Assembly: GCF_002113885.1 (NCBI RefSeq)
Contig: NW_018405386.1
Location: forward strand, 902,921 to 966,920
DNA from: Mizuhopecten yessoensis
Lineage: Eukaryota
Length of the DNA: 64,000 nucleotides
Reading direction: 5' to 3'
Both the position numbers and the translations under genes were made by a program. Below, piece after piece: positions 1-64,000 of the stretch (position 1 is the first letter of the stretch; each line of letters begins with the position of its first letter). A model generated the notes under the pieces. The model ran no database searches and was not told the origin of the DNA. It saw only the letters and a list, made by a program, of their open reading frames with translations.

Positions 1-877
1 CCAAAGCCTTCCACACAGGGGCAAATGCTCAACTAAAGGCCAAAAGTGAGGCATTGTCAAAAGAGACATAATCAGGAAGCATGTGTAAACCTTGTATATT
101 GCTTTGTAAGTCAAGTCTGAATAACTATTCTTGGAATTTTTGAATTCAGGTTAAGTACATTACTTGCATAATAACAGAAAAAAAGGTATCCTTTAAAGTG
201 CAAGTCATTTAAATTATGGTAAAAAATGAACGAGTTAGTGACTTCTGAATCATAAAGTGAATAGCTTGTTCAATTCCTTAATTGTTATTCCAAGTTATGG
301 TCTAGAATGTGCATTTTCAAGAGTCACAATGAACTTGATTTTTTAACTCCAAACATTGCCCAAAAGTAATAGGATAGACAGAATATTGCACCAAAAATAG
401 ACGGAAATCCAGCTTGAAAATTCATCCACCATGATGACCTTTGCCTGTGAACCCCCGTAATTACCAACTATTGCATGAGCAATGTATCCGATGTTTTTGA
501 CCATGTGAAAAGTTCGTTTTGGCCCAGATATCAAAGTGTCTATTTGATTATGTGGCCGTGACCTTTAATCTTGGTCATGCATGTACATCATGTGATATAT
601 ATACACTTTAAATGACATTTGTATAAATATGTTAAGCTCCATTATAATCCTAAGGTATAGATCATATTTATCTACTTGGCCCGCAATAAACTGATTTTAA
701 GATCCAGGTATGCGAAACATTATGTATAACAATAGATTTATACAGGATAAGCCAGTTCTTGGTATTGATGTATATGATTCAAGTCTGAATTTCAATTTCT
801 GACAAGTTACATTTCGTAAAGTCATGTTGGTTTGCTGTGTAATACAGTTGGAGGCACTGTAAATTGTAAATCTTTAA

Positions 878-1647
878 AGGGACAATTTAGTGAAGTAAGT
901 TTTTTTGATTACCTGAAAATCAAGTTGAAACTGAAAATATAATCTCCTAACAAAAGTTTACGTAGTTGATAATAAGCCGACCTGAAGCCAACGTCCAGTT
1001 TGGTCAGTTTCATCATTTGGGAAAGCCAGTGATAAAAATAGCCACGACTGAAATAGCGCAATAACCAGGCCTTTCAGTGAGAGATGGACATGTACACACA
1101 GTGTCAGTTATGTGTTTGAGTTCACACATAACACATTTTTGAATTTATACATCATAATTAAGAATTATAAATATCACAATATATACCTCTTATCAGTCAT
1201 TTCTGTTCACATTTGGATTTGAATAAGAACGAACAGGTTCAATTAGTAGAGCATGCACACACTGAGAGGCCCACAGGGAGAATTTTCAAACTGCAGAAAG
1301 TATTATATCACTAGATCATTCGCTCATTTATAACAATGTCTGCAGAGCTTAAGATGAGGTCGGAAGATGATTTTGATTCAGAATAAATGCATGCACTTGT
1401 TGTATTCCAGAGGCTAGGTGAATAAAGCGAGAAGTTACCTTCTCTCCTCGGCTGGAATTCACCGACAGCTGCCGCTAAAACGTACAGCTGTACAGTTAAG
1501 GATTTCTCCATTACAGATTAAAAATGCCAAGAAAACATTGTCTCTGGTCAATCTCTCGATAAGAATTGTTCATAGGGAGTATCAAACTATATAATCATGA
1601 AAAGTTTTGTGACAAGGTTATAAAAAAAAAATACTTAACTTGTCCCT
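878..1647. mobile_element. Non-autonomous DNA transposon, Kolobok-like
   Basis: TTAA|AGGGACAA...TTGTCCCT|TTAA: short TIR starting AG with a TTAA target duplication. No transposase ORF. Confidence 0.65.
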
Positions 1648-4600
1648 TTAACCAAGGTGATAAACTAAAACATGTTTGATTATCTCCCCCTACTTTTGTA
1701 TGGTTTACCTCATTTTTATTTCACAACTCATACTGGTTCCAATTTACATCACAAACATGCTTTCTTTGGGTTGTATGTTGATATAGTTATATTGGTGGTT
1801 CTTAACTTGTAAAAATAAAACATCCCTCTGATGGTTCTTGACTTCCACTGAAGGTAGCTACAGTGTTATGCAACACAGTGTTAGTTACTATTGTTCTCAA
1901 AAATGTTCCCTTATATTTATAAACTTGCTCTTTATAGTGTATAACTTGTACCAGCTAGACAACTTGTGGTTCTTAACTTGCACTGTAAGAGTTCTCGAGT
2001 ACTTGCTCACATTAAAATGGAATTAAATTCACTACCTACTTTGGCCAATGCCAAATCGTTTAACGAGATTTATCTTGAAATATATCTGATGCATCCAATC
2101 ATTTTTTCATCAAGGTCATCAATTGAAGGCCAAGAGTTTCTTGAACTGGCATATTCATTTACAATTATCCAAAGAAAATCAAAAATCTGTACCAAAACAA
2201 AAAGTAGCAGAGGAAGCATAATTAGTGAATTGTTTACTTGTTAATAAATGGTGTTCATATTTCACCACTGTGACCTTCAAATTGGGTCGAGGTCAATTTG
2301 TTTGTATAATCTTAACAGCAAACAATCTAACACTACTGGCTATAAACATCATTATGCAAGATTTTGACTTACTTTTTTATACTAACTTCAAACAGGGTCA
2401 AGGTCATTTATTTGAACAAACTTGATTTCCTGTTATCTGATCAGCAGATACAGGCCAATTGGATCCTTAGAATGTTTTTTAACATATGACCTAGAAAGTG
2501 TCAGCATAGATTATTCAGACTTGACACCTTTCAAACCAGCAAACTACAAGACCTTTTTTAACACATCTGACTGGAGCCTTTGAAAATGCATCAGTAAGGT
2601 CATTTATTTGAGCCAACTAGATGGCCCTTCATCTATTTTATGCAAGCTACAGGACACATATATCATTGCTATAGGCCTGATGTAAATTGTAACACATTTA
2701 ACCAAGGTATTGGGTCAAGGTCATTTTTTTAACAAACTTGATAGCCCACCATCCTTGCAAGCTACAGGCAAATTATTAGACTAGGCCTTTTGGATGAATT
2801 GAACTTGAAATTAGGTTAAGGTCTTTGAGAACAAATATTGATCATTCCAGACCGTATGGATCTTCATTTCAAGTTTTTTTTAAACATATTTGACATATGA
2901 TCAGTAATTTTGAAAGCAGGTCAAGGAAATTAATTTAAACGAACTTGGCAATACCCCAACAAGGTACAGACCAAGTATCGATACCCACACCTTCTGGATC
3001 ACAAGTCATTTCAAGGAAAACAGTCGACACTGGAGGCAGAACCAATACATTAACCCGGACATTACAGATTGCACAACACTTTGAAATCATATTTATGGGA
3101 CCAGAAGAATCAGGTGTTGAACACAACTTTAGTGTATCATATATGACACAGGGAAGTTTAATCTATAATTAATTTTATTTTCTATTTTCCAAAGTATCAT
3201 CTTTTGAACGAGTATCTTTGATATTTTAACCTACTGTACATGTTGTGATCTTTACCTTTATACTGTACCATTTCAATTATCCATTATTTTTGATCACATT
3301 GATGTGATAAACACATTGTTATTATCACTTGGTTATTATTTTCTTTAAGTAAACTTATCCACAGGTTTTCAATTCATCTAGTGTACAGAAGTATGCAAGC
3401 ACATAGCTGCCTATATATATGCTGGTATACAGGTGAATCCACCAAATTTCCAATCAGACAAACAAAACAAAAAAACATTGCCTATTGTCCCCCTTGTTTC
3501 CCTACCAAAGCCCTACCCTAGCCTGGAACCACTCCTACATGAATGCATTCTGAACATGTACAAGGCCTAGCTACGTATACGCCCCTGGTATGGAACTACC
3601 ATGCTTTGTAACCCCAAATACCTCCCATCAGATGAAAATGAATGTTCTTTGCTAAAGAATTTCTTCATTAGTGATGTTGCTGCAATGAAGACAGACAGAT
3701 TTTATCTAAATTTACCAATAGAAGTCTGTTGAAGCCACTACAAGTAAGGAAAGTGAAAATAGTGACATCTTGGTCTTCTGGGTTGATAATTTATTTTTTT
3801 GCGTAGTTTGTGTAAATATCTAGCTAAAATTTGTACAATTTGATGGGGGGGTTTCATTCGCAGCAACAACACTGAAATGTTAAAATCAATAAAAGAACAA
3901 ACTAAAGTGTGTTGACAAATTCATAACATTTATTTGTGAATATGCATTTTGACAAATGCTTCATTTGGTTTGACATATTTTTAAAGGAAGCGAATATGAT
4001 CTGAAAAATAATGTGTTATAATTATAACTTTATCAATTTTAACGTCATATAGAAATATTCACAAATGATAATGTATTTAGCATCTACACTATCTACAAAC
4101 CAATGATATAAGCTGCAAAAATAAATGATGGGGTATCATATAAATGACCAAAAATATATACTCTATTGAGATTTATCTGTAGTAATTAGATTATAGTTTA
4201 TACAAAAAAAAATCCACACATCATCAGCAAGATAACATTGTATATATATATAGTATGCTGTATCGTGGTACAACATGATACATGTAACCTTCGTATTCAA
4301 TTGCACAGTTTATTTATCTCATTCGTGCATTACCAAGTTGAACTTTGTCACATTTTAGATAACACGTACAGAAATTTAAATGATAAAATTCAGTCCTTAC
4401 CCGTAGTTGCAGCTGTATTGAAAATTAAATACATCAATTACATATTAAAAGAAGATTGCTAAAACTTAGAACAACGAAGAATAATAAGGTACAGATTGTC
4501 TTTCCCCATTGTCAACCTGTTGGGAAACGTCACATGGATATTAAATCAGTAGATAAATTATAGGAATATAATACACAATATCAGATTTATTTCTAACCCT

Positions 4601-7294
4601 ATTAAAATTATCACGATCCATAATAACATTAAGTCATTAATTATATGAGAAATAACATAGACCACAACATAAGCAAACTGTCAATAACAAGTTTCAACAG
4701 CACTCTTTGTGTTGAAACACGATCCTACTCCTATCACGCATCAGTGCATGTGGTAATATTGATATTCTATTTATATCATATGACTCAGAAGCACGTAAAA
4801 CATTTTTTGAACCATATGCATGTCATCACCACAGTATGTAACACAGATCACGTATATATCTGTCATTCCGCAACGCCAACAGCCCCTTTGGGTGTACAGT
4901 GTACTAACGGTACCCGGTGCAGGTCAAGGTCTGGGCAGCACGGGGCGGGTTGTCTTCGTTATTCACAGAGAAGTCGGGTGTTACGTCATGGCTTGTCTAT
5001 TGTATACTACATGTCTGCCGCGCGGAGTCGATATACTTATTCATTTCTTATCCTAATGTCTGGCTCATTGTCATCCCAGCAGTGAATGTTATCAAGAAAC
5101 CATTATCACGATACGGACGCAAATAAAACCAGATATCTGCAGACTTTTCTTACAAAACCAAAGATGTCGATACGAGTCTCGGATTTACGCTCAACATTCT
5201 GTTGGCAAACTCCGAAACTCGTGACATTTTCTGCAACAATTACAAAGATAATTTATATATCGACCACAGTAGCTAATACTTACAAGTATATCAAACTACA
5301 ACGTTAATCTTCCGTCTTCTTGCATGTGTTTTACGACGAAATGTACACCATGGGATTTCATTATGGCGGTAAACCATGTAAATAGTTGATGCAACTATAT
5401 ATATACTGACCAATCATATTGCGTTTTCGAGGTCAAGGGGCAAACTTACCCTGGGGGACAAGAGAGGGGTTCGCTAAAAGCTCACAAATAACAAATCTTT
5501 ACTTTGATGTCATTATTTGTTTTCTTCAATGCTTACATATAATCAGAGTTAAAGGTCTATGGAAAGTATTTTATTTCTAGTCATGATAAACAGTATCATA
5601 TATAATATTTTAACTAATTAAATGAACACTCTTGATCAATGTGTTAGTGTATATATATATATATGTAGCCAATATATCCATTGAGATGTTTTATAATTTT
5701 TAGATTTATTATCATAGGTCGAAAAATTACCGTAAAACTGTCATTGAAAAAGATGAAATCATTCGATTAATACAACTACATATACAGAGCTAATGTTTCC
5801 ATTACAACATATACGACTCTAAATAAAAAATATTGTATCTTGTATTGCTTTATCTACAAAGATCTGGATTATGTACATAAATGAAATGTAATTAATAGAT
5901 TTAGATTTGATAAAAAAAAATCCCCTTTAAATTTTAAAACAGGTATGCCCATAATACAAGTGACCCAGATAGTGTGCAATCATGGCAAAACTTGCTCATT
6001 GAAATCAAGACATTACAAATCAGTCTCCATGCAATATTGGGTTGGGCCAGACCGTTGAACTAACATTGGTAGCATGGTACATTGTATAGTGTTCATCTCT
6101 TCATTCTATATTAAGCAAACATACATGGTGATAGGGTGGTGACTGTTTTCATAAATATGATCTAGAGACTTGGTCCCCTGGGGCAGGGGCCAACTTGCAT
6201 GCTCTGCAATATATGTACCAGGTATTCATGATTATGGAGAGGAAATCTTAATCTTATTGCCCCGTTATGACCCAGGGATTAAGTTCCCAGGGGTGGGGGC
6301 CAGACCTTTGGGTACAATTAGTGGTACCATACCTGCATCCAAAACTGTATGTTCAGCAATGGTATATATATATATATAATAATAGGATGAGAATCTCAAC
6401 TGTTTCGATATTATGACCCCGGGGATCAAGTTCTTAAGGGCTGTGGCAGCCCTCAGAGCCAATCCTGGAAGACTTAGTGTGTACGTGTTTGTGTTTCCTG
6501 ATATTTGTGCATGTCTCCTAGGTTGGTGATTTCAACCATTTTCATAACCCCTTTTTGGCCCCACCCTCAACCCCCTCTATATTGTTGATATTCATCCTGA
6601 GGAGATTGTCAAATCAAGTTAATTTTGGTGAAATTCCAGTCAGTGCATGATTAAGAAAAAAGTGGTTTGAAGAAATTGTCGACCAACAGATGGATGCATG
6701 ACATCACTTTGGTACAGTATACACTTACTTAATTGTTCTTTTGCACCTAAGCATCCATAAGCAGGGATGACTGGTACGTATTTCTACCAGGTAAAGAAAA
6801 ATTAGTAATCGTACCGGTTTAAAGAAAAGTCTTCATTTTTCCCAAACATATTTGATAAAGTAAGGTCACCATTAATACACTGGAGAAACTGTCAAAAGGT
6901 GAAGCTGATAAAAAGGAGCCTATGAATTATATCTGATCCCAAAACACCGACAAATGCAGTTATGCTATCCGAACTGGCCTCTGCATAGTAAGAAAGGTAA
7001 ATATCAGCTGCTTTAATGGGACTCGTATGCATATGTAGTTTTAAAAACATCATTTTTATCAGCATATAGGGAATGGTGGTATACAATACGGAAAGGAAAA
7101 ATAAAGTTTCAATCAAATTATTTTTGATAGAGATTGAAGGCTTTCTAATATTTTCCAGAAAATTTGTCAGGTAATTTTTTCCTGATTGTAAAAAAATCAG
7201 TCTTGTATCCTTATCATTCAGGAGTATTATCAATCTATACTGAAGTCCTTTGTGAAATGTACACATAGTAAAATAGAAACCTTATCTCCACAAC

Positions 7295-7385
7295 TTAACC
7301 CTTTCACCGCTGTAGACCATAATGGACTCATCCAGATCAATGCATAGTAAAGTTTACTTAAGTTACATAGGGGTGAAAGGTTTAA
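7295..7385. mobile_element. ~90 bp piggyBac-like MITE
   Basis: TTAA-CCCTTTCACCGC...GGGGTGAAAGGT-TTAA inverted ends. Confidence 0.6.
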
Positions 7386-7564
7386 ACAGTGCAGAGGTTA
7401 CAACTGCCTCAAACTAACAGAGGGGTGGGTGGGGGAGGGGGTGTTACTATTCACATATTAGTATATATTATGTGTATAGTATATCTCCCCTCTTTCTTTT
7501 CGAGGCCAATACCTATATGATCTGTAAAACACAAGACAAATTAAAACAGCATATTTTGTATTCG

Positions 7565-7570
7565 TTTATT
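7565..7570 (-). terminator. Candidate poly(A) signal of VPS35L
   Basis: AATAAA on the minus strand about 1.4 kb downstream of the stop codon. Confidence 0.4.
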
Positions 7571-9006
7571 GCACCTTGTAAAAATAAATGTGACAAACAA
7601 TTTTTCAAAACTACAGCACTCATCAATAATGTTAAAGCAATGTATGTATTTACTATTTATCATTTCAGACAATTTACATTACAATACAGATTCATAGAAA
7701 AATCACTAACATGATAACACAGTAATGCATAAATTTGAACATTTGGCCAACCATTTGAATTATACATTAGTACAATGCATTAGGATTACCTGGTACAAAA
7801 TATGCATGAAATACTAAAATTTAAAAAAAAAAAAATCCTGCAATACTTTCATCACGACTTTGACCAATTCAGACCTTACTTACCCCTTTAGAAAATTTAC
7901 TTTGGTCATAAAAACATAATGGTTTGGGGATATATTAGGGAGATGGCCATCATGTGGTCGTTCAGAAATCAGCATTCTGCCAGCTATCCTGCATACAATC
8001 ATATTTTCATTATACAAACATACCACTATCACATTTACAATCTTTCATGACTTTTATATTTTTTTCTCCAAAATTAACAAACTTCTGAGCTCAATAAATA
8101 AGTATATGTTCAGTAGAACAAGACTTTCACTCGTCAGTAAGTCAGTCCCTTAAAAGAGGTGTGAGGAATGCAACAACATGACATGTCCCGATTACCAAAT
8201 CAATATTAGAGATCTTCTACTGACAGTAAATTAGTTCCCGACAGATTTGGGAATCACACACTTCTTCAGTGACTTACAGGAATTCTGTAGATTCTCAATC
8301 ACTTCTCCCCCACAGCCACATCTAAACATTATACTGCTGTGACACGAATGGAATGTATTTAGCAGGTGTGATCCTTATGTGTTATTTTTCTTTTGGTATC
8401 AAATCAGTCTACATATAGTAGTATCGCAGTGGTTACACTAGTTACTACAGGGCTAATACATCCAAAAGCATCTCGGGTCTGACTCCTAGCACACTTCAAA
8501 AAGTTCAATTTAGTACAGTACTGACAAATCATATATCACTGATGTACCGTATATAGCATCATTAAAAGAAAAACATCCTTGAATATTGAAGAATGTTTCA
8601 TCATTAAAGAAAACCAATTTATCTGACGTTGGTCTTCCCTGTCGATTGTCTTTTCTTTACTTGCAACAGTCTAGAAGTAAAGCTCATTTCAAAGCCTGTT
8701 TCTTGTATAGAATCTAGCACTAAATGTGACACCTTCTTAACGGTCATTATTAGAAACCCTAATATAGTGATATGAATTGTTCAGATAATCAGTGTCTTAT
8801 CTCTATACTAGGTAGATAGATCAGTGTATAACTGGAGAAAGCCAGAAAGAACCATATAGGGTCACATGATTTGAGCTGTCTCAGTCTGTTGTTTATCTAA
8901 CAGTCTAGTAGTGGATACCAGACAATCTATACTTAAAAGTCCTCTTCAATGTCCTGATAAAGATGTCATCATATGTCTATGCCTGGTAGTGATGCTTGTT
9001 CCCTCT

Positions 9007-12000
9007 TTACGCCCGAGAATCCAGTGGGAGTCTCTTCACCAAGTCTCCCAGAGCTTTATCCGCCGTAGCCTCAGCCTTCCTCTTCACCAGATCGTAACAC
9101 CGCACCTGCAAATAACCAAGAATGAGTTCTGAAACATGGGAATTAAACAACAGGCACGTACTATAGAGGATTTTCATTTCAAGGGGCTAAACATTAACAA
9201 TTTTGTTCCTGCAACAGATTTCAAATTTCAGGAAACATTAAAACTAATTAGTTCTAACTAAATTTCTATCAAGAGGTGGGTGGTTTGTATATCACAATAA
9301 GTTCAGGTCACAAATGAACAGACACCATATACAGTATTTTTCTATTGGAGGAATGCATGTTTTAACAAATGTGATCCTAAGCACAAAATGCCATTGCTGG
9401 CAAACTTAATAACACCAAGAGCTGCTATCGATTGATGAATTAATTTTGATCATTTTAATCAAAACTTTCATTTCAAGACCAGCTTTACAGTTTAAAATTG
9501 AAAGTCTTACCATTTGTTTGGTATCATTCTGGCCATGTTTCTGAGCCAGGTTCCACAAGTTGGTTGCCAAGGTAAACGACTGTTGTTGGGACATGTCGCC
9601 ATGACAAATTAAAGTGTTGAACAGTTCTAATGCTAGAAAACTTTGCCTTTTGAATGTCTGAAAAGAAGAGAATTAAGTTTCAAAAACAGTTATGTAACAA
9701 GTTTTACCTAGTTTACCAATTGTCTAGTAGAACAAAATCTATGTGATCAACATCCTAATGACTAGTATACAATACAGTGATCTAGGACAAGACAAATGTC
9801 AACAAAGTGTCATCAAAATATCTTCTGCCATTCAGAATGTCTACCGTGTCAAATTGGATGACAAAAACATTTACTTGATCTTGTTGATCTATGACTGTTA
9901 CATTGACATTTGGATGACAGTGACTTGTAGCCATGACAACGACCTTGGCATGAAAATAACCTTGAATATTGTCACTGACATTATGATGGCAATGACCTAA
10001 AAATGTGACATGGACAATGGAATCAATGACCTGTAATCATGACAGTGACCTTGACTTATAGCTGTAATTGACCTCAGGATGACAATGACCTATAACTGTA
10101 TCCTTGACCTTGACATGTCAATGACCTTTAACCATGACATTGACTTCGTGATGATGATGACCTGTTTACTATGACATTGAATTTAGCATCACAATAATCT
10201 ACAACTATGGCTAACCTTGGCATGAAACCGACATATAACTTTGTCACAGACCTTTGAGTGACAATGGTTACATGTGCATTAACTATATACAAAACAAAAA
10301 TCTTCCACTGATCTCCAGCTTAACCGATTTATTGGATCAATTTTCTACATCATTTAAACAAGGTAAAAAGTGTTCCAAGATGAAACTATGAAGGGAAATC
10401 AAAGACATCCTGATGTTAACACCAAGACTTACCTCTGGTGTTGCTAGTGTTTTCAAGTGGTTGAGTATTTCCTCCAGTAATGTAGAACAAATTGCATTGA
10501 CCTCTGACAGAAACTTCGGGTCAGATCCATACATGGCGTCATTTGCATCAACTGTATACACACATAAAGATATAAGATCATTAAAGCATAGTTGTCAAAA
10601 AGTCAATTTCAGGCATAAAACTCATGGCTTATAAATGGAATCACATTGTATTTGCATCAAATATTTCTTCTCAACAGCAATGGTTTGATGATGAAAAACA
10701 CAATGACATTGTGTTTGTAAGAGATATATTGTAGTCTACCATCAATAAGTTAAATTTCGACAGCAAAACATTTGAAAATACCCACTCTATCACAAACACT
10801 TTCTCTTTCCAAGTGAAAGGTCAGTCTAGGAAGATTATGGTGGTGGAGGACTGCAAAATCCAATACTGGGAACCTGACATATACCGGTTTTTATTATAGA
10901 CCTCCCGCGTTAATGCTGTGAAACATACCTACATGAGACCGATTTGTATCTAGATGGTACAGGAATATCTCTGGACTTCGTGCCAGGACCCCAGAAGAGA
11001 CTGATCTGTATAGAAGTGATACAGGAATATCTCTGGACTTCGTGCCAGAACCCCAGAAGAGACTGATCTGTATAGAAGTGATATAGTAATATCTCTGGAC
11101 TTCGTGCCAGGACCCCAGAAGAGACTGATCTGTATAGAAGTGACACAGGAATATCTCCGGACTTCGTGCCAGGACCCCAGAAGAGACTGATCTGTATAGA
11201 AGTGATACAGGAATATCTCCGGAATTAATTCTGGTGGCCCTGACAGAAACTGACCTTTATCAACGTGATAGAGGTAGACCTCCTGACTAGTGGCGGACAG
11301 CAGTGCCAGTACACGTGTGTAGATCTGTACTTTGGTATCCGTGCTCTGTTCCCATGTGTAGTTCTGGAGGATGTTGAGGAGACCACGCAACAAGTACAGC
11401 ACGCCTGAGTCAGGATTGTCCTGCAAACATACACACAAATCTCTATACTCAAAAATTTCCTCCATTTTGAATTTACTGGTACCATTTTTAGAGCGAAAGA
11501 AATCTTTTCCTGGTTACAAAAAAAAGGTTTGAGGTGAAAAAGAGGTGACTTTCCTAAGTTGAAAACATTAATAATTTCTGGATTTCAACTTATGCATCAT
11601 TACCAACATATACTTAGCAAAATTGGATCCAAACTCTATTGATATAAAAAAAGTTAAGACTTAACTAGATGTCTAGTTTAAGGAGGATTATGGGTAAAAT
11701 CTATTTTCAACAGGATTTACAGTAATAAAGGATTCATTCTACATAGTTGAAACAACTTACCGGAACCGCTAACAGTGTAGACAGGAAGTTGTAAATGAAC
11801 TCTACAAGGAAGGGCTCCGATGACCTTGTCTTTCCATCAAGGTAAAGGTTTTTTGGTACATCAGGTATTAATGAAATGGCAGCCTTTAAGCATGAATCCG
11901 CTGTAACATGTAACAATCTGCTGTAACACATGTATGCAACAATATGCTGTAACACATGTGTATGCAACAAAAACCTATCATAGTATTTCAAAACATGTAT

Positions 12001-15000
12001 GCATATGCATTAATGACATATAAACAACTTTTAAAGAGTTATGCACATTTTTATCCTGTACTAATTCAACCAAAGAACTGATTCACTCTTTTAATTCCAC
12101 TTTATGAAGCAAAGTCACTTTAAGTGTGTAGTGCTGTCAACAGCTTTTCAAATACTGCAGAGCGGACCTAAAAAATCATTAAAAATCCCCTGCATTCCAT
12201 CTATTGTGCAAGTTTGAACTTTTTGTGGCAATCATAGTGCCCAATCCCATATTTGATTATGATGATTTACTATGATCTACTTGATACAGATGATCAAGTA
12301 GTTCTGTCAATAGACTTTCAAATTCTGCAGAGTGGATGATGAAATCTTTAAAATCACTTGAGTTTTGAATAGGATATTGTTTGAGTCCCTGAACCAACCT
12401 TGACTATAACACTGGTTAAGCAGGGCCACCTGGCCAGACAGGAGATACAGGTGGAGCTGAGCCATGTTGGACTGTAGCGACGGAATCGTGATGAAGCAGT
12501 ATGCAGCACAGGCCTGTACAAACAATAGGCTTTGATAATGGTCATGGCTATCGGGGAATATCAAATCATTGTTGGTCAGTGTTCACATCAAATTCTTAAA
12601 TTTGATTTAAAAATATTATTTTTTCATATTTTCGTCACATAGTTGTTTTGAAATTGGTAATACAGTAAAACATACATTTATATGAATATGCTTAATGAAA
12701 CTAAGCCATATAAATTATACTAATATCGAGAACAAATCTGTACCAAATATAATATTCTTACTTTGTATTAAGCCTTAACAAAGCCATCCTCAATACTCAA
12801 GGGGTTATGCTCACTTTCCCTCTCTGCATCCCTGGAATATTTCATGGCAAAATCAAATGTACAGTGTCCACCACCTTGTGGTTGAGACGAAAAAAACTAG
12901 TCTGATCCTTTGATGTACATTAAAAGAATCTGTCAGTCGCGTAGCGGTAAAATTGACTGGCTTTGAAGTTGGGTGTAGCTAGCTGCCTGTCTTCAATTTT
13001 TTATGACATATTCCAGGGGTGCGGGGAGCGAAAGTGACGGTATAACCCCTGGAGAATCGAGGATGTAAAGCTATTTCTGAGTTTACTGACAAAGATTTGT
13101 GTACACAGTATGCAGTATGCTAGGGAATGATAATACAATGTAGTTACTGAAGATTTATAAGGGTGTTTCAATTCAGACTTGAGTAAAAGTAAGAAGTTCA
13201 GTTCAGTTTCAGCTTCAAAAAAGAACATTAATTGCAGGAATCAAAATTGTGAAACTTACTCTTTAAGACTAGTTAATGTCTACCATGACTGTTAACACAC
13301 ACTGTAATACCAGGAGAGTGAGCTTTCTTACCCGTACAAAGTTCCCAGTCTACCATGACTGTTAACACACACTGTAATAACAGGAGAGTGAGCTATCTTA
13401 CCCTTACATATTTCCCGGTCTACCATGACTGTTAACACCCACTGTAATACCAGGAGAGTGAGCTATCTTACCCGTACAAAGCTCCCGGTCTACCATGACT
13501 GTTAACACACACTGTAATACCAGGAGATTGAGCTATCTTACCCGTACAAAGTTCCCGGTCTACTATGACTGTTAACACACACTATAATACCAGGAGAGTG
13601 AGCTATCTTACCCGTACAAGTTCCCAGGCGACCATGGCAGTTAACACACACTGTAATACCACCCAGTCTACCATGACTGTTAACACACACTGTAATACCA
13701 GGAGAGTGAGTTATCTTACCCGTACAAAGTTCCCGGTCTACCATGGCTGTTAACAGACACTGTAATACCAGGAGAGTGAGCTATCTTACCCGTACAAGTT
13801 CCCAGGCGACCATGGCAGTTAACACACACTGTTATACCAGGAGAGTGAGCTATCTTACCCGTACAAGTTCCCAGGCGACCATGGCAGTTAACGCACACTG
13901 TTATACCAGGAGAGTGAGCTATCTTACCCGTACAAAGTTCCCAGTTTACCATGACTGTTAACACACACTATAATACCAGGAGAGTGAGCTATCTTACCCG
14001 TACAAGTTCCCAGGCGACCATGGCAGTTAACACACACTGTTATACCAGGAGAGTGAGCTATCTTACCCGTACAAGTTCCCAGGCGACCATGGCAGTTAAC
14101 ACACACTGTAATACCAGGAGAGTGAGCTATCTTACCCCTACAAAGTTCCCGGTCTACCATGGCTGTTAACAGACACTGTAATACCAGGAGAGTGAGCTAT
14201 CTTACCCGTACAAAGTTCCTAGTCTACCATGACTGTTAACACACACTATAATACCAGGAGAGTGAGCTATCTTACCCGTACAAAGTTCCCGGTCTTCCTT
14301 GAATGATTACCATTAACAACTCTTCTCGTTTCTATGGCCAAATTGTTTACATTCTGAAATCACATGTCAAAACAATTATTGTAAACAAACACAAGAAACC
14401 CAATAACATTTATATAAGTAAACTATTAAACCTACATTCAAATTGAAACTATATAAATTTTAACTAGAATTTCGTTTTTGTGAACAAAAACATATGTCTC
14501 CCCTTATTAGCCAATAGACAAACTTCGGTATCAAAAAAAAAACAAAGGGCCATATCTCTTTAAAAAGCGGGGTACGAGATCCGAATTTAGAATGCGACAC
14601 TCCTATATATAGCTACTTCCCAAGATACATTAAAAGTTTGGTTAATGTAGGTGAAATAACATGGAAGTTATGCCGTGGACAAACTTCGGTATCAAAAGAT
14701 AAACAAAGGGCCATAACTCTGTATTTAGTGAAGCACAAAACCTGATTTTAGTGCCAGAGATTTCACCTTCCCCAAGATACATAAATATGGCAAGTTTGGT
14801 CAACGTAGGTGAAATAACATGGAACTTATGCCGTGGACAAACTTCGGTATTAAAATTAAACAAAGTGCCATAACTCTGTATATAGTTGGGCACGAGACCT
14901 AGTTCTAGTGCATTTCACACCTTCTGTGGGTGATGCAAGTATGCTTCAAGTTTGATCAAGATATCTTTAACGGTTTAAAATTTACAGGCCAGACAAGAAT

Positions 15001-18000
15001 TTACTAAAAATGTTGCACTTATTTGACCTTTGACCTTGAGGTGAAGGTCACAGTGACCTAATTCCAGTGCACCGCACACATTCCGTGGGTGATGCATGCA
15101 CACCTTAAGTTTCATCAAGATATCTTTAACGGTTTAAAAGTTATGGCCCCGCCAGTTGAGATTAGAAGAACCAGAAGAAGAAGAACCAGTATTAATACAA
15201 TATGTCTGCCCTTTGAATTCACAATTAACATAAAAATTCTCTAATATTAGTGAATCTTTTTTTATCATGTTGAAATGACTTGGAGAAATATCAATGATTT
15301 ATTGTATGTTCTTATTTAATTTATTTCAGATTTTTTTATCTTAGGTATTCTATTACAATTCCTTTTCTTTCTCCCTAAATAGCATGTCAAGAGCATCAGG
15401 TGAAGATGGCCGTCAGTATTTACCTGTACAAGTTGAATGAGGACAAGATCCAGATTTGTGAAAGCAGATCTCGCCTCGACGTAAAAACTAAGCTGTTGCT
15501 CAAAGTCCTTCCCAAAGGAAATCTTCAGCACAAAATTGGAAATTAGGTGGCTCACCATCTTCTTCTCATCAGCCAGGGTGAGTGCACTGTGGGTAAAATT
15601 GAACCAATATGATACAAATCTATATATTTTGACTGAATCATGCATGGTTTCACAGGAAAGAAATTTAATTGACATGATAATTGACAGTCAATACACACTT
15701 CAACAGATGGAAGTTTTAGCTTTTATGATGCTTACTTTACAGAATCATGCATGGTTTCACAGATATAAGTTATAATATACTTGATAACTGGCAGATTGAT
15801 TCATGGTTCAACAGATGAAAGTTATAGGGTATATGTTACTTACTTGACAGAATCATGCATGGTTTTACAGATGAAAGTTAAAGCATTTATAATCACAGGG
15901 TCATTTGTTGGCTCGGACTGGTGTCTGAAAATGGACAAAAAATACTATGATTATTCAGTAAAACATGAATGAGAAATAATTAAGACAGTCAACCGGGGTG
16001 AAACATCAAAACTTTATCAATATCAAAATGCATACCCTGGTCCTGGCCATCTTCATTTCACTAGTAATTTATAGCATAGTTACATGAGTGTGAAGTTGTA
16101 TTGAGGGTCTATCCTTTATGGAATCCAAAACACAGTCCCTCAATACAGACGGTCTCTTAACTAGGCTACATTCGCGTATCCCGGTTGAAACGGTACATGT
16201 GGCGCAGAAATTTTCCACGATAAACGAACACACTTGGACCGTTCTATAAGCAGAGCTAAAAATCCACAGTTTCGGAGAATAAAAAACAATGTATCAAGAA
16301 TATTATGCCATTTTCCCACGCGTCCACTAAATTACATAACGGATCTTAAAAATTACATGCGACTTGACATTGTTTAAGAAAGAAATAACGCAAATTGGCA
16401 ATAGTCAGCATTTTAGTTTCGGTCAGGTACGTCTGGACCCCTCAATCTACACGTACCAAATTTTCGTGAGGTCAGCCTCGGTCCAAATCTGTACCTGTCG
16501 TTTTCTTTACAGGTTGAACTGGTTCAACCGTTTCAACCGGATACGCGAATGTACCCTAAGAGGTTCAATTCACAATGAAATCACTACAAAGGGGAGATTA
16601 TCACTGGTCTCTTAACACAGGTGTTTTCTTAATGCAGGTGGACACTTGAGCAGATTTGAACATACACACAAAACACTTTTTGTAGTATTTAATGCATAAA
16701 AATTGAAATATACAGCAACGTGTCCTCTCCACCAGACCAGTTAAAACCCACGTATTATGGTACATGTATACCCTTCCCTCAGTTCAAGATAAACCCACGC
16801 ATAGGATACAAGCTAGGTATGCCCTTTCCCTCAGAACAAGATAAATCAACAAGTTATTTAATTTCTCTCACATCCAGGTAGCTTCACAACATCCTTTCTC
16901 TCAGATCATGTTAGGACTACAAACTCAGAACAAGGTAAATCAACAAGTAATTTAACTCGGAACAAGATAAATCAACAAGTAATTAAACTCAGAACAAGGT
17001 AAATCAACAAGTAATTTAACTCATAACAAGGTAAATCAACAAGTAATTTAACTCAGAACAAGGTAAATCAACAACAAGTAATTCAACTCAGAACAAGGTA
17101 AATCAACAAGTAATTTAATTTCTCTAACATCCACAACATTCTTTCACTCAGATCAAGTTACTGGTAGGCCTATCCAGTTATACAATTTTCACCCCGAGCA
17201 AAACTAGCCATGATGTGTTAAATCAGAATGTTATTTTGATTTGTTAAATATTTACAAAAAGAGTAAATACCAACATCGACTTACTTTGCAAAAGCTTCCA
17301 TTATGGTTTTACATATATCAACTTTGACAGCCTCTTTCTGGAACATGTCTATGAACGGCAGGAACTTAGTCTAAAAATAGAGTTTGATAGTTGGTAATTT
17401 TTATCCCTCAACACTTTCAAGGTCAAGGCTGTGCGTGTGGTAATTATAAACTTAAATCCCTACAAAATGTAGCACTGTACAGTGACTATAGGAACACCTT
17501 AAGGAAGTGAGGGAAAAAATCTAAGAAAGTTTCCTGAACTTTAGTTATGATATCCTATGCAAAAATTTAAAGAATATCCTAAAATTATAGCTTCGAGGAT
17601 ATCCATATATTTCAAACACCGATAAAAAGCATTTTTTTGGGAAAAACATATCATATATTTTCCCTGAAAAGCATTACATGATTATTTTTATAATGATGTT
17701 GCAGTGAGATTTTCTATTCACAAATGTCAGCAATAAATTATATATGTTTATTCAGATCAGATATGGATAAATTTCAACAAAATATATTAATTTCAAAATT
17801 TGTCTAGAAAAAAAATCCTAGAAAATACATTATTTGACATAAAAAAAAACTATTTCGGGAAATTCTTTCCAGACAGATGAAACATTTAAACCTACCAATG
17901 CAAAGAGCTCAGAGAAGTCCTGTATGTGGGTCACAACTTTGGCGACGACAGACTGGAGCTGTGGGTAGTAATCCTCAAATGCTCGGTCCGGAGTCATGTG

Positions 18001-21000
18001 TTTGATTATGTCTGCTAGGATTGTATTCACCTCCCTCTTCTACAACAGTAGCATGTGATCGAGTGTTTTATTACTGTAATCAGCAGAACTATCATATACT
18101 TAAGCAATATATTCTTAGTTAACCAGAAAGTCAAGTGCATCAATTTTCAGGCTATTCTCTTTGTAATCAATTATATCACATGAGGCTTGCCAACCTCCAG
18201 GATGCTCAGGGTGGGAGATCTCCCTCCACTGGATATTCCAGTGTGGGAGTCTTTTGACGGCGTCAAAGCGTAACGTCGTTTCAGTAATTGAGACCATGTG
18301 ACATGTAATTTCAAAGCCACAACTCGAAGAAAAAGAGGTACAGTAGCATCAAAGATACCTGGAAAAGTCCATGCATTGCAAAATTTGATTATAAAGAATA
18401 ATAACAATTAATTATTTTTCAAATCATTAATTTAAAGTTTTATTCAAATTTACATCAAGTGTCATACTTACCTTGAAGTTTATAACTACATATTCAATCC
18501 AAATCTCTGCACTGCCAATGTAATCCTGCAAAATGGTAGAAAGTACAAAATTAGCATTTAACATGAAAAATTCTATCACACTTTAATATCGTGTCACCGT
18601 CTTGAAGAATGCAATTTTCATATCTAATGTTTTGATCTTGTAAATTATTTTTTTTCGTATATTATAAGTTCAATATGTGTATTTGATTTACTAACACATA
18701 TGGCTGTTTTGGATTTTGATTTCTAAACAATTAATTTAGCATGTTTTTGTTGTGTATATGTTAAAAAAAATCACACTCAATCCCATGTTTAGGTACCCAA
18801 ACTAAAGCTTGATGATGAAAGTCATATGCAATGGGATTCTCTACATATTGTGTCATAATTTTAATGTATTACAAAACATTGAACGCCACAAGATAGTTTA
18901 AGTTAACAAGCTGCTGAATAGACTTTCAACAGCCGCACCAAGGTTTTTGTATGAACCCAGGTCTTTTTTTGAAGTACTGGTTCTTACCGCAGGGTTTTTG
19001 AGTTTCATGACCGCCTTCCATACTTCATTGAGGACGGTAAGTTTCTGTTCCTCGGGGGGAGAAGTCATCACAAGACACAGCCCAAGGGTTCGGTGCAACA
19101 AATGCTACCAAAGAAAAAACATTAACATATGTACGAGGTATTCAATGATTTCCCTAAGACGAGTAAAAGTGCCACTACAATAAATGTTTGTATCTTTGCA
19201 AGTCTCTCTTTCCTTAAAAAAAAAAAGAAAATACAATGTTTGCCATCCCTTTTAACAAAAGTTACATCAAATATATCAAAAGTACCTATGTAGTCAATTT
19301 TTTTAAAGACAAATCACTATTTCAAACCAACCATTTTTTGAACATTGTTCAAACAAACATTTCAACATGAAAATTATCCAGTAATGTAAAAATCAATCAG
19401 GTCCCACCTAACTAAACATAAAGATTAACATTATTGTTTGGTCATTTGTTTTGATGGGACTGAATCTGCAATAATACTTAGGTTATCTACACGATATGCT
19501 ACCTTTGGGAATCCAGTATCCTCACTTTCCCGAATCATTTCTGTGAACTCCACAGCTCGAACGGCAATGTATTCCGGTTTGAACGCAGAAATGATAGAAT
19601 TCAACAGCAGAGCACTGAAATTAAACAAAACAGTCATCCGAGTCTAAGTATTTGTTATTTTTGTATTTTAATAAAGAAAACCGTAAACTAAGTCCTACTG
19701 AATAAGTCAGTACTAATGTTGTTAGTACTGCCTGATACCAAGCGCATTCAAACACCTAAAGGATCACCTCAATTTCAAAATCATGAATGGAGGATTTTTT
19801 TTCTCCAGCATTTTCAGCACAAAAGTTGTCTTATTCTATAATACTGTGGTGCTTGTAACATTCAAGTGTGAATTCAAAACATATTCAATAGAGGACATTC
19901 AAACCTTCAAATTGCAATCATTAAAAAAATAGGTCTTCCCCACAGAACAAACACTGCTACGACTGCAGAAGTAACGATTAACACTATAGCTACTACATTC
20001 AAGTCAAGATACAGCTACTAGACCCAACTCTGTCAAACAAAACACAGACAAGGTAACACTTAAACCGGTAACCACGATTCATCAAATATAATCAACAGAA
20101 TACCTTTTGCAGTGTTTTTTGAACTTCTGGAGGACGTCCATGAGCGTTTGTTCAGACGACCTGTTGGCGATACACTGCAGCAGCCAGTCCAGGGCGGGGG
20201 AGAACAGCGTCAGGTATTTAGGCATCTCCAGCTTCTGCATGGCTAGCACATTCTGTACATAGTCGCCCTGAATCTGTAAGATATAGACATGATGACATCA
20301 TTAACTGATTCAAATCAATTTTTTTCACCTATATAAGCTACATCTGAAATAATTTCTCAGATAAACATACGTATTCTGGGATCAATCTAGACTTGATTCA
20401 CTTTCGTTTATGGGTAGTTTCCCCTACAGAAGAAAAATTCCCCTGTTCTTTGAAATTCCCCCTGTGTGCTTCAAAAAAGAAAAAAAGTTCAACAGTTAAA
20501 ATGCATAAAACTGCATATATACATTTTCTTCACATAATTGAAACAAAAAAATCTACAATTTTAAGCTTAAAATTGTTTATTAATTGAAATATACTGCACA
20601 CATGTATGTCGGACAAAACATTTATCTTGTACCTTCATGATGCTAGAGCCTTGTATCAAAATTCTAATTACCCCCAAATCTGAAAAAGGGTAGATTCCCC
20701 TAAACCTAGATTGATACCTTCGCCTGTATTCATGAAACCGTTCTCACGCTCAAGCATGGATTCTGTGTTCAAACCAACTTTCTTGTAACTCGCTTAAATC
20801 TTGTCAAACAATCAGAAAGTCGAAAGTAATTTTTAACGAGAAGAAGAAATTAGGCTTGAGCACTAATTCCATGCTTGAGCATGAGAACGGTTACATGAAT
20901 ACGGATCCTGGTATTAAATTACCATAGGAGGGATTTACCATAAGAGGGTATTGGTATACCTAAGGTATACTCCTGAAACCTGGAAGATTGAAGTCAACAT

Positions 21001-24000
21001 TCCTTTGCACCTATAGGACATTGTTCATTACCCCTGCATAAATTTCTCAGTTTAATTCATTCATCCCTGGATACGCATTTGAACTCCTCCAATTCAAAAG
21101 TTGGAATAGTTCATTAAGAAATTTCAGGGGTGAATGAGTTAAAGGAACATAAAAATTCAACACTGTATGATATGAATGTGACCTTTAACGGTTTGCCTTC
21201 CTATATCCAGCCACCAAGTCATATTACAGAATTTTACCATTGCAGCTTCAAATACAAAGATTGTAATGTATCTCCAAACTGTTAGCTTTAGGTAATATTT
21301 GTGTCACATTCGCATTGTCTGTTACGCCTTAAAGGTTTCCCTCCTTGATGTCCCACTGAAGAAAAGTCATCGAAGACATTGTAAGCATGTGCTGCACTAG
21401 ATCACCTTGAAATACCAGTGAAATTCACATTGTAAAGCCGAGATAATTCTCAGGCTATTTTGCGACTTCTGCTTCGGATTACACCAGAAACTAGACATGG
21501 GAATAATGGGTGGTGATGGAATGCATCGATATCTAGAAAACAAAAGTAGTTTCAATCTTTTACGTGAGGCAGTCTTTGCTATTGCCAGTGTCAGATGGTA
21601 AGATAGGACACTGTCGGCAGCAGGCAAAGAGTTAAGTAAACCTTGACTACGGTGACGATGGTTCACTAGAGAGTTAGAAATTCACCAACAGTTCCAGGAC
21701 TTACTTGTGCATATGAGACAAGGAAGTCGTCAAAACAAGGCATCAGATGGTCAGAGATCGTAGGAGCTATCAGCATCCCAACCTTCATAGTAACAAAAAG
21801 AAATGGCCGTCACTCATACAGAACCAAATTGACACTACAAATGTATATAGGAGAGTTTCAGAGACCTAGGTACATACAATATGTACTATATGACATTAAA
21901 TTCCTTTTTTCCCCCCACCTGCCATCTTCGTCCATATTACACACTATTAGATTGAATGAAAATAATCGGAAATGATAATGTTAGAGTTGAAATTGTTTGC
22001 TACTTTCACATTTTAAATTCTAAATATGTGCAAAAATCTTTTGACATGCTGTGAAACACAAACTACCGCTGCATCCCCAATATGACAATTTCCTCAGGCA
22101 GAATTGTTTGAAGAGCCATTATGTAAAAATTGTGTTATTTACGGTTAGTTCTACAATGTGTTGTAAACTGTGGGATTTCTTATATATGTAGCATCTTCAT
22201 TTTTCACCAATGTTTCACAATCATCTATAAATCAAACTTATTTTTACCATCAAGTGTTTATAAATATATATACGTATCAATTTGAGGCAAAGAGTTACTT
22301 ACCCTGCTAAGATAACAACGGGCATAAATAGCCACTAGGGGATCTCCGATACCTTTGATCATGGCCATCAATCTTTTTAACGCATCTGTGTACTCCCTGA
22401 AAAAAATGTCAATACCAGATTTTGAATAATTCTATTCCTGACACCCAGTACCCAAATCATAGATTTCACCATTTCCAACACCAACCTTTGTATTTATAGA
22501 TCAATGAAACAAAAAGGGATTACAGGCCGTGATAGTTTTTGATAATTTTCTTCTTTGCCGAAAAGAAGGTAGATCAAGGCCAGGATAGGATTAGTACTAC
22601 TATTGGTTTAACATTTTATCCATTTTCTTTACTTACAAAGAGTCTTGACTTGCTATCAATAAAAGAGATATACCTACCCTTGGTTGAGGTAGCTGTAACA
22701 CTTCAGTATGGCCGTTTCCACGTAGAACCTAGGTATAAGCTCCCGTATCGAGGCTATCTTGTAAAACCAGTTCCGACACGTTTCCTTGGCTGACTCAGGC
22801 ACCTGGTCAGGTGTGAAATTGTCTGCAGAATGCAAACCAAGATGTCATATGAAAAGACATTCGGACTGATGGAAAAGCCAAACACTATGTTACTGGGGCA
22901 TACAAATAGGGTACATTTCATGGAATATACTTTCCTAGTTGTCAATCCATAGATTGGAAGACTTCCTAACACAATGAACATGTATATGCAATTCCCCTTT
23001 AAATACTCACCTGGTAACTTGACCGGGACTCCACTGCCAGGCGGGTAGTACATGGCCTTCTCCTTCAGCCTGTCGTACACCAATCTTCCTGTTATTAAAA
23101 AAAAAAGTTTTATTTCCACAAACAGACATTTCACAAACATATAACACAAAACGACAGACAGAGAAACAGTAATTTCACCAAGCGCTACACAAAAGAAACA
23201 ATCCAATTTTTGAAGACCAATTGTTCAATGGTGAGACACATGTTGACCCAAATGCCGGTAGTTCAGCCTACACCTGCTGGAACATCTAGGTTTAGACACT
23301 GGCATAATTTGACAAATTATGGGGTATAAATGAAAGTCCTTTTTATTATTATTTACTGTAAATGTTTTAAGTTAATGAGGTCAAGGCTCACAAACACTTA
23401 CCAAACGTGTCCAGTATGTCTGTGATGAGGACAAACTTGCTTGGGTAGAACTGAATCACTGATGTGTCCGCTAACAGCTTGGAACACTGTAACACACACA
23501 GCAGTACAAACAGTTTGGTTTGGTATTTTTTTTACAGCCCATCACAATTTAAGTCCATACAAACAGATCACATCAATAACTGCTAATGACATCACAGAAT
23601 GAAAGGTTTCATGGAAAATGGATGTGTTCAGAAAGGACCTCGAAAATCAGATTTACAGGAAAACATATCCAGTAATGCACTTGTGGCAAAAAAAATAATC
23701 CTAAAATACCATATAGGTACCTACAAGAACGAAGGAACTGACAGGGTATAATGGAGAAGTAAAGGATGATCTCATTCAGTAATATTGACGAACACCAGGT
23801 CATCCTTCTACCTTGTATGGTGTACAGGGTTCGATTGTTTATATGCTTCTGGGTGATCTGACTGAGCACAAACAAACAATGACAAATCCAACATTTTCTA
23901 ACATGTAAGATGAATAATTTTGTTTGTTAAAATCAAGTCAAATGATCAAGGTTAATTGCAACAGAGCACCTGGTTTAGTAAGTAAAATAGAACACAGGCA

Positions 24001-27000
24001 TCATAAATGGTATATCATATGTGGATAATTAGTGTTATATCATATCTGGAGAATTAAAGTTGTATTTATCATACCTGGATAATAAATGTTATATCATATC
24101 TGGATAATTAATGTTGTATTTATCATACCTGGATAATAAATGTTATACCACACTAGGATCTAGTGTAATATTATAGATATCACTTTATCTATTTTACATC
24201 AATTATTAAAGAAGTTATATCAACTTATATTAATCACTTTTTTTCGGCTTGGATGTTAGTACGCTGAGGGTCTTAATGTGGGCGGAAACCGGAGTACCCG
24301 GAGAAAATCCATGTGGGCAGGCAGGTGACCCCATACCTTTTCACGTCGATTTGGAGAATCAAACCCTGATTGTCTTGGTAAAAGGCAGGTGCCCTACCCA
24401 TTGTGCCAGAAGTGTAATATTACACCTGGATAATAGATGTTATGCCATACCTGGATAATCAAGTGTAATGCCACACCTGGATAATCAAGTGTAATACCAC
24501 ATCTGGATAATCAAGTGTAATACCACATCTGGATAATCAAGTGTAATACCACATCTGGATAATCAAGTGTAATACCACATCTGGATAATCAAGTGTAATG
24601 CTATACCTGGATAATCAAGTGTAATACCACATATGGATAATCGAGTGTATTACCACATCTGGATAATCAAGTGTAATACCACATCTGGATAATCAAGTGT
24701 AATACCACATATGGATAATGGAGTGTATTACCACATCTGGATAATCAAGTGTAATACCACATCTGGATAATCAAGTGTATTACCACATCTGGATAATCAA
24801 GTGTAATACCACATCTGGATAATCAAGTGTAATACCACATCTGGATAGTAAATAATACTGAACAGTTAAGAGTAATACCACACCTGGATTAGGAATGTCA
24901 CATCATACCTGGATAGCTATTTTTAGAGCCTTTACTCTCTGGTCGTTGTCCCAGGCTGATACTAGGGCCTGATTCAGCTCATCAATGCGGTTCACATAAT
25001 CCTGCTGACTAAGGTTCAACATCTCTTGAACAGATCCCTAAAACAATTTATTGAAAATGATCAAAATATCACCTTTAAGAAGATAATTCTTTTGATTGAC
25101 ATTACCATTGCGTGTAAAAATAATAATTAAAAAATGGGTAATAAACTAGAAAAGCACAAATCCACAAAGAAAGGGTAGAGACCACAATTTTGGACAATCT
25201 AAATGTTTTTAGAACAGAATCTTTATCAAATATTTTATTAACATTTTAGTAAAAAGATAAAATCAGATCAGATTTCCTTTTAAAGAGTGTTATTTACATC
25301 TAAATCAATAACTGATAAAATAGCTCCATGTGAAAGAAACATAATCTCCTCTTCAAATCCAGGATTTTCAAATTCGTTATTTGTCACTACAGGAAGTATA
25401 AAACAGGATGAAAGTGATAAACAAAATGAAGATCATAAACCAACCTCTTCAAAATCATCTAGCTGTTCGAGTCTGTTTCTCACTTTATCTGTCACAGTGG
25501 TGGCCGTCACTGCTTTGATGACCACTGTAACAAGAGCCACATGATTAAAATTAGAAACTACACACCATAGACAAACACAAAAAAATAAATTTGAGAATTG
25601 CTAGACGATGTTATAATATCGGATTGCATCTAACTGATCCTATTTTTTTTAATTCTATGGAAGGAAAAGGACGATTGCCCCCTCTTGAGCCCTAGATTGG
25701 CTGTGTCCTATTACAGGTTTGACAAAGTCAAATTTTAGGTCAGGACTAGCCTTGTACATGTTATTGATGTGTCCAGCTGCAAGATAATATCAGGTAAGTC
25801 TTGTTCCCAAGAAATTTATGCCTTGAATTCTCCAGTGTATATCAAAGAACTTGTGCTACCATTTGTTCGACCAGCACTTCTCAGGTCACAGTCTGGAGCC
25901 TCACCATCCTCGATACTCCATGGAGCCTCACCATCCTCGATACTCCATGGAGCCTCACCATCCTCTATACTCCAGGGATTACACTCACTTTCGCTCTGTG
26001 CACACCTGGAATATGTCTTAGCTATATCGAAGGCACGCGCCTAGCTATTTGATTGGTCTCAGGTAAAATAACCCGACCAATCGCTAGGCTGATACATGTA
26101 CTGTCCATTGAAGATTACAGAGGAGCGACACCCGGCTTATAGCCAGTCAAATTTACTGTTATGTGACCGGCATATTCTTTTGATGTATATCAAAGGATCA
26201 AACTAGTCTCCTCTGCACACTGAGCCTTTGATTTTGCTACGACTTATTCCAGGGGTGCAAAGAGCGAAACTGAGTATAATCCTTGGCGTATCGTGCCTTA
26301 CCGACTCTTCAGAAAACATGCACCATCCAATATTTCAACAAAACTGCAATAGAATTATAGAACAGCCTCTCAACCTTCCTTTGGAAATGGGGATTATTAG
26401 CTATTTTAAGAAAAGTTCTGAATAAACAATCTCTTTAATACTGATTTTAAGCTTGATATTCCTGTGTCTCATTGATGTGTCATTGTGTACTCATTTGCTG
26501 CACATTTTTGTCATACTTTTATCTAAACAAACATTGTCTTTTCAGTTCTTCTATGCTGTAAAGCGGTTCTCTTGAAATTTTTCTACAAACAGGGCACATC
26601 AGTAATTTTGCATATTATGTTCATACCTCTTTCCTTGTCTGATGCAGACAGAAAGCTGGTGGTAATGGAAAGTTTCTCAGAGGTACTGTACTTGGTAAGG
26701 ATGCTGGCTTTCTTGGCATTCCATGGCTCAAAAGTCTCATCCAGGTCATCACTTGGATTGCCTGTTTTAGTCTGCTACAATGAAACATATTCAAGATCTT
26801 TTTTAATGACATAAGTGACATGTGCTAAAAATAATTATACACACGCTTGCCAACTGTTTGAAATTTCTATGGGGGAGATTATGCCTGGTCAGAATTAAAA
26901 GCACAAATAAAATGTGTGTATGAACATCATGGGGAAAAAGTACACTTTTAAATGGCATCTGTTGAGTTGTTCTTCCAGGTGAAATCGTCAGATCTTAGAA

Positions 27001-30000
27001 AATAGAAATAGTTAAGCAAATTCACTGGTTGAAAATGCTCAATTTTTGGGTCCAAGATTGGGAGTCTCCCTCCAAAATAGGGAAAGTTGGCATGTATGTA
27101 TACTATTATTACCAAAATCAAACTTCAGTTCAACAAGGCAGAGTGTTGCAAGGCAATCCATAGTCCCCTACCAGTAATGATTTCTATATTTAACAAACAG
27201 TACACCTATGTCAGGAAGCATACACCAAAGTGATGATTGCACTCTGTTATCCCATAATGTCCTTGTACACCAAATCTGGTTACTCCAGATGAAATAGTAC
27301 AGAAGATATGCCCCGGACAAACTTTTTCAAAAGTTAAGTTCAAAGGTCAAGTCGAAGGTCACAGTGACCTAATTCTTGCACTTTGTACTCCGCCATCCCA
27401 AGATGTCCTTGTACACCAAATCTGGTTACTCCAGGTGAAATAGTATAGAAGATATGTTCCGGACAAACTCTTGGAAGGAAGGACGGACAGAGGGCAAACC
27501 CCAAGAACTGGTGGGGGTACTATAGAATATTCATACAATTATGAATTAGAAAACCAACTCTACTTTGGAAATATTTCTGTTTATAGATCAGAACCAATAA
27601 ATATAGACAGTCACTCCATATGCATGTCAGTGTGACAATCAACCTGTACAGGGGCCATTCTTTAATAGTCAAGGTCATGTTTAGGTAACCATTTTGTTTC
27701 CTTTAAAATAACCAGTTTATAATTACACTGTATTTATTATTTCTTGGAATACAGTAAAACCTTGATATAGTGCCCTTCGTTTCATTTGCCACCTTGTTTT
27801 CCGCCATGTATATTTCAATGTCCCTGTTTCTCGTTTTCTTAAGAATTCCTTTATACATTTCCCTCAATTTATTGCCAAAACCCCTTATAATGCCAAAATT
27901 ATGGACAAATGTTGGCAGTTTAACAAGATTTTACTGTATATTAATGAGTGTCACAGTACCTTGGCACACATGAATACCAAGATCAACTTTGAATGTAAAA
28001 ATATACGATTACATTTACAACAGTGTGTCACATTTCAAATTAATGTTTCAGAATCAGTAAAAAAGATACTGTAATTTTTTTGTTTACAGTACCTTCATTC
28101 GAAGAGTCTGATATGAAGTAATATGTCAAATATCTTTTATAATACAAAGTAATTAAATAGCTGGATGATTGATTTTTTAAAGTTAAACAAAAAAAAAACA
28201 CGCATTGATAACACAAAATTTATATCAAATTATGATTTAATTAAAATGCGTTGAAAAGTATACTGTATCAGACCATATAGTCATTTATAAAAACAATCAT
28301 CTTTTCTCATACTGCAACACTTCAATGTTATTTCACTTACAAGACGATTACAGAAAACTTGATGCAGGAGACTATCTATATTGACCAAAAATTGTACATA
28401 TAATATCTTATATTATTTTAAGACCTGTTCGAAAACTGTAAACATGATCACGGCAATTATAAAAAGACTTTCTCAAGGAGTACCTTCAGACTGGAGCTGC
28501 GGGTCTTTGATGCAGTCTGTGTCTGGACTTCAGCAGCAAACATGGACAGTGGGTCGGAACCTTCCAGTGCTGAGCTCAAGGGGTCCAACAGTTCAGTCTT
28601 TACAGCTTTGCTGGCCCCGGCTCCCTTCATTGGGGTCCCACGCTTTTCTGTACTTTTTACTTCCACCACCTGAAAAAATGTATTAATCCACCACTAGTTC
28701 AAATCAATCTGATTTTATATGCTAACAAAACCTTACTTAGGCAAGCATCTTTCCCATTGTTGATGTGTTGGGTTCTTATAAGGATAGAAGCTGTGATCAG
28801 CACAGAGAACAGCAGACATATGAGTCACACTGACATAGCTGCATTTCCAAAATGAGGTTATAACAGTGAAGATAATTTTAGGAATGATTGTTAACAGAAC
28901 TAGGTGGGGGTAACGGAACATAATCATCAACACACATTGGGTCTTAAGTAAAATGCATTAGTTTTCTATCAATTTACCTTAAAAGACATTATACTCAATG
29001 TTTGTTTTTTGTATCATTGCCCATAAATCAGTGAAATTCATTGATGAAAATTGATACATACACTGATTGTTTTCAATGGATGGCTTGTAGCCTCCTCCAG
29101 TGGTAGGTTTTCCTTTCTTGCTTCTAGAAGGTAGTCTCTTTTTCTTGGGGTCCTGGAAGGGAAACCATTAGATACATTACAACATTCCATTTCAGGCGTA
29201 CAGTTGAAAATTATTGGTGGCAATGTGGTTAAACAGTTCAATATGTTATTTGTATAGGTACATTTTGTCATTGTCATCCTGAAATGACCATATAGCTGTT
29301 GATAGGACGTTAAACAATACTAAATCAAATCAATGTAGTTGAATGACACATAATGCATGTTTTTTAACAATGCCACGCACTAGAAAAAATGGAAAATAAG
29401 AAATTTGAGTAAACTTATTTTTTCTGTTATTTTCCCCGAAAAAAATCCCTATTTCATTGGAATGCTTAGATTTTCATAAAATTGCCTCCACATTGTGAAA
29501 GTTTCAACTAGTTCTGCTGGTTAATTGGGAAAGGGTTGAGCCTCCTTAAGGTAAGAAATTAAATGTTGGCTTACTTTATTATTTCTTGCAGCCACAACTA
29601 ATTAAATGCAAATAAATAACTACTCTTTATAAAATGAAAATAAATATACAACATTGGATACAGCACCCTATCTAGCTAGAATAAGCCACTCTCAATACAA
29701 TTAACATATACATTTAATAATTAAATAATACATTAATCAATACAATTTATAAATATATAGCAGTGATGCCAATCAAACACATATCACAAGAACTATATCA
29801 ATACACTGTATCACTGGGTGGAATAACATTTTGCCTCAATATCACATTACAATTATGCTGTAACAGTTTGAATTGGGTACAATTAAACCATCATGTGAAA
29901 TTAAGGCATTTGAGTAACAGTTACTGTGTTTATTTTATTAAATATATGGGACAAAATGTGATGTCATTCTTCAAGATAGTTAATAAATATAACAATTAGA

Positions 30001-31018
30001 CACATTTGTGCACAAAGGTTAATCAATTTTGATGCCTGACTTTTTGTCAAAACGACAAACTGCTACATATACACTGTCTGTATGACGGGTGTGCATGCGC
30101 AATGAGCATGACATTTTGTATGTTTTCTTTTTATAGCTCAAATTGTGAATTCCTTTGTTTCCAACATAATGCACACCAATGTAGTGAAGGTGATACAATA
30201 TTTTAATTGTACAAAAAAAGAGATATCAAATCAAAGTAATCAAATTTTGAGCACCAATATGCTTTAATTATTGTATTACATGTAATTTGGGTTATGTTAA
30301 AAGAATGACACTGGCTTTCTTGTTCCTATAATGCGTACAAGAACTTCAACTGTTTTTAATTCACTTTATTTCCATGTCAGTGACAAAGTTGTTACTATAA
30401 ACAGTAACTGTTACCGGAACGAAGGATCATTTCTAACAAGAGGGGTTATGCATGCCCAGTCTCTTAATAAATCTATTAAATACAAAAATAGAATAATAAA
30501 ATAAACTTTGCATATGAACTATTCATGGCAAGCATAAGACTTTTTGAGAGTTAAAAACTGTGTTATTTGTGTTCATCCACTCTGTTAAAGTGGTTTATTT
30601 CCGTCTTTAAATGTATTATAACATATTTTTGTTTTGTCTTTTTTTTATAGAGACGAACCCCTGTGGCCAGTTCCAACGTGACGATAAGAAATGTTTCAGA
30701 AAATATAGAAAGATCAACATAAGGCGCCATTTAAGATGGACATAATCCTCAAGTTACAGATATGTTACTGTTTAGTATTCCCTGTTCTCCCAAACTTTCC
30801 CCTATCAGAGATTTGGTAAAATTATTTTTGGCCAGTAACAGAACGATTAATTTATCCTATATCTAATTTCAGCTTCATACAATATGTAGGCCTATTTAAC
30901 AATTTTGAATTATTGCGTATAACGTATCAGCAAGAATTAGAATCACAGCAGTCATTATGCATTTTATGACAATATCTTCGATTCTAGAAATCATAACAAA
31001 CCATTCGTAGGTCGCCAT
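9007..31018 (-). CDS. VPS35L: VPS35 endosomal protein-sorting factor-like (C16orf62; Retriever/Commander subunit), about 26 coding exons
   Basis: The GT-AG exon chain gives a continuous frame. ATG 31018 MATYEW (31002-31018); [17 protein letters not shown] (~29062-29153); ..[19 protein letters not shown] (~28483-28669); ..[28 protein letters not shown] (~26627-26774); [13 protein letters not shown] (~25445-25525); [43 protein letters not shown] (24909-25037); [29 protein letters not shown] (~23402-23486); [29 protein letters not shown] (~22678-22822). Further exons lie near 23011, 22303, 21705, 20104, 19503, 18988, 18471, 17896, 17285, 15844, 15424, 14276-14353, 12399, 11761, 11255, 10432 and 9511. 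The last exon is 9007-9105 (..KRLPLDSRA*). The motifs match what I recall of C16orf62/VPS35L. Confidence 0.95.
9895..10265. repeat. Old degenerate short-period repeat (ATGACAATGACCTT-like)
   Basis: Recurrent ATGACA/TGACCT motifs roughly every 20 nt. Confidence 0.6.
10959..11222. repeat. 62-bp minisatellite, about 4.3 copies (VPS35L intron)
   Basis: Unit ACAGGAATATCTCTGGACTTCGTGCCAGGACCCCAGAAGAGACTGATCTGTATAGAAGTGAT. Confidence 0.95.
12786..13064. mobile_element. MITE with ~50 bp TIRs (ATCCTC..CAGGGGTTATGCTCACTTTCGCTC), copy 1
   Basis: Long inverted ends. Homologous copies at ~25959-26295 and ~55185-55541. Confidence 0.75.
13278..14293. repeat. 69/70-bp minisatellite, about 14.5 copies, overlapping a VPS35L exon end
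   Basis: Unit GTCTACCATGACTGTTAACACACACTGTAATACCAGGAGAGTGAGCTATCTTACCCGTACAAAGTTCCCG, with two sequence variants. Confidence 0.97.
14462..15215 (+). mobile_element. Helentron/HINE-like non-autonomous element (internal ~155 bp repeats, GAA microsatellite)
   Basis: 5' AACTAG, subterminal TATGTCTCCCC repeated near the 3' end, tandem cores containing GACCTTTGACCTTGAGGTGAAGGTCACAGTGACC, and a (GAA)n tract. A near-identical partial copy lies at 50455-50906. Confidence 0.6.
16164..16556. mobile_element. PIF/Harbinger-like MITE nested in an older element
   Basis: TIR GGCTACATTCGCGTATCCCGGTTGAAACGGT / ACCGTTTCAACCGGATACGCGAATGTACCC with CTA/TAA (TWA-like) flanks. Confidence 0.7.
16922..17120. repeat. 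32-bp minisatellite, about 6 copies
   Basis: Unit AACTCAGAACAAGGTAAATCAACAAGTAATTT. Confidence 0.9.
20722..20905. mobile_element. MITE with ~35 bp TIRs
   Basis: GTATTCATGAAACCGTTCTCACGCTCAAGCATGGA ... TCCATGCTTGAGCATGAGAACGGTTACATGAATAC. Confidence 0.7.
21052..21142. mobile_element. ~85 bp TTAA MITE (family copy 1)
   Basis: TTAA flanks and TIR (C/T)TCATTCAYCCCTG. Near-identical copies at ~36848-36938 and ~48199-48280. Confidence 0.75.
24243..24410 (-). mobile_element. tRNA-derived SINE with V-type central domain
   Basis: GTGGGCGGAAACCGGAGTACCCGGAGAAAATCCA is the reverse complement of the V-SINE core TGGGTTTTCTCCGGGTACTCCGGTTTCCTCCCAC. Degenerate A/B boxes lie at the right end, and a second decayed copy is at ~46045-46205. 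Confidence 0.65.
24420..24915. repeat. 26-bp minisatellite (about 16 near-identical copies; diverged copies back to ~24010)
   Basis: Unit ATACCACATCTGGATAATCAAGTGTA. Confidence 0.95.
25959..26295. mobile_element. Same MITE family, copy 2 (opposite orientation)
   Basis: TIR ATCCTCTATACTCCAGGGATTACACTCACTTTCGCTC ... GAGCGAAACTGAGTATAATCCTTGG. The internal sequence is shared with the other copies. Confidence 0.7.
27131..27525 (+). mobile_element. HINE-like element (related family, GGAC microsatellite)
   Basis: 5' AACAAG, subterminal ATAGTCCCC, duplicated core (GTCCTTGTACACCAAATCTGGTTACTCCAG x2), GGAA/GGAC repeats, 3' GGGGGTACTAT. Confidence 0.55.
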
Positions 31019-31245
31019 TTTGAACAAGTAAGTCACATGACTTTTCTGGGACCGCCTCCTTTACTTGTAGTTTCGTATAAATAAACATGTTGAAAGGAAT
31101 AAAACAAAATGAAAAATTCAATGTTTGTTAATAAAAACAACGTTATTTTTTATTTTTATATTGAAACCTTTTGCTTTGATTTTCATTTATTACTGTCTGA
31201 TACGAAAATAAGATAACTTTGTCCTCGTAGTTCGTTTTACTAACG
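31019..31245. promoter_or_regulatory. Compact bidirectional promoter region, VPS35L / MED9
   Basis: The divergent ATGs are 227 nt apart. A YY1-like AAAATGGCGAC overlaps the VPS35L ATG, and a near-palindromic AAGTCACATGACTT E-box lies at 31030-31043. Confidence 0.7.
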
Positions 31246-34200
31246 ATGGCTGAACAAGCGGCAGAAAATGAATTGAGTTTCTTGGCTTTAGTCTGTGACG
31301 TTCTGAAAAGGTAATTATGATAAGAAATAGATATGATTAGACCTTCCTATCTTTATTGAAGATTGTTGTCTAACATATCTGCATATTTAAGGCGCTTTAT
31401 AGTTGTTTCAGGACCAAATCGATGACAGACGACTTACAACGTAACGGGCATATGATTGAGAAAAATGACATTGATTTTAAGGTGATGGTCGTCTGTAAAT
31501 GTTAAAACATTGTTCGATTGAGCGCAAGTCTGTAAGTTTAATAAATACTGCTGGCTGTACGCAGAGACATTTTACGAGTTCTGCGGATTATATTCTCAAA
31601 GGACTTTCTTGTAGGTATGAAGCCCGCGTAGCTCAGTCGGTAGAGCATCAGACTTTTAATCTGAGGGTCTAGGGTTCGAGTCCCTACGTGGGCGAAATAT
31701 TTTTTTCTTTTTTCCCCTCACTCCATTATAATAAAGAAATTCTTGCTTTCTTTATTTATAGGAAATAAAAATTTATGTTATGTTTATTTTTTCTTTGTTC
31801 GAAAATTATTAACATAAGAAACAGTTATGCATAGAATATGACATTGATCATTTGCAGGTCACAACAGCAGACATGTTAAAAATAATGATAAAAGTGAACA
31901 AGTATTTTTAATTTTTTGTGAACAAGGCAATTAGGTTATTCTTTCCTTTCATTATTTTTTCAAACAATCACTTTCCATTTCTGAGAAAAAATGGCCACAA
32001 TAATGCAGGTGTTCTTTTTGCACATTCACTTAAACATCCGACACTGTATTAATGTTGACTGAAATAACATCATTGAATGTAAAAAAAATAGAGGGTTCAG
32101 TATACATATATGTTTATGTATAATTCAACACAGCAAAAAGAGAGATCATCAGATGTGCAATGTTTTAGTGATAACTATGGCAATTAAGTCAAGCTCACTG
32201 AATTCATGTTGTCGAAAGAATGACCAAAAACGCCTGCACATTGCAGTGACATTGGCATAAAAGTATGGATGTAGAAACAGTACAATACTAGGTAATTATT
32301 TTGTTAACAGAATGATGAAAAACTTATATGGTCACAAATTGTCTTTTTTTTTCATGTTAGCTTCTTGTAGACTTGTAGAATTATAGAAAATCTGTAAATC
32401 TCATAAAAAAAACCATACATGAGTTATCATTAATTTTAAAAGGAACATTTGTACATTGTTAATGACAAAATCAATGCAGGCTATGATAAAATTTATACAT
32501 TTTGACTTGACACAAGTTTTGTGATAATAATTCCAAGTTTTCACAAACTAATAAACAATGCTGCAGTGCACATGGTCTCCAAGCTATGATCAAATATATC
32601 GTAAACATTTTGATAAAACACATTGACAATCACAAAATGATTCCAATTTGTAACTTGTACAGACCAAAAACTAAAAAAAACCACTGGTCAGCAGGCTTAC
32701 ATAAAACACATTTTGACCGGACACAAGTGGCAAGTGCTATTACACAATGACTGCTGGTTTGTTACAGACTCAAAAAAATAATTCCGACTGGTCTGCTGAC
32801 TATGATAAAATACATGTATACAGCCTACACAGGGCCCCCGGTTTATCAGACAGGGCACTTTTTGTGTCCGTTTAAAGGACACATTCCCAACTGAAAAGGT
32901 GTAAGATTTTTTCCCAATTGCCCCTTTGAAATTCCCAATTGGGAACCAAAAAAGTAATTGCATTAATATAGATCAATTCCTCACAGTTGATTGAGTTACA
33001 AGTCGGAAGGACAAAATCATTATGTTGTCTAAACCGTCTCATTTCCCCCCAAAAAATGATATTTTAATTGGACACTAATTATAATTTGGGGGTTTAATAT
33101 CTTTAAAATGTATATCATTTATATTCAAGAATATATATGTTGTAATGTTTTTGGTATACAATCCTCCAAGGACTTACCTGATATATTAAAGATTTTTTTC
33201 TGTAATTGACCTTATACGCACCCTGGCACTAAACAATATGAAAAATGAGAATGACTGCTGAACCTTCACCGGTTCTTGTAAAAGGTCACAGTAGACATCT
33301 TTTCAAGTACAGTACCAAGTCTAATAAATAGGGGCCCATATAAGGTGCTTATTAGTTCAAATACAGTAATAGAAAAATATACACATTACAACAATGTCAC
33401 TTGTATCTAGATCATAAAATGAAATAAACATAAAGATAACAAACTAATTTGATCGTTGAAACTCATTGAAACAATATCAACTATGTGCAATATCACGATC
33501 AGAGTCCATAGAGAATCCCAAACGAGTGATGGTTGGTCATCATGTTTATATAACTTGATTTTGAGTTAGTTAATTTTCAAATTGTATAAAGATACAAGAT
33601 TAACCAAGTGTCTTTTACAATTTGAAAATTAAGTTATGAGAGTTAAATAAACGTGATAATCAACCATCACAAGTTTGGGAACTATTTTTCTCCCACAACG
33701 TTCAGATCTTATATCTAGAAAGCTATGTATATGTTTCGCTTGGGAAAACATACTTCCTGTTTTCAATAGGGGAAACAATTTGGATTTTTGTACTATGACG
33801 TCACAATGGAAGATGACATCGCAAAGTATTGTCACTGGACGTCATTATTAGAAGATTGACCCATTAAATCAGGTCTAGGGTGTTACAGACTAGTCCAAAA
33901 TGAGTATCAACACCTAGCAGGTTTATCCAATGAGTTGGTAGGAAACCTTTAGTGGTTGTGGGAGAAAAAATTGTTCTCAATTATCTGGCTCAATCTTTAC
34001 CAGATATATACTAGAGTGTATAATTTGATAGCCTGATTGTCTCCCCTAGATAATAAAGCTATCAAGAATTATGCAAGTCTAGTGGAAGAGCTGGAGGCCA
34101 TAAAATGCCAACTGGACAAAGGAACACTTCTTTGAATTTCTTCTTGACCAGTTTGCTTTAATATTTCCTATGGATGCCAACTGAAAGCAGTAAAGTGCTC

Positions 34201-34546
34201 ATTATATTAACTGTTACACAAAATAGTTGTTTGATACGATGGAGACAGAGAGCAGCATAATTGTCTCGTAGAATTGTTTATATTTATTCATTATTGAAAT
34301 CACTTGTAAAACTTTTTTTCTTTTCTCTTCAGTATTGAAAAAGAATCGCACGATGTGACTCAGAAGATGACAGATTTGAAGAGTCAACTACAGCGAGCAA
34401 GAGATTGCGTGGAGAAAATGCCAGGAATCCAGTACAGCAAGACAGAGCAGCTTAAACAGATCGACGTACTTCGTAACCAAATGGCCGTCAAAACCGAGTT
34501 ACTGCAGAAGTACAAACACATGCAGACATTTGATCTGTCTCAGTAA
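31246..34546 (+). CDS. MED9: Mediator of RNA polymerase II transcription subunit 9 (2 exons: 31246-31310, 34333-34546; 92 aa)
   Basis: MAEQAAENELSFLALVCDVLK(AG|gtaatt ... ttctcttcag|T)S-IEKESHDVTQKMTDLKSQLQRARDCVEKMPGIQYSKTEQLKQIDVLRNQMAVKTELLQKYKHM..*. The MPGI...EQ...L..Q...K.ELLQKYK pattern is the Med9 signature, and the exon phases are compatible. Confidence 0.92.
31622..31694 (+). tRNA. tRNA-Lys (anticodon TTT), intronic in MED9
   Basis: 73 nt: GCCCGCGTAGCTCAGTCGGTAGAGCATCAGACTTTTAATCTGAGGGTCTAGGGTTCGAGTCCCTACGTGGGCG. Acceptor stem GCCCGCG/CGTGGGC, anticodon arm TCAGA-CTTTTAA-TCTGA, T stem TAGGG/CCCTA, A and B boxes intact. A T-run terminator follows at ~31700. Confidence 0.97.
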
Positions 34547-34803
34547 CAGATTCTACAGATCATCAGGGAGTGCATACAGGAAAGACTGCATCATATATCG
34601 GTGTTCATCGATACTGCATCACTTATATACTTTGTAACTCAACATTATTTTTTATATCTAGTTGAAACTTGTGGTTCAATTGAAAACATATTATTTTCAT
34701 AAGTGAACTATTTTGAGATATTATTGTGTATATTTTTGTTAATTAGAATACTTACAGTATTTTATCTTTACTTGCTCTTGTGGGGGAAAAAAAATACATC
34801 CAA

Positions 34804-35340
34804 ATGTCGGACGTTAAAAATGACGATGTGCACAGGCACCCTATATTTCACAAAGACCCTGAGCAATGGTTGCAGTATATGAACAAAGAGGTTCTTGTTG
34901 TGACAGAGGACGGATCCGAGTGGTCGGGATGGGTTTACACCGTAGACCCTGTCTCAGAAAGCATGGTTCTCTTCCAGTTTGAAGAAGAAAGGACCAGGAT
35001 GGAGATTGTGATGGGCCACGCTATCAGAAATGTTACCATTCTCAACAGCGAGACACAGACTCACAAAGATAAGTTTGACAAGCTCTTTAGAACGAGAGAA
35101 CAGGAAAGTTTCTCAGAGGAGGAGATAGAAAGACGAAGAAATGTTTTGAAGTTATGGCTCGTGAAGAATCTTCTACCCGTCTCTACTACAGGGAATAATG
35201 GCGAGATACTTTCCATATCTGATGCCTTGTATATAGAGCCTCCATATGGACCTGAGAACTGTCGCAGCACAAATGAGATCATTCTTGGAAGGATTCAGGG
35301 CCTCATTAAGAACATGCCAGCTGATCATGAAAACTGGTGA
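34804..35340 (+). CDS. GEMIN6: Gem-associated protein 6 (SMN complex, Sm-like fold), single coding exon, 178 aa
   Basis: MSDVKND..DPEQWLQYMNKEVLVVTEDGSEWSGWVYTVDPVSESMVL...IVMGHAIRNV...LKLWLVKNLLPV...LYIEPPYGPENCRSTNEIILGRIQGLI. The W.YT.DPVS and PPYGPENC.S.NEIIL.R.Q motifs are typical of Gemin6. Confidence 0.93.
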   Translation: MSDVKNDDVHRHPIFHKDPEQWLQYMNKEVLVVTEDGSEWSGWVYTVDPVSESMVLFQFEEERTRMEIVMGHAIRNVTILNSETQTHKDKFDKLFRTREQESFSEEEIERRRNVLKLWLVKNLLPVSTTGNNGEILSISDALYIEPPYGPENCRSTNEIILGRIQGLIKNMPADHENW

Positions 35341-35400
35341 TTTTCATTATCAACCATTTTCACTATCAAGTATAAATTCAAAGACTCCATTTTTTCATAA

Positions 35401-35655
35401 TAAGGCCAAATAAAGTAAATCTAGTGTTTCCGCTATTACCCTACCTACCCTAGATTTTGTGCTTTAAACCATAATTTTTTTATTGGCATTTAGTGATATG
35501 CACTGTTAAAGTCAGAACTCCTGCTCTATATAAGCATATTATAAATATTATAAGCATATTATAAATATTTTCCAAAATAATAACAATTCCCTACCTACCT
35601 ACCCAATTTTTTGAAGTTGATAGCGGAAGCACAAGTTTTTTTTGTTTGACCTAAG
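35401..35655. mobile_element. Harbinger/ISL2EU-like MITE in the GEMIN6 3' region
   Basis: TAAGGCCAAATAAA..GTGTTTCCGCTAT ... ATAGCGGAAGCAC..TTTGTTTGACCTAA inverted ends, with internal CCTACCTACC repeats. Confidence 0.55.
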
Positions 35656-36847
35656 GTCATTTACAAATACAATGGTTTGTAGTCATTTATAAGATTGATA
35701 ATAAAATTTGTCAACAACAATTTACACTATATATACGTGTTCTAATGTTTTTGATCCGCTAGCATGTTTATCCATGTTAAATTTGCTACACTCTGTTTTC
35801 TTGTTACTAAAAAAACTAGGCCTTGTTGTTTGAAGTTTCTAAATCAATTTAACTTTATTAAAATATTAAATTTATTTTAAATTTTAAATTATCATATAAA
35901 GACCAAAACAGTATTATATTTCTTTTTCAATTGAAATACCCGGTAATACGTTTTGAAAATTTGAGTTTGCTGTCAAATAGCATCTTCAAACAACTGGGCC
36001 CAGAGCTTTACTGTAACTATGGGCCATCTTATCAGTAATGCACATCAATTTAGTTTCGTTCACAAAATAATATACAGGCTATACATGTATTTAGGTTAAA
36101 ACACTGAATGACTGGTGCATTAATCACAGCTAATTGATCCGTCGATTCTTACCATTCTGCTGTTATTTTTGTAGTCGGCATCCCTAACATTTTGGTGTTC
36201 CCAAACTCTTCTTTCAAATTTCTTCATTAATGCTTTACAGATTTGGTCCTATATCTCTGCTTTTAGCTTGTAGATTAGGTCCCCAGGATTTTCTGGCTAC
36301 GTTTTCTGTTCTCCATACATTAGATTCTCTGCAATGTTCCTTGTACAGAAAAATATGGTTGCCACTTGCTGTAATACTGATTCCAGCTCGTACTGTAATG
36401 GTCAAAATCAGTTTTAAACATTTCCAAGCTCATCTTCAATGATTCTGATGTACCTGTCTTCCATTTCTGGAATCTTCTTTTCCTTCCACGAGGTGAAAAC
36501 AAGCCAGTATTTTCCGTTCACTATGTGATGGTAGAAGGCCATGATTATTTCTTGCTAAAGTCTAGTAACAGTCCTGAAACAAAGAACTGTGTATTTTTAA
36601 AAATGTGTTAATAAATGGCATAACATTCTGTTTTAATTGGAGGCACTGATGTATTTGGAGCTATTTAAAGTTTTGAAACCTTCTTACTTCTTATATTAAA
36701 GACAAAGAGTATATTTTGTGCTAAAATGCTTACCAGGTAGTACCCAATAGTAATAAAATAATGGACTTGAGCAAGGCTTTGATAGTACAGCCGTACCTAC
36801 TGCAGAGACCACCTCTATAAAGAAGCACCTGTCTTAAGAGACCACAT

Positions 36848-36938
36848 TTAACTCATTAACCCCTGAAAGTTCATAATGAACTATTCCAACCTTTGGATTG
36901 GAAGAGTTCAAATGTGTCTTCAGGGGTGAATGTGTTAA
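36848..36938. mobile_element. ~85 bp TTAA MITE (copy 2), nested in another degenerate TA-flanked element (~36787-37025)
   Basis: TTAACTCATTAACCCCTGAA...TTCAGGGGTGAATGTGTTAA; reverse-complement match to the 21052 copy. Confidence 0.7.
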
Positions 36939-38949
36939 ACTCATTGCAGTTATTTCTTTTAAATGACCCTTATCACCTGTAGTAAGAGACCACTTAATGG
37001 ACTTCTCTATGGAGGATTGACTATATATAGCCTTGCTCAAGTTCAAGATTTTTCTTAATTGTGTATGGGGCATATACAACGATTCAAGCCACTGTTGTGA
37101 GAATAGGTTACATATTGTATCTACATCATGGGACATATTATAATGTAAGTTGTGTCACAAGGCCTTGTTTATGAGAATAACTTGGAAATAAGTAACAAAC
37201 AAAACTAGCCTTGCAAGTTTCGTACATACTCTGGACGGAACTCGTTTGGCCAACGTTCTGCTCCACAATGGGTACCGAATTTGAACCAGGATATTCATAG
37301 ATCTGTTGTCCATGACACTGTGACCTGCATTGTTTCTGATCGACACTTGGAGAAGAGGCATAGCTCGGTTGCTTTCAAGTGACATCGTCCCATCAACTTC
37401 CGCTTTGGGCTGCCGCACCTCCTCAGTCACGTGCACAGGCACGCGGGAATCCGAAAAAAAACCATTAACGAATCATGCTCTTTTCGATATTACATCAAAG
37501 AATAGCGATTTAAATATCACTTTTTTAGCTGAAAGGTATATTTTCCCTATCCACATGACTAACAGACCTTTTTTTCATCACGTACCGGGACGTATAAAGC
37601 CAGTAGTAACATTTATATCTGGCACACGTTTATATCTGTCAAAAAATGTATCTCATGGATCTGTATTTTTCAAACAAAAATACAGAAATGGACAACGCTT
37701 TCTTACTTCTGCAAAATTTGTTTACATGAGGCAAAGGTCTGGATAATAAAGCTGCAGAAAGTCCGTGGAACCCCGTGTTGCTTATCCTCGGAACCCAAGA
37801 CACGGGACACTTGGAGTAGCATCGTAACATTACACACTATAGCAACGTCGTAAAATAGATACACGAACGACGTCGTAATGCTTGTTACTAGAAAATATTG
37901 TTACTAAGTTACATACATTAGAGAACGTTGTAACGGATACTGACGTCGTAACATGAGATACTTGAACAAACGTGTACCACTAAATATTTGGTACACTTGG
38001 TGTCGGGACACAGCAAGAAAAACTCATGATATTTGAACACTTTTTGCAGTCATTGTGTACTATCACTTTCTCAATTATGCTTGTATTTCACTCGCTTAAG
38101 TGACGGGCTTACTGTGTCTAAATAAGAAATAGTACATATATTCGCGATATGTTTTATTTCACGGCCGCCCATTCTCCCTTCTTCCAGATCGACGCCAAAA
38201 TATTGATCTCGCTAACTACAAGCGGTTTTCAGTATCCACTAATCAATTGTAGACAGTGAGTGATTCGTCTTGCAATTTTATGGCTCCGAAGTATTTGCTT
38301 TTTGACAACTGATCAAGACTTTCAAATATTACTAGTCGCAGAGACGTATATACCACAGCTTTATTCGTCTTTGTTAATCTCACAAGCAGAGTTCGCCACA
38401 CCAACATCACTTACTGACCACTGACAGCTTCAGATGTGTGGAAGATTCGGAAGATTGTGTTGTACAATCGATTGAATCCAATCAAATAATGAAATTAATC
38501 AATGACCAACAAGACAGCAGGAACTTGTTCAATTTAACTAAAGGAGGTCCAACATTTATGAAGGAAGATGATTGAGCGGTTAACCGTTTCCTCCCCCATT
38601 AAGACCCCTTTCGGGCCAACAAGAGTGATTAATATAAATAAGTTGATTCGCAATTATTGTAAAATAGACCTTTTTATAGTCTAATGGACAAACTCAAGGA
38701 CAATTACAATGTTTTTTTTTTATGTATTAGATGTTTGTTCAGAGAATTATTTAAAAAAAGGTGCATACAGAATATGCGACTGTCTGTCACACGGTTTAAA
38801 CTTAAAATTAATAATTATCATATACTCTTTCATTGTATAGTTCTTTATGACAAATCACCAGCACGTGTACATAGGATTAGCCCAAGTTTCCTCTGGCCCC
38901 CGACACCAGACTTTACTGTCAAAATGTCTTAAGTCTGGTGTCGGGGCCA

Positions 38950-39135
38950 GAGAAGCCCCTTCTCTTAACTGTTTTAAATCTAGATTAAACATCTGTTGGA
39001 AAAATATACCGTCCAAGTTTTATCCTAGTTTTTATGCTACACAACCGGTTAACAGTATGTTACCAAACCAAGATGCGCCTATATTAGCAATTTAGCTAAC
39101 AACGGTGTCGAAGAAGAGGTAAACAAGGTAAACTA
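38950..39135 (+). mobile_element. 3'-terminal LINE (CR1-like) fragment
   Basis: Encodes EAPSLNCFKSRLNICWK, resembling the CR1 ORF2 C-terminus, and ends in a short AGGTAAAC tandem tail. Confidence 0.5.
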
Positions 39136-39702
39136 GGGCTAATACAATGTATAGGATATAAGGACGGAGGGATTATCAAGTCGCCGTCTTTGGATCCGAG
39201 GATTCCGCCCCCGACATCTCATTAATTCTACTCTGCACCCATAGATTTTCTCATGACAGATTTAACGTTTCTGTAAGTGCCACCTTGTGAATGATAAGAG
39301 TTGACTGATTTAAAAACTGTTGCGGATCCTGAAAAAAATGTGAGAATCACGGCAGAGTAACGGTAAAACCGCCTGACCAGATTCGATTTCAGAATACCTC
39401 TTTGATAATCTTTATTATCTATTGTATCAGTGTCTATCATATCATCCTTGCGATTGGTCAGTTTTTGATGTCTGGAACCAATCAAATAGCTAACCCGAAG
39501 TCTTCAATTCTGTCACATAGAAATCCAATTGAATAGAAAAGTTAAGTACATCGAGAGCGAAACTCTTTGATTTCGAATGTGTCGGGTGAAAGATTTTCTC
39601 TTGCAATGACAAATGGAATTTCACTTTATATGCGGATTGTTCTTAATTCTGGAACATCCCTAATAAGAAATAAACACAGGAAACTTCAATGTTTTCTTCG
39701 TG

Positions 39703-39708
39703 TTTATT
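39703..39708 (-). terminator. Candidate poly(A) signal of RAD54B
   Basis: AATAAA on the minus strand about 160 nt after the stop codon, followed by T/GT-rich sequence. Confidence 0.5.
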
Positions 39709-39868
39709 AATAACTTCATTTACCAACTACATAGAAAAAATCATTTTGCAGCCGTTACATATGTAGAGCACTAAAATTATCATATTGTGCCTCAGAAGTA
39801 CTCCTGGAAAATATAGCACCAAACATTGAAAGACTAGGGTAATAGTCATTGTGTATACAGGAACAGCA

Positions 39869-54647
<14,779 letters not shown>

Positions 54648-55184
54648 ACTGCGAAGCTACCGTTGTTAATCCAAATAAATTTGTAAATAGCACATGGCTG
54701 TTTCACAACTGGAAAAGACAGGGATTAAAATAAAGATATTATTAACAATGAAGGTTAACACTGTGCATGTAATGGCAGACAACTTGTGAATTTTGCTTTC
54801 ATTTCTGGGCATGTTTGAATATGATTTAACTCATCCTAACATGAATTTTTTTTTGATTATCCAACAAATTTTCTGAAAATTCAGCTTAAATCGAACAATG
54901 TAAACTGATCTTTAAAAATAACACAGGTTTTGTATGTAACAAAATCTTGTTTAAGTGATTAAAGCGTGGCAGGTGTTATTTTTACTTATCAATGAATAAA
55001 CATAGAAACATCTTATTTTGAGATTCAGCATGCATCATCATGTGTCTTGAAAGTGGTATAGTCGCCCAAAATGTCAACCCCCAGGCCCTTACAAATCATT
55101 TTTACATAATATAAATAAATATCAGAATTCAGAGATGTAATTTGGATATAATTTTAATGAACCAGAATGAACCAGAATGAACTT

Positions 55185-55541
55185 CATCCTTGATACTCCA
55201 GGGGTTATGCTCACTTTCGCTCTCTGCACCCCTGACATATGTGATAGCAAAATCGAAGGCTCAGTGTGCACCACTTTGTGGATTAGACAAGAAGACTTGT
55301 TTGATCCTTTGGTGTACATCAAAAGTTTGTATGTCGCATAACAGTAAAATTGACAGGTTTTGAAGTCACATTTTGCTACTCTGTAATTTTCACAGGACAT
55401 GTATCAGCCTATCGATTGGTCAGGTTTTTTTTTTTTACCAGAGACCAATCAAATAGCTAGCTGTGTGCCTTCAATTTTGCTAGGACATATTCCAGGGGTG
55501 CAAAGAGCAAAAGTGAGCGTAACCCCTTGATTATCGAAGAT
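55185..55541. mobile_element. Same MITE family, copy 3
   Basis: ATCCTTGATACTCCAGGGGTTATGCTCACTTTCGCTC ... GAGCAAAAGTGAGCGTAACCCCTTGATTATCGAAGAT. Confidence 0.75.
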
Positions 55542-56042
55542 AAATGAATTGTAATTTATTACAGTTACCTGTACTCTAGTCACTAGTTACATGGCTATGG
55601 CAGCTATAATAAAACTATTTCAACAGCATCGAATAAACTCTTAACAGTAGCTATGTCAAACTGTTATACATTCAGGATTATTACCAATATGAGATGTGTC
55701 CACTCCTATTACCTGATAACAAAAGAGGCCGACTGTCGACTATATTTTATTGGATATGATAATGGAGAATGCTATTTGGCGCTTGTAATAAGTATTGTTG
55801 AAGTATCTAGAGTTGTTTCCAACTTGTTATTGATATAGGTCGGTTAGCGTTCGTTTTCTATTAATGGGAAATTTTACTACTTATGTTTATGACTTCCGTC
55901 AACATCATCCAAAACCAACTTTAAGGCCAGTATGCCTTGAGGACATGGAACACGGATGTATACTTTGTTTGGCTATTTTAAAAACTACGCACTATCCTCT
56001 AGTGAACATTTCTACACTGAATTGTGATTACTTATGCTTTAC

Positions 56043-56120
56043 CTGACGCTATCTCAATACCTGTGATTTGTTTACCAGTAAAATTTCACAATTGCCGCCA
56101 TTTTGTATACAGGAAGTGGT
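56043..56120 (-). promoter_or_regulatory. Putative RAD54B TSS region / non-coding first exon
   Basis: ETS motif CAGGAAGT (56110-56117), YY1 motif GCCGCCATTTT (56094-56104), and a minus-strand donor CAG|gtaaag at 56043. A matching acceptor tgtcttttccag| at 54708 precedes the RAD54B ATG. Confidence 0.5.
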
Positions 56121-56344
56121 CTGAATTACCTCCCTTGTTCTGCAAGAGGTCTAATTGGCATGTATTAAACGGTGATTTCTATTTTTGGTTTATTTTTAAA
56201 TGTATTTTATTCAATAATCCAACGTAGTTGTAAGATACATAAGAGTTGGAAACAAATCTTAATTCATACCACTGACTTGTTATATACCGACAAATGCTGA
56301 AATTTATAATTAATACTGAACAACTGTTACAGCTGCTTAATATG

Positions 56345-57720
56345 TCTTCTTCTTTAGGGTGCAGGGGCTCCATCCATCCTGGATTATAGTATAGGTGTAT
56401 TGACAGACGAGGCTAGTACCTGTGCTCCATCAATGTGCTGATGATTATGCCCTCCGCGGTCCTATTACAGAGGCGTGAAAAAGGGGTTATTTACAGTGAT
56501 CAGGTGTTTTTTTGTGCAGGGTATAGATAAAAGGTAAAAGCTGGCGTATGTTTTAGCGTGTGATGAGGGCTTCAAGGGCTGCATCTACGGTATGTGTGCC
56601 TTGAAATCCCATAGTGTTTTGCATTGTACTGCTGCTATGGGAAGGAGATTCCATCGTGTGATTGTGTGTGTAAAGAATGAATATGTATGTGTAGGTGTCC
56701 TTTGTAGCAGATATGTATGCGTGAGGGTGTGCATGTCTGGTTCGAGGGTCTACCGATGTGAGTATATATGTTGGGTTTATTGCTACGATTTGGTGTACAA
56801 TTAAAAAAATAAGATTATGGTGTTATAATATCTGTTGTTTACGTAGCGTGCTGCTCTTCGTTGTGGTTTTTGTTTCTATTTGTTTAATTTGGTTCTGTGT
56901 TGTGTGGATCCCAAATGGAAGAGCAATATTAAAGTTTTGGTCTGACAGGTGCTTTGTATGCGTGTTCTTTTATATGTGGTGAGATTAGTTTTAAGTTGCG
57001 TTTTAGAAAACCTAGGGACCTATTGACATTGGCTGTAATGTTGTTAATATGTTTGTCCCATCGTAGGTTATTTTGTAATGTAGTCATAGTGTATTTTGTT
57101 GCGTTTCGGTGTAATGTTGAGTATGTTGCATTTGTCAGGTGAAATTTCATTAGCCAGTCTGTCTCCCATTATCCCGCTGCGTCAAGGTCATGTTGTGGTA
57201 TCGTCTTGTATATGATGCTGTCGTCTGCAAAGAGTCTCAGTGTACTGTACTGCATGTATTCGTGGAAGTCATTGATGTAGACGAGGAAGAGGACGGAGCC
57301 CAAAAAGGTTCCTTGATGGACCCCAGAGGTTACTTGTATTTTATCTGATTGTTCGCCCTCAAGTACTACTGTTTGGGTACGGAATGAGAGCTAGAAAGTC
57401 TGTAACCCATGCGTGTGTTCCCTGTTATCCCGTAATATTTGAGTTTGTACTGTAGACGTTTTTGTAGGACTTTGTCAAAAGCTTTGGCAAAGTACATAAT
57501 GATGATGTTGTTTGATGCGAGATCGTGTATGAATGTCGTGAGCTGTTTCACTGGATCTGGAGGATCTAAAGCCGTGTTGTAGGTCATATACTATGTTGTT
57601 GTTCTCTAGATGTGTCATTGTGGCGCTTGTTATGATGTGTTCCATGAGTTTACATGTGATGCAGGTTAGTGATATTGGTCTGTAGTTTGCTGGGCTGTAC
57701 TTGTCTCCTTCCCAGCCACC
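56345..57720 (-). mobile_element. Decayed, 5'-truncated LINE (CR1/L2-group reverse transcriptase)
   Basis: Frameshifted RT motifs: PANYRPISLTCITCKLMEHII, LQHGFRSSRS, FAKAFDKV..LKYYGITG, VTSGVHQGTFLG..LFLVYIND, LRLFADD, NLRWDKHINNITANVNRSLGFLKRNL, AYKAPVRPKL. Confidence 0.9.
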
Positions 57721-60049
57721 TTTTTTTTGTATACTTGGTGTAATTACCAATTATCAATTAATGATGATACTGATAGATTAACACTTTGAGGGTCCCTGGG
57801 TGGTTGAACAAGGCTTTGCTAAGCGCTTATCTAACAAATAATGTATCTAAATGTCCACGAATGCCAATTGTTATTTTACTTCAGAAAAAAAGAGTAACAG
57901 GACAAAAAAGCACCAGTTTCACAAATATCTACAAACTTATAAAAAAAATCCTTAACTTGACCAGAGACGTATTAAGCCATAGTATATACTAGTACGTCGC
58001 TCTGACTTGAGCTGACCGTTTGAAAACACTATTGGCTTTAAGGGGAAATCTTCAGTTAAGAAAATTATGCAGAACTCAAGTTAAACGTCTGAAACAAAAG
58101 AAATAGCTTGCTAACGAAGGAATTTCATCAGTTATAATTACATAAAAGGCGTTGAAGAATTTGTTGCCTGTATACCTTTGCGCTTCCATGACAGTATCGT
58201 CGGAAAATCCACGTACATAATTAACATTCATGTAATATTTTGTTTGTACATTTATATGTCATGTTATGCTATTTAGCCTCCCTTAACTCTACCACAACCC
58301 CCTCCAATACGACTATATATTCAATTCAATATGTTATCGCCCATTTTTAGTTACACGGTAACTTGAAGGCAAATAACAAAACAACATACATATAAAGAAA
58401 GTTCTAAAGTTTGAACAACATATAAACATACACAGAAGCCAGGCCCACACTCTTCAGCTCAAGTGCATATGCGGTAACTTTTCCACATTAAGTTGAACTC
58501 AATGAAACTACCAACTGGCAATGCAAGTATTCAGACAGCAGCCGAAAATAAGGCCACGATCAGTTATTTGCGTTGGCATCGCTAGAGACATTCTACTGGT
58601 TCATATTCAATTTCAAGGGAATGACAGAACCTATCCATTACTATTATGGACAAACGTGTAAAAAAAACTATTTTTCTATTTTGACTTTCATACATCGTTT
58701 GACTCCACAGAAACCTCCGTAGCAAATATCACCATTTTGCTAGAAACATTTGTGATTGGGTTCCGTTTTCCAATACTTCTTATATTTGTAAACAGTACAT
58801 TATCTCTCCCAAGACCCGCATCCGTTCTGGCCGCGGTGAAACGTTCAATTTGCTCCTGATAGTGTTGCATTTTATCCCTGATGATGCTGGTTCTTTCATG
58901 AAAAAGTCGGCAAGCTGATAAATGCCTGTTGTTGTTGGGATTATCGATATTTTTCTGATTTCATTTGGGTGTCAGTTTCTCTGTCTAGACGTTATTCTCG
59001 GTGGGCAAATGTTCTCCGTTGTTGGTGTCTTGTTAAGGTCTTGGTAAAGCTAGCAGATTTTTTTATTAATCTACCATACGGGATGTGATTTCTGAAGAAA
59101 GCGATTCTTCGAATTTTTATTGCATGACATTCCTAACAGTTCATCTTCTTACCACATACATACATACATTGGAAACACACTAATTCAATAAATAATTTCG
59201 TCTGTTTTCCACATGTGTTCTGATGTTTATATGGTACCAGATTCTTATCATCAAAGGAATTTTCCTTCGCGATAAAATTTAAAATTTTCTTCTTATGATT
59301 ATTCCTATCTCCGTGTTATAATAGTAATCATGTTCCAGAGATCCTGTCTGCGTTTTGCATGGATTGACCAGCAGTTAAAGTGTGAAGACAGTCCGACGGA
59401 AAGGGACATACCCTTTTTCAGCGACAGACTGTTTCAAATACGAGAGTTTCTCAACAAATCAAGTACATTTCTAGTCGCTTAACACAGAAAGTTATTGATT
59501 TGTTCAATCGTTTTATAAATAGCTCCATGTTTGACTGTGATTCATATACAAACGAATGCAGAATTACCAGAACCCAGAGGTTCATTACATTCTGCAACAG
59601 ACCGAGATTTCTGTAACTTTGATTTGTCAGGCATTAGTACAAGCGATAAAAACACATACCTCATTTAATTCAAGTGAGATTCATAAGACCCTCTACGCGG
59701 TAATTTATGTTTTGACCGTGGTCGCTCCAGGATCTAAGTACTATCCTTAGTTTGCCTTCCGGTAACCCCTGGAAAAACTTCAAAAGGTATCAACAGTAAC
59801 AAAACAGGTTTTTTTTATTACGCTTGAGAAGCCTAACCTGTATCCAATATGGTCTGTTTCTTAGAGACTCAAGTGAAAACAAACATTGCATGAACAAATA
59901 ACAGCTGTAATGTAAAACTATAAATTGTCAAAGGAGACGACAGAAATGAGCTTACATGTAGTTTGACTATTGTGTACATATTACGGAAACCATAGCAAAA
60001 CATGTTGTTTAAAGTTCAGTTCTGTAAAGTAAAACAGAAAAATGCAACA

Positions 60050-60660
60050 TTACAACATTAAAATATGATAATACACCACAATACTAAAAGACGAAATCCG
60101 AACCCAAGGTCGATACGAAAAAGGAAAGATCAATACACAAGGAGATATCAAAAGCAAAGGGACAAAAACCGAAATCAATGTCAATAAAAATACATTTAAA
60201 GGGTGAGGGGTGACAACAAAAAGAAAGGACAAATTTGACAAAATCAGAAGCCATAGTTGATACAAAAAGGCAATAAAAATGTGGAGACACCAGAAATAAA
60301 AGGACAAAGTCCGATCTCAAAGCCAATACAAATATATTTGAAACGATGAGGTGTGATGCCAAAACCATAGGACGAATTTGATAAAATCCGAAATCAAAGT
60401 TGATACACTTGAAAGCAAATTAAGTTAATGAGAAGATAGAAAGAAAAACCAAAACCAAAACCAAACAAACAAAAATGTAAAACCAAACTTTAAAAATGGA
60501 CAAAATCCGAATTCAAATTCAAAACAAAAAGACAAATTGTGGATCAAAGGAAACAACAAAACAACATGACAAAATCCAAACATAAAGTCGAAACAAAAAG
60601 ACAAGCTCCATATGCATCCGAGGAGACAACAAAAGAAAAGAAAAGACAACATGAACCTGT
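60050..60660. repeat. A-rich, strand-asymmetric degenerate repeat tract
   Basis: Recurring ACAAAATCCGAAATCAAA and GACAACAAAA-GAAA motifs. It produces spurious Phe/Leu/Cys-rich minus-strand ORFs. Confidence 0.6.
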
Positions 60661-63600
60661 ACATTAAAGGATTTTAAGTCACATATCAAACGACTGTCTT
60701 GAAATGCATTTGGTGTTCTCAAATAAAAAATGTTTAAAATGTAAATAAAACATTATGTAATATATTTGTATACTGCTCGGCTCCGCTTTATTTATTACGC
60801 TTCACAAGATGTTTGTATCTTGCTTCACAAACAGAAAGTGTTAGAAATGTAAATAAAACATTTTACAATATGTATTTTCCTCTTATTTATGACGGTGCAT
60901 AAGAGGTTTTCATTTTACTTTTCTAAGTTTTAAACCCGATACGGACTATTAAACAACACACCAATTCACCGACGATTACACTCAGGGGTTTAAGGTATAT
61001 AGTAGCAGTTTGTACTTGTTCGTTTAAATTCCCTCTCTACACGAACAGCCATATAAAACATTTGCTAATACAAAGACTGTATGGTCGAACGCCAGATCGA
61101 ACATTGATATTTCAGGGTTATTTGGTTAGCGAACAAGTGGCAAATCACCGACATTTCGCCTCGTCGATAGTTTTGACAGCCATGATGTATATCGTATACT
61201 GCAAACCTGTTGACATTGTGTGTGATATCTATGTTGGATTTCCTCTGTAAATTTTTATATACATAATGGATTTCGAACGGTAGGCTCCCTACCTATGATT
61301 TACCTGTGATCTACCTGTGAGAGGTAGTTATCTACGTTAGATTTACCAGTGTTGTCTAGCGAGTGAGAGCCGTATTTATAGTTACCCGACATTGTATGTT
61401 CGATCAAGGATTTGACTGCTTGAACAATCATCGCAGTGAAAGGTAACGTTTAATCTTTTAACACTTTTAATAGGAATTATCTGCTCAAGGTAAATTACCA
61501 AAATGCCGGAAGCAACATGTTTCAATACTTGTCTAAATTTCTGTCATAATATGTCTGTATCAATAGTGAACGATAATATGTAGCTTTTCGCTGACATAAA
61601 TATATATTCAACTGATTTACGATAAATAATATGGTGAATTTATGACTTTGTGAATGAAATTTTGTGCTAAATATCCTGCAGATATCATAATTTATTATCC
61701 ACAACAGATTAAAAAAAGGATATGATTCACATTTACATGTATACGTAACATGTTGTATAAAATATCTGGAGATGTATGTAAAATGGGGGGAAAATACCAC
61801 AGCGTTACTTTAAAACAGAATTCAATAATCACGTAGCTTCACCATAATCATGAGAAAACGGTTCTAAAATTAAAGGTACTACTTAGAATAGCAGTATCCC
61901 TTACAAGTGCTCCAGTGTCGCTGTGACACACACGGTCCTAAGTAAGTTTGTTGTCTCCAAGTAAAGAGAAAGGTATACATGTTTTATGATTCCACTGAGG
62001 AAGTTTTCGACTTTTATTCGTCACCGTTGTACCCAACATTTTGTTATAGTATAACTACCCATTACGACAAAATCAGACAAGACACTGACATGTATAACGC
62101 CATTCTGATTCACCGTTCACAGAGTCCTTTTGTTTTGCTATCACCTTGGTTCCTGGTGATGCCATTGTTTTCTTTGATTTTCATTTCACTCTTGGTGATT
62201 GTTTACCGTTTTGTATATACATTATTGAATAACGAAACATACCGATGGTTTGACACTCGGGCATTTAAAATATTCGTAAACACCAGCCAAACTTCCATCT
62301 AAGTAAGAAAACAAAGGGTGATACCCTAACCTTTACACAAACACACGACACCGCTGTCGACCGCTTTCTCGACAGCTGACAATTCTATTATATACACATA
62401 AACGAAGACCTTCGAGACAACCCGAGTATGAAATAATATGTTATCAAAAGGTTTAAAATCCACGAAACATCAATCATTGGAGATTGAACATCCACCATGA
62501 CGCCGATCCGTTTCCACAATAATCTAAGGGATATGATAGCACGCCTAATTAGATCGACATTCCGCGAGGTACACAGACACAAATTGTGCCATTAGGGAGG
62601 TAAATATTGCCATTCAATATTTTCAACACTGACATTGACACTGCCGATGAAATCCATCAATACATTCTAACCATCTAACCCCGATTTTTCATCGAATTTT
62701 ACCTGCATGGCTGCTCAGTAAATGAACATTATACAGAATCAAAGCTGAAACTAGATACCCGATACTTCCCTGTAGTATTTATAAAGGTTATAAATTCATA
62801 TTAAAGCGATACTGTTCGTTTTAATAAAACTTTTGTCCATTGCATATAACTAATGATGAAGGTAATTAATGAAACTACAATAGAAACAAAAGCGAAAGAA
62901 AGGTAAACACGAACCTCACTTAATTCCATTGTCATAATAATGTTTTGCAGTCATGCATTTACTTAGTCGGCATTCAGTCAAGTTCATTTTGAAATCGGAA
63001 TACCAGTATAAAAGTTTTCACCTACAATTGCACACCATTATACCAAATAGAATGAAGGGCGTATGGAGGTTTGCACATAGAAAATATTACATTTAAAGCT
63101 CATTGAGTAGCATTTTATCATTATCTTTTCAAAATCGAAATTGGCATATCACAGATATTCATATTTGTATAACTATGTTGGGGATATTCTATCCGTGGAT
63201 CATGCTGACGTATGGAGCACTGTGGAGACGTACTTCAATACACCATGTGTAATCTTTTGTTCGTGTATTTTTTTCTGGATATAATCAGCCATGGTATTGT
63301 GTATATATACTATTACCCGTTCTTCATTAGTCTACAGTTAACTTTCTCCAATAGTCGTGATCAGACATTGGTGGTTGAGAATACTGAGTATAGTTAAAGA
63401 CGACTTATTACAATGTCACATTCAAGTAGACTAGCATAACTAAATGACGCACATTTCTGACAAAACCGTTTTCGAAGTGTTCTTTTTTTCTATTATAATT
63501 ATTCCTTCAGAAAGTAATAATTAATATTTCTACAATACATGACTGGAAGAGGCCGAGTTAAATATATTTTATTTTCAAAACATTATGATGTAACTGTTAT

Positions 63601-64000
63601 CTGACAGCTAGTCTTCCGAATTCTCGCTGCCATAACAAGGTAATGATCATGACCGAAACATATATAATATATGACCTATGGACCCACAGGAAGAGAAAAT
63701 AAAAAAGTAAAAAATACGGCATAGGTACTCCAAACATAAATATGGAAACTTATTACTAAACTTTATAGTGATATTTCACAATCTCTTTAAGTTTATATTG
63801 TTACATCAAATGAATAAAAGGGAAAATACTCTTTCGGCAAACTAGTTTAATAGCGGCTCATTGCCCTTTACGCTGTATTCTACATCTGTTTCTAAGCACC
63901 TTAGCCATGTTTTTAAAAATACTTTTGACCTTTGCCTTTATTGACGAGTCTAAAGTGGACAAAATGGTCATATGGTGCGGTGCAATAAATCATTACTCTG

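What the first reader, a model, noticed from the sequence alone, without database searches (positions are those of the whole stretch)
31246..35340. MED9 and GEMIN6 may be one locus: a shared first exon by alternative 3' acceptor, or a bicistronic mRNA
Seen: GEMIN6 starts only 257 nt after the MED9 stop on the same strand. The spacer (34547-34803) has no ATG, no AATAAA/ATTAAA and no obvious promoter-like motif. It carries a candidate acceptor aatacttacag| at 34757 followed by TATT, the same cag|TATT context as the MED9 exon-2 acceptor at 34332. Splicing MED9 exon 1 (phase 2, ...AAA AG|gt) to 34758 gives an open, in-frame MAEQAAENELSFLALVCDVLKS-ILSLLALVGEKKYIQ-MSDVKND..., a 215-aa N-extended Gemin6. 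Inference: one promoter and one first exon could yield either a Mediator subunit or an SMN-complex subunit by acceptor choice. Alternatively Gemin6 could be translated as the second cistron of the MED9 mRNA by re-initiation across an ATG-free spacer. Caveats: frame compatibility has a 1/3 chance prior, and a competing AG at 34746 would be out of frame.
Basis: partly seen in the sequence, partly recalled or inferred. Interest (0 to 1): 0.85.

Follow-up and report, generated by a model that had tools for sequence, protein, structure and literature searches.

The report
Conserved two-gene MED9–GEMIN6 messenger RNA
In this scallop a Mediator subunit gene (MED9) and an SMN-complex subunit gene (GEMIN6) sit 257 bases apart and most likely share one messenger RNA, an arrangement kept in other molluscs and in annelid worms; the proposed shared-first-exon fusion protein is not supported.

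Summary
The window is from Mizuhopecten yessoensis. MED9 has two coding exons (31246-31310 and 34333-34546). A single-exon GEMIN6 ORF (34804-35340) follows on the same strand after a 257-nt spacer. The spacer has no ATG (5.8 expected; 2 of 5000 shuffles) and no AATAAA or ATTAAA.

The first interpretation, a shared first exon with an alternative acceptor at 34757, is not supported:
- The AG is absent in Pecten and Argopecten.
- The extension lies in a Mizuhopecten-specific ~36-nt insertion.
- The fused frame hits stops in two other bivalves.
- No Gemin6 relative starts with the MED9 exon-1 peptide.

The second interpretation, a bicistronic mRNA, is supported, mostly from relatives:
- Argopecten RNA contigs (2 runs) and oyster RNA contigs (several runs) carry spliced MED9, the spacer and the full GEMIN6 ORF in one piece.
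- Spacers are 41 nt in oyster, 11 nt in the annelid Paralvinella and 31-32 nt in two other worm-like contigs. That leaves no room for a 3' end plus a promoter.
- The tandem is also present in gastropods and absent in amphioxus.

I found no paper describing this gene pair. How Gemin6 is translated is inferred, not shown.

The parts
30960..31245 (.). Shared upstream region between a divergent VPS35L-like gene (minus strand, likely first codons MATYEW ending near 31018) and MED9. It is the presumed bidirectional promoter and the MED9 5' UTR.
   Evidence: 71% identical over ~370 nt to Pecten maximus L002 4197-4568, which lies between VPS35L and Med9 there. ORF list. The promoter function is inferred.
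31246..31310 (+). MED9 coding exon 1 (21 codons plus 2 nt, phase 2), with donor GT at 31311.
   Evidence: P0127 starts MAEQAAENELSFLALVCDVLKS; the Argopecten RNA contig aligns to the Pecten exon 1.
31311..34332 (+). MED9 intron (3022 nt).
   Evidence: The orthologous intron is removed in Argopecten RNA contigs mapped on the Pecten genome.
34333..34546 (+). MED9 coding exon 2, ending in TAA.
   Evidence: Pfam Med9 2.4e-16. Single copy in the genome.
34547..34803 (+). Intercistronic spacer. It is ATG-free, lacks AATAAA/ATTAAA and has no unusual RNA structure.
   Evidence: 0 ATG against 5.8 expected, P = 0.0004; no canonical poly(A) hexamer. (folding z-score -0.14). (no Rfam family). (the spacer's words are held by probable RNA assemblies).
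34724..34749 (+). U-rich block TTGTGTATATTTTTGTTAATTAGAAT. It is the best conserved part of the spacer among scallops, and a similar string lies in the oyster 41-nt spacer.
   Evidence: Function unknown; in AT-rich DNA the similarity could be chance.
34747..34757 (+). It is weak and not conserved.
   Evidence: About 40% pyrimidines at -20..-4, against a nearly pure pyrimidine tract at the real acceptor at 34332. The AG is replaced by AT in Pecten and TT in Argopecten.
34758..34793 (+). Mizuhopecten-specific insertion of about 36 nt (TATTTTATC...GGGGGAAAAAAAATA). It supplies most of the proposed N-terminal extension.
   Evidence: Alignment.
34804..35340 (+). GEMIN6 ORF, a single exon of 178 aa, with A at -3 of its ATG.
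   Evidence: Pfam Gemin6 plus Gemin6_C. 84-85% identical to scallop Gemin6 proteins. Single copy in the genome.
35409..35414 (+). First AATAAA after the MED9 stop, 69 nt past the GEMIN6 stop. It is the likely common poly(A) signal.
   Evidence: The Argopecten RNA contig L017 likewise ends just after an AATAAA about 55 nt past the GEMIN6 stop. Use of this site is inferred.

Best explanation
MED9 and GEMIN6 form one transcription unit that yields a mature dicistronic mRNA. Transcription starts at the promoter shared with the divergent VPS35L-like gene. The 3-kb MED9 intron is removed and the 257-nt spacer is kept. The only 3'-end signal lies after GEMIN6. Two separate proteins are made: the 92-aa MED9 from the first AUG and the 178-aa Gemin6 from the AUG at 34804. 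No fusion protein is made.

The arrangement is old. It occurs in scallops, oysters, gastropods and annelids. It is absent in amphioxus and in some worm-like contigs.

Shown: the gene order; the lack of ATG and of poly(A) hexamers in the spacer; spliced two-ORF RNA contigs in Argopecten and oyster; and very short spacers in oyster and annelids.

Inferred: that the Mizuhopecten RNA is one continuous molecule. Also inferred: that Gemin6 is translated from it by ribosomes that finish MED9, stay on the RNA, scan the AUG-free spacer and start again (termination-reinitiation). The likeliest alternative route to Gemin6 is a shorter transcript.
For: - Gene models and families.
- Pecten maximus genome: VPS35L(-), Med9(+) and Gemin6(+) with a 182-nt spacer.
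- Argopecten RNA contigs L017 and L018, from two runs, hold the 5' UTR, MED9 with exon 1 joined to exon 2, a 196-nt spacer and the full GEMIN6 ORF. On the Pecten genome they align as exon 1 plus one colinear 964-nt block, so the intron is removed and the spacer kept.
- Oyster (the cluster includes Magallana gigas XP_065921594.1): the spacer is 41 nt. Spliced MED9 plus GEMIN6 lie on single contigs L004, L019, L022, L023, L024 and L026 from different runs.
- Annelid Paralvinella palmiformis: the spacer is 11 nt, with a TGATG overlap in frame with Gemin6. Two further worm-like contigs have 31-32 nt.
- Gastropods: Pomacea has the tandem. Patella has consecutive locus tags for the two genes.
- No AATAAA or ATTAAA lies in the spacer of the window, Pecten, Argopecten, the L008 bivalve or oyster.
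- The window's spacer has 0 ATG against 5.8 expected.
- Every spacer ATG in the other species opens a uORF of 1-20 codons that ends before the Gemin6 AUG, or is in frame with it.
- 14 assemblies that the tool guesses to be RNA, from 8 studies, hold 92-100% of the sampled words of 34333-35500. The spacer makes up about a quarter of those words.
- Both genes are single copy in the assembly.
Against: - The runs are only guessed to be RNA, and word shares cannot show continuity.
- De Bruijn contigs can chain overlapping transcripts. Oyster contigs also run on into the convergent SNF2-like mRNA.
- A 257-nt spacer is long enough to hold a GEMIN6 start site of its own.
- Re-initiation after a 92-codon ORF is normally inefficient (general knowledge).
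- The complete lack of ATG is special to this species. Pecten has 2 against 3.0 expected, and the unnamed scallop L001 has 3 against 4.8.
- The Pomacea spacer has AATAAA and seven uORFs, so the unit may be split there.
Confidence: 0.65

Rival explanations
1. There are two functional mRNAs. MED9 transcripts read on through GEMIN6 because they lack an earlier 3' end. Gemin6 protein, however, comes mainly from a shorter monocistronic transcript that starts in the spacer or inside the MED9 gene body (intron or exon 2). The dicistronic RNA then serves MED9 only.
For: - The 257-nt spacer could hold a start site. It contains a conserved TATA-like GTATATTTTTG at 34728-34738.
- An ATG-free leader is also what a normal 5' UTR looks like.
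- Several oyster and other bivalve contigs carry intron sequence directly upstream of exon 2 (L003, L005, L027, L028, L008). These could be transcripts started in the intron.
- Contigs cannot separate overlapping transcripts.
Against: - With spacers of 11-41 nt in annelids and oyster, a separate start site would have to lie inside MED9. The transcript would then still carry MED9-frame AUGs ahead of GEMIN6.
- In oyster the U-rich block ends 10 nt before the AUG, too close to act as a TATA box for it.
- The lack of ATG covers the whole 257 nt starting from the MED9 stop, not only the part near GEMIN6.
Confidence: 0.25
2. One reading: MED9 exon 1 is spliced either to exon 2 (giving MED9) or to the acceptor at 34757. 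The second choice would give a 215-aa Gemin6 carrying the 22-residue MED9 N-terminus plus 15 spacer-encoded residues.
For: - The frame is open in the window.
- Both sites read cag|TATT.
- In oyster an AG just before the ATG (..gattcgaaag|tATG) would also be in frame.
Against: - The AG is not conserved in Pecten or Argopecten, and the extension lies in a lineage-specific insertion.
- The fusion frame hits TGA in Argopecten and makes TGA at the junction in the L007/L008 bivalve.
- The polypyrimidine tract is weak, and a competing AG lies 11 nt upstream.
- Argopecten RNA contigs run unbroken through exon 1, exon 2 and the spacer.
- No database Gemin6 relative has a MED9-like N-terminus.
- Gemin6 proteins start at the same place across phyla.
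Confidence: 0.04
3. An operon of the nematode or tunicate kind: a polycistronic precursor is cut, and the downstream GEMIN6 mRNA receives a trans-spliced leader at an acceptor such as 34757.
For: - The genes are on the same strand with short spacers.
- AG acceptor-like sites lie just upstream of the GEMIN6 ATG in several species.
Against: - No contig shows a foreign leader joined near the GEMIN6 ATG. All 20 or so bivalve contigs examined are colinear with MED9 exon 2.
- The spacer has no poly(A) signal to end the upstream mRNA.
- Trans-splicing and operons are reported absent in annelids (PMC7854359).
- I know of no report of them in molluscs (own knowledge; the search found none).
Confidence: 0.02

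Closest known systems
Drosophila dicistronic mRNAs translated directly (Adh-Adhr, stoned)
   Same: Two complete ORFs for distinct proteins lie on one mature, spliced mRNA without trans-splicing, separated by a short non-coding spacer. For Adh-Adhr the spacer is reported to stimulate internal initiation (review PMC2776167 and its references 167-169).
   Different: The gene pair is different and functionally unrelated (a Mediator subunit and an SMN-complex subunit). The lineage is different (Mollusca and Annelida). The arrangement is kept across phyla, with spacers from 11 to about 300 nt. Translation of the second ORF has not been tested here.
Mammalian CERS1(LASS1)-GDF1 bicistronic transcript
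   Same: It is a conserved bicistronic structure encoding two unrelated proteins (PMC2776167, references 171 and 174).
   Different: It belongs to vertebrates and involves different genes. In the present case the upstream ORF is very short (92 codons) and the spacer is depleted of AUG.
Termination-reinitiation on long upstream ORFs (calicivirus VP1/VP2, influenza B M1/BM2, human LINE-1 ORF1/ORF2). This comparison rests on my own knowledge, not on a tool result.
   Same: The stop of ORF 1 and the start of ORF 2 overlap or lie close: UGAUG in Paralvinella and 31-41 nt in other worm-like contigs and oyster. The second ORF has no cap-proximal AUG of its own.
   Different: The window's spacer of 257 nt is far longer than in the viral cases. 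No 18S-complementary motif was tested, and no experiment exists.
Spliced-leader operons of nematodes and tunicates
   Same: Unrelated housekeeping genes are transcribed together from one promoter.
   Different: There is no spliced leader and no poly(A) signal between the genes, and the two-ORF RNA appears in the spliced form.

Membership tests
Directly translated eukaryotic dicistronic mRNA | Two complete, non-overlapping ORFs for distinct proteins on the same strand | tested here: met
   MED9 at 31246-31310 plus 34333-34546; GEMIN6 at 34804-35340; Pfam hits.
Directly translated eukaryotic dicistronic mRNA | One mature (spliced) transcript carries both ORFs | tested here: inconclusive
   Met in relatives: spliced two-ORF RNA contigs in Argopecten and oyster. 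Contigs are not single molecules.
Directly translated eukaryotic dicistronic mRNA | No 3'-end processing signal between the ORFs | tested here: met
   No AATAAA or ATTAAA in 34547-34803; the first AATAAA is at 35409. The same holds for Pecten, Argopecten, the L008 bivalve and oyster. Actual cleavage sites were not measured.
Directly translated eukaryotic dicistronic mRNA | The downstream ORF is translated from the two-ORF RNA | not testable with these tools
   Only indirect support: an AUG-free or harmless-uORF spacer and A at -3 of the Gemin6 AUG.
   The AG at 34756-34757 is AT in Pecten and TT in Argopecten, and the pyrimidine tract is weak.
   A stop occurs in Argopecten and in the L007/L008 bivalve. 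No MED9-like N-terminus on any Gemin6 relative.
Spliced-leader trans-spliced operon | A common leader joined at an acceptor before the downstream gene, with a poly(A) signal after the upstream gene | tested here: not met
   All contigs are colinear through the spacer and there is no poly(A) hexamer. The literature reports none in annelids.
Mediator subunit 9 (Pfam PF07544) | Profile match above the curated cut-off | tested here: met
   60 bits against a cut-off of 26.9 on exon 2.
Gemin6 (Pfam PF06372 plus PF20417) | Sm-like domain and C-terminal domain both above the cut-off | tested here: met
   64.7 bits (cut-off 23.9) and 81.6 bits (cut-off 33.4). 120 relatives found.

The most novel reading that the evidence does not exclude
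MED9-GEMIN6 is an ancient lophotrochozoan dicistronic mRNA, shared by molluscs and annelids. In it the SMN-complex subunit Gemin6 is made only by ribosomes that have just finished translating the 92-codon Mediator subunit, through termination-reinitiation. The supporting features are a UGAUG overlap in Paralvinella, spacers of 11-41 nt in oyster and worm-like contigs, and an AUG-purged 257-nt spacer in Mizuhopecten. The output of the two unrelated housekeeping proteins would then be coupled in translation. This would be a natural cellular model for efficient re-initiation after a long ORF.
Probability: 0.3. Interest if true: 0.7.

Novelty: new member of a known kind. Interest (0 to 1): 0.6.

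Why it matters
[quoted passage not shown] Most known ones are restricted to one lineage. A MED9-GEMIN6 pair kept in tandem from annelids to bivalves and gastropods, with spacers as short as 11 nt, would be one of the most deeply conserved examples.

It would also provide a natural series of spacers (an overlap, then 11, 31, 41, 119, about 190 and 257 nt) for asking how eukaryotic ribosomes reach a second ORF after a 92-codon first one.

There is a practical point as well. Annotation pipelines treat the two as separate genes, so expression, knock-down or CRISPR work on MED9 in oysters and scallops may also affect Gemin6.

I found no paper that describes this pair.

Tried and rejected
- **Read laying.** I asked for window 30600-36500 on four probable RNA runs. 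I sent those places to no search tool afterwards. Scripts used 30000-31620 and 31700 onward only.
- **The look-up of encoding contigs with the window's own Gemin6 and with P0006.** Neither is on record. Owenia is withheld.
- **Pomacea Logan contigs.** They are colinear with the genome, hence DNA or unspliced RNA, and say nothing about transcripts.
- **MED9 isoform X1.** A search with exon 2 and with P0127 gave few candidates and no isoform X1.
- **N-extended Gemin6 proteins of 188-237 aa.** Their extensions are unrelated to MED9.
- **RNA structure or a known RNA family in the spacer.** Folding z-score is -0.14, and there is no Rfam hit of note, so nothing supports a structured IRES.
- **My recollection that a Drosophila Gemin is encoded bicistronically.** It was checked and dropped. 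Matera et al. (PMC6385987) show that Gemin6-8 are lost in Drosophila, and the paper says nothing of the kind.
- **Earlier findings of this scan.** Nothing relevant.
- **Joined exon models.** I did not build or search the joined sequences (MED9 exon 1 plus exon 2, or exon 1 plus 34758 onward). Exons were searched apart by reference, and the database protein P0127 stood in for spliced MED9.
Full report
**1. What is in the sequence.**

- MED9 starts at 31246. Exon 1 ends ...CTGAAAAG at 31310 (phase 2), followed by GTAATT.
- Exon 2 follows a strong acceptor (ttttttcttttctcttcag|) at 34333 and ends with TAA at 34546.
- After a 257-nt spacer, an intronless 178-codon ORF runs from 34804 to 35340.
- Pfam gives Med9 for exon 2 (2.4e-16), and Gemin6 (7.8e-18) plus Gemin6_C (3.4e-23) for the second ORF.

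The spliced MED9 product equals database protein P0127, which NCBI names Mizuhopecten yessoensis MED9-like isoform X2. It sits on a 2,561,261-base contig, the same length as the contig that holds the window's Gemin6. So the window is from the Yesso scallop. Both genes are single copy in that assembly.

**2. Is the spacer unusual?**

It has no ATG, against 5.8 expected from dinucleotide-preserving shuffles (2 of 5000 shuffles reach zero). Neighbouring non-coding DNA has 3.3-5.9 ATG per 257 nt.

It has no AATAAA or ATTAAA. The first AATAAA after the MED9 stop is at 35409, 69 nt past the GEMIN6 stop.

It folds no better than shuffled sequence (z = -0.14) and matches no Rfam family.

**3. Read evidence in this species.**

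The look-up of sequencing runs listed 14 assemblies that it guesses to be RNA. Each has 4-90 million letters of contigs, and they come from 8 studies. They hold 92-100% of the sampled 31-mers of 34333-35500.

Words touching the spacer are about a quarter of that stretch, so these assemblies contain the spacer. This fits a transcribed spacer. It proves neither that the runs are RNA nor that the RNA is continuous.

I have therefore no junction counts and no transcript ends for this species.

**4. Relatives: gene order.**

MED9 is followed by GEMIN6 on the same strand in these genomes and contigs:

| Species or contig | Spacer |
|---|---|
| Pecten maximus (VPS35L divergent upstream, as in the window) | 182 nt |
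| An unnamed scallop, L001 | 230 nt |
| Argopecten | 196 nt |
| An unnamed bivalve, L007/L008 | 119 nt |
| Oyster (cluster includes Magallana gigas) | 41 nt |
| Pomacea canaliculata | 304 nt |
| Paralvinella palmiformis (annelid) | 11 nt |
| Metagenome contigs L036 and L037, whose MED9 resembles Paralvinella's | 31-32 nt |

- Contig L070 also carries MED9 exons directly upstream of GEMIN6. I read its spacer as about 41 nt by eye, but the script run for it was in the wrong frame, so I do not rely on that figure.
- In Saccostrea both genes lie on a contig of the same length.
- In Patella caerulea they carry consecutive locus tags, 005874 and 005875.
- The tandem is absent in Branchiostoma. There Gemin6 has introns and its neighbours are MMgT and Nop52.
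- None of about 30 further metagenome contigs (L040-L069, roughly 36-44% identical Gemin6) gave a MED9 match by tblastn. Many hold little upstream sequence. In one of them, L043, I also listed the ORFs about 1 kb upstream and found none like MED9.

**5. Relatives: transcripts.**

Argopecten contigs L017 and L018 come from two different runs. They contain a 28-nt 5' UTR and MED9 with exon 1 joined to exon 2 (...CTGAAAAG|TATCGAAAAAG...). They then carry the whole spacer and the whole GEMIN6 ORF.

Mapped on the Pecten genome they give two blocks. One is exon 1. The other is a single colinear 964-nt block from exon 2 to the GEMIN6 3' UTR. So the 3-kb intron is removed and the spacer is retained.

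In oyster, contigs L004, L019, L022, L023, L024 and L026 come from different runs. They show the exon 1|exon 2 junction followed by the 41-nt spacer and GEMIN6.

With a 41-nt spacer, ordinary reads must cross from one ORF into the other. With 11 nt in Paralvinella there is no room for a 3' end plus a promoter.

One caveat applies. These are de Bruijn contigs, which can chain overlapping transcripts. Some oyster contigs continue into the convergent SNF2-like mRNA.

**6. The alternative-acceptor model.**

In the four-scallop alignment the AG at 34756-34757 corresponds to AT in Pecten and TT in Argopecten. Positions 34758-34793 are an insertion private to Mizuhopecten. So the acceptor and most of the 15-codon extension are lineage-specific.

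The site is also weak. It has about 40% pyrimidines upstream, and another AG lies 11 nt before it.

The same splice would run into TGA in Argopecten. It would create TGA at the junction in the L007/L008 bivalve, where exon 1 ends ...TG and the acceptor reads cag|A.

In oyster an AG just before the ATG would be in frame. Two in-frame cases out of four are what chance gives.

None of the 120 Gemin6 relatives starts with the ENELSFL motif of MED9 exon 1, including those of 188-237 aa. I rate this model at about 4%.

**7. How Gemin6 is made.**

This part is inference.

The MED9 AUG has a strong context (A at -3, G at +4), and MED9 contains further AUGs. Leaky scanning to 34804 is therefore unlikely.

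The spacer shows no sign of a structured element.

What the spacers share is that scanning ribosomes would meet nothing harmful. There are no AUGs in the window, in the L008 bivalve, in oyster or in the two worm-like contigs L036 and L037. Elsewhere there are only uORFs of 1-20 codons that end before the Gemin6 AUG, or AUGs in frame with it.

Summed over the five other bivalves, 6 AUGs are seen against about 14 expected.

In Paralvinella the MED9 stop and an in-frame AUG overlap as UGAUG. This is the classic layout for termination-reinitiation (own knowledge).

I therefore favour re-initiation after MED9 termination. The main rival is that a shorter GEMIN6 transcript starts in the spacer or inside MED9 and provides most of the protein (about 25%).

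A spliced-leader operon is very unlikely:
- No leader is joined on any contig.
- No poly(A) signal lies between the genes.
- Trans-splicing and operons are reported absent in annelids (PMC7854359).

**8. Comparison with what is known.**

Directly translated dicistronic mRNAs are known from Drosophila (stoned, Adh-Adhr) and mammals (LASS1/CERS1-GDF1), as reviewed in PMC2776167. The present locus works like these and meets the structural criteria. Translation of the second ORF is untested.

Full-text searches for Gemin6 with Med9, bicistronic or dicistronic found no description of this pair.

I had recalled a bicistronic Gemin locus in Drosophila. The paper (PMC6385987) shows instead that Gemin6-8 are lost in flies, so I dropped that comparison.

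- The fusion-by-acceptor reading is not supported.
- The bicistronic reading is supported. Mature two-ORF RNA is shown in relatives, and gene order with very short spacers extends the arrangement across Mollusca and Annelida.
- It is a new member of a known kind, of moderate to good interest.
- The open points are molecule-level proof in Mizuhopecten and the mechanism of Gemin6 translation.

Noticed in passing
L034 831-847 (Paralvinella palmiformis; also L033 and L031): The MED9 stop and an ATG in frame with Gemin6 overlap as TGATG. The annotated Gemin6 ATG is 11 nt further on. This is the layout typical of termination-reinitiation.
   Followed up: partly
L025 1-70; L022 1800-1850; L023 1-60 (oyster RNA contigs): The sequence 5' of MED9 exon 2 or within exon 1 differs between contigs. 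L025 joins another upstream exon (...CATGTCATTAGAAAAG|CATTGAC). L022 and L023 diverge 5' of GAAAACGAACTG. These may be alternative first exons, alleles or assembly chimeras.
   Followed up: no
L009 5697-6000 (Pomacea canaliculata): The 304-nt spacer holds two AATAAA and seven small uORFs, unlike the bivalve spacers. The pair may be expressed as two mRNAs in this snail.
   Followed up: partly
window 34724-34749; L004 296-320: A U-rich string, TTGTGTAT(AT)TTTT..TTGAT, is shared by scallop spacers and the oyster 41-nt spacer. It could be a functional RNA element or a chance match in AT-rich sequence.
   Followed up: no
window 34758-34793: An insertion of about 36 nt relative to Pecten and Argopecten, ending in a G5A8 run just before the conserved ACATCCAAATG start context.
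   Followed up: partly
window 24400-31020 (minus strand) and 39800-45000 (minus strand): Exons of the upstream VPS35L-like gene and of the downstream large gene align to Pecten maximus L002 in the same order. VPS35L and MED9 are head to head, about 230 nt apart. The gap after GEMIN6 is about 4.4 kb here against about 0.9 kb in Pecten.
   Followed up: partly
window 35440-35600: ccctacctaccc-like motifs flank a 21-nt tandem duplicate (tataagcatattataaatat) downstream of the GEMIN6 poly(A) signal. This may be a small inserted repeat.
   Followed up: no
P0127 (protein encoded at window 31246-34546): NCBI names this MED9 protein 'isoform X2', which implies another annotated isoform. I could not find it among proteins of 38-161 aa.
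   Followed up: partly
L040-L069 (metagenome contigs) and L029 (Branchiostoma): Gemin6 without MED9 upstream. The tandem is therefore not universal: it was either lost in some worm-like lineages or never present outside Mollusca and some Annelida.
   Followed up: partly
P0134 (unnamed scallop, cluster of P0004): A 194-aa Gemin6 variant in which the stop is read as W and the protein continues for 13 residues (ENWWQRKLYKAEGNLH). This is probably a stop-codon polymorphism or a sequencing error.
   Followed up: no
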